DNA of 64,000 nucleotides from a virus: positions 1 to 64,000 of IMG/VR virus record IMGVR_UViG_3300022916_000011; one strand, 5' to 3'. The position numbers were made by a program, and so were the translations under genes. Below are positions 1-64,000 of this stretch, one piece after another. Within the stretch, counting starts at the first letter, position 1. Each line of letters opens with the position of its first letter. The notes under the pieces are model-generated. The model worked only from the letters and a program-made list of their open reading frames with translations. It made no database searches and had not been told where the DNA came from.

Positions 1-517
1 TTTCCCCACTCAAGTTTTGCGTATCAGATGAGAATTCAACCTTGGCTAACCATCCATAATGACATCTTTTGTACCTGATCATTTGCTGGTCCGCATGGTA
101 GATTGAACAGAATTCTTTTTTCGCCTTTTTCATACTAACGAATGCTCCTTTATCAAGAGAGCATTGGTGATGCCTGTAAGGTTCGATTTCATCCAGACGT
201 TCTTGACTTCCGTTAATACGAAAAGCTAAGTCTACCAATTGATCCGCTTGTTCACTGGTACACCTTAAAGTTCTTATTAATGTTTTCTTGTCCATCAATT
301 TAGCGTGGTAGAAAGCATTATCCTCGGCGTGCATAGGTTCCCCTGTCTTAGAATTAGACAGGTGCATTCTTTCTATGGCTAGAAATCTCTTGTCGAGATC
401 AGCTATTTTATCTCCAACTGCGCCAAGTACTCCATTCACATAGCCTGTGAGAGAAAAATAATCCCCCTCATCATTGAACTCCGCAGTGAACGTATTTGCT
501 CGAAATACTTTTTTCAT
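1..517 (-). CDS. Hypothetical phage protein, truncated by window edge
   Basis: Open frame read manually from ATG near 517 (MKKVFRANTFTAEF...GEPMHAEDNAFYHAK) with an AAGGA RBS upstream; not in the ORF track, consistent with no stop in the window. Confidence 0.6.
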   Translation of the reverse strand, partial: MKKVFRANTFTAEFNDEGDYFSLTGYVNGVLGAVGDKIADLDKRFLAIERMHLSNSKTGEPMHAEDNAFYHAKLMDKKTLIRTLRCTSEQADQLVDLAFRINGSQERLDEIEPYRHHQCSLDKGAFVSMKKAKKEFCSIYHADQQMIRYKRCHYGWLAKVEFSSDTQNLSGE

Positions 518-743
518 GTCATTTTCCTTTCTTAATTTAAGGTTATTGCCAACCCATACTATTCTCCATTATACCTGATAAAAGACTCTTTGGTTTTTGC
601 TTGAGAAATGTAAACAAATGGTGGCCAGTGCCCCCACCTTCCCAGTATAAGGCTTCTACATTTACTTTTAGTGGTCCAATCATTCATAATTGAGTATGAA
701 TCAAAGGCATTTTTTGTCCAAACTCTAAACATTTTTATCCTCC

Positions 744-941
744 TTAGTATGTTTCTTTATCTGGATTATTTTCCCAATCATCTAATTTTTCAAAGTGAAG
801 AAAGATTGCCGTTTCTTTATCTGGTGCAAATTGCCAAACAAAATCTTCAGCTTCCTCTTGTGCTTTTTTCCAGTCTTCATCTTCTGTGAATGCTTTAACT
901 TTGTCTTCCAATAAGAAATAAGCTGTCATGTATCTTGCCAT
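744..941 (-). CDS. Hypothetical protein
   Basis: 65-aa ORF with GGAGG RBS, in a tightly packed minus-strand operon. Confidence 0.7.
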   Translation of the reverse strand: MARYMTAYFLLEDKVKAFTEDEDWKKAQEEAEDFVWQFAPDKETAIFLHFEKLDDWENNPDKETY

Positions 942-950
942 TTTATCCTC

Positions 951-1175
951 CTATAGTTTTATTACATCAGTAATGGGGTTGGATCTGGTGAACAATTCAC
1001 CTTGAGAAATTTGACAGGCCTCATAAACAGGTCTGCGATAGCCATTAAATCTTTTAGCATCATCAATTGAGGTTTCAATGGAATTTCTAGCGTCTAGGAT
1101 AACAGTAGCCCTATCACCTAATTCAGCTTGAAATTCCCCTTTCTTGTCTACATGTCCATACTCTACGAAACGCAT
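951..1175 (-). CDS. Hypothetical protein
   Basis: 74-aa ORF with GGAGG RBS. Confidence 0.7.
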   Translation of the reverse strand: MRFVEYGHVDKKGEFQAELGDRATVILDARNSIETSIDDAKRFNGYRRPVYEACQISQGELFTRSNPITDVIKL

Positions 1176-1185
1176 ATTTTCCTCC

Positions 1186-1467
1186 TTATAGTGTTGCGAA
1201 AAATGCTACCACCCTTTTAATAAGATGGACATTCTTAATACTCTTAAATCTGTGGGATTGTGGTGTTCCTTCAATACGATACCAATTATAAAATAATTTG
1301 TAATAGTATTGGATTTTTTCTCGTTCCTTTTCTGTGAAAGTTTCATTGTATTTTCTACGTTTACTTCCATGGTTTTTCTGCTTCCACATCTCTACAATGA
1401 TGGGGGTCTGTAAATCGTCAAGTTCCTTGTTGCCAAGTTCAATCAGAAATATTGGTTTCATTTTCAT
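1186..1467 (-). CDS. Hypothetical protein
   Basis: 93-aa ORF with AAGGAG RBS. Confidence 0.7.
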   Translation of the reverse strand: MKMKPIFLIELGNKELDDLQTPIIVEMWKQKNHGSKRRKYNETFTEKEREKIQYYYKLFYNWYRIEGTPQSHRFKSIKNVHLIKRVVAFFATL

Positions 1468-1565
1468 CTCCTTTCTTAATTAGAGTTTACCCTTCTTGCC
1501 TCCACTAAACGAAATGCTTAGTGAAAATAAGAAAGGTGGGGGAATACCCCCACCTCTGCTATCTC

Positions 1566-2417
1566 TTAATATTTCCGGAGTAAGTTCATAACCTGATCCG
1601 TTTTGGTCATTCTAACAATTGGAGAATCTAAATCCCGTAAATATTGAGTAGAAGCCATTGCTACATCCCAAAGATTAGGGGGTACATTCCCTTTAGTAGT
1701 TTCATTGAGTGAGTACCCAACACCATCCATGGGCAGAGCCAATACCTCTGGTAATTGTTTTTTACCAAAAGGAAGTTTTTCTTGAATCTCAACCCAATCG
1801 GGTGCGGTAAGCTGGCGTTCAGCCCAATGTTTCCAGATACCAGTTTCATCAGCAAATTCCATCATACCGATCTTCATATTCTCCACCATAGCAGAGATTG
1901 AAAGTCCAAGACCGTGTTTCTTTTTATCAGAAAATGCAGACTTTCCAATGGTCAACCCATTAGTACAGACCAAAACAATAGCACCACCCGTAAAGGATGG
2001 TTCCCACATACCGTCATGTGAACTTTTGATTTTAATATTAGGAGTTACCTGTTGACCTTCACGAATGGTAATGGGAGCACACTCATTGAATTTTAATTCA
2101 AAAATGAATTTATTCCCGTCTTGAAGAAGTTGAATGTTTGCTGTGGGAGTACCGTATTCTTCTAGTTTAGCCATAGCTTTCTCAGCATGCCAGATAATTT
2201 CTTCATACTGAAGAATTTCATATTTGCGGTTGGATACATCTGAAGCTACATATGCCAGATGCTCTTCATCCTTGTAGTCAACGATGATTCCCATTTTGCT
2301 TTCTGCACGATGATGTTGCCTACGCCCATACCAAATAGGTTCTTTTCTTGCATAGGGGAAATCTATTTCGGGGTATTTTTCCCTCACTTCTGCCATAATA
2401 TCGTCTACAAATGCCAT
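1566..2417 (-). CDS. DUF932-family phage/plasmid protein
   Basis: Motifs SSHDG and VLVCTNGL, typical of DUF932; first gene after a consensus promoter. Confidence 0.75.
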   Translation of the reverse strand: MAFVDDIMAEVREKYPEIDFPYARKEPIWYGRRQHHRAESKMGIIVDYKDEEHLAYVASDVSNRKYEILQYEEIIWHAEKAMAKLEEYGTPTANIQLLQDGNKFIFELKFNECAPITIREGQQVTPNIKIKSSHDGMWEPSFTGGAIVLVCTNGLTIGKSAFSDKKKHGLGLSISAMVENMKIGMMEFADETGIWKHWAERQLTAPDWVEIQEKLPFGKKQLPEVLALPMDGVGYSLNETTKGNVPPNLWDVAMASTQYLRDLDSPIVRMTKTDQVMNLLRKY

Positions 2418-2452
2418 GTTCGTTCTCCTTTCTCAATTTAGGGTTTAACTAC

Positions 2453-2481
2453 ATTATAATTTTTTTTACTGTAAATGTCAA
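2453..2481 (-). promoter_or_regulatory. Sigma70-type early promoter TTGACA-N17-TATAAT
   Basis: Perfect consensus on minus strand (tgtcaa 2476-2481, attata 2453-2458). Confidence 0.9.
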
Positions 2482-2494
2482 GAGATTAATTCGA

Positions 2495-3280
2495 TTAAAA
2501 GTAGGCACTTTGCCAATCATCTTCTTCATAATCAAATTTACTAAGGTATTTCTCCATTTCGTTCTTCACTTCAATTTTAAAGTCTTTTACTTTGGAGAAG
2601 ATAAATTCTGGTTTATCCTGATTTTTGTAAGATACGTCACACCCCCTTATAATATTTCCTTTACAATTTAAGTAGACTGCTCCTTCACTTATTCTTGTTC
2701 TTTCATAATCGTATTCCTCCAGTTTAAATTTTTCCGGTTTAATTTCTTTCATCCCCCGCCCATCAGCCCTACCTTGATTGATAAGACTGAATCCCTCATC
2801 AATTTTACCAATTGTATTCCTTTTGTGGATGAAATCTTCCATACCACATTCGTACTCAAAATATTCTTCTAGCCTATAAAAGAAGTTCATATTATCATCA
2901 TGGAATTGATCATTGGAAACATCAACGCTGGAGATTTCATTCTCAGAACAGAATTGATACCAGGAGTACAGTATGTCACAAAATGCTCGCCTATATTGCT
3001 TCCCGTTAGTAGCAACGTAAAAGTTACCCACTTCAATATTCTTCCATCTACAGATTCCTAATGTTTCCTCCATAACTTTAATTCCCGATGGTAAGGAAGG
3101 TTCACCCCCTGTAAATGTAATTGAATTGATATAGTCCACTTGAGAAAAAATAGACCCTAAATATTTTCTGTCCATAGTAAGTTTCTGTGGTTCACCACGT
3201 AGGCAATGCGCACATTGCATATTGCAGTGCCTCGTTGTTTCTATTACCAGATTATCCAACTGTAACATTTTTACCTCCAT
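2495..3280 (-). CDS. Radical SAM protein
   Basis: CNMQCAHC (CxxxCxxC), TGGEP and ATNG motifs. Confidence 0.9.
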   Translation of the reverse strand: MEVKMLQLDNLVIETTRHCNMQCAHCLRGEPQKLTMDRKYLGSIFSQVDYINSITFTGGEPSLPSGIKVMEETLGICRWKNIEVGNFYVATNGKQYRRAFCDILYSWYQFCSENEISSVDVSNDQFHDDNMNFFYRLEEYFEYECGMEDFIHKRNTIGKIDEGFSLINQGRADGRGMKEIKPEKFKLEEYDYERTRISEGAVYLNCKGNIIRGCDVSYKNQDKPEFIFSKVKDFKIEVKNEMEKYLSKFDYEEDDWQSAYF

Positions 3281-3554
3281 TGTCCCAATTTCTATCTAGC
3301 CTATTCAAGAGTTCGTAATACTCATTATAATAAACTTCTTCAGGATCATCACTGTCTGGATAGGTAAATGCTGCAATAGCATTATCTGAATTCATTATTC
3401 CGGGGTTGGGTGCATTCTCCCAACGAAGAATAACGATTTTTTCTCCATCTTTCGTTATCCATTCACCGAGAAGATCACAGAAAAGGTTTCTCCTTGTAAT
3501 CTTCAATCTTTCTTTCCTATCATGTTCTTTCTTCATTTCTAAAAAATCTGGCAT
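3252..3554 (-). CDS. Hypothetical protein
   Basis: 100-aa ORF with AAGGAG RBS. Confidence 0.65.
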   Translation of the reverse strand: MPDFLEMKKEHDRKERLKITRRNLFCDLLGEWITKDGEKIVILRWENAPNPGIMNSDNAIAAFTYPDSDDPEEVYYNEYYELLNRLDRNWDNGGKNVTVG

Positions 3555-3632
3555 AATACACTCCTTTTATTAGGGTTTTAAGTGAATTCCAACATATAGT
3601 GGGGGTATAAGTTACCCCCACCTATTTTGGAA

Positions 3633-4334
3633 TTAACCTATTGCTGCCATCTTCTGAGATCCATTAACACCCTTGCTAAGACTGACACGATCGCCAGCAG
3701 CTTGACCTTTAGCCCATACTGACCTGTTTTCAGTAATAACTGGACGATTACCTGTTCTAAGTCTCGGAAAGGTTTTCTTAGTGAATGCTTCCGTAGCTGC
3801 TTTCTTCACAGTTACCAAAGCCAAAGAATCAGAGGTTTTAATCTCCTGTCTTTTCACATACAACATTTCCATTCTGTGAATAATTCTGTTGACCATTGAA
3901 TGAGCAAAGGTATTCCTTATTGATCTACCCATCCCTTGATTTTCAACATCAGTAATTCTACCAACAGTCCTTCTAAGATACTTTGTGAAGTAGATCGTCA
4001 TATCCACATCTGATTTAGTACCCAAAAATGCGAGGTGCCAACCATCTCTTTTGGTATATCGGACGGTTTTAACATCGAAACACTCTCCTATACCATTAGC
4101 TAGAACAGCTTCCCACATAACTCCTCTCATTGTTCTACCTTTAAGATCCATTCTGATCATTGAAGCTGTAACTTCTTCCTCGGTTTGACAATCGCCAAGG
4201 GTTAGAGAGTGTTTTTCCATAAAAAATGCTGCTTTTTCCATTGCCAATGTAGCTTCTGCTTCATTGGGTGAAGTCGCCAGTCTCATCAACTTCTGGATTT
4301 TATCCAAGACTTGATCTCTTGTCATTTCTGCCAT
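3633..4334 (-). CDS. DUF2786-domain protein
   Basis: N-terminal LDKIQKLMRLATSPNEAEATLAMEKA signature; C-terminal GQAAGDRVSL. Confidence 0.85.
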   Translation of the reverse strand: MAEMTRDQVLDKIQKLMRLATSPNEAEATLAMEKAAFFMEKHSLTLGDCQTEEEVTASMIRMDLKGRTMRGVMWEAVLANGIGECFDVKTVRYTKRDGWHLAFLGTKSDVDMTIYFTKYLRRTVGRITDVENQGMGRSIRNTFAHSMVNRIIHRMEMLYVKRQEIKTSDSLALVTVKKAATEAFTKKTFPRLRTGNRPVITENRSVWAKGQAAGDRVSLSKGVNGSQKMAAIG

Positions 4335-4335
4335 T

Positions 4336-5477
4336 TTATTTCTTCCCCCCTACCACTTTAAGATCCGCTCTTTTTTGATCGGGTTCTCTGAGATCCATAT
4401 GAGAGTCCGATATGACACATCTGTAAAGACTTCTCTCCGTCATTACTTGAAATGCTTCAAATGCGGGATCATCGAAATCTAATTCCTCAAATCTAATTTC
4501 ATTAGCGCCTTCTTCTTCACCATTTTTTTCCAATACAACAATGTGATTACCCATAAATTATTTCCCTTTCTTAATTTGATTGTATTCACGAATTACATCG
4601 GCCCCACACCAGGGACAATGCTTGATACCGTATATCTCCTTTGAATGGAAGGAAATGTCTGCTAATTTAGCTGTATCATTTTCCACACTAAAATTTTCTC
4701 TTCTGATCCATTCACTCATAATATCGCAACATGGGTGAATTGATTCCAGCATGTCAGCACTTTGACATCTATTGGTTCGCAAAGTGTACGTTAAATGCTC
4801 GTCCAGTTTTCTCATTTCACTCTCCTTTCTAAGTGTACCGTTCATTAATAAGAGTGTCACAAGCCTTTACCAAAGCATCGTGACCATAACCCTTCAAGGA
4901 TTCAGCGATCAACTTTTTCACCTTGACATCACCTTTACTGGCATCGTAAATTCGATCACCAATGAAGTCCCCCACCGAGGCGGGGTCGTTATAGAATTCA
5001 TCTGCCCGTTTTTCAACTTCCATGTAATCAATCTCATCTTGATAATTATTAGTTTCCATCCTAACGGAACCCTCTGCAAAATCGTAACATGCAGATTGCA
5101 GATCGGAATAAATCTGACTTGCTGCCGCATCTATATCTACCATCTTATTCTCCTCCAAATATTTTTGAGATATTTGCGTATATGTCAGCCTCTTTTCTAA
5201 TATCTGGTGCCGACAGTCTTTCAATGTACGGGTATTGCCATGCGTCACCTAATGGTACATGGATCAATTCTAAAGGTTTCAGTGAAAGGATCATGTAAAC
5301 AGCGTAGCCGTCTGCTGCGGGGAATTGTACCACCTTACCTTTGTATCTCCCCCTACCATTCTCCTTACACCATGCAGTCAGTTTATCCAGATATTCTTTT
5401 TCTTGTTTTTGCCAATCACTTGACCAATCCATATGTGGTGGGTCAAATGGTACTGAGTAAACTTTCCCCATACTCAT
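4336..5477 (-). CDS. Run of four small hypothetical genes (4336-4554, 4558-~4815, 4829-~5143, 5145-5477)
   Basis: Contiguous minus-strand ORFs with RBSs; no recognisable motifs. Confidence 0.6.
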
Positions 5478-5572
5478 CTCCTTTCGTTAGGGTTTACATT
5501 AATTAATTAAGTGAACGTATATAAGGCCCACTTAATTAATTAATGGGGTATCTCAGGATACCCCACCCTCCT

Positions 5573-7126
5573 TTACTTTTTGAGCTTAGTAATTTTGTCG
5601 TAAATACGGCCTGACTTCCAAGTGTTTTCTTCTACCGCTTCTCTCTTTGAGGAGTAACTTTCATGATGGTATCCCTCATAGAAATGGGTAACTTCATGAA
5701 TGGCTATCTGTTTGATTTTGAGTCCCAAAATCTTTCTATTTGAAAGACTGTATTTTTCAAAGATTTTATATGGATGTAGCAAGAACACCTTCTTATTTTT
5801 AATGGTTCCAGAAAACTCAAATTCTCCTTGCTCATCTCTGCTCACGATGGTAGAATCTTTCTCCGAAGTGTAACTTGCAAGAGATTCTCCAGTCATGAAA
5901 CCTGTACTGAATCTTCCGTAGATGTGATTGTCCAACAAGACCTGTTTTATAGTCTCAGTCCACATACTAGCAAGAGTCCTTGCTCTCTTGGTGGTCAGAA
6001 ACTTCCTCATTTCAGTAAGATCACCCTTTTCACACTTGGTAAGGAATGACGATTTGTACCCAACGAATTTAAGGAAACTTTCTTTATCACCAAAATCCAT
6101 ATCATCGTCAATTCCCGTTGTTATCCTAGAGGTTGTGAGTTTGGGGTCCAGACCTTGTTGAAGTGCAATCTTAGCCATCATTTTGAGTAATTCAGGTGAG
6201 ACTTTATTCCAATGTACTTCATTAAAAATTTCGTCAACATCTTCCTCTCTAATTTCAGCATCATCTTCACCTGGAACTGTTGCTACAATTTCCACGGTAT
6301 CAGGTTTCAAAGTGGAGACTCTATCTAACATTATTTCTTCCAAGAATTTTTCAGCTTTTCGTTTTGGTTCCCACTTCATACCATCTCTGTTCGATGTAAG
6401 AAATTCCAGAGACTTTTGATTCAGTTCAAGGGTCAGTTTGGCTTCAGCATTCTTCAGCGTCTCTCCGATATACCAGTTATGCATCCAAATACCGTTAATT
6501 CTGACACTGATAGATTCATCCCAACCATTTTCGGTATCCATGTAAAGGTCTCCGACATCAGGTATGGTTTTCAAAAAATTACCTTTAGGGGAGATGGTAT
6601 AAATATTCTTTCCATTAACTTGAATAGAAGTGTCAGTTTCAATTTTCTCCGCTACATCTGTAAATTCCCGCACCAACCAATCAAAGTCTTCCTCTTTCTG
6701 AATTAAGATTGAGACTTTAGTACCTTCCTGAAATTCATCAATCTCTGTAATATCGAAACGATCCCCTGCACCAGTTATCAGGAAGTTGTGCGTGTGAATT
6801 TCATAAGAGATCCAAGAGAAAAATAGAATTTCTTTAGCTTTCCCAAAAGCCCCTGCTGCATCATCACTCTGTTTAAATGAACCCCCCAGGAACAGCAACT
6901 TTTCAGTAATAACGTCCAAATCCATACCGCAACCATCGTCTGTAACAACGATGGTTCTGGATTCTTCATCACTTGTCACTAATATTGTGGTCGCTCCAGC
7001 GTCTATGCTGTTCTGATAGAACTCCCTAGCCAGTGCTTCTCTGAAATTAGAATAGTCATGTTTGGCCATCTTCAGAAAGTATTCGTTTGGAATACCAATT
7101 CGACCATTCTCAACTAACTTTCCCAT
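5573..7126 (-). CDS. GHKL (Hsp90/MORC-like) ATPase with C-terminal HExxH metallopeptidase-like motif
   Basis: REFYQNSIDAGA (N box), DDGCGM (G1), GAFGKAK (G2); C-terminal AIHEVTHFYEGYH. Confidence 0.8.
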   Translation of the reverse strand: MGKLVENGRIGIPNEYFLKMAKHDYSNFREALAREFYQNSIDAGATTILVTSDEESRTIVVTDDGCGMDLDVITEKLLFLGGSFKQSDDAAGAFGKAKEILFFSWISYEIHTHNFLITGAGDRFDITEIDEFQEGTKVSILIQKEEDFDWLVREFTDVAEKIETDTSIQVNGKNIYTISPKGNFLKTIPDVGDLYMDTENGWDESISVRINGIWMHNWYIGETLKNAEAKLTLELNQKSLEFLTSNRDGMKWEPKRKAEKFLEEIMLDRVSTLKPDTVEIVATVPGEDDAEIREEDVDEIFNEVHWNKVSPELLKMMAKIALQQGLDPKLTTSRITTGIDDDMDFGDKESFLKFVGYKSSFLTKCEKGDLTEMRKFLTTKRARTLASMWTETIKQVLLDNHIYGRFSTGFMTGESLASYTSEKDSTIVSRDEQGEFEFSGTIKNKKVFLLHPYKIFEKYSLSNRKILGLKIKQIAIHEVTHFYEGYHHESYSSKREAVEENTWKSGRIYDKITKLKK

Positions 7127-7153
7127 TCTCAACTCCTTTCTTAGATTTAAAGG

Positions 7154-7405
7154 TTACTCTGCATCTAACTCCACTTCCAAGTTCATGATTACTCTTTCAA
7201 TCTTTCCTTTCATTTCTACAAGGTAAACGATAAGGTCTTCCGCAGTGTCCCCAAACCCTGCTGTTGTGTTTCTCCTGCAATTCTTGAGTTCGTAGTCCAA
7301 TCTTTGAAATTTATCCAGTAACGAAAAAACACCTGCATCTTCCAGGTGTTCTTGGTTCCAACCCTCACAATCTTGACAGTAAAGTTCTTCTTCATTTCTC
7401 CTCAT
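7154..7405 (-). CDS. Hypothetical protein
   Basis: 83-aa ORF with AAGGAG RBS. Confidence 0.6.
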   Translation of the reverse strand: MRRNEEELYCQDCEGWNQEHLEDAGVFSLLDKFQRLDYELKNCRRNTTAGFGDTAEDLIVYLVEMKGKIERVIMNLEVELDAE

Positions 7406-7506
7406 GATACACTCCTTTCAGTATGGGTTCACATTTACTTCCTTAAAAGAGACAGTATCTCCTTTAAGTAAGTGGGGTAGGGGTCTCCCCCCACCCACTC
7501 TAGGTT

Positions 7507-8259
7507 TTAAGCATTGACTGCCATATCCATCTGAGTTTCTTCTTCAACAACTTCCTCAGACGGCTCTTCTACTTTCTCCTCAACTTTAGCTTCACCAGTT
7601 TCCTCAGCTTCAGCTTCGGCCGCTTTTGCAGCGTCACGCTCTGCTTTCCATGCAATGTACGCTTTGGTATCAGAACGTGGCACGATGTTGTCATTGTTGA
7701 CATCCACCACACTGATGATTCCAGTAGCGGTTTCGTCAATCACCCACCCCTGTTTCCTACGACCAGTGAAGTGAGCCACAATGCTCTTTTCGTTCCTGAA
7801 CTGTACGTTAAGTTGCTCAGCCGCACTTGCAGAGGTTTCGAGAAATTCGGCCATGGTAGCACCGACAACCAGAAGTTTATCGAAAGCCAAACACATGGAA
7901 CCAGCTTCAACACCCCCGATATCCTCAATCAGTTCGTTGATGTCTTTGTACTTGCTTTTGACGGCAACCGCTTTACCAGTACGGGGTCCAGTCTCTTTTT
8001 TCGGTTTGGGTGCATTTTTGACCGCTTCCTTCTCTGCTTTCTCAGAAGTAGCCGTTCTGCAAGCTACCAGAGAGGGACAATCTTCACAATCTGGAGAAGC
8101 TACATCGAATGCTCCAAATGCACCGCAATCCTCACTTTCAGGGGTAGCATCAACAACTACTGCCTCATCAAGCATGTCCTGCAATTGGGTTTTCGTCAAT
8201 TTCGTGGTAGTTTCAATTCCCATCTCGGTCAGCGTGTTACGGATTTCTTCTTTAGTCAT
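7507..8259 (-). CDS. Putative nucleic-acid-binding protein (Rho_N/HeH-like N-terminus, 4-Cys cluster, acidic tail)
   Basis: MTKEEIRNTLTEMGIETTTKLTKTQLQDML resembles helix-extension-helix; CGAFG..CEDC..C cluster; E-rich C-terminus. Confidence 0.55.
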   Translation of the reverse strand: MTKEEIRNTLTEMGIETTTKLTKTQLQDMLDEAVVVDATPESEDCGAFGAFDVASPDCEDCPSLVACRTATSEKAEKEAVKNAPKPKKETGPRTGKAVAVKSKYKDINELIEDIGGVEAGSMCLAFDKLLVVGATMAEFLETSASAAEQLNVQFRNEKSIVAHFTGRRKQGWVIDETATGIISVVDVNNDNIVPRSDTKAYIAWKAERDAAKAAEAEAEETGEAKVEEKVEEPSEEVVEEETQMDMAVNA

Positions 8260-8484
8260 GATATAATTCCTTTCTTACTCTGTGGTAAACAATCTTTTAA
8301 GCAGTATCTCAAGCCCCACCCTGTTGAAGCGCCATGCTTAAAATTTGTTTTACCTATATAGTGGGTCGGGTTAATGGTTTTCCATCGACTGTGGTGCTTC
8401 TCACGAAGCGAGAAGCGGGATTATAACACTGGTTTCAGGGTTAATTTTCAAGGTTGCGATTTCAGTTGGCGTTCATTTGTATCT

Positions 8485-8513
8485 AATATACATTTTTTTA
8501 CTGGGAAAGTCAA
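8485..8513 (-). promoter_or_regulatory. Sigma70-type promoter TTGACT-N17-TATATT
   Basis: Near-consensus boxes with exact 17-bp spacer. Confidence 0.8.
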
Positions 8514-8547
8514 GTAAATAATGCATAGTTCCCAAGAAAAATTCGTT

Positions 8548-10209
8548 TTAATCTTTCGGCCTAGAAACGCTTTCCCTCATAAATCTTTTTACTCGTTCAA
8601 TGTCCTGTAAGTAAGTACCGATTGTATCCGCATCTTCAAATTTTTGAAGTTCTTCCACCTGATCTTCTGCCAGATAGATGCAATTATCTAAAGCTCGGAT
8701 AAGTTTGCGGTCAATAGGTTTGACCTCCCCCTTACTCGAAATTTTTTCGAGTGACCTTGCAATGCTTGGCATTGTGACATTATAGAATGTCAGACCCATC
8801 CTTGTCTCATGTAAGTGTGGCATTTTTCTCCCCCTCCAATCTCCATATTTCAGTGTAGTCCCTGATTACCAACCGCTGGCAATCTTCTGGTAGATCCTTG
8901 AACTTGATCTTCCTCCCAAGGTGACTGTACTTTGGATAATCAATTACAGTTTCATTCCAACCGTGAATACAAAATCCTTGTGGGTGGAATGGGTTGCTTG
9001 ACATTCCAACATAGTCGCACCCATTCCTTCCTCTGTAATTCCCAGTATATACCACAGTATAACGATCAAAGGTTTTACCTCCATTGTCGTATGCTCTGAT
9101 ATGTCGTGGTACATCATTTGGCATGAATCTTTCTCGTCTTGTCATGAGTTCCTCCTTTCCAGTTAGAGTTATAAAATTCTTTAAAGGGGTAGTTTCCTAC
9201 CCCCTCTCAGTATCCTACAACATTAATTCATCAATGTAATCAGGTTCCAGACTGAACCATTCAGCACAAATGTCGAGTGGCATTTCACCCCCATCTAGTC
9301 TTTCAAGGAGATCTTCTCTCGCCTCCTCAACCATATCATCAGCATCTTCTTTAGTCATTCCATCTCTCCTCATCAAAATTTCTGCAATGCCCATTTTAGT
9401 CCTCCATCTTTTTTAGATTCTGTACGATATGCAGTGCCAGAGTTATGTAGTCATCCAGTTGACCTTCTGTGGGTTCTTCAACATCCCAATCCCTATCATC
9501 CTGAATACCGTACAGAGTGTCACACCCACTACAGGAACCGTACCAGACTTTGACATACCAGTAGTTATGAGGCTGGTAGGTGCTTTCAGGAATCACGAAA
9601 AGCAGTGTCCCCTGATAATCACCATCGTTGATTATTGTTATATTGTCAGGGTCTGGATTGTATTCGCAATCATCCTCATTCCGTACCAGAGTGATAACTG
9701 CTTTAACGATGTCCTTGTATTGCGTGGGTTCGTTCTCCTTGAACTGATTTCTCAGTTCGCTTTTACCGTCCATGAATCTTGCAACGAATTTGTCAATCAT
9801 TTTACTCCTCCTCTGGTACTCCCTCTAAAGTAACGTAGTCACCATCCTTAAGACATTTGATAGCAAAATCAAACATCGCCTGCATTCTACCATCGAACTT
9901 GCCAGATTTAGTGTGACCTACATTAGCTTCCCAAATGTCAGTGATGTATCCACCGTCCTTGGGGTTGCCATTAAATGACACAACTCGGATTGCTTTTAGT
10001 TTCATGTCATCCTCCTATATAACAGTTATCCAGTTATCATGCGTAACTTCAACACTCAATTCCAAATCACATTCATCATGGTATCGTTCCAATTTGATGC
10101 TAAGAATCGTATCATCCTCAAACAAGATTTCGATGAGATCCTCATCCATTTGTCTAATACCCTTGACTTTTCTACCATCCAATGCTTTTATGATTTCTTT
10201 CATGTCCAT
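8548..10209 (-). CDS. Run of small hypothetical genes (8548-8823, 8807-9145, 9215-9394, 9396-9800, 9802-10005, 10015-10209)
   Basis: Contiguous or overlapping ORFs with GGAG RBSs; 9215-9394 read manually. Confidence 0.65.
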
Positions 10210-10802
10210 TATTCTTCTCCTTTCTTGTAGTATCCAACCTTCACACGATCATTTATACCGCTCCATGATTTCATATCAAAATCTGGTACACTTTCATCCT
10301 CTTTGAAATTTTCGTGAAATTCATCTGTGGCAGTACAACCTCCCCAACCTTCACCTATATAAATAATGGGTCTGTCTGAACCCCACTCCTCACATATGTA
10401 TTCAATCTCTGGATCTTCATAAGGTGGCCACGATACGATCAGTACTTCCGCATCAGAATATTTCTTGACAGCACTCATACCATCCAGGTTCTCTACTATG
10501 CTGAAGGGTTTACCCTTGGAGTGACGACAACCCACCCATGATTGATCATCAGTGGACTTGATGTTCACACCGTAATCATTCAGTGCTTTGGACAACCAAC
10601 CATGACCTGCCATGATTTCGAGACATTTACGTTTCCCCAACCATAGAGCAAGGTCTTTAGTCCAGATTTCATCAATGACTGCCCACATACCCCTGCTAGT
10701 AGCTTCATTCCTATACTCATAATTATAGAAGGAATGACATTTTAAAGGTTCAGGGGGTATAAATCCAGTGTCAAGAAAATTTATGAAAGCCTTTGGTGTC
10801 AT
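10209..10802 (-). CDS. Class I SAM-dependent methyltransferase-like protein
   Basis: CLEIMAGHGWLSKAL (motif I-like) and VSWPPY (motif IV-like). Confidence 0.65.
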   Translation of the reverse strand: MTPKAFINFLDTGFIPPEPLKCHSFYNYEYRNEATSRGMWAVIDEIWTKDLALWLGKRKCLEIMAGHGWLSKALNDYGVNIKSTDDQSWVGCRHSKGKPFSIVENLDGMSAVKKYSDAEVLIVSWPPYEDPEIEYICEEWGSDRPIIYIGEGWGGCTATDEFHENFKEDESVPDFDMKSWSGINDRVKVGYYKKGEE

Positions 10803-11284
10803 TTTATATTCTCCCTTTTATCAATGATGAACTCAACCCATTCCTTTGCATCTTTTAGAAAGTTCATTCCAGTTTCTTTTTTCATATTGGCTATTACATA
10901 TTTGATAGCTTTGATCTTACCTCCATCAAGATAAATTTGATACACTCGATCCGAATATGAACGAACTCTGGTATCCTTACAAGTTAGATCAATATATCCC
11001 GCACTTACAGCACCAATGAATATTTTTGCTGTCCAAAAAGGAGGAGCAGTTCTGCTGCTTTTTGTAAGAATCCCAAAGGTTTCAAATGACATAGATTCAT
11101 AATCCCCACCTTCATCACCAAATCTTCTGATAAAGGAAGATTCAGAACCCCTGGGACAGAAGTATAGATCGTTTTCTTCTGGAGACCCATCTGTTGTGTA
11201 TATGAAGTTTCCCATGAATTTGCAATTTTCACAGTCATGTTCCCACCACGGTTTTTCTTCTTTCATTTCATTATCTCCTTCCAA
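10799..11284 (-). CDS. Protein with C-terminal ribosomal L7/L12-CTD-like domain
   Basis: GGKIKAIKYV...ETGMNFLKDAKEWVE resembles L7/L12 KIxxIKxVRxxTGLGLKEAKxxVE. Confidence 0.55.
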   Translation of the reverse strand: MEGDNEMKEEKPWWEHDCENCKFMGNFIYTTDGSPEENDLYFCPRGSESSFIRRFGDEGGDYESMSFETFGILTKSSRTAPPFWTAKIFIGAVSAGYIDLTCKDTRVRSYSDRVYQIYLDGGKIKAIKYVIANMKKETGMNFLKDAKEWVEFIIDKRENIK

Positions 11285-11610
11285 AGGATTGATGTTTTGA
11301 TACCCTTAATTTTTCTTAAAGCATCCCCCACCCCTTTCAGGGTTCCTTTGTTCACCCAAAATCTGTAATGCACTGGATGGTCAGGTTCAACGTAGCTGAT
11401 CCAGTAAATGTTCTTGAATTTGGGGTCTTCCATGATTCGTGCTGCTGAGTTAATGTCGGTCCTGATGTAGATAGTCCCGTTAGCACCCTTGAAGTATGAC
11501 TTTGGCGTACTCAGATCATTCAAGATAGCTTCCCGTAGTATTGAATGGTTAGGGTTTTCGTTGGAGCTACAATCTCTTGCTTCTCCGTCTAATAATTTGT
11601 AGTGATTCAT
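11263..11610 (-). CDS. Hypothetical protein
   Basis: 115-aa ORF with AAGGAG RBS. Confidence 0.65.
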   Translation of the reverse strand: MNHYKLLDGEARDCSSNENPNHSILREAILNDLSTPKSYFKGANGTIYIRTDINSAARIMEDPKFKNIYWISYVEPDHPVHYRFWVNKGTLKGVGDALRKIKGIKTSILWKEIMK

Positions 11611-12481
11611 TTCAGCTCCTTTCTTTGTTTAAGGGTTTACACCAATCCATCATGAAGGTCTACCACAGTACAGCCGTGGTAGACTCTATCATGGATCAAT
11701 TATACAACACCCCCATAGAATTTTTGATACAGGCTTTCAAGTCCCATTGCAGCATTTCTACCAAAGTCCTGAACTAAATCAGTAAGATCAGCACCATTCT
11801 GCCGCATTGCAATAAAAATTTTCAAGTCTCTATTGCCCACAATCTTTCTCTTATTTATTTTCCTCAGTTTATAACTCATTAGTACTCCTTTCTTAGTCAA
11901 TGTAGCCGAATGATAGAAAAATGATCAATCCCATAAGCGCAAATGTAAAAGTCGCCCCGAGTACACCCTTCATCATTTCCCAAACACTGAGATTTTGATT
12001 CTTCTTCCATTCACCATGAACTAGCATTACTTACCTCCATTAACGTCTTGTTTATTAGCTGCAATTTGGACTAATATGTAGGTGTCGGAATTTATATTCC
12101 CTTCACCCTCTGCCTCCCAAAGATCAATAATCAGTTTGTAAAACATGGTCTAGCTCCCAATTTTCTTCAAAAGGTACTTGATTAGGAAGTTCGGTTAGAT
12201 TCAATTCGGTCCCGATTGACTCAAATGTTTCTGAATCAATATTACGCCACACACCGTCTTGCATTTCCATTTGTTGCTCTCCTTTCTTCGATCATACGGG
12301 TTTCAAACCATTCAGCTTTGGCTTTGGTGAATACCAAAATCATGTCTTCCAATGAAAAAGTCTTGCGTAGTTCCTTAAACCTTTCAAAAAGGTACATTTT
12401 ACTACCTCCTTTGTTGGGGTTTACATACATAATTGATTGGAACCCCCTCACTAGCAGGGTTCCAACCTATATGACTGCAAA

Positions 12482-13027
12482 CTATCCTAACGCACTCAAC
12501 CTTTCTTCATCTAATCTCTGTCTCCCGAAAGTGCTGACCCTGCGTTCATGGTCCCATTTGTCTCTCGACTTCCAGTTTTTCTTCTTACTGAATGACCATG
12601 CAGGTGCCCAATAGTATTCATTGGTCCCTTTCTTCTGTTTCAACCCGGCTGCTTTCAGGGTATCACTCAAATCTGAGGAAGCACCCCGTACCCAATACCA
12701 TGCTCCTACCCTGTCTCTCTTGATACCAGGAATGTGCTTCACTTTATTGTGCATGTCCATCATCTGTTGAAAAAGGTGATTGGTTCCCGTTGAATCTGTT
12801 GCTGAAGGTCCCCAAGAAATGTTCCACTTACCCAATTTATCTTTCAGAACTTCAAATGCTTCCAGAATCGCTCTGGTCATTCCCAGAGATTCAGCATTTT
12901 GCCCAATGATGTCGGGGTGCCATTCTTTCAGCGCAGTATTCTTAGCCGTTTTCAAATGTTCAAATGTATCACCTTTCGGACCCAAGATACCCAATGCAAC
13001 TTTGATTCCCATTTTGCTTTTAGCCAT
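12482..13027 (-). CDS. J-domain (DnaJ-like) protein
   Basis: Start at MAKSK after AAGGAG; ALKEWHPDI contains the HPD motif in a helical hairpin context; Trp-rich C-terminal domain. Confidence 0.7.
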   Translation of the reverse strand: MAKSKMGIKVALGILGPKGDTFEHLKTAKNTALKEWHPDIIGQNAESLGMTRAILEAFEVLKDKLGKWNISWGPSATDSTGTNHLFQQMMDMHNKVKHIPGIKRDRVGAWYWVRGASSDLSDTLKAAGLKQKKGTNEYYWAPAWSFSKKKNWKSRDKWDHERRVSTFGRQRLDEERLSALG

Positions 13028-13055
13028 TTCTCTAACTCCTTTCTCAATTTGGGGT

Positions 13056-13304
13056 TTATGTATTATAGATCGTGTCCTTATCAGGGTCGTATGCCGTACA
13101 CATATTTCTCTCATAAATGTCCCGAATAATGTTACCATTGAAGAAATCACCTCTTCCAAAGACAGAGGGGGTTTGAGGGTGTCCGTGATTGTGAAATGCT
13201 TCATTCAATTTCCGAACTACTTTGTGAACGGGTACTTCCTCATCACCAATAAAATTGCTGATGAAGTCAATAATTTCCGCATCAATGTTATTGAAATCTA
13301 CCAT
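13056..13304 (-). CDS. Hypothetical protein
   Basis: First ORF after promoter 13340-13368; AAGGAG RBS. Confidence 0.6.
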   Translation of the reverse strand: MVDFNNIDAEIIDFISNFIGDEEVPVHKVVRKLNEAFHNHGHPQTPSVFGRGDFFNGNIIRDIYERNMCTAYDPDKDTIYNT

Positions 13305-13339
13305 GATTCTAGCTCCTTTCAAGATTTTAAATGAACCAT

Positions 13340-13368
13340 ATTATAACAGTTTTTGTGGGAAATGTCAA
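13340..13368 (-). promoter_or_regulatory. Sigma70-type early promoter TTGACA-N17-TATAAT
   Basis: Perfect consensus on minus strand. Confidence 0.9.
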
Positions 13369-13404
13369 GCAATATCAACACGTTCCCACATCAACTGCTT
13401 TTAG

Positions 13405-15821
13405 TTAATTCCTTTCATTTGGGTCAGACTCAATAAACAACCGTCCGTGAACTACCGTGAACCATTGATCTTGAATGTCCAAGAAACCCATGCTCACTTC
13501 TTCCTCAAACGCTTTGACCGCTTTAACAGGTGTTAAGGTTCCTGCACAAAAGTCGTAGCAGTATTGCCGATACTCTTGCATTGTGGAAATCTTTACCAAA
13601 CCATCTTCTGGAAAGGTTTCGTATCGGGGGTCAGCTTCCTCAAACTTGACCAGTTCAAAATTAGTGGCATTGTTCATGGGGTTAGCAATGAGCAGGAAAT
13701 GGTTCATAACCTCAGGAATGAAATTCTCGAAACCCATCTCCCAAAATTCGGGGGTTTCAGAATAGATAACGTCCGCTTTCACTGTACCCAAATCAGTCAT
13801 TCTTTTTTCCACAATCTTTTTTAAATCCATAATCTTAACAACTCCTATCAAGGGTTTACGTTAATGTTTCATAAAGGTGGGGGTGCAGGAACACACCCCC
13901 CTGGCTATCAAACATCAACCGACAACTGCAAAGGCCACGGTCTGATAAATGACGTACACATTGTCCTCATCGACCCACATCAATTCATCTGTGTCATGGG
14001 AATCTCTTTCAATGAATGCGTTAAAGCAATCCACTACGTGCTTCACACAATGGAATCTAAACCCTATCTCTTCCAATCGTGCTAAGAGATTATCTTTGAA
14101 CATCACACCAAGGAGTCTGGTATCGTTACAGCAGTGGATTCTTTTTTCACCATAGTCAACAAATAAATGGCAAACCATTTGGGTTAGTGCTTTGGACATA
14201 TCAAGGTACTGGTCAGCAACTTTATCTCCATACTGAGATAAAACATGATCATATTCCTCTTTCGCATAATTGTTCATAACAACCTCCAATCTTCTAGGGT
14301 TTACATCAATGCTTCACTTCAAAGGGTGAAGTTATGGAAACCCTCACCCTTATCATCAAGCGTTGAAGTTACGGAGCGATATTCTCAGCAAATTTTCGCA
14401 AGTTACTCAATGCGGACATAAACTTGCTGAATTTCGGGTATGAATCGTGCAGGAGCTCACTGTATAACCACATCATATGTGGATCATTATACCCTTCATC
14501 ATTCATGATTTCTATTTCCCGTACCAATGCTGAGAAATCATTGATCAGTTCGGGAGTAACATTGTCGCTGAAGAAGAATAGGTCCCCATTAGCATCGTAC
14601 TCTTGCGTGTATCCCAATTCTTCTAACCATTTTTCAACATCAGAGAGCATGGGATGATGTTTGAACTCTTCCCCGAATGCTCTGCACACATCGTCATAAT
14701 GGAGTATCTTCACTTCATCAATGTTGTACCAAGGAATATCAGATGCTTTTTCCCCAATAACCATGTTCAAACACGCTAACTCTGGTCTGTCCCAACAAGT
14801 CGCTCTTTCTTTTTTCATAACAACCTCCTTCATCTAAGGGTTTACAATCAATTCCTACATTCATGCTCTTGACAATGTCCAGTCAAGAGCATGGTACGAG
14901 GGAACTAACTGATCGCTTATTTCACAGTTTTACCACAATCGGGACACACACCATCGTAGTGAGTAAATGAATACAGTGTCCCGCAATCATCACACCTGAT
15001 AAGGCGATCATCGTCTGAGTAATCATCAAGGACCCACCATATACCCTGAGTCAGTTCAGCTTCTGCGGAAGTTTTAGCAGAGAGCGCACCATCCCAACCC
15101 CCTACCCATTTTTTGAACCAGAAGTGGAAGTCGTTCTGATCAAGCGCATCCAGTTTTTTGCGTACCGTGTTACACTGTGAAAGGATGTCACTCGCATACA
15201 TTAAACCATCATCAGCGGTCCAATCATTAACCTGTGATTCTACACTTTCTACGACTTCCAAAATTTCTTTTTTCATAACTACCTCCAATTTTACTTAGTT
15301 TTGACCAAACCAGACGATTTCGGTGGACACCATAACTTACCACGATCACCTGGACGTTTCTTCTTCTGGATGGGGTTATTCAACCACCCTTTCAGACTCT
15401 TCTTTTCTTTGGACAGTTTCTTGCTGCGCTGAATACCTGTTAGAATCTGGAACTTCTCGTTTCTCACTGACTCAGCATGTTTAATAGAGACACCTTTGGA
15501 ATGACAGTATTCACACAAACCGTCTGGAGCATAACACGTTTCATACCCGATAAAACCGGAACGTTTTTCGTCTGGTGGTGGTTCAAAATGGTAGGAAAGC
15601 ATACCCAACCGTTTTCTCATTCTCTTGGAAGGTCTAATGCTACGAACTGAAGCATTCCCACAATGGACACACCTAGCAGAACCGATGTGATCATTGGACC
15701 CACTACCAGTAGCAGTTGTAACCCACGCAACCCTTGGAACCCACTGTTCTACATCTTTCGGGTCTGGACTAGGGGGGTTCAACCAATCTCTTCTTGGACG
15801 TATCATCTGAGTCGTACCCAT
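13405..15821 (-). CDS. Five hypothetical genes (13405-~13830, 13915-~14277, 14369-~14818, 14917-~15276, 15291-15821)
   Basis: Acidic or Cys-containing ORFs with GGAG(G)/GAGG RBSs; several are separated by GC hairpins. Confidence 0.65.
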
Positions 15822-15857
15822 AACTGGAACCTCAATTAAGATTTTTAAGAAATTAAC

Positions 15858-16716
15858 TGCTTGGAACCATCAAACACCCCCACCATACAGAAGGTTTTAA
15901 TGGCACCAAGCAATGACCTTGCTATTAACTACCTTTTAATGGATACAAGCGTAGTTCTTATAGAGGAATAGCAAAGTCATTCAAAAAAATTCTTTTTAAA
16001 TGGATGCTCTGTCGGGTGAAATTCTTTTATCATGTACGTGTGGAACCCTAATCAAAACCTAACCTGTTTCACTACCCTGGAACCAAATGGTTGACCAGTA
16101 TAAATAGTGGAGTCAAAACCGAGCGCAGCACAGAGACTCTAACTGGAGTAGGTTTGCTGAGTAACCACGTAATTGGAATATCAGCTATCACCCTTTATTT
16201 CTACACATCATCTTGGCTACATCACCACTGTCAACCGCACTTTCTCTGTCGGAACGGGTTGTCGCATAACCCCAATGGAATACCGTGTCTCTCAACTTAC
16301 TTACCTCATGCAACGGAAGCGTTTTCAGTCTTGCGGTAAAACAGTACATGGAACCTAAAGAATAGGTCAGTCTCTCTTTGGAAGCAGAATAGCTAAGGTC
16401 TTGAATGATAGCAAAAATGGAGGGTAATTTGAAGATACTATCAAAGCGGAAAGACTGTGTATCTTTGGAGTCAAACAACCTGACTAGATTGGTCTGGATT
16501 ACGTTTTCAAGATGTGCTGATGAGATTAGAACGAAAGGAACCACCCTTGACATTGCAACCTGACGATTACAACCACCCCTATGGATATTCTTCTCAAACC
16601 GCAAAGAAAAGGAACTAGACTTGCACCCCGTTGAATCAGTGACTTTCAAACTACCCATTCTGGATCACCCCCTTTCTGAATGCTTTATTTTGTCGCTGGA
16701 AACTTCATTTGGTACT
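15858..16716 (-). ncRNA. Candidate long structured RNA or leader
   Basis: Lies downstream of promoter 16723-16751; multiple stems (15858/15912, 15913/15980, 16021-16037/16344-16363, 16256/16272); the only ORF (16188-16658) looks atypical. Confidence 0.4.
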
Positions 16717-16722
16717 AACTTA

Positions 16723-16751
16723 ATACTACCAGAGTTCATTGGAAATGTCAA
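16723..16751 (-). promoter_or_regulatory. Sigma70-type promoter TTGACA-N17-TAGTAT
   Basis: Consensus -35, 17-bp spacer, shares TTGACATTTCC with other early promoters. Confidence 0.8.
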
Positions 16752-17285
16752 GTAAAAAAATGTATAAAAATTATCTTTCTTGGGATAAAATTAAGTTAAT
16801 TTCTAGGATAAAAAGTAACAGAAGGAATACCAATAATACTATGGACCTCGGAAGTAATCACTTGATCTTCTTTTCCTAACATCTTCTTATATTAGATAAG
16901 GTGTCTCTTTGGCTATTACCATTGATGTAGGATGTACGTGCGTAGGTGATTCTTAGGGTTAGAGCTAGGATGTATGTTGATTAGTGCAGTTGTGTTAGGA
17001 CATAGGTTAGCAGAGAGATTCAAAGGAATAATGTTGGGAGGTTAGGCTTAGTGCATAGAGTAGAGGGTTAGGAGTTGAGGAGTAGGTTATAAAGGTTTTT
17101 CTAGGAGAGGTATAAGAGTACAGGAATGAATATGCTGAGTATGCTCTGGATGGTAGCCCGTTCCTAAACATTGTTATGTTTCCGATGGTGTAGGCTGTAA
17201 TCGATCCAAACTGCCTCTACAGAGGAATCTCAATATGATAAATCCTAATTTCAAAATGGACTGGAAATGTGAATGGGTATGCGAA

Positions 17286-17385
17286 AATACCCAATATATA
17301 CCCAATAGTCCTTGATTCCATACCCAATCTTATACCCAATGGGTAGCCAAATATACCCATTTTTACCCTCCATATTACCCAAAAT
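17286..17385. repeat. Cluster of short TACCCA(AT) direct repeats
   Basis: About 6-7 imperfect copies within 100 bp in non-coding DNA. Confidence 0.6.
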
Positions 17386-18589
17386 AGCTCATTATATATA
17401 GTAATAGACACCTTGGAGCTGGAAAGATACCCCCTGAAGGGTAAGGGTCGCATAAATCGACCATGCGCTCGATCTTCAATGATTTCAACCACTTACAAAA
17501 GTATTTCCAACGTCAAACGCATCACCTCGTGCGTATTTGAGATTTTCCAAATTAAACCTTGATTTTCTCCTAGAAGTAGAGTAATGTAAATCATTGATTA
17601 ATGGACTATTTAAGTGGCTTACATGCCGATGCAGGACTTAAATACACAATAACAGATAGCCAAATCACCTGTCAATCGGAAACTTTACCATTTCATTGCG
17701 GTAGGGAAGGGTAACTTAGGATGATAGTATAAAATAAAGGAATATTGGATGGCTTATAGTTAGGAGAATAGTGAGAGTTTGGAGGTTCGGACAAAGGAAA
17801 CATTCCAACATCCCAAAAATTTTTTAGTCGCATAGGGTTTTGAATTTTTGGAAATGCGGAACTATCGGATATCACTACATATATTATTTTTGGGGAAGAA
17901 GGGAAATTAGGCTCATATTTATTGGAAATACTAGCCTAAACCCCCCTTTATTCTCTCACTATTCTTGATTTACCCCTTCCTAACCCAAAATATAGATAAT
18001 AGTGAGGTAAAAGAAGGGAAGTTAGGACCAAGTATATTAGACTATACTCCTTCACTTTTACATGTGTCTAGGGTTAAGGAGGGTTAATCAAAGTTTGGAT
18101 ATAGATTAAGTTTAAATATGCCATACTTTATGCCTAAGCCCAATGTTAAATTAACTAAATAAGTTAGGATGATGTTATGTTTTTCTTTATTCCTAAGTCT
18201 TAGCTAAACTTTGCTAGATTTCTAGGAATAACCCCCCTGAGTTAATTTTTAATACTTCCAAACTTTTTATCATAATAATCTTAGAGTTTGGAAGTTAGGA
18301 AATAGAATGGAAATAGGCCCCCACCCATACCCATGCATTACTTTTATCGTGGACGTTGATTGTGGTGGGGCTCAGACCCCTAGAGTTTGGACTCTGCAAT
18401 TCATTTATACCCCTGATCCAAACTATCTAAGGTGATCCGGTGATTTTAGTACATTGTATAGAGTTAGGATATAGTTTGAAAGGGGCAGAATGTACCCCCA
18501 CCCTCTTCCAAATGTTCGGAAGTTCGGCTGTTACTTTTTCTTAAGCCAAAAAAATACCCCCTCTATGGTAGCAGGGGGTTTGTGGAATG

Positions 18590-18976
18590 TTAAATTTCTC
18601 GGGACACCCATTTGTCTTTATCGGTACGGAGGGTGATTACCGACTGGAACGAAACCAGTTTGAAATCTTGACCGGAACCAAAAAAGACCACCCCATCAAC
18701 CAGGATTACCGACCCCTGATCACGCATTCCCGCAAGGTGCGACCAGAGCGTGGACTTAACCTTCAGGTTGAAGTGATCGAGGACCCTCTTGTTCAGGACG
18801 GTCAACGCTTCACGGGTGTACTCATGACGATGGAGCGCACTGTTCAGGACCTGTGTACGGGTGTCGTACTTATGGATATTCACCATACCCCGCACCCCAA
18901 AATCAGGACGTTTAGCTTGGAATGCTCTCGTTACCGCAGTATGGACCGCATCGTTACCTCTGTCGTGATGTTTCAT
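18590..18976 (-). CDS. Hypothetical protein, paralog of 21094-21498
   Basis: Start MKHHDR after GAGGT RBS; own promoter; shared blocks TRAFQ, TRTQV, HFNL, SHLAGM. Confidence 0.8.
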   Translation of the reverse strand: MKHHDRGNDAVHTAVTRAFQAKRPDFGVRGMVNIHKYDTRTQVLNSALHRHEYTREALTVLNKRVLDHFNLKVKSTLWSHLAGMRDQGSVILVDGVVFFGSGQDFKLVSFQSVITLRTDKDKWVSREI

Positions 18977-19032
18977 GGAATGACCTCGCTTTCTTGGGTG
19001 TTGAGTGAGGAACCCCCTCACTTCTTACTTAT

Positions 19033-19061
19033 AGTATATCAGGGTATGCAGGAAATGTCAA
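19033..19061 (-). promoter_or_regulatory. Sigma70-type promoter TTGACA-N17-TATACT
   Basis: Near-perfect consensus directly upstream of 18590-18976. Confidence 0.85.
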
Positions 19062-19526
19062 CAGAAAAATGCATTTTTCTTAGGAACCATGCACTTTTCT
19101 TTGGCTATTTTTTATACCCCCCCTTGTTTGGAAGTTCGGCTACTTTTCACTTAATTTCTTTTTTAAGGAAGTTAGGAACTCTTTTTTAAAGGAATTTTTT
19201 AGGATTATTAAACACTTACTTTTCGGACTACTTTTACTATTTTTTTCTTTTAAGGAAGTTAGGATTCTTTTTAAAGGAAATTTTTTAGGCTTTCTTTTTC
19301 TTTTAAAATTTTTTAGGCTTTCTTTTTAAGGATTTCTTTCTTTTAGGAAGTTAGGCTGTTACTTTTTTTAAATTTTAGGATTCTTTTTAAAAGAAAACTT
19401 TTTAAGGATTTTAGGAAAGGCCCCCTCCGAATCTCAAAAATGAGTTAAACTTTTTTAGGAAGTTAGGAAACACCCCCACCCTAAAAAACAGCTTCCGGTA
19501 TTTCAAGAAACTGTTTTTGTGGTGGG

Positions 19527-20991
19527 TTACTTTCTACGGGGGTTGCGGTATCTTTTATCTGAGAATTTTCTGGTTGATCCATCGGGGAGATCGGTAAATT
19601 TTTTGCACCTACCATTTTCAGCACTTTGACATTTGTTATATCGTATACAATCGAAACATGACCTTCTCATAGCTGCACCTCTGGTATGGGGTTGTGGGGT
19701 TGCAGGTGCAACCCCCTGCTGCTGTTAAGGGGTATAGTAACTGAATGTACCCTGAATTGAACCGTCTTTGACAATCTCTACGCACCCACATGGGTACCAT
19801 CTGATTACGTTGTTGGGGTCGGGGGTTTTTTTATCAGGGTACATACACATAACGTCTTTGTCTACATAGTCGCATTTACTACATTTGTGGGTTTCAATGG
19901 TCTGCATGATAACACCTCGAAAAAAGAATTTAGGGGTTGCAGGTGCAACCCCTGCTGCACGTTATACCCAATCGTATAGATATACCCTGTCAAAAGAAGT
20001 TAATTCAGCACCGTTGTTTTTTGCAATAGAGCGTAAATCGGTCAAGGTAAATCGTAACTGGTGTTTTTTATCAAGGTAACTTTGAACGTCAAGCATTTCT
20101 GCAATGTGAATAGATTGGTTATCTCTTGTCTCTTTTGCACCGCAATGATGCACCGCATGAAGCACTAGCTCGACAATATTGACCATTGTGACACCTCGAA
20201 AATATGGGTTGACAGTTAGCTCACTATGAGGTCTAAAATCGCTTTGATCAATGGTGAGAAATGATAACCGAAAGCGATACTACCGAAAAGACACGTTACA
20301 CCTATGATGCTTTCAAATGCTAGTTGTGACATGGGAACACCTCTTATTTGGGGTTGACAGTTAAACTTCAATCTGAGTTGCAGGGTTGCAACCCAGAATG
20401 AAACCGAACTATGCAAGGTGAATATGGTTGTTCTCGTCAAGTACCATACACATGCACCTATCAGCAGCACTCTCGAAAACTTCAGGTGAAAGCATAACTT
20501 TTGAACGGTAGTTGTCGGGTACTTCAGAGAAGTTGTTAAAGTTGTATTCTCTCGAAAACTTCTCACTGAGAAAGCGTGAAGATACTACACCGTGAATTGA
20601 GATTGTGTCGCTGATAAATCTGGTAACAATAGAGTCAAGTTCTGTAAACATGGTAACACCTCGAAAAAAGGGTTTAGGGGTTGCAAGCGCAACCCCTGAA
20701 ATTTTATCTGATAGAGTCTTTACAGTATTGGTTCATTTCGCAGAAACTCTTGATAGCAGACTCATGAAAATTTGTGGTATGACCAATTTCACCGAAAAAA
20801 TAATTGACAAGTCTGGTAAGATTGTCAAGGTCAATTTCAGTTCTGATATAAACCATACCAACATCAATCAATTGACCATACTGAGAAATAATTTCTCTGA
20901 TCATATAAACCATATCAATACTTTCATAGTTTTCAATAAATTTCTCAGCACTCACGTAAATTTGGTCGGTATCAATTTCTCGAATTTTCAT
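19527..20991 (-). CDS. Array of six small genes (19527-19670, 19725-19907, 19962-20186, 20216-20332, 20409-20651, 20704-20991)
   Basis: Each has a (G)AGGTG RBS; most are separated by conserved palindromes. Confidence 0.65.
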
Positions 20992-21087
20992 AACTTCACC
21001 TTGAAATATGGGTTTGGTTGTTCTCACTTCTCAAGAGATTGCAGGGTTGCAACCCCTTGAGAAATGGGGTTGCATTTCTGCAACCCC
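19696..21087. repeat. Six intergenic palindromes GGGGTTGCA-N2-4-TGCAACCCC (some variant)
   Basis: 19696-19715, 19932-19953, 20372-20397, 20676-20697, 21028-21064, 21066-21087. Confidence 0.9.
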
Positions 21088-21093
21088 TGATTT

Positions 21094-21498
21094 TTAGCTG
21101 ATTCTTGCAACCCATTTTTCATCATCTATGCGCATGGTGATAATGCTCTTGAAACTTGCGCTTTTGTAAATTGCGCTTGTGAAGAAACCTTTACCGTAAG
21201 AAACCCCATCTATGATGATGGTTGCACCCTGTTTTGACATACCCGCTAAATGCGAGTAAAAGGTACTTTTGATTATCAAGTTGAAATGCTTCAAAGTTCT
21301 TTTATTCATTACCTCATGTTCTTCTTTGGTAAAATTGTGGTTTAGCAGCATAGAGTTCATCACCTGAGTTCTGGTGCTGTATCGGTGAATGTTAAAGACC
21401 GTCTTCACCCCAAAATGCTCTTGTTTTGATTGAAATGCTCTTGTAATGCTCTTGACTTTCACGGGTTTCTGAATCTCATTTCTGATAAATCTTCTCAT
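21094..21498 (-). CDS. Hypothetical protein, paralog of 18590-18976; first gene of the palindrome-array operon
   Basis: Start MRRFIRN after GAGGTG RBS. Confidence 0.8.
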   Translation of the reverse strand: MRRFIRNEIQKPVKVKSITRAFQSKQEHFGVKTVFNIHRYSTRTQVMNSMLLNHNFTKEEHEVMNKRTLKHFNLIIKSTFYSHLAGMSKQGATIIIDGVSYGKGFFTSAIYKSASFKSIITMRIDDEKWVARIS

Positions 21499-21550
21499 TT
21501 TGTTCACCTCATATTTGGGTTGACGTTTTGTTGAACTGCAAAACTTATAA

Positions 21551-21566
21551 TGCAATCACCATACCA
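21551..21566 (-). promoter_or_regulatory. Sigma54 (RpoN)-type -24/-12 promoter TGGTAT-N5-TTGCA
   Basis: Minus strand TTTTGGTATGGTGATTGCA has exact GG-N10-GC spacing, about 50 nt upstream of the first ATG. Confidence 0.7.
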
Positions 21567-21677
21567 AAAAACTTTTTATTGCAGTAAGAAAAATTAAAAT
21601 ACTTGTAAGTCACTGTTTTTAAAGTAAAAGAAAATTAAAAAAAATTATTTTGCTGCATTGTATCATGTGTTCAAAAA

Positions 21678-21793
21678 GTGTCTTATTTGAGACACCCCGA
21701 AAAATAAATATGAGACACATGCTTAACTAGCTGTTTTTGTTCACTTTTTTGTGTCTCACTGTTTTTTTACAATTATGGTACATATTGAGACAC
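21678..21793. promoter_or_regulatory. Putative enhancer (UAS) sites: TGAGACAC/GTGTCTCA half-sites
   Basis: Palindrome GTGTCTTA-TT-TGAGACAC at 21678-21695 plus half-sites at 21711, 21751 and 21786, 110-230 bp upstream of the sigma54-like promoter. Confidence 0.55.
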
Positions 21794-21995
21794 TTTTTTA
21801 TTCAATCAATTCAATATGTTAGCTGTTTTTGCTTCTGAAATTTCGCTCACACTGAACCAAATGGTCAAAGTCACATACTGGTATGGGTTGATGGGTTGCT
21901 TTACAGTGAAGGGTTGTTTTTGTGCTTCTCAGCGCATATTCTGGGTACAGGTAATGTCAAGAAAGACCACCACGACCACTTGGTGTTGCCTCCCC

Positions 21996-22157
21996 AAAAA
22001 TAGGCAGGAAATCCTCAACTTCATTCCTCAGCCTACTTCCAATCAAAAATAGGCAGGAAATCCTCAACTTCACTCCAATAAAAAATAGGCAGGAAATCCG
22101 GAGAAAAATAGGGGTCATTTCCAATTAACCCCCACCTAAAAAAATAGGCAGAAAAAT
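21996..22157 (+). repeat. Iteron-like direct repeats AAAAATAGGCAG(G)AAAT
   Basis: Four copies; the first two extend to CCTCAACTTCA. Confidence 0.8.
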
Positions 22158-22173
22158 CACCAGAAAATAAACC

Positions 22174-22203
22174 TTGACATTCTAGTAGTTGTAGTAGTAG
22201 AGT
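22174..22203 (+). promoter_or_regulatory. Sigma70-type promoter (TTGACA-N18-TAGAGT) for the rightward operon
   Basis: Consensus -35 just upstream of the first plus-strand genes. Confidence 0.55.
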
Positions 22204-22393
22204 AGTTCAAACATCAAAATAGAGAAGGGGGAAGGATGATTAACATAGCATTCGGGTTAGGGGTTATGGCCAGTCTTTATTTCACAGTAGGTTTTATCAG
22301 TTGCATCAAAGCAGCGGATTCAAGATATTCCACCTTTGGTTTCTGTTTAAGTATCAGTTGGGGGATAACCGCTTATTTAGGGAGTTTGATATA

Positions 22394-23626
22394 ATGGAAG
22401 AAGAGACTAAGATTGTAGTTGGTAAAGGGGATCATCGACCTAGTAGTAGGAATTGTATTCCTACAGATCTTGAGCTTTGTGCTGATAGTAGAAGAGAAGA
22501 ATGCCCTTACTACATCAAGGTTATTGTTGATACTAAAGAGGTTAGTTTTTATCAAGGATTTTGTGGTTGGGGATTTAGAAAGGAGGAATAATGTTTAGCT
22601 TTACGATTCATATTTGGCACTGGCGATGGAAACCTCATTTCTTTAGTTCACGGGAACTTCATGAGATTATATTTAGTTGGTTATGTTTTTCTTTTGAGAT
22701 AGATTGGAGTTAAAATGAAAAGAATATGTGGATTTTGTCATTTACCATTTTCAGAAGATGCTATGATTGGAATTGAGAGGGTAACTTTTGATGCGTTGGA
22801 ACATCCTGATACTGAATTTTTTGCTTATCATGGCGACGAAAAAGATATAATACCTGTATGTGAACCTTGCTATTCTGAAAAATCAGGAATTAAGAAAGAG
22901 TTTGCGAATTTGCCACCTTCTTTGCTGAAACATCAATATCCTTCAATAAAAGTAATAGAAAAAGAAAAGTATAGAAGTATGCCTTTAGTAAATCAGAGTG
23001 AAAGTATGATACGGGTTATTTTTACCTGTTCCATAAATGATTGGAGACAAATGCGTAAGGAGTTTTGCTGATGGATACTTATACAAAAGCAAAACTAGAA
23101 GAGGGTAAAAGAATTGGTAAAACTCCTTGGTGTGCTTCTGGTAATGTAGAAGCTTATTTATATAATTATTTAAATCCACCTGGAGATAGAGAGCAGTACC
23201 CCCAAGAAACATATCATGAAGCACAATTAAGGTATGTAGAAGAAGGAGAAATTACACAGGAAGAATATGAGGAAAGAATGAGGAAAGATTTAGAATTTCA
23301 GCATTGGCAATTAAGGAACATTGCTGATAATGCTTTAAAGAAAATGAAAGAAGTTGGAATTCTAGATGAATATCTGTCGAAATATTATTTAAAGGATACA
23401 AATGATGGTCCAAGTTAATCATACCATGTACACAGTGCAGAAGTGTTCTCTTACAGAGGATGAGCTTTATGGTAATAGTCATGCTAGTAAAGATGGATAT
23501 GATACTGTATGTGGATTAGAGATAAACCATCATTGGTATATTATCAATAATACCTATGATGGGGAATATAATTGTAAAAAGTGTGCTAAGATTTTAGAGG
23601 AGAATAGGATAAATGGAGTATTCTGA
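22394..23626 (+). CDS. Small hypothetical genes (22394-22591, 22715-23071, ~23071-23418, 23402-23626)
   Basis: Coupled ORFs, several with CxxC motifs. Confidence 0.6.
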
Positions 23627-25910
23627 GAACGCTTTGAATGTATTCAAGAAATTGTACTTTAAGAAAGATGAAGGAGGAAATCTTTTAGAGGATAATCCTG
23701 ATGAAGTATTTAAAAGGGTATCGGTATTTATATCTGATGATATAAATGATAGCATGAAATGGGAAAAAAGATTTTATGATATGATGAAAGATGGATATTT
23801 TAGACCGAATACTCCTTGTTTGATGAATGCAGGGGTACAAGAGAAACCACAGACAGCAGCATGTTTTGTTGGGGATATGGAGGATGACCTTTGCTCTATC
23901 CTGGATTTTGATCGTGAAGCAGCATTGGTTTTTGCTAGTGGAAGTGGGATAGGTATCAATTTTGGTACTTTGCGGGAAAGAGGAGCAGCTTTGAGTAGTG
24001 GAGGAGAAAGTAGTGGTCCTTTTGCCTTTATGAAAAAGTTAGCATCTACGGGTGAAGCGGTTAAAAGTGGGGGAAGAAGTAGACGTGCCGCTATTATGAG
24101 TATGTTCTTTGATGATCATCCGGACTTATTGGAGTTTATTACTATTAAAAATGGTGTAGATCAAGATTTACGATCTATGAACCTTTCTGTGGCAGCAAGT
24201 GATGCTTTTATGAAAGCAGTTAAGGATGGTAGTAGTTGGGAATTGTGTGGTGTTATAGATGGTAGGATTAAAAGCACACATAATGCCAGAGATATTTTTG
24301 ATCTGATTGCTACGAATGCACATAAAAGTGGAGATCCTGGTATCTGGTTCATTGATAGAGCTAATGCAGATAATGGATTAAACAAACAGTATGGTAGTAT
24401 CACCAGTACAAATCCTTGTGGTGAACAGTCCTTGTTACCTCACGGTGCTTGTGCTTTAGCATCTATCAATCTAGCTAAGTTTGTAGTGGAAGATGGCAAA
24501 TTTGATTATGAAAAGTTTAGAGAAATTGTTACATATGGAACTTATTTCCTCGATTTCATGATTGAAAAGAGTGGATACCCTACAAAAGATTATGAGGATA
24601 TGGCTAAGAATACTAGACCACTTGGTTTAGGTATTATGGGTTTAGCGGATATGTTGTGTTTACTGGAAATTCCTTATGATAGTCAAGAAGCTTATATACT
24701 TTGTGGAAATATAGCGGAAGTGTTAACACAAGAGTCAATTGAAGCTTCAATGAAATTGGCAGAAGATTATGGAGCGTTCCCAGCTTTTAACAATAATATT
24801 AATGGTATGACTGAATTATGTGAAAAGTTTGGTTTTCATGACGATGTACTCAATATTAAACCTCTTAGAAATTCTAGTTGGACTACAATAGCACCTACAG
24901 GTACAATTTCTATTTCTGCTGATTGCTCTCCAGGGATGGAACCTCTTTTCGGTATCACCTACACAAAGAATATAGCGGATTCAGATGAAAAATGGATATT
25001 TGTTAATCCAATTTTTGAAAGTTTACACCATGATAAATCTTGGTATAAGGAAGCAGTCGAGAGAATTGAATTGAATCATGGTTCATGTCAAGGAATAGAG
25101 TGTGTACCTTTAGAAGTCAGGAGGGTATGGAAGACAGCACATGATATTGATTGGAAAGATCGTATTGAAATGCAAGCACACCTTCAAACGTATATCTCTA
25201 ATGCTATTTCATCTACTATAAACCTACCTAGATCGGCTACAGTAGACGAAATCAAAGAGATGTATCTCCTTGCGTGGCAAAAAGGACTAAAAGGAATTAC
25301 GGTGTATCGTGACGGTTCTCTTGACTGTCAACCAGTGGAATTTGAAAAAGAAAAAGAGAAACCACAAAAGAAAGTAGAGAAATTGTGTAAAGGAAGACCT
25401 AAAATTCGTGACGGTAAAACTTATGAAGTAGCTACTGGACATGGAAATGTCTTTATTACAGTAAATCATGATTGTAATGGCAAGATATTTGAAATATTTA
25501 ATGCTGGTGGAAAAGGTGGAGGTAAAAATGCTGCAAAACTTGAGGCTATAGGTCGTTTAGTATCATTGGCATTACAGTATAATGTTCCAATTGACGAAAT
25601 TGCTTCTCAATTGATCAATATAGGGGATGGAAGTATTGCTTGGGATAAATTAGATCCAAATGATACAAAATCAACACCTATATTGAGTATACCTGATGCT
25701 ATTGGAAAAGTTTTGAAAAAGTTTTATTCTAATAAAAATGGTATGGAAGTGAATATGATCGTTGAGCAGGAAAGTATCATTTTAGAAGATACACCAGTTG
25801 AATGTGCAGAACCAGAGAATAAACAACTACTTTGTCCTGAGTGTGGGGGTAATGCAGAAATGAAAGAAGGATGTCTTTTCTGTCCTAGTTGTGGCTCAAT
25901 GTGTTCATAA
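23613..25910 (+). CDS. nrdJ: Class II (adenosylcobalamin-dependent) ribonucleotide reductase
   Basis: PNTPCLMNAG, AACFV, TNPCGEQ, TIAPTGTIS, GLKGITVYRDGS; C-terminal TSCPD-like domain and CPEC/CPSC; no beta-subunit gene adjacent. Confidence 0.9.
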   Translation: MEYSENALNVFKKLYFKKDEGGNLLEDNPDEVFKRVSVFISDDINDSMKWEKRFYDMMKDGYFRPNTPCLMNAGVQEKPQTAACFVGDMEDDLCSILDFDREAALVFASGSGIGINFGTLRERGAALSSGGESSGPFAFMKKLASTGEAVKSGGRSRRAAIMSMFFDDHPDLLEFITIKNGVDQDLRSMNLSVAASDAFMKAVKDGSSWELCGVIDGRIKSTHNARDIFDLIATNAHKSGDPGIWFIDRANADNGLNKQYGSITSTNPCGEQSLLPHGACALASINLAKFVVEDGKFDYEKFREIVTYGTYFLDFMIEKSGYPTKDYEDMAKNTRPLGLGIMGLADMLCLLEIPYDSQEAYILCGNIAEVLTQESIEASMKLAEDYGAFPAFNNNINGMTELCEKFGFHDDVLNIKPLRNSSWTTIAPTGTISISADCSPGMEPLFGITYTKNIADSDEKWIFVNPIFESLHHDKSWYKEAVERIELNHGSCQGIECVPLEVRRVWKTAHDIDWKDRIEMQAHLQTYISNAISSTINLPRSATVDEIKEMYLLAWQKGLKGITVYRDGSLDCQPVEFEKEKEKPQKKVEKLCKGRPKIRDGKTYEVATGHGNVFITVNHDCNGKIFEIFNAGGKGGGKNAAKLEAIGRLVSLALQYNVPIDEIASQLINIGDGSIAWDKLDPNDTKSTPILSIPDAIGKVLKKFYSNKNGMEVNMIVEQESIILEDTPVECAEPENKQLLCPECGGNAEMKEGCLFCPSCGSMCS

Positions 25911-26072
25911 ATAGTATTTGACTTTTTTGAAAAGATAATTTTATACTGCGGTAACTGAAGTGATGATACCAAAGAGAAATAAAACAAACCCTGAGAATTC
26001 TTGCATCGTGAGGTGCAGGAGAGCTATCATCAGCTCCAGTTATTCTCAGGGTTTTCTTTTTGGAGGGTAGTA

Positions 26073-26810
26073 ATGAAAAATTTATGCGAATGTGGTTGCG
26101 GTGAAATAGTTAAGAGGAGATTTGTGTCTGGTCATAATAATAGAGGTAAAACTATTTCTGAATGGCAGAAAGGCAGGATAAGTGCAGCTAATAAGGGGAG
26201 GAAACATTCCGAAGAAACAAAGAAAAAATTAAGTAAACTTAGTACTGGTAGGAAACATTCCGAAGAAACAAAGAAAAAATTAAGTAAACTTAGTAAAGGA
26301 AAAAAACTTTCAGAAGAAACAAAGAAAAAATTAAGTAAACTTAGTAAAGGAAAAAAACTTTCAGAAGAACATAAGAAAAAATTGAGGGAAGCTAATAAGA
26401 ATATTTCTGCTGAAAGACGGCAGAAATTGAGAGATGCGAATTTGGGGAGGAAACATTCCGAAGAAACAAAGAAAAAAATAGGATTCAAGAGTAAAGGAAG
26501 AAAACGTACAAAAAAAGCAAAATTAAAACATTTTATTACTTTAATAGAAAATAGACAGAAAATAGGAATTACAACTGTAAATGGTGGGTACTGCCATGTT
26601 TGGAGTGATAGAGAGTACATTAATGATTTAAGAGGACCAGCGTGTGAACATTGTGGGATAACTAATATGATGAATATTCATTTATGTGGATTTAGATTAA
26701 GTACACATCATAAGAATGGGAAAGAAAATTGTGCTCCCACAGATATTCAAACTTTATGTAATAGTTGTCACACTAAAGAACATCGGAGATTACATTGTAA
26801 AGAGGTATAA
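26073..26810 (+). CDS. Free-standing NUMOD3-repeat HNH homing endonuclease
   Basis: CECGCG N-terminus, repeated [12 protein letters not shown]-terminal HHKNG..N..LCNSCH. Confidence 0.85.
26199..26383 (+). repeat. 51-bp tandem repeats encoding NUMOD3 units
   Basis: GAAGAAACAAAGAAAAAATTAAGTAAACTTAGTA repeated three times plus a degenerate copy. Confidence 0.85.
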
Positions 26811-26826
26811 AAATGTGGGTGATATT

Positions 26827-27192
26827 ATGAAATTTTATCGTTATCAAGATATATTCTATAGATCAGGACCAAAGATTGATTTGCTAGAATTTAAGTCAAT
26901 CAAAGAAACCCCAAAAGGTTGGTGGATTGTGTCTAACTACGCTTATCCTAATTGGTTAGACGGCAATCTTGTTGAAGAGATAGATGATAAAAGATGGGTA
27001 TCGGCAACAGCAATGAAACGATTTGCATATCCAACAAAGAAGGAAGCACTTTATAGTTACAAGATGAGGAAAAAAAGTCAAATTAGGATATTAAAAGCAA
27101 GACTATTGAATGCTGAAACTCTATTGGAAGAGATTGATAGAGTAGATTTTGAAGGGAAACCAAAAACTTTTGAATTAAAAGGGGGTACATAA
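26827..27192 (+). CDS. Hypothetical phage protein
   Basis: KETPKGWW...KRFAYPTKKEAL motif-like ORF. Confidence 0.65.
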   Translation: MKFYRYQDIFYRSGPKIDLLEFKSIKETPKGWWIVSNYAYPNWLDGNLVEEIDDKRWVSATAMKRFAYPTKKEALYSYKMRKKSQIRILKARLLNAETLLEEIDRVDFEGKPKTFELKGGT

Positions 27193-27804
27193 ATGAATAA
27201 ATTAAGCGAAATAGTTTGGGCAGTCGAGGTTTCTACATTTGAGGGTAAATTGTTTGAGGGATATCAAGTACCGCCAGATCCAACGGTCCTCAATAAAATT
27301 TATAATAATTCTGTTGCTATGAGCAGGAGAGATTGTGAGGAAAATCCTGAGTTCAAACACATTATTCCTTATGTTGTTCTCACATCTGAAACCAATGATA
27401 TATTCGTTACTAGAAGGACCAGTAATCAAACGGAGGGTAGATTACATGGAAAGGCTTCTATTGGTGTAGGTGGTCATGTGGGACCTATGCGGTATGTTAC
27501 AGTAAAAGATTCCATTCATGTAGGAATGTTGAGGGAATTGCAGGAAGAACTTACTGGAATGGATGCAATAGGTACATCCTTTGATTTTCTTCCTAAATTG
27601 GTAGGTATATTGAGTGACAATTCTAATAGCGTGGGTGCTGTTCATTTGGGATTAGTTTATGAATTGTTGGTAGATCCTGATCGTATGGAAAGTATTAATA
27701 TAAAAGAGACAGAAAATATGACAGGGGTGTGGATGCCTTATGATGATGCTCTCAAAGTAGAAAATTACGAAAGTTGGTCGGCATTGGTTTTGGGGTTAAT
27801 ATAA
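27193..27804 (+). CDS. NUDIX-family phosphoesterase (YmaB-like)
   Basis: SIGVGGHV..., GMLRELQEEL, VGAVHLG, LESWS-like ending. Confidence 0.8.
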   Translation: MNKLSEIVWAVEVSTFEGKLFEGYQVPPDPTVLNKIYNNSVAMSRRDCEENPEFKHIIPYVVLTSETNDIFVTRRTSNQTEGRLHGKASIGVGGHVGPMRYVTVKDSIHVGMLRELQEELTGMDAIGTSFDFLPKLVGILSDNSNSVGAVHLGLVYELLVDPDRMESINIKETENMTGVWMPYDDALKVENYESWSALVLGLI

Positions 27805-28334
27805 TGGAAAAAGTTAAAGTAATAGTAGTGAACGGATTGTCACGTTCTGGTAAAGATTCATTTATTGATGCTATACGCAAGAAAGTTCCTGCTTTAATCG
27901 AACATTCAACAATTTATACAGTTTGGGATTCATTACTTTATCTTGATATGATAAATCCTATCAAGAAAGGTCCAGAAGAGAGAGAATTTCTTGCTGCTGT
28001 GAAACAAGCATGGATCAATTACAATGAGGGTCCTTTTAAAGAAGTAGTACATATGGCAGATGAATTAGAAAAGGAATACGCTTTCACATCTAATATAGAC
28101 AGGGTTTTGTTAGCAGTTCATGTTAGAGAACCGGAAGAAATGAAGAAATTGAAGAGACACTTTGAAGATAGAATGTTTACTGTGAAAGTTACTAGACCTG
28201 AAATAACAGCGCAACCAGGAGATGAAAATGTGAACAATTGGAATTACGATTTTGAGGTGTATAATGAGGGGGATTTGGAATACTTAGACACATTAGTTGA
28301 TGCATTTATTAACTTCTTGAATGAAAGGAAGTGA
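27804..28334 (+). CDS. P-loop deoxynucleoside monophosphate kinase-like protein
   Basis: NGLSRSGKDS Walker A, HVREPEE, YDFEVYNEG. Confidence 0.7.
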   Translation: MEKVKVIVVNGLSRSGKDSFIDAIRKKVPALIEHSTIYTVWDSLLYLDMINPIKKGPEEREFLAAVKQAWINYNEGPFKEVVHMADELEKEYAFTSNIDRVLLAVHVREPEEMKKLKRHFEDRMFTVKVTRPEITAQPGDENVNNWNYDFEVYNEGDLEYLDTLVDAFINFLNERK

Positions 28335-29793
28335 AAGTGGAAACTGATGGTTTAATGAGAACAGAACTTTCTGGTTCCGTAATGTGTGAAATGTCTTCAA
28401 GATTATGTGATATTTTGCATGAAGCATACGTGGAAGGAACCCATATAGATATCAGACATCCTATATTTGATTTTCCTTGTAAATTTGTAATTATTTCTGA
28501 AATAGTGGAAGCTTCACCAAATGGTGCTGTAGTTTTTTTTGAATTGCGGTCTTTTTCATAAAGGAGGGGAAAAATGTTAAGTTTTCAGCCAATAAAGAAT
28601 TGGTTATTTCAAAAGAAATGTGAGGATGACTATAAAGAAATGGTAACATCCTCTTCTACTGTTTCTACTGATGTCTGCTTTATTTGTGGAGAGGAAGAAA
28701 ATGAAACACAAAAATTGGAGTACCTTTACGTTGAGACAGATCCTATTTATGGTATCATGAATAGGGCTATTTATCATAGGGATTGTGTCGAGCATATTGT
28801 GTGCAATTCTGAAAATTTACCAGAAGAAGGTAGAGAGCATTTAAAACAGGCTGTACAAATTGTACAGCAATGGAAGAAAGATGAATTAAGAGCCAAAGAA
28901 GCTCAAGAGGAATTGGAAACACAACTATTAGATAGCAAGTTATTCCTTTGCAAGGAGAATAAATGATATATACAATGATATTTGCATTGTTCATTTTGGT
29001 ATTCATTTTGATAGATAGTTTCAGTAAATTAAAAATACGGGAGGGTTACGATGAAGATTCAAACAACACTAGGGATTATAGTTACACTAGGTACAATTGC
29101 TGGTGGACTAGTAGCAATAGACAGTCATTATGCGAAATCTTCAGAAGTGGAAGAGGTATCTGTCTATATATGCAGGATAGAAAAACGACTAGATGAGAAG
29201 ATACAAACAGATAGAGCTAATTCATTACAAGAACGAATGTGGCGTCTTGAGGATCGTTATACACCAGATAAAGCTAGACAAAAAGATGAGTACCGTAGAT
29301 TGCAACAGGAAAGAGAAGATATTATTAGAAAAAAGGGAAAATAACTATGGAAGAGGTATTTTATGATAAATTAGATAAGAAAGAGCATTGGGCTAAGAAA
29401 ACCTTTAGAGAAAAAGGTGTTTCTATGGGGGATGTAGCCAGAGCATTGGGATTAAGCTATACCTATGTCTGCGGTATGCTATCTGGAAATATCAAGATAA
29501 CTGATGAGCAAGAGGAAAGAATTAAGGAATTGGCGGATTATTTGAACCAATAGGGGGTTGCTATGGTGGAAGAAATAAAGTTAGAAAAAGAATCTTTGTG
29601 TCTGGATTGTGAACATTTGTTTGTTGCTACTGCTCAAGGGGAAAAACCAGAGTTATTCACTAGATCGGTTTGTTTAAAAGATAAGGATCTTTTTGATCAC
29701 TTATGGAATATGGCGCAGGATGTCTTTTTAGAAAAGAAAAATGACGCTTCTATTCCTCATATAATTGAATGTTCGCAGTATTCAGGAGAATAA
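28331..29793 (+). CDS. Hypothetical genes including an XRE-like HTH protein (29347-29553) and a TM/coiled-coil protein (29051-29344)
   Basis: VSMGDVARALGLSYTYVCGMLSG HTH; N-terminal hydrophobic helix in 29051. Confidence 0.6.
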
Positions 29794-29794
29794 T

Positions 29795-30667
29795 ATGAAG
29801 AAATTCGTGTTACTCGGTGCGGCAGGATTTGTTGCACCTCGCCATATGCAGGCGATAAAAGACGTTGGTGGTGAGTTAGTTGCTATAATGGACCCCTCTG
29901 ATAGTGTGGGTATTGTGGATTCATATTTTTCTAATGCTGCGTACTTTAAAACATTTGAAAGGTTTGATCGTCATTGCTCCATGAGAGGGGATATAGATTA
30001 CGTTTCTATTGCAAGTCCGAACCATTTACATGACGCACATTGTCGTTTTGCTTTACGAATTGGAGCGGACGCCATTTGTGAAAAACCTTTGGTATTAAGA
30101 GAGAAAAACCTTGATCAGTTGCTTAAATTAGAGAAACAAACAGGTAAAAGGGTTTGGAATATCTTGCAATTACGGTTAAGTGATGTTTATAAGAGGATTA
30201 TTTCTCATATTAATGAAATAGACGATGGACATTTACTTGATATTTCATTGGATTACTTTGCTCCAAGGGGTCGTTGGTACGACTTTAGTTGGAAGATGTC
30301 TGAGGAACAGTCAGGTGGCCTTGAATGTAATATAGGGATTCATTTACTGGATCTTCTTTGTGAATTTTTTGGTCATTGGGATATGGTTTCAGCTTATGAC
30401 AAAGATATAATGGGAAGGAACATATACTTTTCTGTAGAATTTGCACATGCTACTGTTTATGTGGAACTATCTCTTGACAGATCAGAGAAAAGGGAACTCA
30501 CTATAGATGGAGTTTCTTTTGACCTTACCCCTAATATGAAAAATTTGCACACAAAGAGTTATGAACAGATTTTAGCAGGGAAAGGTTTTGGTATTGAAGA
30601 AGCAAGGCAGGCTGTATCTTTATGCGATGAATTGCGTGATATATCTTTTGAAAGGAGGTATAAATGA
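29795..30667 (+). CDS. wbpB: Gfo/Idh/MocA oxidoreductase, UDP-GlcNAcA 3-dehydrogenase-like (WbpB/WlbA)
   Basis: GAAGFVAPRH, DPSDSVGIVDSYF, SPNHLHDAH, CEKPLV, RGRWY..SWK....SGG..NIGIH. Confidence 0.85.
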   Translation: MKKFVLLGAAGFVAPRHMQAIKDVGGELVAIMDPSDSVGIVDSYFSNAAYFKTFERFDRHCSMRGDIDYVSIASPNHLHDAHCRFALRIGADAICEKPLVLREKNLDQLLKLEKQTGKRVWNILQLRLSDVYKRIISHINEIDDGHLLDISLDYFAPRGRWYDFSWKMSEEQSGGLECNIGIHLLDLLCEFFGHWDMVSAYDKDIMGRNIYFSVEFAHATVYVELSLDRSEKRELTIDGVSFDLTPNMKNLHTKSYEQILAGKGFGIEEARQAVSLCDELRDISFERRYK

Positions 30668-31161
30668 GAGATGATATGAGAGAAACAGGTGACAATGTTC
30701 AAATTCATCCAACTGCAAGAGTGGATTACTGTTATATGGGGAAGAATATTAAAATTTGGCATAATTCTCATATTTGTGACAGGGCAGAAATTGGGGATAA
30801 TTGTATGATCGGTCAGAATGTCTACATTGGACCAGATGTTAAAATTGGAAAAGATTGTAGAATCCAGAATAACGCTTATATACCAGAAGGTGTCATTATT
30901 GGGGATTTTGTTTTTATTGGACCTGGAGTAACATTCACTAATGTTAAGTATCCTGATGCATTGACAGATCAAAGTGGTAATTTTTTGACTACTAAGGTTA
31001 TGGCTGGTGTGGTAATTGGTGCTAATGCGACAATCTTGCCAGGACTAGAGATTGGTAGTGAGAGTTTTGTGGGGGCAGGTTCTGTTGTTACAAAAGATGT
31101 TGAAAATGGAGAAACTGTGGTTGGTAATCCAGCAAGAAATTTTGATAATGGGAGAAAGTAA
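30664..31161 (+). CDS. wbpD: Hexapeptide-repeat sugar N-acetyltransferase (WbpD/WlbB-like)
   Basis: IHPTA, IWHNSHI, IGQNV, GPGVTFTNVKYP, GAGSVVTKDV, VGNPAR. Confidence 0.85.
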   Translation: MRDDMRETGDNVQIHPTARVDYCYMGKNIKIWHNSHICDRAEIGDNCMIGQNVYIGPDVKIGKDCRIQNNAYIPEGVIIGDFVFIGPGVTFTNVKYPDALTDQSGNFLTTKVMAGVVIGANATILPGLEIGSESFVGAGSVVTKDVENGETVVGNPARNFDNGRK

Positions 31162-31614
31162 ATGAAAGACAATGTTATACAAATTGAAAATGATATAAAG
31201 TTAGCTGTTGTGTGTATGCCTGGTTTAGAGTCATTTCTTCCAGATATTGTGCATAGTTTAGAAGAAAACTATTCTGTACAGACATGCTATAGTAAGGATA
31301 TGAATGAAATTAAAGATGTTGTGGAATGGTGCGATATTGTATGGATCGAATGGGCCAATGAACTTGCTATCCATATTACCAATGAATTACCAATTGAAGA
31401 CAAACAGGTGATTATAAGGTTGCATTCGTATGAAGCTTTATCCGGGTATTGTACGCAAATAAAATGGGAAAAGGTAGATGGTCTTATACTAGTTGCACAA
31501 CATATAAAGGATATATTAAAAAACCAAAATATTATTTTACCGGCAGATTTGAGAACGTACATTATTCCTAATGGTGTAGATTGTGATAAATTCAGGAGGG
31601 TAGTTAATGGCTAG
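31162..31614 (+). CDS. GT-B (GT4-like) glycosyltransferase, N-terminal domain only
   Basis: WIEWAN, RLHSYE, ends IIPNGVD (inter-domain linker). Confidence 0.75.
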   Translation: MKDNVIQIENDIKLAVVCMPGLESFLPDIVHSLEENYSVQTCYSKDMNEIKDVVEWCDIVWIEWANELAIHITNELPIEDKQVIIRLHSYEALSGYCTQIKWEKVDGLILVAQHIKDILKNQNIILPADLRTYIIPNGVDCDKFRRVVNG

Positions 31615-32005
31615 AGGAAACTTTGTGAACTGGGATTCTTTAAAAGAAACTTATAACAGGATGCATAATACGCAGTATAAAACAAGTAAAGAATGGGTCA
31701 TAGAGCTATACAATAAGCATAAAAAATATGTCAGTCCTGTATCAGAAGAATTAGGGGTTAGTTTTAATACGGTTAGTAAATATTTGGATGGTCTGGGTGT
31801 TCTGGAAAGAAAACCTAAAGGTGGAAATAACTATATAAATAGACCTATGGGTAAAAAAGAGCAGTTATTTTTAGGAATAACGGAAAAAACTATGTTGGAG
31901 TTAACTAGAAAGCAAGTAATGGAAAGATGCGGAATATCGCATACTACGTTTAATAAATTGGCAAAAAAGTACGGAAGAACTTATTTGAAAGGAAGAAGCG
32001 CATGA
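31607..32005 (+). CDS. Putative HTH DNA-binding protein inserted between the glycosyltransferase halves
   Basis: VSEELGVSFNTVSKYL and VMERCGISHTTFNKL HTH-like segments. Confidence 0.6.
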   Translation: MARGNFVNWDSLKETYNRMHNTQYKTSKEWVIELYNKHKKYVSPVSEELGVSFNTVSKYLDGLGVLERKPKGGNNYINRPMGKKEQLFLGITEKTMLELTRKQVMERCGISHTTFNKLAKKYGRTYLKGRSA

Positions 32006-34185
32006 AACCAATAGAGGGAAAGAGAATTGCATTCTTAGGGGCATTGTCTCACAAAAAAGGTATTCAGCTTATGGTTGAGGGGTTCAATGCCATTCATGAA
32101 GCTGATGAGGAGTATACTATTCACATTGGGGGTATAATTCAAGATGTACGCTATGGGGCTTATTTAGATCATGCTATTCTTGATTTAAAATTGCAAGATC
32201 ATATTTATTATGATGGAAAGGTTGAAGATGTAGTCTCTTGGTTGCAGGATAAAGACTATATTTACTGTTCTTCACCCTTAGAAGGTTGTCCAGTCGGGGT
32301 ATTAGAAGCACTTTCTGTAGGATTAAAGCCTCTAATTCACTCATTTATAGGTGCTTCTGGTCTTTACCCACAAAAATATATCTGGAGAACCATAAAAGAA
32401 TTGGTTGCAATGGCTTTAGAGGGTAGGGGTGATCCAAAAGAATATAGGGATTTTGTTAAGAATAATTATTCGTTGGATAGACAATTGAAGTCAATAAGCA
32501 GGGTGGTAGGTTCTGTAGCTAAGGATGTAAAGAAAACTGCTGTGCGATCTAAGAATAGTACTGTTTCTTGTGTAATTGCTGTTAAGAACGGGGAGAAAAC
32601 CATTGAAAGAGCATTGGAATCTCTAATTTGTCAGACTAAGAAATTAGATCAGATCATTGTTGTAAATGATGCTTCCACTGATAATACAGTGGAAATTGTG
32701 TCTAAATTTGCAACATTTCATAAAGATTCAACTATTAACGCTCAGATTATCACTTTGCCAGAAAGTAAATGGGTATTTTCAGCTAGAAATGAGGGATTTA
32801 AGCGTGTAGATACGGATTATTTCTTTTTTCTTGATGCAGATGATTATGTACCTGAAAATTATGTGTATGAAATGAGCAAAATGTTAGACAATAATCCTAC
32901 AGTAGCAGTTACTTATTGTGATATGGTTCATTTTAATGAACTAGGGGAGGAGAAAGTTCCTGTACCAGAATTTGATCCATCTATTCTTATGGAAAGAAAT
33001 TTTATTGCTTACTCTGCAATGCAAAGGACGAAGAACTTTGAAGGATATTCTGAATATTTGAATGATACCAGAAATCATTTGACGGAATGGGATCTTTGGT
33101 TAAATTACGTCAAGAGGGGTTTCCAGATAAGAAAGTGTACCCATACTAGCTTTCATTATTACCTTGCACCCACGATGGGCTCAGACACTCAAATGAGTAA
33201 AAATTATGAACAACCTAGACTTTCAATGCACATTCAGATGGCGATGGGGTTGGTTGCTAATCTTTCTGATATTCAGATTAAAGGGGATGAGAAAAGAATT
33301 CTTCTTGTATGTCAGGGAAAAGATTATTTGGATCGTTCAAAAATGGGTTTTGAACTTATGACTTGGTGCAAACCTCTAGAGGATTTTGGGGATGTATTTG
33401 TATTCCAGTATGATGTAGCAATAAAACATTTTGGTAAAGAAGGAATGGTTAACAAGCTGGAAGAGACTTTAAATGTTGTAGACCCAACTGTAATTTTCCA
33501 CCCAACATACGTGGATGATATTCCAGCTAAAACATGGGCTGAGATAACTAAAGCATTTAAAACAGTTTGCTGGAATAGTGATGATGATAGACGGTTCGAC
33601 AGTTTTTCAAAAGAGTATGGGAAAAATTTTACTAATTCGGTGACTACTTACCCTGAAATATTTAAGAAAATGGATCATCCTGGTAGGATTTTAAGTGCTT
33701 GGGCAGTGAACACTTCTTATTTTTATCCTAGAGAAAAAACAATAGATGTTAGTTTTTGTGGTCAGAAGTATGGTGGCCGTGAAGAAATGTTAAGCGGTTT
33801 GGATGTGGAATGTTATGGGGGTGGTTGGGAAAATGGTTTTGTTGATTTTACAGAAATGGCAAAGATATTAGGGGAGAGCAAAATTTCTATTAATTTCAGT
33901 TTGGGTGCTGATGGTAATTCTCAAATGAAACTCCGACCCTTTGAGATATGTGGTTCTAATACTTTGTGTTTAACTGAGAATGCACCTGGATTAGATAATT
34001 TATATGCGATAGAGGAAGAGGTTATCCTTTTTGAAACCAAAAAAGAACTAAAGGAATTGATCGAGTATTATCTAGAACATGAAGATGAAAGAAAAGCTAT
34101 AGCCAAAGCTGCATATGAGCGCACTATATCTAAGCATACGTGGAAAAATAGGTTTGAAGAGATTTTCAACGTGCTTTACACTTAA
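32002..34185 (+). CDS. Multidomain glycosyltransferase: GT4 C-domain + GT2 + CgeB/Glyco_trans_1_2
   Basis: KKGIQL...EGCPVGVLEA; VNDASTD...FLDADD; KLRPFE...HTWKNR. Confidence 0.85.
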   Translation: MKPIEGKRIAFLGALSHKKGIQLMVEGFNAIHEADEEYTIHIGGIIQDVRYGAYLDHAILDLKLQDHIYYDGKVEDVVSWLQDKDYIYCSSPLEGCPVGVLEALSVGLKPLIHSFIGASGLYPQKYIWRTIKELVAMALEGRGDPKEYRDFVKNNYSLDRQLKSISRVVGSVAKDVKKTAVRSKNSTVSCVIAVKNGEKTIERALESLICQTKKLDQIIVVNDASTDNTVEIVSKFATFHKDSTINAQIITLPESKWVFSARNEGFKRVDTDYFFFLDADDYVPENYVYEMSKMLDNNPTVAVTYCDMVHFNELGEEKVPVPEFDPSILMERNFIAYSAMQRTKNFEGYSEYLNDTRNHLTEWDLWLNYVKRGFQIRKCTHTSFHYYLAPTMGSDTQMSKNYEQPRLSMHIQMAMGLVANLSDIQIKGDEKRILLVCQGKDYLDRSKMGFELMTWCKPLEDFGDVFVFQYDVAIKHFGKEGMVNKLEETLNVVDPTVIFHPTYVDDIPAKTWAEITKAFKTVCWNSDDDRRFDSFSKEYGKNFTNSVTTYPEIFKKMDHPGRILSAWAVNTSYFYPREKTIDVSFCGQKYGGREEMLSGLDVECYGGGWENGFVDFTEMAKILGESKISINFSLGADGNSQMKLRPFEICGSNTLCLTENAPGLDNLYAIEEEVILFETKKELKELIEYYLEHEDERKAIAKAAYERTISKHTWKNRFEEIFNVLYT

Positions 34186-34193
34186 TTTTTCTC

Positions 34194-34223
34194 TTGACTT
34201 TTACATGTATAATGTGGTATAAA
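34194..34223 (+). promoter_or_regulatory. Sigma70-type promoter TTGACT-N18-TATAAA
   Basis: Intergenic, followed by a hairpin at 34247-34283. Confidence 0.55.
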
Positions 34224-34313
34224 GTATGTAAATTAAATTAAAATAAAGATTAGTAAGGGGAGGTTATCTTCTCTTACTAATCTTTATAAAGAAAGGAGAC
34301 AATAAATTAAATT

Positions 34314-34598
34314 ATGCGGAGAAAAAAGAAAATACCAAGAAAGAAGAAATATGATGTAGTATTGAACAATCATGCTAAGAAAAGGGTTTGGGAAAGATAT
34401 TCTATTGAATTTACTAATGCTGATTTGAACAAAATAATTGCCAAGATTCATAATGGGGATGCGGTGTTTGTAGAAGGAAAGACTAATACTAGAACTGTTC
34501 ATAAGATTGAGTACGAAGGAACTGATTTTTTAGTTTTGTACAGCAGAAGTATGAAAAGAATTGTTACATTTCTACCAATGGAGAATTATCATGCGTGA
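34314..34598 (+). CDS. Small basic protein, RelE/DUF4258-like fold candidate
   Basis: NHAKKRVWER...VLYS....IVTFLP pattern. Confidence 0.45.
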   Translation: MRRKKKIPRKKKYDVVLNNHAKKRVWERYSIEFTNADLNKIIAKIHNGDAVFVEGKTNTRTVHKIEYEGTDFLVLYSRSMKRIVTFLPMENYHA

Positions 34599-34793
34599 TA
34601 AGATTAAAGCTAGAATATTAGATGAATTAGAAATGAGAGGTTGGACTATAGTTGAGGGTACAGAAAACTTGATTCCACCGGATTCATTATGGGAAAAGAA
34701 ACCAAAAGAGTTTTTCGTGTATGATGCTGTTGATGTGGAAGAATTACTGAATAAAGAATTTTTTGAAAAAGTTTTAATGGAGGAGGGGTTATA

Positions 34794-35441
34794 ATGGGGT
34801 GGGAAGATGATTTGATTGCTACATTAGAAGATGAAATAAAAAAAGATTCTACTTCTGGTCTTTACGATGAGGATTTTTATAATGCACACGTTAAGTATAA
34901 ACCCATTTATAGTTTCCTGGGGGATTTGATAGTCGCCACTCTTGAACCGAAATCTGTTATTGACTTGGGTTGTGGGTGCGGTTTCCTTCTAGAAAGATTG
35001 AAAGAGCATGGTGTTTCAACTCTTAAAGGGATTGACGGTAGTGATCAAGCTGAATCTGCTTGGAGTGAAGATATTAAAACCTTTGCAGAAGTACATGATC
35101 TTGTGAAATTCAAACCAGAAGGAAGGTATGATCTTGCTGTTTGTATGGAAGTAGCAGAGCATATTCCTCAAGATAAATCTTCTAGAGTCGTTAAAGTTGT
35201 GACAAGTGCAGCTAGTAAGTTTGTATGGTGGACTGCTGCTGTACCAGGACAGGGTGGTACAGGACATGTAAATTGTCAGAGCATTTGTTATTGGGTAAGG
35301 GAATTTGAAAATCAAGGGTTTGTACCCGCATGGGAATTAACCTATGATCTAAAAACAGAAATGTTGAAAATTCCAGAAATATGTATGTCATTCCCATGGT
35401 TTAGGGATAATTTAATTCTTTTTAAGAGGGTGGGAAAATGA
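34794..35441 (+). CDS. Class I SAM methyltransferase (glycan-associated)
   Basis: VIDLGCGCG, CMEVAEHI, AAVPGQGGTGHVN. Confidence 0.85.
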   Translation: MGWEDDLIATLEDEIKKDSTSGLYDEDFYNAHVKYKPIYSFLGDLIVATLEPKSVIDLGCGCGFLLERLKEHGVSTLKGIDGSDQAESAWSEDIKTFAEVHDLVKFKPEGRYDLAVCMEVAEHIPQDKSSRVVKVVTSAASKFVWWTAAVPGQGGTGHVNCQSICYWVREFENQGFVPAWELTYDLKTEMLKIPEICMSFPWFRDNLILFKRVGK

Positions 35442-35568
35442 ATAATGATGAAGAAGAACAAATTCCTAATCTCAATAAGCATGAAAGTGAGTTGAGAAAA
35501 CATAGGAAAAAGAGAAAGATAAAAAGTAAAATGTCCAAACGGTCAAGAAAGAAAAATAGGAGGTAAAC

Positions 35569-36267
35569 GTGGGACAAGTCTTTGCTTTTGGCAATTCTCA
35601 TGTATCTATTTTTTCTGGAACTGATTCGATGGTTCCAATTTGGCCTAATCTTTCACAAGATAAACTTCCTTGGTTTCGTACTTTTAGGATAGGTGCTGTT
35701 ACTGCTTATCAGGCAGTGAAGCACATGAAATTGATTTATGAAATATGTGATTCTGTTTCTTTTAAAAAAGATGAGGATATTCTTTTATTTGTATTTGGTG
35801 AAGTGGATATTAGAGCGCATATAGTAGAACAAAGTAAAAAACAGAATAGACCACAAGTACAAATAACAAAGGAAGTAGTACAAAGGTATTTTGAAGCTAT
35901 AAAAGAGGCTAAAGATGAAGGTTATGAAGTAGCAGTTTTTGGCTGTATTGCTGGTTTTAAGTTAAAAGAAGGTGGGGATAAGCCACCTTGGCCTTACTCT
36001 GGTACATGTAAAGAGCGTAATAGCATAACACAAATTTTTAATCAGGAATTATGTAAAAAGTGTCATACTAATTACATTCCTTTTATTTCTGTGTTTGAAG
36101 AAATGCTATTAATGAATGGAGAAACTGATGTTAGATATTTAGATATTAATGGTGCTGGATGTCACCTCACTACGAAAATACTTCCATTGATTCTATGGCG
36201 ATTTAGAGATTCAGGGTTAATTCCTTTTGATTGTAAATTGTGTGAGTGGGAGAGTAAAGGGGCATAA
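35569..36267 (+). CDS. SGNH-hydrolase-like protein (putative O-acetyl esterase/transferase)
   Basis: FGNSH, FGEVDIRAH, D....CHL. Confidence 0.65.
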   Translation: MGQVFAFGNSHVSIFSGTDSMVPIWPNLSQDKLPWFRTFRIGAVTAYQAVKHMKLIYEICDSVSFKKDEDILLFVFGEVDIRAHIVEQSKKQNRPQVQITKEVVQRYFEAIKEAKDEGYEVAVFGCIAGFKLKEGGDKPPWPYSGTCKERNSITQIFNQELCKKCHTNYIPFISVFEEMLLMNGETDVRYLDINGAGCHLTTKILPLILWRFRDSGLIPFDCKLCEWESKGA

Positions 36268-36269
36268 AA

Positions 36270-37004
36270 TTGACAGATTTAGTTTACTTGCATGTACCAA
36301 AAACAGGTGGAACCTATACAGCAAGGAACGGTGTATTAGATCCTATTAATGATTTGAATCATAGTGTTTTCATAGATGGTAATTTTGATGATAAGGATTA
36401 CCCACCTAGCCCAGGCTATTTAGCTAAAATGAAGAAAGATGTATCGGTAGTAAATAAACCAGATAGAATTTGTTTTGCTACCGTTAGGAATCCTTATTCA
36501 TGGTTAGTGAGCTATTGGTTTCATGCAGGATGTAATATACCAGAAAATGAAAATCCTTCTCATTATGATTACAGATTAGCAAGGAAGGGCTTCAGTACCT
36601 TTGTGGAAGGAATCGCTAAAAGAGATGTAGGGTGGCCATCTAAGAAATTTATTCATTTCGCTTTTTTTTCATATAAGGGTGATTTTATGATTGATAGACT
36701 AATTCATCAAGAGGATCTAGATAGTGAATTGAAAGAATTAGCTGCTGATTATAAACTTTCTTATACACCACAAGACAGGGTTATGGTTGGCAAAGCCACA
36801 AAGAATTATGTAGATTATTACGATGATAATTTACGTTCTCTAGTTCGTGATGTTTGGGGTAGGGAATTAGCTTTGTTTGGCTATGATTTTTGGGGAAGAA
36901 ATTTCACTGGTATTTTGGATAAGGGCATTACAGAAAAACATAAGGAAGAAATAAAGTATGTTTGGAAAACAAATATTTTAAAAATAGGGGAGGAGGCATT
37001 ATGA
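36270..37004 (+). CDS. Sulfotransferase family 2 protein
   Basis: YLHVPKTGGT (5'-PSB) and VRNPYSWLVSYW (3'-PB). Confidence 0.85.
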   Translation: MTDLVYLHVPKTGGTYTARNGVLDPINDLNHSVFIDGNFDDKDYPPSPGYLAKMKKDVSVVNKPDRICFATVRNPYSWLVSYWFHAGCNIPENENPSHYDYRLARKGFSTFVEGIAKRDVGWPSKKFIHFAFFSYKGDFMIDRLIHQEDLDSELKELAADYKLSYTPQDRVMVGKATKNYVDYYDDNLRSLVRDVWGRELALFGYDFWGRNFTGILDKGITEKHKEEIKYVWKTNILKIGEEAL

Positions 37005-38071
37005 ACATTCTTTACATACCTTTGGAATTTCCAAATTGGTACTCTGCAAAGAAAATGACTTATCCGGTTGGGGTAGGTCTAAGTGAAGGTTTTGGTAAGA
37101 ATATTGAGGTTACGGTTGTACCAGCATTTTACAATTCCGGTCTGTGGATGCAATATTTGCATCAAATTACTATGGGACAAAAGTATGATCAGGTTTGGTT
37201 TGAAGTTGTGCATTCTAAAATTCCAATGCAGGTATTGGAATATATAAAATCTTTAGCTGAAATTAGGGTAGGATTTGTTATTGAAAGTCTCACTATTCAT
37301 CCTGATGAGTATAAAAATAATCCAGACGGTACTAATTTAAGAACAGAAAATCTCAATGCGAAATTGCCATATATGACGCACGTTGTAGTTGTGGATGAGA
37401 GAGATTTAAAAACCTTCAAAATTCCAGTAATGTTTGATATTGCTAGTGTGCCTGAGAGTATGGTTAATCTTGAAGTGAATGAAAAAGCACTAGAAACTGA
37501 TAATGTAATTTTTTATGGAACACCTTATGGAGAAAGAGAGCAATGGGTCAAAGCATTGGGTGATTCTCTTTTGTTAAATCCACAAGGTAATTCAGAAGAA
37601 AAGGGTGGAATGCCAGCACAATATGAAACCATCACCTCTGGTGCATTTAATAATATGTTCGGAAAAGAGGTTATTCCAGTTGGGTATTACAAAACATTTT
37701 GTGATTCTTGGATGGGTATTCGAAAGAAAATGTATCAGAATTGGATGCGTATACTCTGGAGTATTCAAGGGTATGGGGTCTTAAATCTTCCACATAGAAC
37801 TAATGTTTTATCAAGCAGGGTGATCGAATCTATGGCTGCGGGTAAAGTTGTGTTTTCGCCCAGAATGTACAATGGAGCAGATTTCTTGTTTAATAATGGT
37901 GAAAATATTATGTATTATGAGTCATTAGAAGAATTAGAGGAGTTGATCTATGAGATTGATTATGCGGATAAGTACATGATTGCTAAAAATGCCATCAATA
38001 CTGTTCTGGAAAATTTCACCACAGAGAAAATGGTTCAACGAATTTTAAAATTCGTTAAGGAGAATATTTGA
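37001..38071 (+). CDS. CgeB-like (Glyco_trans_1_2) glycosyltransferase
   Basis: SSRVIESMAAGK, IAKNA..V...FT at C-terminus. Confidence 0.7.
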   Translation: MNILYIPLEFPNWYSAKKMTYPVGVGLSEGFGKNIEVTVVPAFYNSGLWMQYLHQITMGQKYDQVWFEVVHSKIPMQVLEYIKSLAEIRVGFVIESLTIHPDEYKNNPDGTNLRTENLNAKLPYMTHVVVVDERDLKTFKIPVMFDIASVPESMVNLEVNEKALETDNVIFYGTPYGEREQWVKALGDSLLLNPQGNSEEKGGMPAQYETITSGAFNNMFGKEVIPVGYYKTFCDSWMGIRKKMYQNWMRILWSIQGYGVLNLPHRTNVLSSRVIESMAAGKVVFSPRMYNGADFLFNNGENIMYYESLEELEELIYEIDYADKYMIAKNAINTVLENFTTEKMVQRILKFVKENI

Positions 38072-38262
38072 TGGAACATGCAGATTTTCCAATAGACAGT
38101 TTTGGTTTTATGAATGATCCTGCAACAAATGAGCAGAAAGAAATGATTGTTGAACTTTGTGAGGCTAGAGATACACCAATTGATCCTAATGGTAAATGGC
38201 CTGAACCTTTTACTAAGTGGGATGCTAAAAGGATGATTGATAATTTGGAAGGAGAGTCATGA
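38068..38262 (+). CDS. Small protein, paralog of 42830-43021 (DUF3072-like)
   Basis: PATNEQKEMI..LC...FTKWDAKRMIDNL. Confidence 0.65.
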   Translation: MMEHADFPIDSFGFMNDPATNEQKEMIVELCEARDTPIDPNGKWPEPFTKWDAKRMIDNLEGES

Positions 38263-38957
38263 ACACCTTGGATAAATTGGTAGAATCGGGGTTACATAAT
38301 GTTGAGGAACCTTTGAAGCTCCATTTGGGTTGTGGTCAGACTAAATTAGATGGTTTCATTAATATTGATTTCCCTCAAGATAAACATAATGTTATGATTT
38401 CTGCTGCTGATGCAGAAGCAGATATAACAAAAGATTTGCTTTTTCCAAGATTTTCTGTGGATGAAATACGGTTACATCATTTGTTCGAACATTTTCCACG
38501 TGTAGTAGCATTAGCACAACTTGTGAAATGGCACTTTTGGTTAAAGATTGATGGAATACTCATAATTGAAACTCCTGATTTTATGGGGAGTATTCAGCAG
38601 ATAGTTGATAATGATATTGAGTATGCTCAGAAAATGGCTATAGTACGTCATTTAGTTGGTGATCAAGCGGCAGAATGGGGATTTCATATAGATCAGTGGT
38701 GGAAGGATAGATTTGAAACCACTTTGTCTAGCTTCGGTTTTCATGTTACAGATATTAAATATTTCACTTGGGAAATGTGGCCTCATTTAAAAAGTATTAC
38801 AGTTACTGCCACTAAGGTTGCAGAGATTTCTATAGCGGAACAAATTAAAAAGTGTTTCCTATTACTGAAAGATAGCATGGTTTCTGAAAGAGAAGTAGCA
38901 ACTTTTGAAGTATGGCAACACCAGTTATTAGAAGAACTGAAGGAGTATACGGGATGA
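38259..38957 (+). CDS. Class I SAM methyltransferase (type 11-like)
   Basis: LHLGCG, HLFEH, IETPD. Confidence 0.8.
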   Translation: MNTLDKLVESGLHNVEEPLKLHLGCGQTKLDGFINIDFPQDKHNVMISAADAEADITKDLLFPRFSVDEIRLHHLFEHFPRVVALAQLVKWHFWLKIDGILIIETPDFMGSIQQIVDNDIEYAQKMAIVRHLVGDQAAEWGFHIDQWWKDRFETTLSSFGFHVTDIKYFTWEMWPHLKSITVTATKVAEISIAEQIKKCFLLLKDSMVSEREVATFEVWQHQLLEELKEYTG

Positions 38958-39709
38958 CATTATTAAATCCATATCCAAATAAAATAAAAAGAGAAATACT
39001 GACTACTGCTTACAATGCTGGAGAGGGTCATATAGCATCTTCTCTTTCTATTGTGGAATTACTATATGTGCTTTACGATAATGTGTTAAAGGAAGAAGAT
39101 TATTTTATCTTATCTAAGGGACACGCTTCCCTTGGATGGTATGCTGTTTTGAACCATTTTGGTTATATTACGGATGAAGATTCAGATTCATTTTGCAAAC
39201 CAAATGGATTACCAGGACATCCTGATAGACTCAAAACCCCTTGTATTCATGCGTCTACTGGTTCTTTAGGACATGGTTTACCCATTGGGGTTGGCATCGC
39301 TTTAGGTCTTAAAGCAGCAAATAGAAGTGGGAAAGTTTACGTTCTGATAGGTGATGGAGAAGCTAATGAAGGAGCTATATGGGAAGCTGCAAATTTAGCT
39401 GTATATCATGATCTGGATAATTTATGTTGTATAGTGGATTGTAATGGTTCTGCTGACAGGGCTTTGACAACTTATATACCAAAAGTGTTTAGTGCCTTTG
39501 GTTGGGTTACTAATGAAATAGTGGGACATAACATGTATGATATTAATCATGCTATTAATGATACAGCTATTCCACCTAGATTACCTTACTGTGTTGTTGC
39601 TATAACGACAAAGGGATATGGGGTTAGTTTCATGGAGAATAACCCTGAGTGGCACCACAAGACGATGAATGAAGAACAGTATCAGCAGGCTATGAAGGAG
39701 TTAGAATAA
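38954..39709 (+). CDS. Transketolase N-terminal (ThDP-binding) subunit
   Basis: GHIASSLS, LSKGHA, STGSLGHGL, GDGEANEG, KGYGVSFME...WHH. Confidence 0.9.
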   Translation: MTLLNPYPNKIKREILTTAYNAGEGHIASSLSIVELLYVLYDNVLKEEDYFILSKGHASLGWYAVLNHFGYITDEDSDSFCKPNGLPGHPDRLKTPCIHASTGSLGHGLPIGVGIALGLKAANRSGKVYVLIGDGEANEGAIWEAANLAVYHDLDNLCCIVDCNGSADRALTTYIPKVFSAFGWVTNEIVGHNMYDINHAINDTAIPPRLPYCVVAITTKGYGVSFMENNPEWHHKTMNEEQYQQAMKELE

Positions 39710-40809
39710 TGGATAATTCTTTTTGGGTAGATGCGGGGGAGGGTGTACATTTACGGATAAGAAAGTTTGAAAGATTACCCCCTTTTCCAGAACCAACAGA
39801 ACTTATTTTAGATTGGGAAGGAATAAAAAGAGGTGGAGAAGAAATTCTTTTTTCTAAAGAAGAAGTAGAAAAAGTGGTAAAGGAATGTCCTTCTTTATTT
39901 GATTTCGTTATAGCTAATTTAATATAAAGGAACTAGAATAATGGCAAAATCAAATATCACTGTAGATGTCACTGCTAATTTGTTTTCCCTATGTTCTGTA
40001 AAATGTGACAATTTTAGTTGTGTACACAGAAATCAGGACACCCATAATTGTAATTTGAAGCATATAGAAATAGATGTAGCTGGAAAATGTGAAAATTATA
40101 GAACTGCGAATATGATGGCATGAGGGGTTAAAATGAAAGCACCGATACGAGAAAGACGTTTAGGTAAATTCTCTATTACAAGGAATGTGATATACGACAA
40201 TCCTGAGCTTGTTAAAAGAATAATGGGTGAATGTATTATTGTTAATGCAACTATGAAGTGGCATACAGATGCTATTCATTATGTAGCTATATCAGATCAT
40301 TTTGCTGTAGTAGAAGAAGGAGATAGAGAAATACCTATTTATTCAATCCAATGTGAAACAGAATATGATGATACTGGTATGATAGTTAATATTGATTGGA
40401 AGTTTACGGGGGTGTAAAATGGGAGAAGGGATGATGAAATTAGAAACTGCACGACACATTGCGGCACGGATATGGTGTGATCAAGAGTATCAACACATTG
40501 AGATGGATGTGAACCTTGCAGAGAAAATTGCTGTTATGCTGATGAACAATGCGAACAGTGAAGCACCACCGGAGGAGGGATGAAATGGGAATGTTTGATT
40601 GGGTATTTATTGTATGTCCTGAGTGTGGTGGCAATATAGGATTTCAGTCTAAAGCAGGGGAATGTGATTTGCGAGAATATGATGAATATGACATGCCACC
40701 TGAAATTGCTGTTGATTTAAAAGATGAGGAGATGCGGTGTGATCAGTGTAAAGCCCGTGTAAAATTGAGAGTTCAAGTAATTACTAAAGTAGATGTGGAG
40801 TTGCTATGA
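39709..40809 (+). CDS. Five small hypothetical genes between the transketolase subunits
   Basis: ORFs 39709-39927, 39941-40123, 40133-40417, ~40419-40583, ~40585-40809. Confidence 0.6.
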
Positions 40810-41663
40810 GAAATCAATTCGTAAGGACAATGACAGATATAATGAATGAGGATCAAAACCCTTATCTTCTCTTAGGTGATATTGGAGTGTGGGGTTTCAG
40901 ACATCTATTAGAGAAATACCCTCTGAGAGCAAAGAATATAGGTATCTGTGAGCAGGCAATGATCAGTCTAGCATCAGGGTTATCTATGGTTGGTTTTACC
41001 CCTGTGGTGCATTCTATAGCACCGTTTCTAGTGGAGAGAGCATACGAGCAAATTAAGATTGATTTTGGATATCAAGAGTTAGGTGGTAATTTTGTTTCTG
41101 TTGGAGCTAGTTATAATTACAATAAACTTGGAAGTACACATCACTGTCCAGCAGACGTTTCTATCCTCAGTCAAATACCAAATATGCAAATAGTTGTGCC
41201 AGGTTCGGCGAAAGAGTTTGACATTTTGTTTAAGGAAAGTTATAATAATGGTCTACCTACCTACTTTCGCCTGTGTGAGCATACTAATGGGGATAACTTG
41301 AATGTCAAATTTGGTGAGGTGCTCCCACTTCATGGAACTGGCACAAGGTTCACAATGCTTATCACAGGTCCTGCCTTTGACTACGTTAAGATAACTGGTT
41401 ATATGGGTTCTGGAATAAAAGTGTTATATTGCACTACACCAGTACCATTAGATTTGTATACTATAGGTAGGAATATAGAAAGTAATAGACTCATGATTGT
41501 TGAGCCATACTATTCAGCTATGTTACCAGAGATAGTAAATGCTTTTCCTGGTTTAGAGGTAATTTCTGTAACACCCGATAAAGCATTTGTAGATGTTGGT
41601 TTTGATCAGGAAAAAGATATGGTTAATCGCATTATTTGGAATGTGAGGAGATTGAAATGGTAG
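40806..41663 (+). CDS. Transketolase C-terminal (pyrimidine-binding) subunit
   Basis: NIGICEQAM, RAYEQIKID, LGSTHH, PTYFRL. Confidence 0.9.
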   Translation: MRNQFVRTMTDIMNEDQNPYLLLGDIGVWGFRHLLEKYPLRAKNIGICEQAMISLASGLSMVGFTPVVHSIAPFLVERAYEQIKIDFGYQELGGNFVSVGASYNYNKLGSTHHCPADVSILSQIPNMQIVVPGSAKEFDILFKESYNNGLPTYFRLCEHTNGDNLNVKFGEVLPLHGTGTRFTMLITGPAFDYVKITGYMGSGIKVLYCTTPVPLDLYTIGRNIESNRLMIVEPYYSAMLPEIVNAFPGLEVISVTPDKAFVDVGFDQEKDMVNRIIWNVRRLKW

Positions 41664-42637
41664 ATATAAAAGATTTTTTCCCCAGTGTTGCTAGTAGGGT
41701 TCGTAACATTGAAAAACTAAAAGGTAGGAAGGTACTAGTGACAGGGGCAAGCGGTCTAATTGGTAATCATATTCTTTCAACATTAGATGACGTTGAAGCA
41801 GATACACATATTTTACACCATGAGACTGTTCCTTACTGTATACGTAAGAGAATGACTGGTCATTCTTGGTATTCCTTAACTTTACCTACTAGAAGTTTTG
41901 ATTATATTTTTCATTTAGCGGGATATGGACAACCAGACAAATTTAGTATAAATCCTTATACGACAATCGATTTGAATACGGGGGTTTTACTACATTTAAT
42001 TACTAAAAATTTAGAGTTTGGTGGTTCTATCTTATTTGCCAGTACTTCAGAGATTTATAGCGGTTTGACTGTAGAAGCTACTGAAGATATGGTTGGAACT
42101 ACTACGCCAGCACATCCCAGAGCTTGCTACATTGAAAGTAAACGTTGTGGTGAGGCTCTTATTCATGCTTTGAATGAAAAGGGTTACAATGGTAAAATTG
42201 CTAGGATAGCTTTAGCATATGGTCCTGGTTGCAGATATGATGACACCCGTGTTATGTCGGATTTCATTAGAATGGGTTTGGAAAATAAGCACATAGCACC
42301 AAGGGGTGGATTGAGAAATGTACGTACATATAATTATGTTACTGATACCGTCCAAATGCTCTTTAACATCCTATTGAATGGGAAGCAGACCGTTTACAAT
42401 GTAGGTGGTGAAAGTTCTCTTACAATAGGGAGATTAGCTTTGCTAATAGGAAAGGAAGTAGGTGCAAAAGTGGAGTTAGTTGATTTAATACACACCGATG
42501 CATCCCCTACATTTGTTGGTATTAGCACTGATAGATACAATGAGGAATTCCCAGATATGAAAATTACAAATATAAATGATGGTTTGGATAGGACAATAGA
42601 GTGGTTTAGGTATTTGGAGGAGTCAAAAAATGGCTGA
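41657..42637 (+). CDS. NAD-dependent epimerase/dehydratase, UDP-glucuronate decarboxylase-like
   Basis: TGASGLIG, ASTSEIY, PRACYIESKRCGE, YGPG. Confidence 0.85.
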   Translation: MVDIKDFFPSVASRVRNIEKLKGRKVLVTGASGLIGNHILSTLDDVEADTHILHHETVPYCIRKRMTGHSWYSLTLPTRSFDYIFHLAGYGQPDKFSINPYTTIDLNTGVLLHLITKNLEFGGSILFASTSEIYSGLTVEATEDMVGTTTPAHPRACYIESKRCGEALIHALNEKGYNGKIARIALAYGPGCRYDDTRVMSDFIRMGLENKHIAPRGGLRNVRTYNYVTDTVQMLFNILLNGKQTVYNVGGESSLTIGRLALLIGKEVGAKVELVDLIHTDASPTFVGISTDRYNEEFPDMKITNINDGLDRTIEWFRYLEESKNG

Positions 42638-42829
42638 TATACCATTTGCAGTTGGTTTGAATAAAGGAAATAGGGCGGTTATTAAACTACAATTTATTAA
42701 TGGAGTGGTTCCTCTTGTATACTCTCATATGTGTATAACAAAAGATGGAAATAGGTATGCGTTTAGAACAGAGGAAGATGCTAAATTAGCTGCTAATTAT
42801 AATGATTGGAAATATATAGAGGATAGCAA

Positions 42830-43021
42830 ATGAAACATGAAAATTTTCCAGTTGAAGGTTTTAACTTTATGGATGAAGCTGCTACTGAAGTACAAAAGGA
42901 TATGATTGCAGAACTTTGCAAAGCTAAAGATATACCGATTGATCGACATGGTGTATGGCCAGACCCTTTTTCAAAATGGGATGCTGCAAATATGATTGAT
43001 AGCTTAAAGGAAGGAGATTAA
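42830..43021 (+). CDS. Small protein, paralog of 38068-38262
   Basis: HENFPVEGFNFMDEAATEVQKDMI...FSKWDAANMIDSL. Confidence 0.65.
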   Translation: MKHENFPVEGFNFMDEAATEVQKDMIAELCKAKDIPIDRHGVWPDPFSKWDAANMIDSLKEGD

Positions 43022-43023
43022 AA

Positions 43024-43971
43024 GTGAAAAAATTATTAGTTACTGGAGCTGGTGGTCTATTAGGAAAAGCAATTTGCACTGTTGCGCAGAATGATTTTGA
43101 TGTAATTTCCTTAAAAAGGGAAGATTGTGATTTGATTAATTTCCAAGATACAAAAGCTATTTTTAATTATGTAAAACCGGATTATGTAATTCATACGGCA
43201 GCCGTAGTTGGAGGTATAGGTTCTAATATGAACCATCCAGGTAAATTTTTCTGTAGTAACATTGCAATTAATACTAATATTTTGGAATGTGCCAGATTAG
43301 TGAATGTGAAAAAACTTATATCATTTTTATCAACGTGTGTCTTCCCCGATAATGCACCTTACCCATTGAGCGTAGAGAACATCCATGATGGTCCACCGCA
43401 CCCTTCTAATGCGGCTTATGCTCATGCTAAACGAATGCTTGATGTACAGAGTAGAGCTTATAGAACAGAATACGGGTGTGATTTTATTACACTAGTACCT
43501 ACTAATTTATACGGTTTTCATGATAATTGGGATATTGAGAATGGTCATGTTATTCCATCCTTAATTCATAAAGCATTTATTGCAAAGAAAGAGGAGAAAC
43601 CTCTTATTGTATGGGGCAGTGGAAAACCTTTACGAGAATTTATTTTTGTTGACGATATGGCAAATATTTCTCTTAGGTGTTTTAGTGAATACATTTCTGC
43701 TGATCCTTTGATAATATCTACAAGTGAAGAAGTATCTGTAGGAAAAGTAGCAGAAAAGATAGCTAAAAGAGTTGGTGTGAAATGCATTTTTGATACCGAT
43801 AAACCTGATGGTCAGATGAGGAAACCTTCTGATAATTCTGTTTTCAAAGAAATATTTCCTGACTTTGTTTTTACTTCTCTAAAGCAGGGTTTAGGACATA
43901 CAATAAATGAGTTCGAATATCATTGGATTAACAAATTACCAATGAGAGGAGTGTCCTATGATAACAAATGA
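43024..43971 (+). CDS. fcl: GDP-L-fucose synthase-like epimerase/reductase
   Basis: AAVVGGI, LSTCVFP, YAHAKR, PTNLYG, HVIPSL, WGSGKPLREF, KPDGQMRK. Confidence 0.85.
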   Translation: MKKLLVTGAGGLLGKAICTVAQNDFDVISLKREDCDLINFQDTKAIFNYVKPDYVIHTAAVVGGIGSNMNHPGKFFCSNIAINTNILECARLVNVKKLISFLSTCVFPDNAPYPLSVENIHDGPPHPSNAAYAHAKRMLDVQSRAYRTEYGCDFITLVPTNLYGFHDNWDIENGHVIPSLIHKAFIAKKEEKPLIVWGSGKPLREFIFVDDMANISLRCFSEYISADPLIISTSEEVSVGKVAEKIAKRVGVKCIFDTDKPDGQMRKPSDNSVFKEIFPDFVFTSLKQGLGHTINEFEYHWINKLPMRGVSYDNK

Positions 43972-44839
43972 GATATGCCGATTTGTGGATAATTATGTGA
44001 AGAATATTTATTGGAAAGATGGAATAGGAGATTATAGAACTAATCCATATTACCCTTTAGATAAAGAGAAAAGAGATAAATGGATTTTGTTTATATTGAA
44101 AGAACTAGCGAACCCTTTGGAACAGACAGGTAAACATAGAAAGCAGCAGTGGGAAGATGGTTGGCAGGAGTCTTTAGACTTGAAAGAGTACATTCCAGGT
44201 TATTTTGGTAAATACCCTATTATGAGATTCAACGGTGAATTTGTACGTTCCAATCATTTAGATAATGATTTAGAGTATCATTTCTTTGCTGGTTTGCAGG
44301 AGTATTTGTTTGGTGCGCTTTTGCAACATGTAGAAAATGTATATGAGTTTGGTTGTGGTACAGGACATAATTTAGTACGAATGCGAGCCGTTAATAAAAA
44401 AGCTAAATTATATGGGTTAGATTGGACTCAGTCCGGTGTTCAGAGTGTGAACAATTTGGAACCTATGCTGCACAATGTTGAGGGTGTGTTATTTGATATG
44501 TTTCTTCCTGACCTTAATTTCTCTTTGAAACCGAATAGTGCTGTTGTAACTGTAGCGTCTTTAGAACAGTTGGGAACAGGGTTTGAAAAATTTGTACATT
44601 ATGTAGTAGAGCAGAAGCCTGATATTGTAGTTCACATAGAACCTTTTCAGGATCTGTTAAATCCAGATAATTTGTTAGATTATCTGTCTTTGCAATATAT
44701 GAAGAAAAGGAACTACATAGATGGGTATGTGCAATATTTGCAATCGTCTGGTAAGGCGGAGATTATAATGTATGAAAGATCCTATATTGGCTCTTTATTT
44801 GTTGATGGATATACAATTTTGGTGTGGCAACCTTCATAA
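43958..44839 (+). CDS. Class I SAM methyltransferase
   Basis: YEFGCGTGHNL, GLDW, SLEQ. Confidence 0.8.
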   Translation: MITNEICRFVDNYVKNIYWKDGIGDYRTNPYYPLDKEKRDKWILFILKELANPLEQTGKHRKQQWEDGWQESLDLKEYIPGYFGKYPIMRFNGEFVRSNHLDNDLEYHFFAGLQEYLFGALLQHVENVYEFGCGTGHNLVRMRAVNKKAKLYGLDWTQSGVQSVNNLEPMLHNVEGVLFDMFLPDLNFSLKPNSAVVTVASLEQLGTGFEKFVHYVVEQKPDIVVHIEPFQDLLNPDNLLDYLSLQYMKKRNYIDGYVQYLQSSGKAEIIMYERSYIGSLFVDGYTILVWQPS

Positions 44840-44841
44840 GA

Positions 44842-44873
44842 AATAAGGGGGTAGGATTTTCTACCCCCTTATT
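44842..44873. terminator. Bidirectional hairpin terminator between convergent operons
   Basis: AATAAGGGGGTAG-loop-CTACCCCCTTATT perfect inverted repeat. Confidence 0.8.
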
Positions 44874-44876
44874 ATC

Positions 44877-46562
44877 CTATCTGTCTGTATCTTCACCTCT
44901 ACCATCCTTACCGTCAAGTTGTCGGGAAGAACCTTTTACATTATCAGTAATACCTTTAGCAGAAGGATCAGCATCAGATTTGCCAGGATCTCTATCTCTG
45001 TCTCTAGCATTATTTTGTCTAATATCTTTTGTGGATCTATTTTCAGTTTGATCGTTTGCTTTTAAAATATCTTCTTCTGTTAATTTATCAATGGCATTGC
45101 GAATATCTACCATTAAGGCGTCAGGTAAATCCGGTAATGCTCTTTTAGCTACTGTTTTCATTAATTCTTTTTTGAAGGTAAGTTCAGGGATTATACGATC
45201 AGCCATAATAGCATTTTCAAGACTTTGACTGAGATCATCAATGCTGAAGTCAGTGGACCTTGTAATTTCCACCTTATTAAAATCTTTCTCTTTATTTTGC
45301 CATTTCAACCAATATTTAATAATACCTAGTTCTGTCTCTGTGAGATTAGAGCTTTTCTTACCTAGTACAAGACCTAGTTGTTGAAATTCATAGCGCATTG
45401 CTACCCCTGATCTAGCAGCACTACCACTAGTTCTTTGGGCATTAAGACCAGACAGATGAGCCAATTGAAATGTTTCTTCTACCTTTTTGTCTACCCAATT
45501 TAGAATAGCATCTATAGGTTCATTTACTTCTGCATTTAGCCAATCTGGTTTTCCTGCTTCACCTAGAGATGGATCAAATTCAAGAATAGCCGTAACTCCA
45601 GCTTCATTATTAATCTCTTCACCTTCTCTAGCCATAGGACGTCTTGCTTGAGGGAAACCAGCAAATTTGATAACTTCTTCTCCATAAGAAACATTTCGAA
45701 TAATACTAGCCGTAATTCTTGATATTTCTTTAATATCAGATTCACCAATGTAAGGATCTTCAATATTCTTGATATTTTGAAACCACAGGAAAGGTATTTC
45801 ATTTAATGGATTAGGTCCTTCTGAAACCATAATTGGATCTTCTGTGGAGGTTAATGCACTTACAATTTTACCTGGATGTTGTGCATATTTATTATCTCCA
45901 GGTTTAGGTTCATAATCTGAAGTATCTGTATGTTTATGAATCCTCATAGTGGTTCCACCAGAAGTTTCAGGAATAGTCCATATTTCCCATTTATCTGGCC
46001 ACCAAAGTAAATACCTATTATCGTAATCAAACAATTTGAGATAGGTCAGTTGAGGTCTATTAGTGCGTTCATCCCTTTCATGTTCCCAATCTAATATATT
46101 AGGTAATGTAAAAGTAGAGCAATAAGGATAAATGCCATCAGCTACATCTTCTTTGAGGATTTGATTTGTACTTGTAGGTTTGTCAACTAAGATTCCTACT
46201 GCACCGTATATACCTGCTAATTTTTGAGATTCATTCAAATACACATCAAAATTGGTTCCATATAGATCAGCATCTTTGGTAAATAACTTCCACAATTTAT
46301 CATCTACTAAAGGACCTAATTCTCTCAAAGCAGGCTTTTCTGTAAGGTAGAAATTAAATAGATCAATAACGATACTGGAGTAATTGAAACAGGTTCCTTC
46401 ATCTTGTCTAGATTTCCAATTTTTTTGGGATTCTCTCATATGTTTTTGTAATGCAAAATTTATAAAACGAGTACCTCCAGAATAAGCTAGGCCCCAAAAT
46501 GTCCAATCGCTTATCATATCTGCATAAGTGTCGTGGGTTTCTAATAGTTGTTCTACATCCAT
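44877..46562 (-). CDS. Portal protein
   Basis: Follows TerL; NPLNEIPF, SGVAMRYEF motifs of SPP1-gp6-like portals. Confidence 0.85.
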   Translation of the reverse strand: MDVEQLLETHDTYADMISDWTFWGLAYSGGTRFINFALQKHMRESQKNWKSRQDEGTCFNYSSIVIDLFNFYLTEKPALRELGPLVDDKLWKLFTKDADLYGTNFDVYLNESQKLAGIYGAVGILVDKPTSTNQILKEDVADGIYPYCSTFTLPNILDWEHERDERTNRPQLTYLKLFDYDNRYLLWWPDKWEIWTIPETSGGTTMRIHKHTDTSDYEPKPGDNKYAQHPGKIVSALTSTEDPIMVSEGPNPLNEIPFLWFQNIKNIEDPYIGESDIKEISRITASIIRNVSYGEEVIKFAGFPQARRPMAREGEEINNEAGVTAILEFDPSLGEAGKPDWLNAEVNEPIDAILNWVDKKVEETFQLAHLSGLNAQRTSGSAARSGVAMRYEFQQLGLVLGKKSSNLTETELGIIKYWLKWQNKEKDFNKVEITRSTDFSIDDLSQSLENAIMADRIIPELTFKKELMKTVAKRALPDLPDALMVDIRNAIDKLTEEDILKANDQTENRSTKDIRQNNARDRDRDPGKSDADPSAKGITDNVKGSSRQLDGKDGRGEDTDR

Positions 46563-46574
46563 TTTATTTCTCCT

Positions 46575-49121
46575 TTATTTCCAATAAAGTTTTGATGGTG
46601 GCCTTCTTACGTATCTCGGTTTATTCACCCATTGTAAAAATTGACTTGTTGAGTCTACCATATCGTCATGTTCAGTAGAAGGGAAATTTGTTATTTGATA
46701 TTCATAATCAGATAACCAATGGGCTTCTTCTGGAAGAAATACCTTTCCAGCTTCAAATAAAGTTGTTACTGCGTCAAAGCGTAATATTTTGTTCACATTG
46801 TTGGTACTGATGGGGATAATGGGAATTCTAGTTTCCATTTTTATATCTTGAATTAAAGATTGCCCACTAGCTCTATCTTCAACCAATACCCCTGTGGCTT
46901 TGTGAACTTCGTATAGTTGTAAAAATCTTTTTTTAAGTTCTGGAAATTCCATTCTTTTGTTTATTACATCTAATAGGTAATATCCATTTTCACCTATACC
47001 CCACACTGTGGCAGCAGATGGGTCACTTATTTCTGAATCTTTAAATGCCGTATCCCAACTTATAATGATTCTATTTAGTTTTGGTAAAATTGAATATCTT
47101 TTTAACCAGGCATGTTTTACCATACCCCCTTCTCTACTTACTGGATGCTGTTGGTACTGAGCATTCCATTCGTAAGAACCAATAATTTTTTCTATAGCAT
47201 TTAAAGATGACTGAGGATAAGCTTCTGGCCATAGAGCATCCCCAACTTCTCTACCGAGAATATCATTCTCTTCTGCAATAGCTTTGAGATCAAGAATTGT
47301 CCAATCTTCTTGTGGATGTTCCTTTAGTACATAACCGCTAAGATCATTTTCATGCCATCTAGTATTAATCATAATAATTCTATTATCAGGCATCAATCTA
47401 GTATAAGCAACTGCTCTGTACCATTCGTGGAGGTCTTTTCGAATTGTTTGGGATTCTATTTCTTTTCTGGATTTGATAGGATCATCTATAATAAAGCAGT
47501 TGTGGGTTAAAATGAGATAGTTATCGTTAGTTATCGTTCTTTTATTGTGTACTGCATGTGCAAAGAAGTTACTTGTTCCCTCAACTTGGATGTCATAGAC
47601 TGGGATCGGATCTGTGCTAATTCTTTCAATTTGGGAAATGGTGTCCTCTTTGATTTGTGATGAATTATATGACAACTGAGACATAGTGTTATTAGATTTT
47701 CTGGTGCATTGTTGGTCTTGTCCCCATCTATGTGATGTAGTAAGAGAGTTTCCCTCTTTGTTTTGTTCCCTGTATTGCCATCTACCGTCGATACTTTCCC
47801 CATTTGAATATTGCATACAGCGCATTGATTGTTGTCCCTCTCTAGTATTAAAGGGCGCATTTTGCGTGATATGATGTTGTATTCTTTCCCATGCCGATAA
47901 TTGGAATTCTGTGTTCCAAGCATTTTCTGAGAATGTGTTTGATTGGCACATTCTCGGGAGCAATGCTGCGTTAAGTAGCTTAATGGGGAAAATGTTTTCC
48001 CACATTGAGGACATATTATTTTTGGCATTTTCCTTCGCTCTCTGGACTCTTTTCTGCATTTGTTGGAACAGAATTTTCGTATAGGCGTTTCTGTTGTTTT
48101 TCCGCAGATTACACATTTTCTTTTGTTTTTTACAGCGTGATGTTTTTGGGAACATTCTATTGAACAATACATATCTTTGTGCTTTCTTTTTATTGCTGCA
48201 CGTACTTCGTAATTCTTTTTTACTACTTCTTTTCCGCACCATGCACATGTTATTTTTGTATCGGCTTTTCGAAGCATATGATAGCAGGATCTGCAATGAA
48301 GAGAGCCTATAGTTTTTCTTTTTCCACACTCCGGACATACTTGGGATTTTCTTGTCTGTAATAATTGTGATGGTGTCTCCCTTTTGTATATCTTTCGTTT
48401 TAATGTAACCTTGTCCCTGTATGAAGAATTTGTGCTCTCCAGTTGCTCTAATGTAATTCCCTGAATTTGTGGTGATTTTGTAGAGTTCATTTGTAATTTC
48501 CTTTCTAGCAGCTATTATTTTTTTGTATACTAAAGTGTTACTAGTATGGTCTAAAGATAATATTTTTATTTCTTTGCTAGATAATAACTCTACGAGGGTA
48601 GCAATGTCAACAGTTTTTATTGAAGAATCAATCTTCACATTTAGCATTGTTTCTGCTGGAAGACAATTTGCTCCACGTCCAGTGGCACCACCACCAACAC
48701 TGATGTTAAAGTACTCTCCACCCTGAATAGTAGAGAAATGAGACACAGATTTTGAATCTGAAGAAATAGCACAACCAGGAAATATTTCTCTATGTAAATC
48801 TGAGTCAACTAAATTTCTGACTTTTCGTCCAACATCGTCACCACGTTTCTGATTGTAAGTTGACCATATAATTTGCCAATCTGGATTTCTACCTATGAAC
48901 CAGGCAGGAAACATTTCAGATGCTAATAAAGTTTTACCATGCCTAGGGGGAGAAAAAATTAGTAACCTTCTAATATCTCCTCTCTCTACAGCTTCCAGAT
49001 ACATGGCAATCATTTCATGCATTAACCCAATTTTATATTTTGGGTACATTAAACGTGTGAAGCTTAAAAGTTTAGAGTGCGCAAATTGTTCGTTGGAAGG
49101 ACCTTTTTTAATTGCCATCAT
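46575..49121 (-). CDS. terL: Terminase large subunit with intein (459 aa after splicing)
   Basis: PPRHGKT Walker A, GRGAN|CFIIDDP Walker B, TRWHENDL, SWDTA, HDDMVDS nuclease motifs. Confidence 0.95.
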   Translation of the reverse strand: MMAIKKGPSNEQFAHSKLLSFTRLMYPKYKIGLMHEMIAMYLEAVERGDIRRLLIFSPPRHGKTLLASEMFPAWFIGRNPDWQIIWSTYNQKRGDDVGRKVRNLVDSDLHREIFPGCAISSDSKSVSHFSTIQGGEYFNISVGGGATGRGANCLPAETMLNVKIDSSIKTVDIATLVELLSSKEIKILSLDHTSNTLVYKKIIAARKEITNELYKITTNSGNYIRATGEHKFFIQGQGYIKTKDIQKGDTITIITDKKIPSMSGVWKKKNYRLSSLQILLSYASKSRYKNNMCMVRKRSSKKELRSTCSNKKKAQRYVLFNRMFPKTSRCKKQKKMCNLRKNNRNAYTKILFQQMQKRVQRAKENAKNNMSSMWENIFPIKLLNAALLPRMCQSNTFSENAWNTEFQLSAWERIQHHITQNAPFNTREGQQSMRCMQYSNGESIDGRWQYREQNKEGNSLTTSHRWGQDQQCTRKSNNTMSQLSYNSSQIKEDTISQIERISTDPIPVYDIQVEGTSNFFAHAVHNKRTITNDNYLILTHNCFIIDDPIKSRKEIESQTIRKDLHEWYRAVAYTRLMPDNRIIMINTRWHENDLSGYVLKEHPQEDWTILDLKAIAEENDILGREVGDALWPEAYPQSSLNAIEKIIGSYEWNAQYQQHPVSREGGMVKHAWLKRYSILPKLNRIIISWDTAFKDSEISDPSAATVWGIGENGYYLLDVINKRMEFPELKKRFLQLYEVHKATGVLVEDRASGQSLIQDIKMETRIPIIPISTNNVNKILRFDAVTTLFEAGKVFLPEEAHWLSDYEYQITNFPSTEHDDMVDSTSQFLQWVNKPRYVRRPPSKLYWK
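47499..48665 (-). mobile_element. Intein (389 aa) inserted immediately before TerL Walker B
   Basis: Block A CLPAET, block B TGEHKF, block F VYDIQVEGTSNFFA, terminal THN followed by Cys +1. Confidence 0.92.
47531..48490 (-). CDS. Zinc-finger-repeat HNH endonuclease overprinted in the +1 frame inside the intein
   Basis: Repeated CxxCGK...(Y/F)CSxxC fingers, ILERDNNQCAVC, HHIDGDKTNNAPENLITLCLSCH; AAAGGA SD 8 nt before ATG 48490. Confidence 0.85.
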   Translation of the reverse strand: MNSTKSPQIQGITLEQLESTNSSYRDKVTLKRKIYKRETPSQLLQTRKSQVCPECGKRKTIGSLHCRSCYHMLRKADTKITCAWCGKEVVKKNYEVRAAIKRKHKDMYCSIECSQKHHAVKNKRKCVICGKTTETPIRKFCSNKCRKESRERRKMPKIICPQCGKTFSPLSYLTQHCSRECANQTHSQKMLGTQNSNYRHGKEYNIISRKMRPLILERDNNQCAVCNIQMGKVSTVDGNTGNKTKRETLLLHHIDGDKTNNAPENLITLCLSCHIIHHKSKRTPFPKLKELAQIRSQSMTSKLREQVTSLHMQYTIKER

Positions 49122-49926
49122 CTCCCTTTCGTCCTACCAATTCACCTTCAAGAATGTCATCTCCACCACCTAATTTTTCAGCTAATAATTTGCCACCTGG
49201 AGTATTCATTAATTTTGAAGGTGTGATTTGTGCAGCTTCTATGATGGCGTCTGTCTCCTCTTTTGAATGGACAACATCTATTCTTCCTCTGATCATATTT
49301 TTATTTTCATTGTAAGTATCTGGAAGTAAACATCTGGCAGCAAAAATGATTGCTGCTGTGTCCCCCGATGCCACTTTTGCTAATAGACTGGATTCTACTA
49401 AGTCCTTTTTCTCCTCATCAACAGATAACATTTCATCTTTGAACGACTCATCTATCTCCATCCATTTTACAACTTTACCCCTAGATATACCGACTTCATT
49501 ACATGCTTCTGTCAAGTTGAAACTGGAATATCTGTAAGCTTCTTTTAGAGCATCTTTCAGAACCCTTTCATCTTCGTTGTTAGTTATGATAACCTTTTTG
49601 TCTATTTCCTTTTCCTCAGTTACCATTGTTGGTTTGTAGAATGCGGCAGGATCTTTCTGTTTTCTTATATTGTAATATTGCTCTTTGAACATGGGATCAT
49701 CTTCAGCCCATGTGTAAATAGTATTTTGAGATTTGACTCCGGCTTTCTTCAAGGCTTTAGAAATGGTCATTCCCTTACTTTTGTAGTGATATAGGAAATT
49801 TCTTTTCTTAGTCCTTATCTCTATTATATCTTCTTCAGATAATTCTTTTTTAGGTTTAATGCGTTTTTTAAGCCGTTTTCTATTGGAAAATGCTTTATCA
49901 TTTGTATCAATTCTTTTAGTTCCCAT
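49108..49926 (-). CDS. Terminase small subunit-like HTH protein
   Basis: Two HTH-like repeats, C-terminal GDTAAIIFAAR; overlaps the TerL start. Confidence 0.7.
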   Translation of the reverse strand: MGTKRIDTNDKAFSNRKRLKKRIKPKKELSEEDIIEIRTKKRNFLYHYKSKGMTISKALKKAGVKSQNTIYTWAEDDPMFKEQYYNIRKQKDPAAFYKPTMVTEEKEIDKKVIITNNEDERVLKDALKEAYRYSSFNLTEACNEVGISRGKVVKWMEIDESFKDEMLSVDEEKKDLVESSLLAKVASGDTAAIIFAARCLLPDTYNENKNMIRGRIDVVHSKEETDAIIEAAQITPSKLMNTPGGKLLAEKLGGGDDILEGELVGRKGDDGN

Positions 49927-49956
49927 AAAAAAATCCCCCGTTAATACATTTTTTTC

Positions 49957-50058
49957 TTGACAACCGCTTTTAAGTTCCCTTAGTATGGTACAGGCTATAA
50001 TAATTTGGAATCATTTGTCAAGAAAAACTTGACAAGCAGGGAAATTAAGTGTTACCCT
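49957..50058. promoter_or_regulatory. Divergent promoter region between packaging and head operons
   Basis: TTGACA at 49957 (+) and 50029 (+), TGTCAA at 50016 (-); palindrome TTGTCAAG-AAAAA-CTTGACAA. Confidence 0.6.
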
Positions 50059-50223
50059 TTAAATAAGGAAATTAGAAGGTCCTCGAGCCTCTGTTTGATA
50101 ATCGAAATTTGCTATTATTAACTTTTTACTTTCAACTAAAGAAAATGGAATTTTTCTTTAGTACGGTTATTGGAACCTGGAAAGGTAATTTGAACTGTCT
50201 GGAAAGACAAAGGAGATCGTATC

Positions 50224-51072
50224 ATGGCATTACAGTATAAGTTGGCCCAAGAGGGTAAGTTTATTGAGTTGAGTGAAGAGGGACATCCTCTGGTATTTGA
50301 TGATCAAGATGAGGATGAGAAAACATTTCCACTGGATGGTATTCACCTTTATTCTAAAGTGCCTACACTTCAAGCGGAAGCTAAGAAGTATAGGGAAGAT
50401 AAGGACAAACTTCAACAGAAAATGGGTCTTTTGGGAGATCACGAACCAGAAGAACTTTCTATTAAGTTAAAGACTTTAGAAGATTTCGGGGATATCACAC
50501 CAAAAGAGGCAAAAGAAGCTAGGGACCTACTTAAAAATCTTGAAGATGTGGATGAAAAAAATGCGGTTCAGATTGAAAAGGTGAAAGCTGGAGTAGCAGA
50601 ATCGTATGAAGGAAAGATCAAAGATATTGACACTCAACATCAACACCAAATTTCATCTCTTGAAACCAATATACAGAGAAAGGACGGAGCCATTAGGAAC
50701 CTGATCATCAAAGGTGCTTTCGACCGAAACGAGTTTATTAAGGATAGAACTGTGCTGACGCCTGATATTGCTTATGACAGTTTCGGGAAGTATTTCGTTG
50801 TTGAGGATGGGGAGAATGGTATATCTGTCTATGCTGTGGATCGGTCTGGTGAGAAAATTTTTAGTAAGGCTAAGCCTGGTGAGTATGCATCACCTGATGA
50901 AGCCATCGAATTGATCATCAATGATTACCCGCAAAAAGACAATATTATGAGGACTACTTCAGGTGGCTCAAACTCTGGTGGTAACGCCAGTGGAGGATCA
51001 GCTAAACGTCAGAGAATGGCAGAGTTGACTTCGATGCCGGCTGGGGAACGCCTTAAAGCTCTTAGACGATAA
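50224..51072 (+). CDS. Capsid scaffolding protein
   Basis: Coiled-coil, EAKKYRE, C-terminal SGG-rich tail; immediately upstream of the capsid gene. Confidence 0.75.
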   Translation: MALQYKLAQEGKFIELSEEGHPLVFDDQDEDEKTFPLDGIHLYSKVPTLQAEAKKYREDKDKLQQKMGLLGDHEPEELSIKLKTLEDFGDITPKEAKEARDLLKNLEDVDEKNAVQIEKVKAGVAESYEGKIKDIDTQHQHQISSLETNIQRKDGAIRNLIIKGAFDRNEFIKDRTVLTPDIAYDSFGKYFVVEDGENGISVYAVDRSGEKIFSKAKPGEYASPDEAIELIINDYPQKDNIMRTTSGGSNSGGNASGGSAKRQRMAELTSMPAGERLKALRR

Positions 51073-51095
51073 AATTTTAGCAGGAGGATTTAAAA

Positions 51096-52028
51096 ATGGC
51101 ATTAACACTCGTTGAAGCGGCAAAGATCGCTATGGGTCGGGATGAAGCTCTGAAAGCTACTGTTATGGAACTGTATGCTAGAGGTTCCGATATTTTGCAG
51201 TTTCTGCCCTTTGAAAATATTACTGGTAATGCTCTCACCTTTAACCGTGAGAAAAATTTACCCACTGCCGGGTTTAGAGGAGTGAATGAAGCTTACTCTG
51301 AGGGAACCGGAGAATTCGATAAGATTACTGAATCTCTGGCAATCGCCGGTGGTGATTTGGACGTTGATGTTATGCTGGTGAAAACTGGTAATTCCGATCA
51401 GCGTGGAGCGCAGGAAGCTTTGAAAATTAAAGCCCTGTCGCTTGCTATGACTAAATCTATTCTTAAAGGTGATTCTGAAACTACACCTAAAGAATTTGAT
51501 GGTCTCCAGGTTCGTCTTACTGGTGATCAGGTTGTTGATGATGGTGCAACTGGTGGTGGTGATGTCCTTAGTTTGGTTAAGCTTGATGAGCTTATTGATG
51601 CTGTGGATGAACCGACTCACCTTTTGATGAACAAAACTATGCGTAGGCGGCTTACTGCTGCTGCAAGACTTACCACCGTTGGTGGCTATATTACTTATGA
51701 TGTAGATGCTTTTGGTCGTAGAATTACCAAGTACAATGATCTGCCGATTCTGATTGCTGATAAGGATAATGATTACAACGATATTATGCCTTTCACCGAA
51801 GCGGCTGATAGTGGTACTTCTCAGTGTACTTCCATTTACTGTGTCTCATTTGCAGAAAATGGTGTTATGGGCTTGCAGAATGGTGTTATGGATGTTAGGG
51901 ATCTTGGTGAGATTGATACCAAACCTGTGTTCCGTACTAGGATTGAATGGTATATTTCTCTTGCCGTTCTGCGTCCCAAAGCTGCTGCCCGTTTACGCTA
52001 CATTAAGGATGGTGCCGTTGCTGCGTAA
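51096..52028 (+). CDS. Major capsid protein (HK97 fold)
   Basis: MALTLVEAAK, LPF, FRGVNE, EFDGL, RTRIEWY, AAARL. Confidence 0.9.
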   Translation: MALTLVEAAKIAMGRDEALKATVMELYARGSDILQFLPFENITGNALTFNREKNLPTAGFRGVNEAYSEGTGEFDKITESLAIAGGDLDVDVMLVKTGNSDQRGAQEALKIKALSLAMTKSILKGDSETTPKEFDGLQVRLTGDQVVDDGATGGGDVLSLVKLDELIDAVDEPTHLLMNKTMRRRLTAAARLTTVGGYITYDVDAFGRRITKYNDLPILIADKDNDYNDIMPFTEAADSGTSQCTSIYCVSFAENGVMGLQNGVMDVRDLGEIDTKPVFRTRIEWYISLAVLRPKAAARLRYIKDGAVAA

Positions 52029-52082
52029 TCAAAGGGTTTTTCTTTGATTTTTTGTAAATCTTGAAATAGAGAGGTATTAAAA

Positions 52083-52529
52083 ATGGCAAACAATACTTTT
52101 ACGGTTGATGGAAGAACTAGGTTGGTGGATGACCTTCTGGTTCTTAAAGCCAAAGGTACAGTAGCAACTTCTATGGTAGGTGAAAGTCCCGTTGGTACGG
52201 ACAAAACCTTTGATACTGGTGGTGGACGTACTGCTGGTAATATTGTACTGCTTGTTTATGCAGTGCCTAATATTCTCGCTTCTACCAAAATGACCTTTAG
52301 GCTGCAGGGTGGAAAGAATACTTCTTTCTCCACTCTTACTGATCTTCATATTATTGAGTTGGGTGATTCTACTCAGATTACCAGTGCTGTTGATTTGGGC
52401 GTTGGTAAGTACATTATTCCTTTCAACAATGAGTTTGATGGAACGGTTTATCGCTATCTGCGACATTACCTGACCATTGGTGGTACTTGTGGAACTGGCG
52501 TAAAGTATGAGTATTACCTCACAAAATAA
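52083..52529 (+). CDS. Capsid decoration/cement protein
   Basis: Beta-rich, follows MCP, YRYLR motif. Confidence 0.6.
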   Translation: MANNTFTVDGRTRLVDDLLVLKAKGTVATSMVGESPVGTDKTFDTGGGRTAGNIVLLVYAVPNILASTKMTFRLQGGKNTSFSTLTDLHIIELGDSTQITSAVDLGVGKYIIPFNNEFDGTVYRYLRHYLTIGGTCGTGVKYEYYLTK

Positions 52530-52539
52530 GGAGTAGATA

Positions 52540-61900: not shown

Positions 61901-64000
61901 AAAACTGATACAGCTAATCAAATAGCGGAAGCTATAAAAAGAGGCGATTCCATAGTTGATTTAAAGGAACAGCAGCAAATATTAATTACAAATAATCAAC
62001 GAGATTTTGAGTTATCTTTAGCGCAATCACGGGAAGCAGAAATAACTAAGGAAGCAGAAAAACATGATATAATAATAAAAAATTCAAAGGCTTCTGGGGA
62101 TCAACTTAAAATATTAGAGGAAGATAAAAAATCTAGTATAGACCTTATTGATAAAAAATTTGATAGGATAAGACAAGAAAGAGCATCTTCTATTGTTAAA
62201 TTTTATGAACAACAAACAATTAAAGAGGAGAATATTGCACAGAATCGGGCTGATAAAATTTCAGCTATAAATGAAAAAATTACTATTAAAACAGTAGAGA
62301 CTGTTAGAGATACGGAATTAAAAAGACTTTCCATTTTGGCTGACGCAGAGGAACAAGAAATAGCAATATACGAAAAGTCTGCTTTAACTAAAATAAAATA
62401 TGCTTTGAAAAATAATGAGGATATAAGTCAATTAAGAAAAGAATCTATTGCGGAAGTAGAAGAACAAAATGTTGCATTGCAAAAAATATGGGAAACGTCT
62501 AGAGAGACAGAAATACAAGCAGAAGAACGAATTTGGGCTTTAAAGAGAAAATCTGGAACTAGTGATCTAGAATATAATGCAGGATTACGATCTGCTAAAT
62601 TGGAAATAGACGAAAATTATAATGAAAAAGTTAGAGCTTTAGAATTGAAAAAACTTAAATTTATTCAATCTATTAATGCTGCTGAGTTAGCCGATCATCA
62701 AAGGAAATATCAAAAAGCATTAACTTATTATGATAAATGGGTAAAACAAATAGCTAAAAAAGCTTTGCAGGGCCTTTCTAAAGACCAAGCTATGGCTACC
62801 ACTATGAAAAAAGCTAAAGAGACATGGGCAGAACATGTTAGAAATCTTTTTAATGTTGGAAGGAATGATGAAGCTAGAGATTTAATGAGTAAATGGCCCG
62901 AAATTCAAAGAATCCAATTAGAGGAATTAAGTAAACAACAAGATCAATATGATAATGATAGACTTGTAGCAATGAAGTCCCTTTATAAAGATTTGAATGA
63001 AGTCTCTGGCAATTACTTTGACGCACAGATACAGATTATTGAACTTGAAAAAGAGAAGTATATTGAATCTCTTAAAATAAAAGCGGATGAAAATGGAAAA
63101 TATACACAAAAACAAATGCAATTACTTGAGGCACTGAATAGATGGCAAATCCTTAAAAATCGTGAATTAGTACAAGAATACCTCATAGCTAACAAGGGTT
63201 TAGCTGGTGGTATGGTTGCATACCTTGTTGAAATGAAAACAGCATGGGAAAATTACTACCAAGAGATAGGCCAATTTGGTTATGATTTTCTGGAAAGTTT
63301 CGGTAGTGCATTTGAGGATAGCTTTGTTAAAGTATTTACTGAAGGAGTAGATGCAGCAAAAGATGTTTGGAAGGATTGGCTTGACGATTTGTTAGATAGT
63401 TTCCTTAAAATGATAGCGAGACTTATAAAAGAATTGGTCATGTCAGGCATATTAGAATTGCTAGTATCCGCTCTTGGAAGTGGAAGCGGAAGTAGAAGTA
63501 TCAGTATCAGTGGTGGAGGAAGTGGAAGTGGCGTTGGAATGGGAGGCGTGAGTGTAGGTGGTTCTTCAATGAGTTGGACAACCATTGGTAGTATGCTTGC
63601 CAAGGGATATGAGTTGTACACCGGGAAGAGCTTATCTCTTAATGGTTTGATAGATAGTCTTTCTGGTAGTTCTTCCTCAACTGCTGTTACTACCACTCAA
63701 CAAGGTCAAAATTGGGCGGGTGATATTGGTAGTTGGGGAAAAGATTATGCAAAAGGTTTAGGCCAGACAGGAACAATGACTGCTGCTCAAGTTGCAGGCG
63801 CTGAAGCTGCCTATGCAATGAATACTGGTTACATGAGTGGTATGGCAGTTGATTCAGCCGGTATGGTTGGCAACATGGCGAACATGGGTGCAAACGCTTC
63901 CACTACTGGAATGGGTGCTGGTGCTGCTTCTGGTATTGCTGCTGCTGTTGTTGCTATTATCATTGGTGGTTACATGGTTTTCGATAATAATACGAAACCA
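58931..64000 (+). CDS. Tape measure protein (TP901-type core), truncated at window end, >1690 aa
   Basis: ATG at 58931; EFEHEMSMVRA, TVFTAKEAAEAMRFLAMAGF, GIKAGMAG motifs; long coiled-coil; absent from the ORF track, consistent with no stop before the window end. Confidence 0.9.
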   Translation, partial: MSNVDGINIPVTSSGVGKTISDLERIKLQMKNMTTSLEQVKKMLMVAFPVDSAKQFSTAAKSVQREVQQISHFLENMGTKANTTLLKASTAVGIYEKKLTTVNKTLEKNVTVQKNTAAAVKLLFARIHAGVVVNKKLETSTNKVTSAFLKQIGVSARLTNKWDAFRKSISANRLVQQALNKTSTAAVLNNMKLTSSYQNLSKSIAKNTSVTKANKTEQAKLNTTIAKTSKGFAGLIPHVAAVTLSYMAMRRVTRAITGTIGLGVEFEHEMSMVRAITEATTAQFEVLMDVVKKAGETTVFTAKEAAEAMRFLAMAGFAVDESIAALPDVLNLAFIGQLELKRATDISTDVLRAFGLEAEQLGMVVDVFTATITNSNTNIEMLGQSMKFVAPVASKLGYSVQQVSAMLGVMSQSGIKAGMAGRSLRMAMMRMSDAAKSMGMEGANLLDVLRKLASKSYSPDRLVGELKTMFGLRSTPAILALMQNLKLYDEFYEKLENSEGAAKKFTDSLKTVWRAFKELSSVVQSLAIEVFEEYQETLESVLNNATEWFRENKDEVKEWTKYIVESIPQVIGLTVAMWGLGKALAIVTIFREMHVAVTAMNAANALPMFADQVTRGGKALAMAKGFAAKYASQLYLLGGAIAAVIAYKLSEWLAEQWEWWDKNIWGSKKYTESLKEGIKQQRAFLALKTLDKSPEQAFEVFNLKTAKVALNYLKTELSDLREKRDTILDNIQQQEYQLDLIDTDKEKVALKNVEAQILVMAEKAAKVQYLVDNMRSSGGTYENSDYYKGSALAATREREKLEEQTKYNEALRIAKEQYESGEIKLPSYDRKKFLDKLEEDLKTEGAYLLLAARDKEGAKEYIRGMRTNAGRVYDARMKQDEEIASKLKQIKDPMERSKIEANVFTLGTEFTDRMSKVKKYSEEYMLLFNNMRKGQSKILNKSISDQIKAENALVTAVKKAQGSIIDNKAAMQKQETDLNTKQLNDSLAVIKTDTANQIAEAIKRGDSIVDLKEQQQILITNNQRDFELSLAQSREAEITKEAEKHDIIIKNSKASGDQLKILEEDKKSSIDLIDKKFDRIRQERASSIVKFYEQQTIKEENIAQNRADKISAINEKITIKTVETVRDTELKRLSILADAEEQEIAIYEKSALTKIKYALKNNEDISQLRKESIAEVEEQNVALQKIWETSRETEIQAEERIWALKRKSGTSDLEYNAGLRSAKLEIDENYNEKVRALELKKLKFIQSINAAELADHQRKYQKALTYYDKWVKQIAKKALQGLSKDQAMATTMKKAKETWAEHVRNLFNVGRNDEARDLMSKWPEIQRIQLEELSKQQDQYDNDRLVAMKSLYKDLNEVSGNYFDAQIQIIELEKEKYIESLKIKADENGKYTQKQMQLLEALNRWQILKNRELVQEYLIANKGLAGGMVAYLVEMKTAWENYYQEIGQFGYDFLESFGSAFEDSFVKVFTEGVDAAKDVWKDWLDDLLDSFLKMIARLIKELVMSGILELLVSALGSGSGSRSISISGGGSGSGVGMGGVSVGGSSMSWTTIGSMLAKGYELYTGKSLSLNGLIDSLSGSSSSTAVTTTQQGQNWAGDIGSWGKDYAKGLGQTGTMTAAQVAGAEAAYAMNTGYMSGMAVDSAGMVGNMANMGANASTTGMGAGAASGIAAAVVAIIIGGYMVFDNNTKP

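What the first reader, a model, noticed from the sequence alone, without database searches (positions are those of the whole stretch)
47499..48665. Dual-coding intein: the homing endonuclease is encoded in the +1 frame rather than inside the intein polypeptide
Seen in sequence: TerL has a 389-aa intein with intact splicing blocks A, B, F and G. Its ~245-aa centre reads as composition-biased sequence rich in M/Q/R/S with no LAGLIDADG or HNH motif. The same DNA in the +1 frame is a clean 319-aa Zn-finger + HNH endonuclease (47531-48490) with its own SD (AAAGGA, 8 nt before ATG) hidden in the intein codons ARKEITNE. Both frames are stop-free over 960 nt, and the HNH ORF overlaps splicing blocks B and F. 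Established: canonical inteins carry the endonuclease in frame. Inference: this is an overprinted mobile element in which an HNH gene sits in the intein loop and is translated separately, while the intein excises the off-frame junk so the essential terminase stays functional. The odd extension NFFA-HAVHNKRTITNDNY-LILTHN coincides with the HNH stop.
Basis: partly seen in the sequence, partly recalled or inferred. Interest (0 to 1): 0.9.

Follow-up and report, generated by a model that had tools for sequence, protein, structure and literature searches.

The report
Terminase intein with overlapping HNH gene
A marine phage's DNA-packaging gene carries a self-splicing protein insert (an intein), and a complete HNH nuclease gene is written one base out of step inside it; the layout is real and kept by selection, but it was noted in Brucella phages in 2012-2015 and described as a class in 2025-26.

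Summary
terL (46575-49121, minus strand, 848 aa) contains a 389-aa class-1 intein (47499-48665). A 319-aa zinc-ribbon plus HNH ORF (47531-48490) lies in its +1 frame. Both frames are stop-free, whereas synonymous shuffles of the HNH codons give about 16 stops in the terL frame (0 of 5000 give none). Independent seawater assemblies carry the identical sequence without indels, so compensating assembly errors are excluded.

The arrangement is not unique. In 22 other usable loci (Brucella phage Tb, Gordonia phage Clown, Synechococcus phage S-EIVl, Ralstonia phage RS-CA1 and 18 IMG/VR contigs) a homologous HNH sits at the same terL site, always in the +1 frame. In 20 of them the terL frame is stop-purged. 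In 2 low-GC contigs it is full of stops, giving a split-intein "fractured gene" form.

Wobble-position composition and conservation switch to the HNH frame in the centre and back to the terL frame over the splicing blocks. Structure models give a complete HINT fold plus an unstructured centre, and a confident HNH protein.

Splicing, separate HNH translation and homing are inferred, not shown. The homologous brucellaphage element was called out of frame in 2015, and out-of-frame intein endonucleases were described in 2025-26 preprints. This scan has also found the layout before on other DNA. It is a new member of a known kind.

The parts
46575..49121 (-). terL (large terminase subunit) precursor ORF, 848 aa, Terminase_6 type, interrupted by the intein
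   Evidence: ORF. (Pfam Terminase_6N and Terminase_6C). (PHROG 38 terminase large subunit, E=1e-97). The neighbours are terS (49108-49926) and portal (44877-46562).
47499..48665 (-). Class-1 intein, 389 aa, from Cys1 (CLPAETM) to the terminal Asn (LILTHN), followed by the +1 Cys of CFIIDDP
   Evidence: The AF2 model superposes on mini-inteins at Z=20, rmsd 1.6 A over 140 residues.
48351..48665 (-). Intein N-terminal splicing part (residues 1-105, blocks A, N2 and B)
   Evidence: pLDDT is above 90 for residues 1-105. The part is conserved in alignment A4. The least conserved codon position is terL position 3.
47655..48350 (-). Intein centre in the terL frame (residues about 106-337): open but unconstrained linker rich in K, N, S, R, Q and M. 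The same DNA is the folded core of the HNH gene
   Evidence: pLDDT is 34-58. No stops, against about 16 expected. The wobble-like position is terL position 1, which is HNH position 3.
47499..47654 (-). Intein C-terminal splicing part (residues 338-389, blocks F and G), with a loop extension of about 12-14 aa that only this window has
   Evidence: pLDDT is above 90 except in the loop, where it is about 72. See also alignment A4.
47531..48490 (-). Nested +1-frame ORF, 319 aa: a disordered N-terminal 45 aa overprinted on intein block B, then several CxxC zinc ribbons and a C-terminal HNH motif (HHIDGDKTNNAPENLITLCLSCH), with a tail overprinted on block F
   Evidence: PHROG 1271 HNH endonuclease, E=1e-31. 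72 cluster representatives at E<1e-30. Invariant Cys, His and Asn columns. AF2 mean pLDDT is 80, with residues 50-315 confident. The top fold hits are HNH nucleases, but weak.
48491..48504 (-). Shine-Dalgarno-like AAAGGA plus an 8-nt spacer ahead of the HNH ATG, embedded in the intein codons R-K-E-I-T-N
   Evidence: duplex with the anti-SD -5.6 kcal/mol. The site is unpaired in the local RNA fold. The same ATG position (in the N-E codons) and an upstream AAGGAG occur in relative L008.
47531..47560 (-). 10-nt tandem repeat (ACGATAACTA x2 on the coding strand) in the loop extension. The HNH stop codon TAA lies in the first copy

Best explanation
This is a homing-type intein in the phage large-terminase gene. 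Its endonuclease is a separate gene overprinted in the +1 frame of the intein's central loop.

**Proposed mechanism**
- Ribosomes translating terL read straight through the centre in the terL frame. They produce an unstructured linker of about 230 aa.
- The N-terminal 105 and C-terminal 52 intein residues fold into a normal HINT domain. This domain splices out the whole 389-aa insert and joins ...GRGAN to CFIIDDP..., restoring the ATPase just ahead of its Walker-B-like motif.
- Other ribosomes start independently at the internal ATG (48490), 8 nt after AAAGGA. They make a free HNH nuclease of about 37 kDa with several zinc ribbons.
- By analogy with other intein and free-standing homing endonucleases, this nuclease cuts intein-less terL alleles in co-infecting phages, and the whole element is copied in.

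**Selection**
- Selection on the essential terL keeps the centre free of stops in the terL frame.
- Selection on the element's spread keeps the HNH protein intact.

**Shown here:** both frames are open beyond chance; each frame has its own selection signature; the HINT fold is complete; HNH homology is clear; the +1 layout is conserved across the family; a split form exists.

**Inferred:** splicing, internal initiation, nuclease activity and homing.
For: **Openness beyond chance**
- The window gives 0 of 5000 shuffles without stops, in either direction.
- In 21 loci the terL frame has 0 stops across the HNH span, where synonymous permutation predicts 4-19 (P<=0.014 for each locus).

**Family conservation**
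- All 22 other usable loci with a strong HNH hit have it between the terL N- and C-exteins at the same junctions (G-x-N|C ... LVHN|C-h-h-DDP). The HNH is always in the +1 frame.
- HNH proteins are 34-45% identical, with invariant Cys, His and Asn residues.

**Which frame is selected**
- The GC extreme sits at terL codon position 3 in the exteins but at terL position 1 (HNH position 3) in the centre. L009, for example, gives 0.88 and 0.94 in the exteins against 0.82 at position 1 in the centre. The window gives 0.25 and 0.23 against 0.33.
- The least conserved codon position is HNH position 3 in the centre (0.34, against 0.47 and 0.50). Over blocks B and F it is terL position 3.

**Structure**
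- The intein model has pLDDT above 90 for residues 1-105 and 338-389 and 34-58 in between. It superposes on the NrdJ-1 and NpuDnaB mini-inteins at Z=20, rmsd 1.6-1.7 A.
- The HNH model has mean pLDDT 80 with a disordered overprinted N-terminus.

**Separate translation**
- SD plus ATG are present and unpaired.
- In the fractured relatives L020 and L026 the same HNH is a stand-alone ORF with SD plus ATG directly after the N-fragment stop.

**Not an artefact**
- Contigs from three other seawater runs are identical, with no gaps.
Against: - No direct evidence of splicing, of HNH translation or of cleavage.
- No close intein-less terL allele was found. The best terL relatives in IMG/VR are about 30% identical, so recent homing cannot be shown.
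- HNH and extein identities correlate across the family (r=0.65). That fits long vertical co-inheritance as well as it fits mobility.
- The Pfam HNH hits are below the curated cut-offs. Foldseek matches to HNH nucleases are weak (best E=0.017).
- The 12-14 aa loop extension next to block G occurs only in this window, and its effect on splicing is unknown.
- HNH proteins next to terminase genes can also act in packaging (Kala 2014, as cited in PMC4422536), so homing is not the only possible role.
Confidence: 0.8

Rival explanations
1. Assembly or sequencing artefact. Two compensating indels have pushed an ordinary in-frame HNH domain out of frame, so the true intein is canonical.
For: A canonical reading needs only two frame switches, one after block B and one before block F. 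Some metagenomic proteins (P0013, P0099, P0101) do show terL-to-HNH frame switches.
Against: - If the true frame in the centre were the HNH frame, the terL frame there should carry about 16-38 stops. It has none.
- Independent contigs from three other runs are identical without gaps.
- The same +1 offset with an open terL frame recurs in 20 other loci, including isolated and sequenced phages.
Confidence: 0.01
2. Programmed ribosomal frameshifting or transcriptional slippage. The HNH is made as part of the terL/intein polypeptide by a +1 shift, and back, rather than from its own start.
For: An A7 run lies 28 nt upstream of the HNH ATG. One RNA-library contig lacks one A there.
Against: - In the +1 frame the A-run is followed at once by TAA TAG, so slippage there would terminate translation, not fuse the frames.
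- The run is not conserved in relatives.
- The RNA contig has depth 2.5 and may be an error.
- Selection for an open terL frame through the centre is what read-through in the terL frame predicts.
- The split forms express the HNH as a separate ORF.
Confidence: 0.03
3. The HNH ORF is a decaying relic. The intein is effectively a mini-intein with a long junk loop, the HNH frame is open only by inheritance, and the nuclease is no longer made or active.
For: No recent homing is visible: there are no close intein-less alleles, and HNH and extein identities co-vary. The element may be fixed in this lineage.
Against: - At 36% GC a 319-codon ORF would not stay open without selection. The reverse shuffle gives 7-9 stops and never 0.
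- All catalytic and zinc ligands conserved in the family are intact in the window.
- Wobble-position conservation follows the HNH frame.
Confidence: 0.07
4. The nested HNH is kept mainly for a host-phage function, such as a terminase-associated HNH needed for DNA packaging or cos cleavage. Its place inside terL would then reflect functional coupling rather than homing.
For: HNH proteins near terminase genes are widespread packaging factors (Kala 2014, as cited in PMC4422536). The brucellaphage authors raised this idea. The element co-varies with terL.
Against: - The HNH is always inside an intein at one conserved site of terL genes that are otherwise only 14-40% identical. That is the signature of a mobile unit.
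- More distant relatives are free-standing HNH genes elsewhere in halovirus and other genomes.
- Most phages with this type of terL lack the element. The 21 C-extein relatives were fetched by the extein alone and were not checked for the element.
Confidence: 0.08

Closest known systems
Brucellaphage Tb/Pr (Perisivirus) terL intein with a nested HNH gene (NC_019446: F354_gp07 'intein present', F354_gp08 'putative HNH endonuclease'; discussed in Tevdoradze et al. 2015, PMC4422536)
   Same: It is homologous. The HNH is 34.5% identical over 72% of the query. The terL insertion site and splice junctions are the same. The HNH is in the +1 frame, with the terL frame open. [quoted passage not shown]
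   Different: - Different host and habitat: a marine uncultured phage at 36% GC, against about 50% GC for the Brucella podovirus.
- The window's HNH has extra N-terminal zinc ribbons (319 aa against 228 aa).
- The window's intein has a unique loop extension before block G.
- The brucellaphage papers did not analyse selection or the spread of the family.
Non-canonical actinobacteriophage inteins with an out-of-frame, same-strand endonuclease VII-like HEN (Gosselin, Arsenault & Gogarten, bioRxiv 10.1101/2025.01.02.630785)
   Same: The general design is the same: a terL intein whose homing endonuclease is a separate ORF in another frame of the same strand. The in-frame centre is unstructured. The origin is explained by invasion of an intein by a free-standing endonuclease.
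   Different: - A different nuclease family (endonuclease VII-like against multi-zinc-ribbon HNH).
- A different frame ('frame 3' against +1).
- Their supplement lists Clown's terL intein simply as 'HNH'. Here its HNH is +1 out of frame and homologous to the window's.
Cyanobacterial dnaX intein with an out-of-frame LAGLIDADG endonuclease (Gorbalenya 1998; Phillips, DeSimone & Gogarten, bioRxiv 10.64898/2026.09.14.751524)
   Same: An overlapping-frame endonuclease inside an intein. Purifying selection acts on the endonuclease frame, and the extein frame is relaxed in the overlap.
   Different: A cellular host gene (dnaX), a LAGLIDADG nuclease and the +2 frame. It is not homologous.
Fractured genes: split inteins with a free-standing endonuclease gene between the halves (Dassa et al. 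2009, PMC2677866)
   Same: Relatives L020 and L026 have exactly this layout: N-extein plus IntN, then an endonuclease ORF, then IntC plus C-extein. IntN is about 105 aa and IntC about 39 aa. The window is the contiguous counterpart of the same element.
   Different: Dassa's endonucleases were GIY-YIG and Vsr-like, and HNH was only predicted as possible. In the window the terL frame is not broken.
ShiLan-type out-of-frame HNH insertions in phage DNA methylases (Arsenault et al. 2025, PMC11855218)
   Same: A hidden HNH ORF in another frame of an insertion that stays open in the host gene's frame.
   Different: No intein splicing domain is present there, so the insert is thought to stay in the protein as a loop. 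Here a complete HINT domain removes it.

Membership tests
Class-1 intein (HINT domain, protein splicing) | N-terminal Cys/Ser at position 1 and block B T-x-x-H | tested here: met
   Cys1 (CLPAETM) and T75-G-E-H78. C1, T75 and H78 are invariant in the 16-sequence alignment.
Class-1 intein (HINT domain, protein splicing) | C-terminal His-Asn followed by a Cys/Ser/Thr +1 extein residue | tested here: met
   LILTHN|CFIIDDP. N389 is invariant and H388 nearly so.
Class-1 intein (HINT domain, protein splicing) | HINT fold formed by the N- and C-terminal parts | tested here: met
   AF2 pLDDT is above 90 for residues 1-105 and 338-389. Z=20.2 with rmsd 1.6 A over 140 residues to the NrdJ-1 intein, and Z=19.9 to the NpuDnaB intein. 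Pfam Intein_splicing gives E=5e-19, above its cut-off.
Class-1 intein (HINT domain, protein splicing) | Actual protein splicing | not testable with these tools
   Inferred from the intact motifs and from terL being essential.
HNH (beta-beta-alpha-Me) endonuclease | H-N-H catalytic motif with flanking CxxC pairs | tested here: met
   The motif is C223xxC226 ... H252-H253-I-D ... N261 ... N265-L ... C270xxC273-H274 ... H278. All of these are invariant in 20 relatives. PHROG 1271 'HNH endonuclease' gives E=1e-31.
HNH (beta-beta-alpha-Me) endonuclease | Score above the curated Pfam threshold, or a clear structural match | tested here: inconclusive
   Pfam HNH_3 scores 20.2 bits (cut-off 24.8) and HNH scores 16.4 bits (cut-off 21.4). 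The top Foldseek hits are HNH nucleases (ScoMcrA, Cap5, Cas9 HNH), but with E>=0.017.
Out-of-frame (overprinted) homing-endonuclease intein | The endonuclease ORF lies on the same strand in another frame, inside the intein, with the host frame uninterrupted | tested here: met
   The same holds in 20 relatives.
Out-of-frame (overprinted) homing-endonuclease intein | Purifying selection on the endonuclease frame and relaxed selection on the host frame in the overlap | tested here: met
   The codon-position periodicity of GC content and of conservation switches frame in the centre.
Homing endonuclease (mobile element) | Cleaves the empty allele. Sporadic distribution, with the element's phylogeny incongruent with the host gene's | tested here: inconclusive
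   The element is present at one site in terL genes that are only 14-40% identical, from phages of very different hosts. However, HNH and extein identities correlate (r=0.65), and no close empty allele was found. Cleavage is not testable here.
Fractured gene / split intein (Dassa 2009) | The host gene is broken into two ORFs by stops between IntN and IntC | tested here: not met
   The window's terL frame is continuous. The feature is met only by relatives L020 and L026.

The most novel reading that the evidence does not exclude
The overprinted state is not a short-lived intermediate on the way to an in-frame endonuclease domain. It is a single, ancient and evolutionarily stable design.

- All 23 usable loci, spanning HNH identities down to about 30% and phages of Alpha- and Betaproteobacteria, Actinobacteria and Cyanobacteria as well as marine phages, keep the same +1 phase.
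- No in-frame derivative was found.
- The only alternative state seen is the split-intein 'fractured' form, in which stop counts in the terL frame equal the neutral expectation.

This one family would then document both end-states of the Dassa gene-breaking model with a homologous HNH. It would also suggest that an in-frame fusion of this multi-zinc-ribbon HNH is selected against.
Probability: 0.5. Interest if true: 0.6.

Novelty: new member of a known kind. Interest (0 to 1): 0.45.

Why it matters
- **Annotation.** Gene callers that forbid nested same-strand ORFs miss this nuclease. The intein then looks like a 'decaying' or oddly long mini-intein. Clown's record annotates only terL, and a 2025 survey lists its endonuclease without noting the frame.
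- **Biology.** The family is a clean natural example of long-term dual coding in which the two frames are under different kinds of selection: mere openness in one and protein function in the other.
- **Intein evolution.** The family links contiguous and split inteins through one homologous element. This bears on the 'splicing first, endonuclease later' view of intein evolution and on how split inteins arise.
- **Practical use.** The HINT domain tolerates an unstructured insert of about 230 aa. The related natural split pair (IntN about 105 aa, IntC about 39 aa) could be of interest as protein-engineering parts.

Tried and rejected
The genomic context of the ~300-aa database homologs, and of the chimeric proteins P0013, P0099 and P0101, could not be fetched.
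- **Close relatives for a formal frame-specific dN/dS.** The best HNH relative is 45% identical. The best terL C-extein relatives in IMG/VR are about 30% identical. I used codon-position conservation and composition instead.
- **Full-length in-frame terL-intein-HNH fusions.** None of 560-2000 aa reached E<=1e-10 (weak evidence by the tool's own caveat). Only one protein above 560 aa was among the top 150 of the exhaustive search.
- **Population variants.** Laying contigs of four runs gave no SNPs, so there are no population variants to classify. The runs are contigs, so depth and expression cannot be read. The RNA-library contigs cover only 48243-48443 and 48486-48637 and do not show transcription.
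- **Promoter scan.** The number of sigma-70-like sites is not above the shuffle expectation (13 against 13.3). No terminator-like site was found.
- **RNA fold around the HNH start.** There is no significant structure (z=-0.95), so no sign of a regulatory hairpin.
- **Transcriptional slippage at the A7 run as an expression mechanism.** Rejected as a family feature because the run is not conserved.
- **First alignment attempt.** It used wrong frames for Clown and S-EIVl and was redone.
- **Brucella phage EF4 (L007).** It shows frame breaks in many genes, which probably reflects sequence quality, and was left out.
- **The centre as a real domain in the terL frame.** Rejected: low pLDDT, no conservation, and only coiled-coil-like chance fold matches at Z about 6.
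Full report
**What is there**

The window is part of a 77,965-bp IMG/VR viral contig. Its sequence recurs in many seawater metagenomes.

On the minus strand, terS (49108-49926), terL (46575-49121) and portal (44877-46562) form a normal packaging module. TerL is 848 aa because a 389-aa insert sits between ...GRGAN and CFIIDDP..., at 47499-48665.

The insert matches Pfam Intein_splicing above threshold, with the match spanning the whole insert. It has Cys1, block B T75-x-x-H78, block F VYDIQVEGTSNFFA and a terminal His-Asn followed by Cys.

A 319-aa ORF (47531-48490) lies on the same strand in the +1 frame. It carries several CxxC pairs and a C-terminal HHID...NN...NL..LC..CH motif. It hits PHROG 1271 'HNH endonuclease' at E=1e-31. 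Its ATG follows AAAGGA by 8 nt.

**Is it more than chance, or an artefact?**

- Inside terL the +1 frame has 46 stops, but one 327-codon gap lies exactly here. The next largest gap is 56 codons.
- I kept the HNH protein and permuted or resampled its synonymous codons. This gave 16 or 38 stops on average in the terL frame, and never zero in 5000 trials. The reverse test gave 7-9 stops, also never zero.
- Two compensating assembly indels would therefore leave a terL frame littered with stops in the centre. That is not observed.
- Logan contigs from three other seawater runs match 47300-48900 with no differences or gaps wherever they cover it.

**Relatives**

tblastn of the HNH ORF against sequenced phages found it under 'terminase large subunit' in four groups: 41 Brucella phage records, Gordonia phage Clown, Synechococcus phage S-EIVl and Ralstonia phage RS-CA1. 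More distantly it matched free-standing HNH genes of haloviruses and others.

In Brucella phage Tb the two genes are annotated as overlapping: 'intein present' and 'putative HNH endonuclease'.

An exhaustive profile search found 72 cluster representatives at E<1e-30, mostly about 300 aa. A scan of IMG/VR with their alignment gave 19 loci with strong hits.

In the 22 loci outside the window that could be analysed, I found the following:
- The HNH lies between the terL N- and C-extein matches, at the same junctions, always in the +1 frame.
- In 20 of them the terL frame is continuous. It has 0 stops where synonymous permutation predicts 4-19.

Two low-GC contigs (L020, L026) differ. Their terL frame has 39 and 56 stops in the centre, equal to the neutral expectation of 41 and 53. 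Each locus reads as three ORFs:
- an N-fragment of 254 aa ending about 105 aa into the intein;
- the HNH ORF, with SD plus ATG directly after that stop;
- a C-fragment starting at a conserved ATG, giving an IntC of about 39 aa plus the C-extein.

That is the 'fractured gene' or split-intein layout of Dassa et al. 2009 (PMC2677866), here with an HNH.

**Which frame is under what selection**

Composition:
- In the exteins the compositional extreme sits at terL codon position 3.
- In the centre it moves to terL position 1, which is HNH position 3. This holds in both high- and low-GC genomes.
- L009 gives 0.88 and 0.94 at position 3 in the exteins and 0.82 at position 1 in the centre. The window gives 0.25 and 0.23 against 0.33.

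Conservation across the family's codon alignment:
- In the centre the least conserved position is HNH position 3 (0.34, against 0.47 and 0.50).
- Over the parts of the HNH ORF that overlap blocks B and F, the least conserved position is terL position 3.

So three conclusions follow:
- The HNH protein is what is conserved in the centre.
- The intein is what is conserved at the ends.
- The terL frame in the centre is selected only to stay open.

Its product is enriched in K, N, S, R, Q and M and poorly conserved.

**Structure**
- With a 16-sequence alignment, AF2 models intein residues 1-105 and 338-389 at pLDDT above 90 and the centre at 34-58.
- The confident part superposes on mini-inteins and fused split inteins at Z=20 and rmsd 1.6-1.7 A over about 140 residues.
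- The HNH ORF models at mean pLDDT 80. Only the first 45 residues are disordered, and these are the ones overprinted on the intein N-domain.
- Foldseek's top hits are HNH nucleases but weak. Membership in HNH therefore rests on the motif and the PHROG profile.

**How it most likely works**

TerL is translated through the open centre. The HINT domain assembles from its two ends and excises the whole insert. This restores the ATPase next to its Walker-B-like hhhDD motif, which I infer from the motifs SPPRHGKT and FIIDDP. Inteins at terL ATPase motifs are known (PMC5050341).

The HNH is translated separately from its own SD and ATG, which are unpaired in the local fold. It presumably acts as the element's homing nuclease.

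The split relatives show that the HNH functions as an independent gene in this family. Splicing, initiation, cleavage and homing are inferences. Recent mobility is not shown. HNH and extein identities correlate (r=0.65), and no close empty allele was found.

**Features specific to this window**
- The loop between block F (NFFA) and block G (LILTHN) is 12-14 aa longer than in all 15 aligned relatives. It contains a 10-nt tandem repeat (ACGATAACTA x2) and the HNH stop codon. The model keeps YLILTHN as the terminal strand, with the extension as a loop at pLDDT about 72.
- One RNA-library contig lacks one A of an A7 run 28 nt upstream of the HNH ATG. This would end the terL frame at TAA TAG seven codons before the HNH start. 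The contig has depth 2.5 and the run is not conserved in relatives, so I treat it as a curiosity.

**Compared with what is known**
- The closest known thing is the homologous brucellaphage element. Tevdoradze et al. [quoted passage not shown]
- Gosselin, Arsenault and Gogarten (bioRxiv 10.1101/2025.01.02.630785) described the general class for an endonuclease VII-like gene 'in frame 3'.
- Phillips et al. 2026 described it for the dnaX intein.
- Arsenault et al. 2025 described out-of-frame HNH insertions without an intein (PMC11855218).
- The 2025 survey lists Clown's terL intein as 'HNH' rather than out of frame. Here Clown's HNH is clearly +1.
- Earlier agents of this scan reported the same layout on other DNA many times: 39 notes in at least 36 genomes. 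I tested the same points independently on this window.

**Verdict**

It is a new member of a known, recently described kind.

Two points seem under-documented in the literature I could read. One is the breadth of this particular zinc-ribbon HNH terL family with its invariant +1 phase. The other is the presence of homologous split-intein forms whose stop counts are neutral.

Noticed in passing
L020:2508-5153 and L026:2516-5248 (IMGVR_UViG_3300036980_000293, IMGVR_UViG_3300036954_000244): Homologous terL element in fractured, split-intein form. The N-fragment ORF is 254 aa (IntN about 105 aa). A stand-alone +1-phase HNH ORF follows. The C-fragment starts at a conserved ATG (MQRR.VKSIKRK), giving an IntC of about 39 aa. 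The terL-frame stop counts in the centre (39 and 56) equal the neutral expectation (41 and 53).
   Followed up: yes
window 47531-47560 (-): A 10-nt tandem repeat (ACGATAACTA x2) lies inside a 12-14 aa loop extension between intein blocks F and G. Only this window has the extension. The HNH stop codon TAA lies in the first repeat copy.
   Followed up: partly
window 48518-48524 (-): A metatranscriptome contig (run X23, depth 2.5) lacks one A of the A7 run that lies 28 nt upstream of the HNH ATG. The deletion would end the terL frame at TAA TAG seven codons before the HNH start. The run is not conserved in relatives, so this may be an error.
   Followed up: partly
window 48581-48610 (-): The best sigma-70-like match of the 3.9-kb region (TTGACA, 18 nt, TATTAT; 11 of 12) lies inside the intein N-domain coding sequence, about 90 nt upstream of the HNH start. 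The overall number of such sites is not above the shuffle expectation.
   Followed up: no
proteins P0013 (498 aa), P0099 (521 aa), P0101 (605 aa): In these metagenomic proteins a terL N-extein plus the intein N-part runs in one frame into the HNH and ends at the HNH stop, with the frame switch at a different point in each. They are frameshift variants or sequencing errors. P0101 also carries a LAGLIDADG intein remnant upstream. Their context could not be fetched.
   Followed up: partly
L002 (Gordonia phage Clown NC_055867) 1115-3874: Clown's record annotates only terL over this region. A 2025 intein survey lists its endonuclease type as 'HNH' rather than out of frame. The HNH is in fact in the +1 frame (about 1884-2822 of the locus) and is homologous to the window's.
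   Followed up: yes
L007 (Brucella phage EF4 MT002975): terL, terS and the GcrA-like gene are each annotated in several pieces, and the HNH match is split over two frames. This probably reflects sequence quality in the record rather than biology.
   Followed up: no
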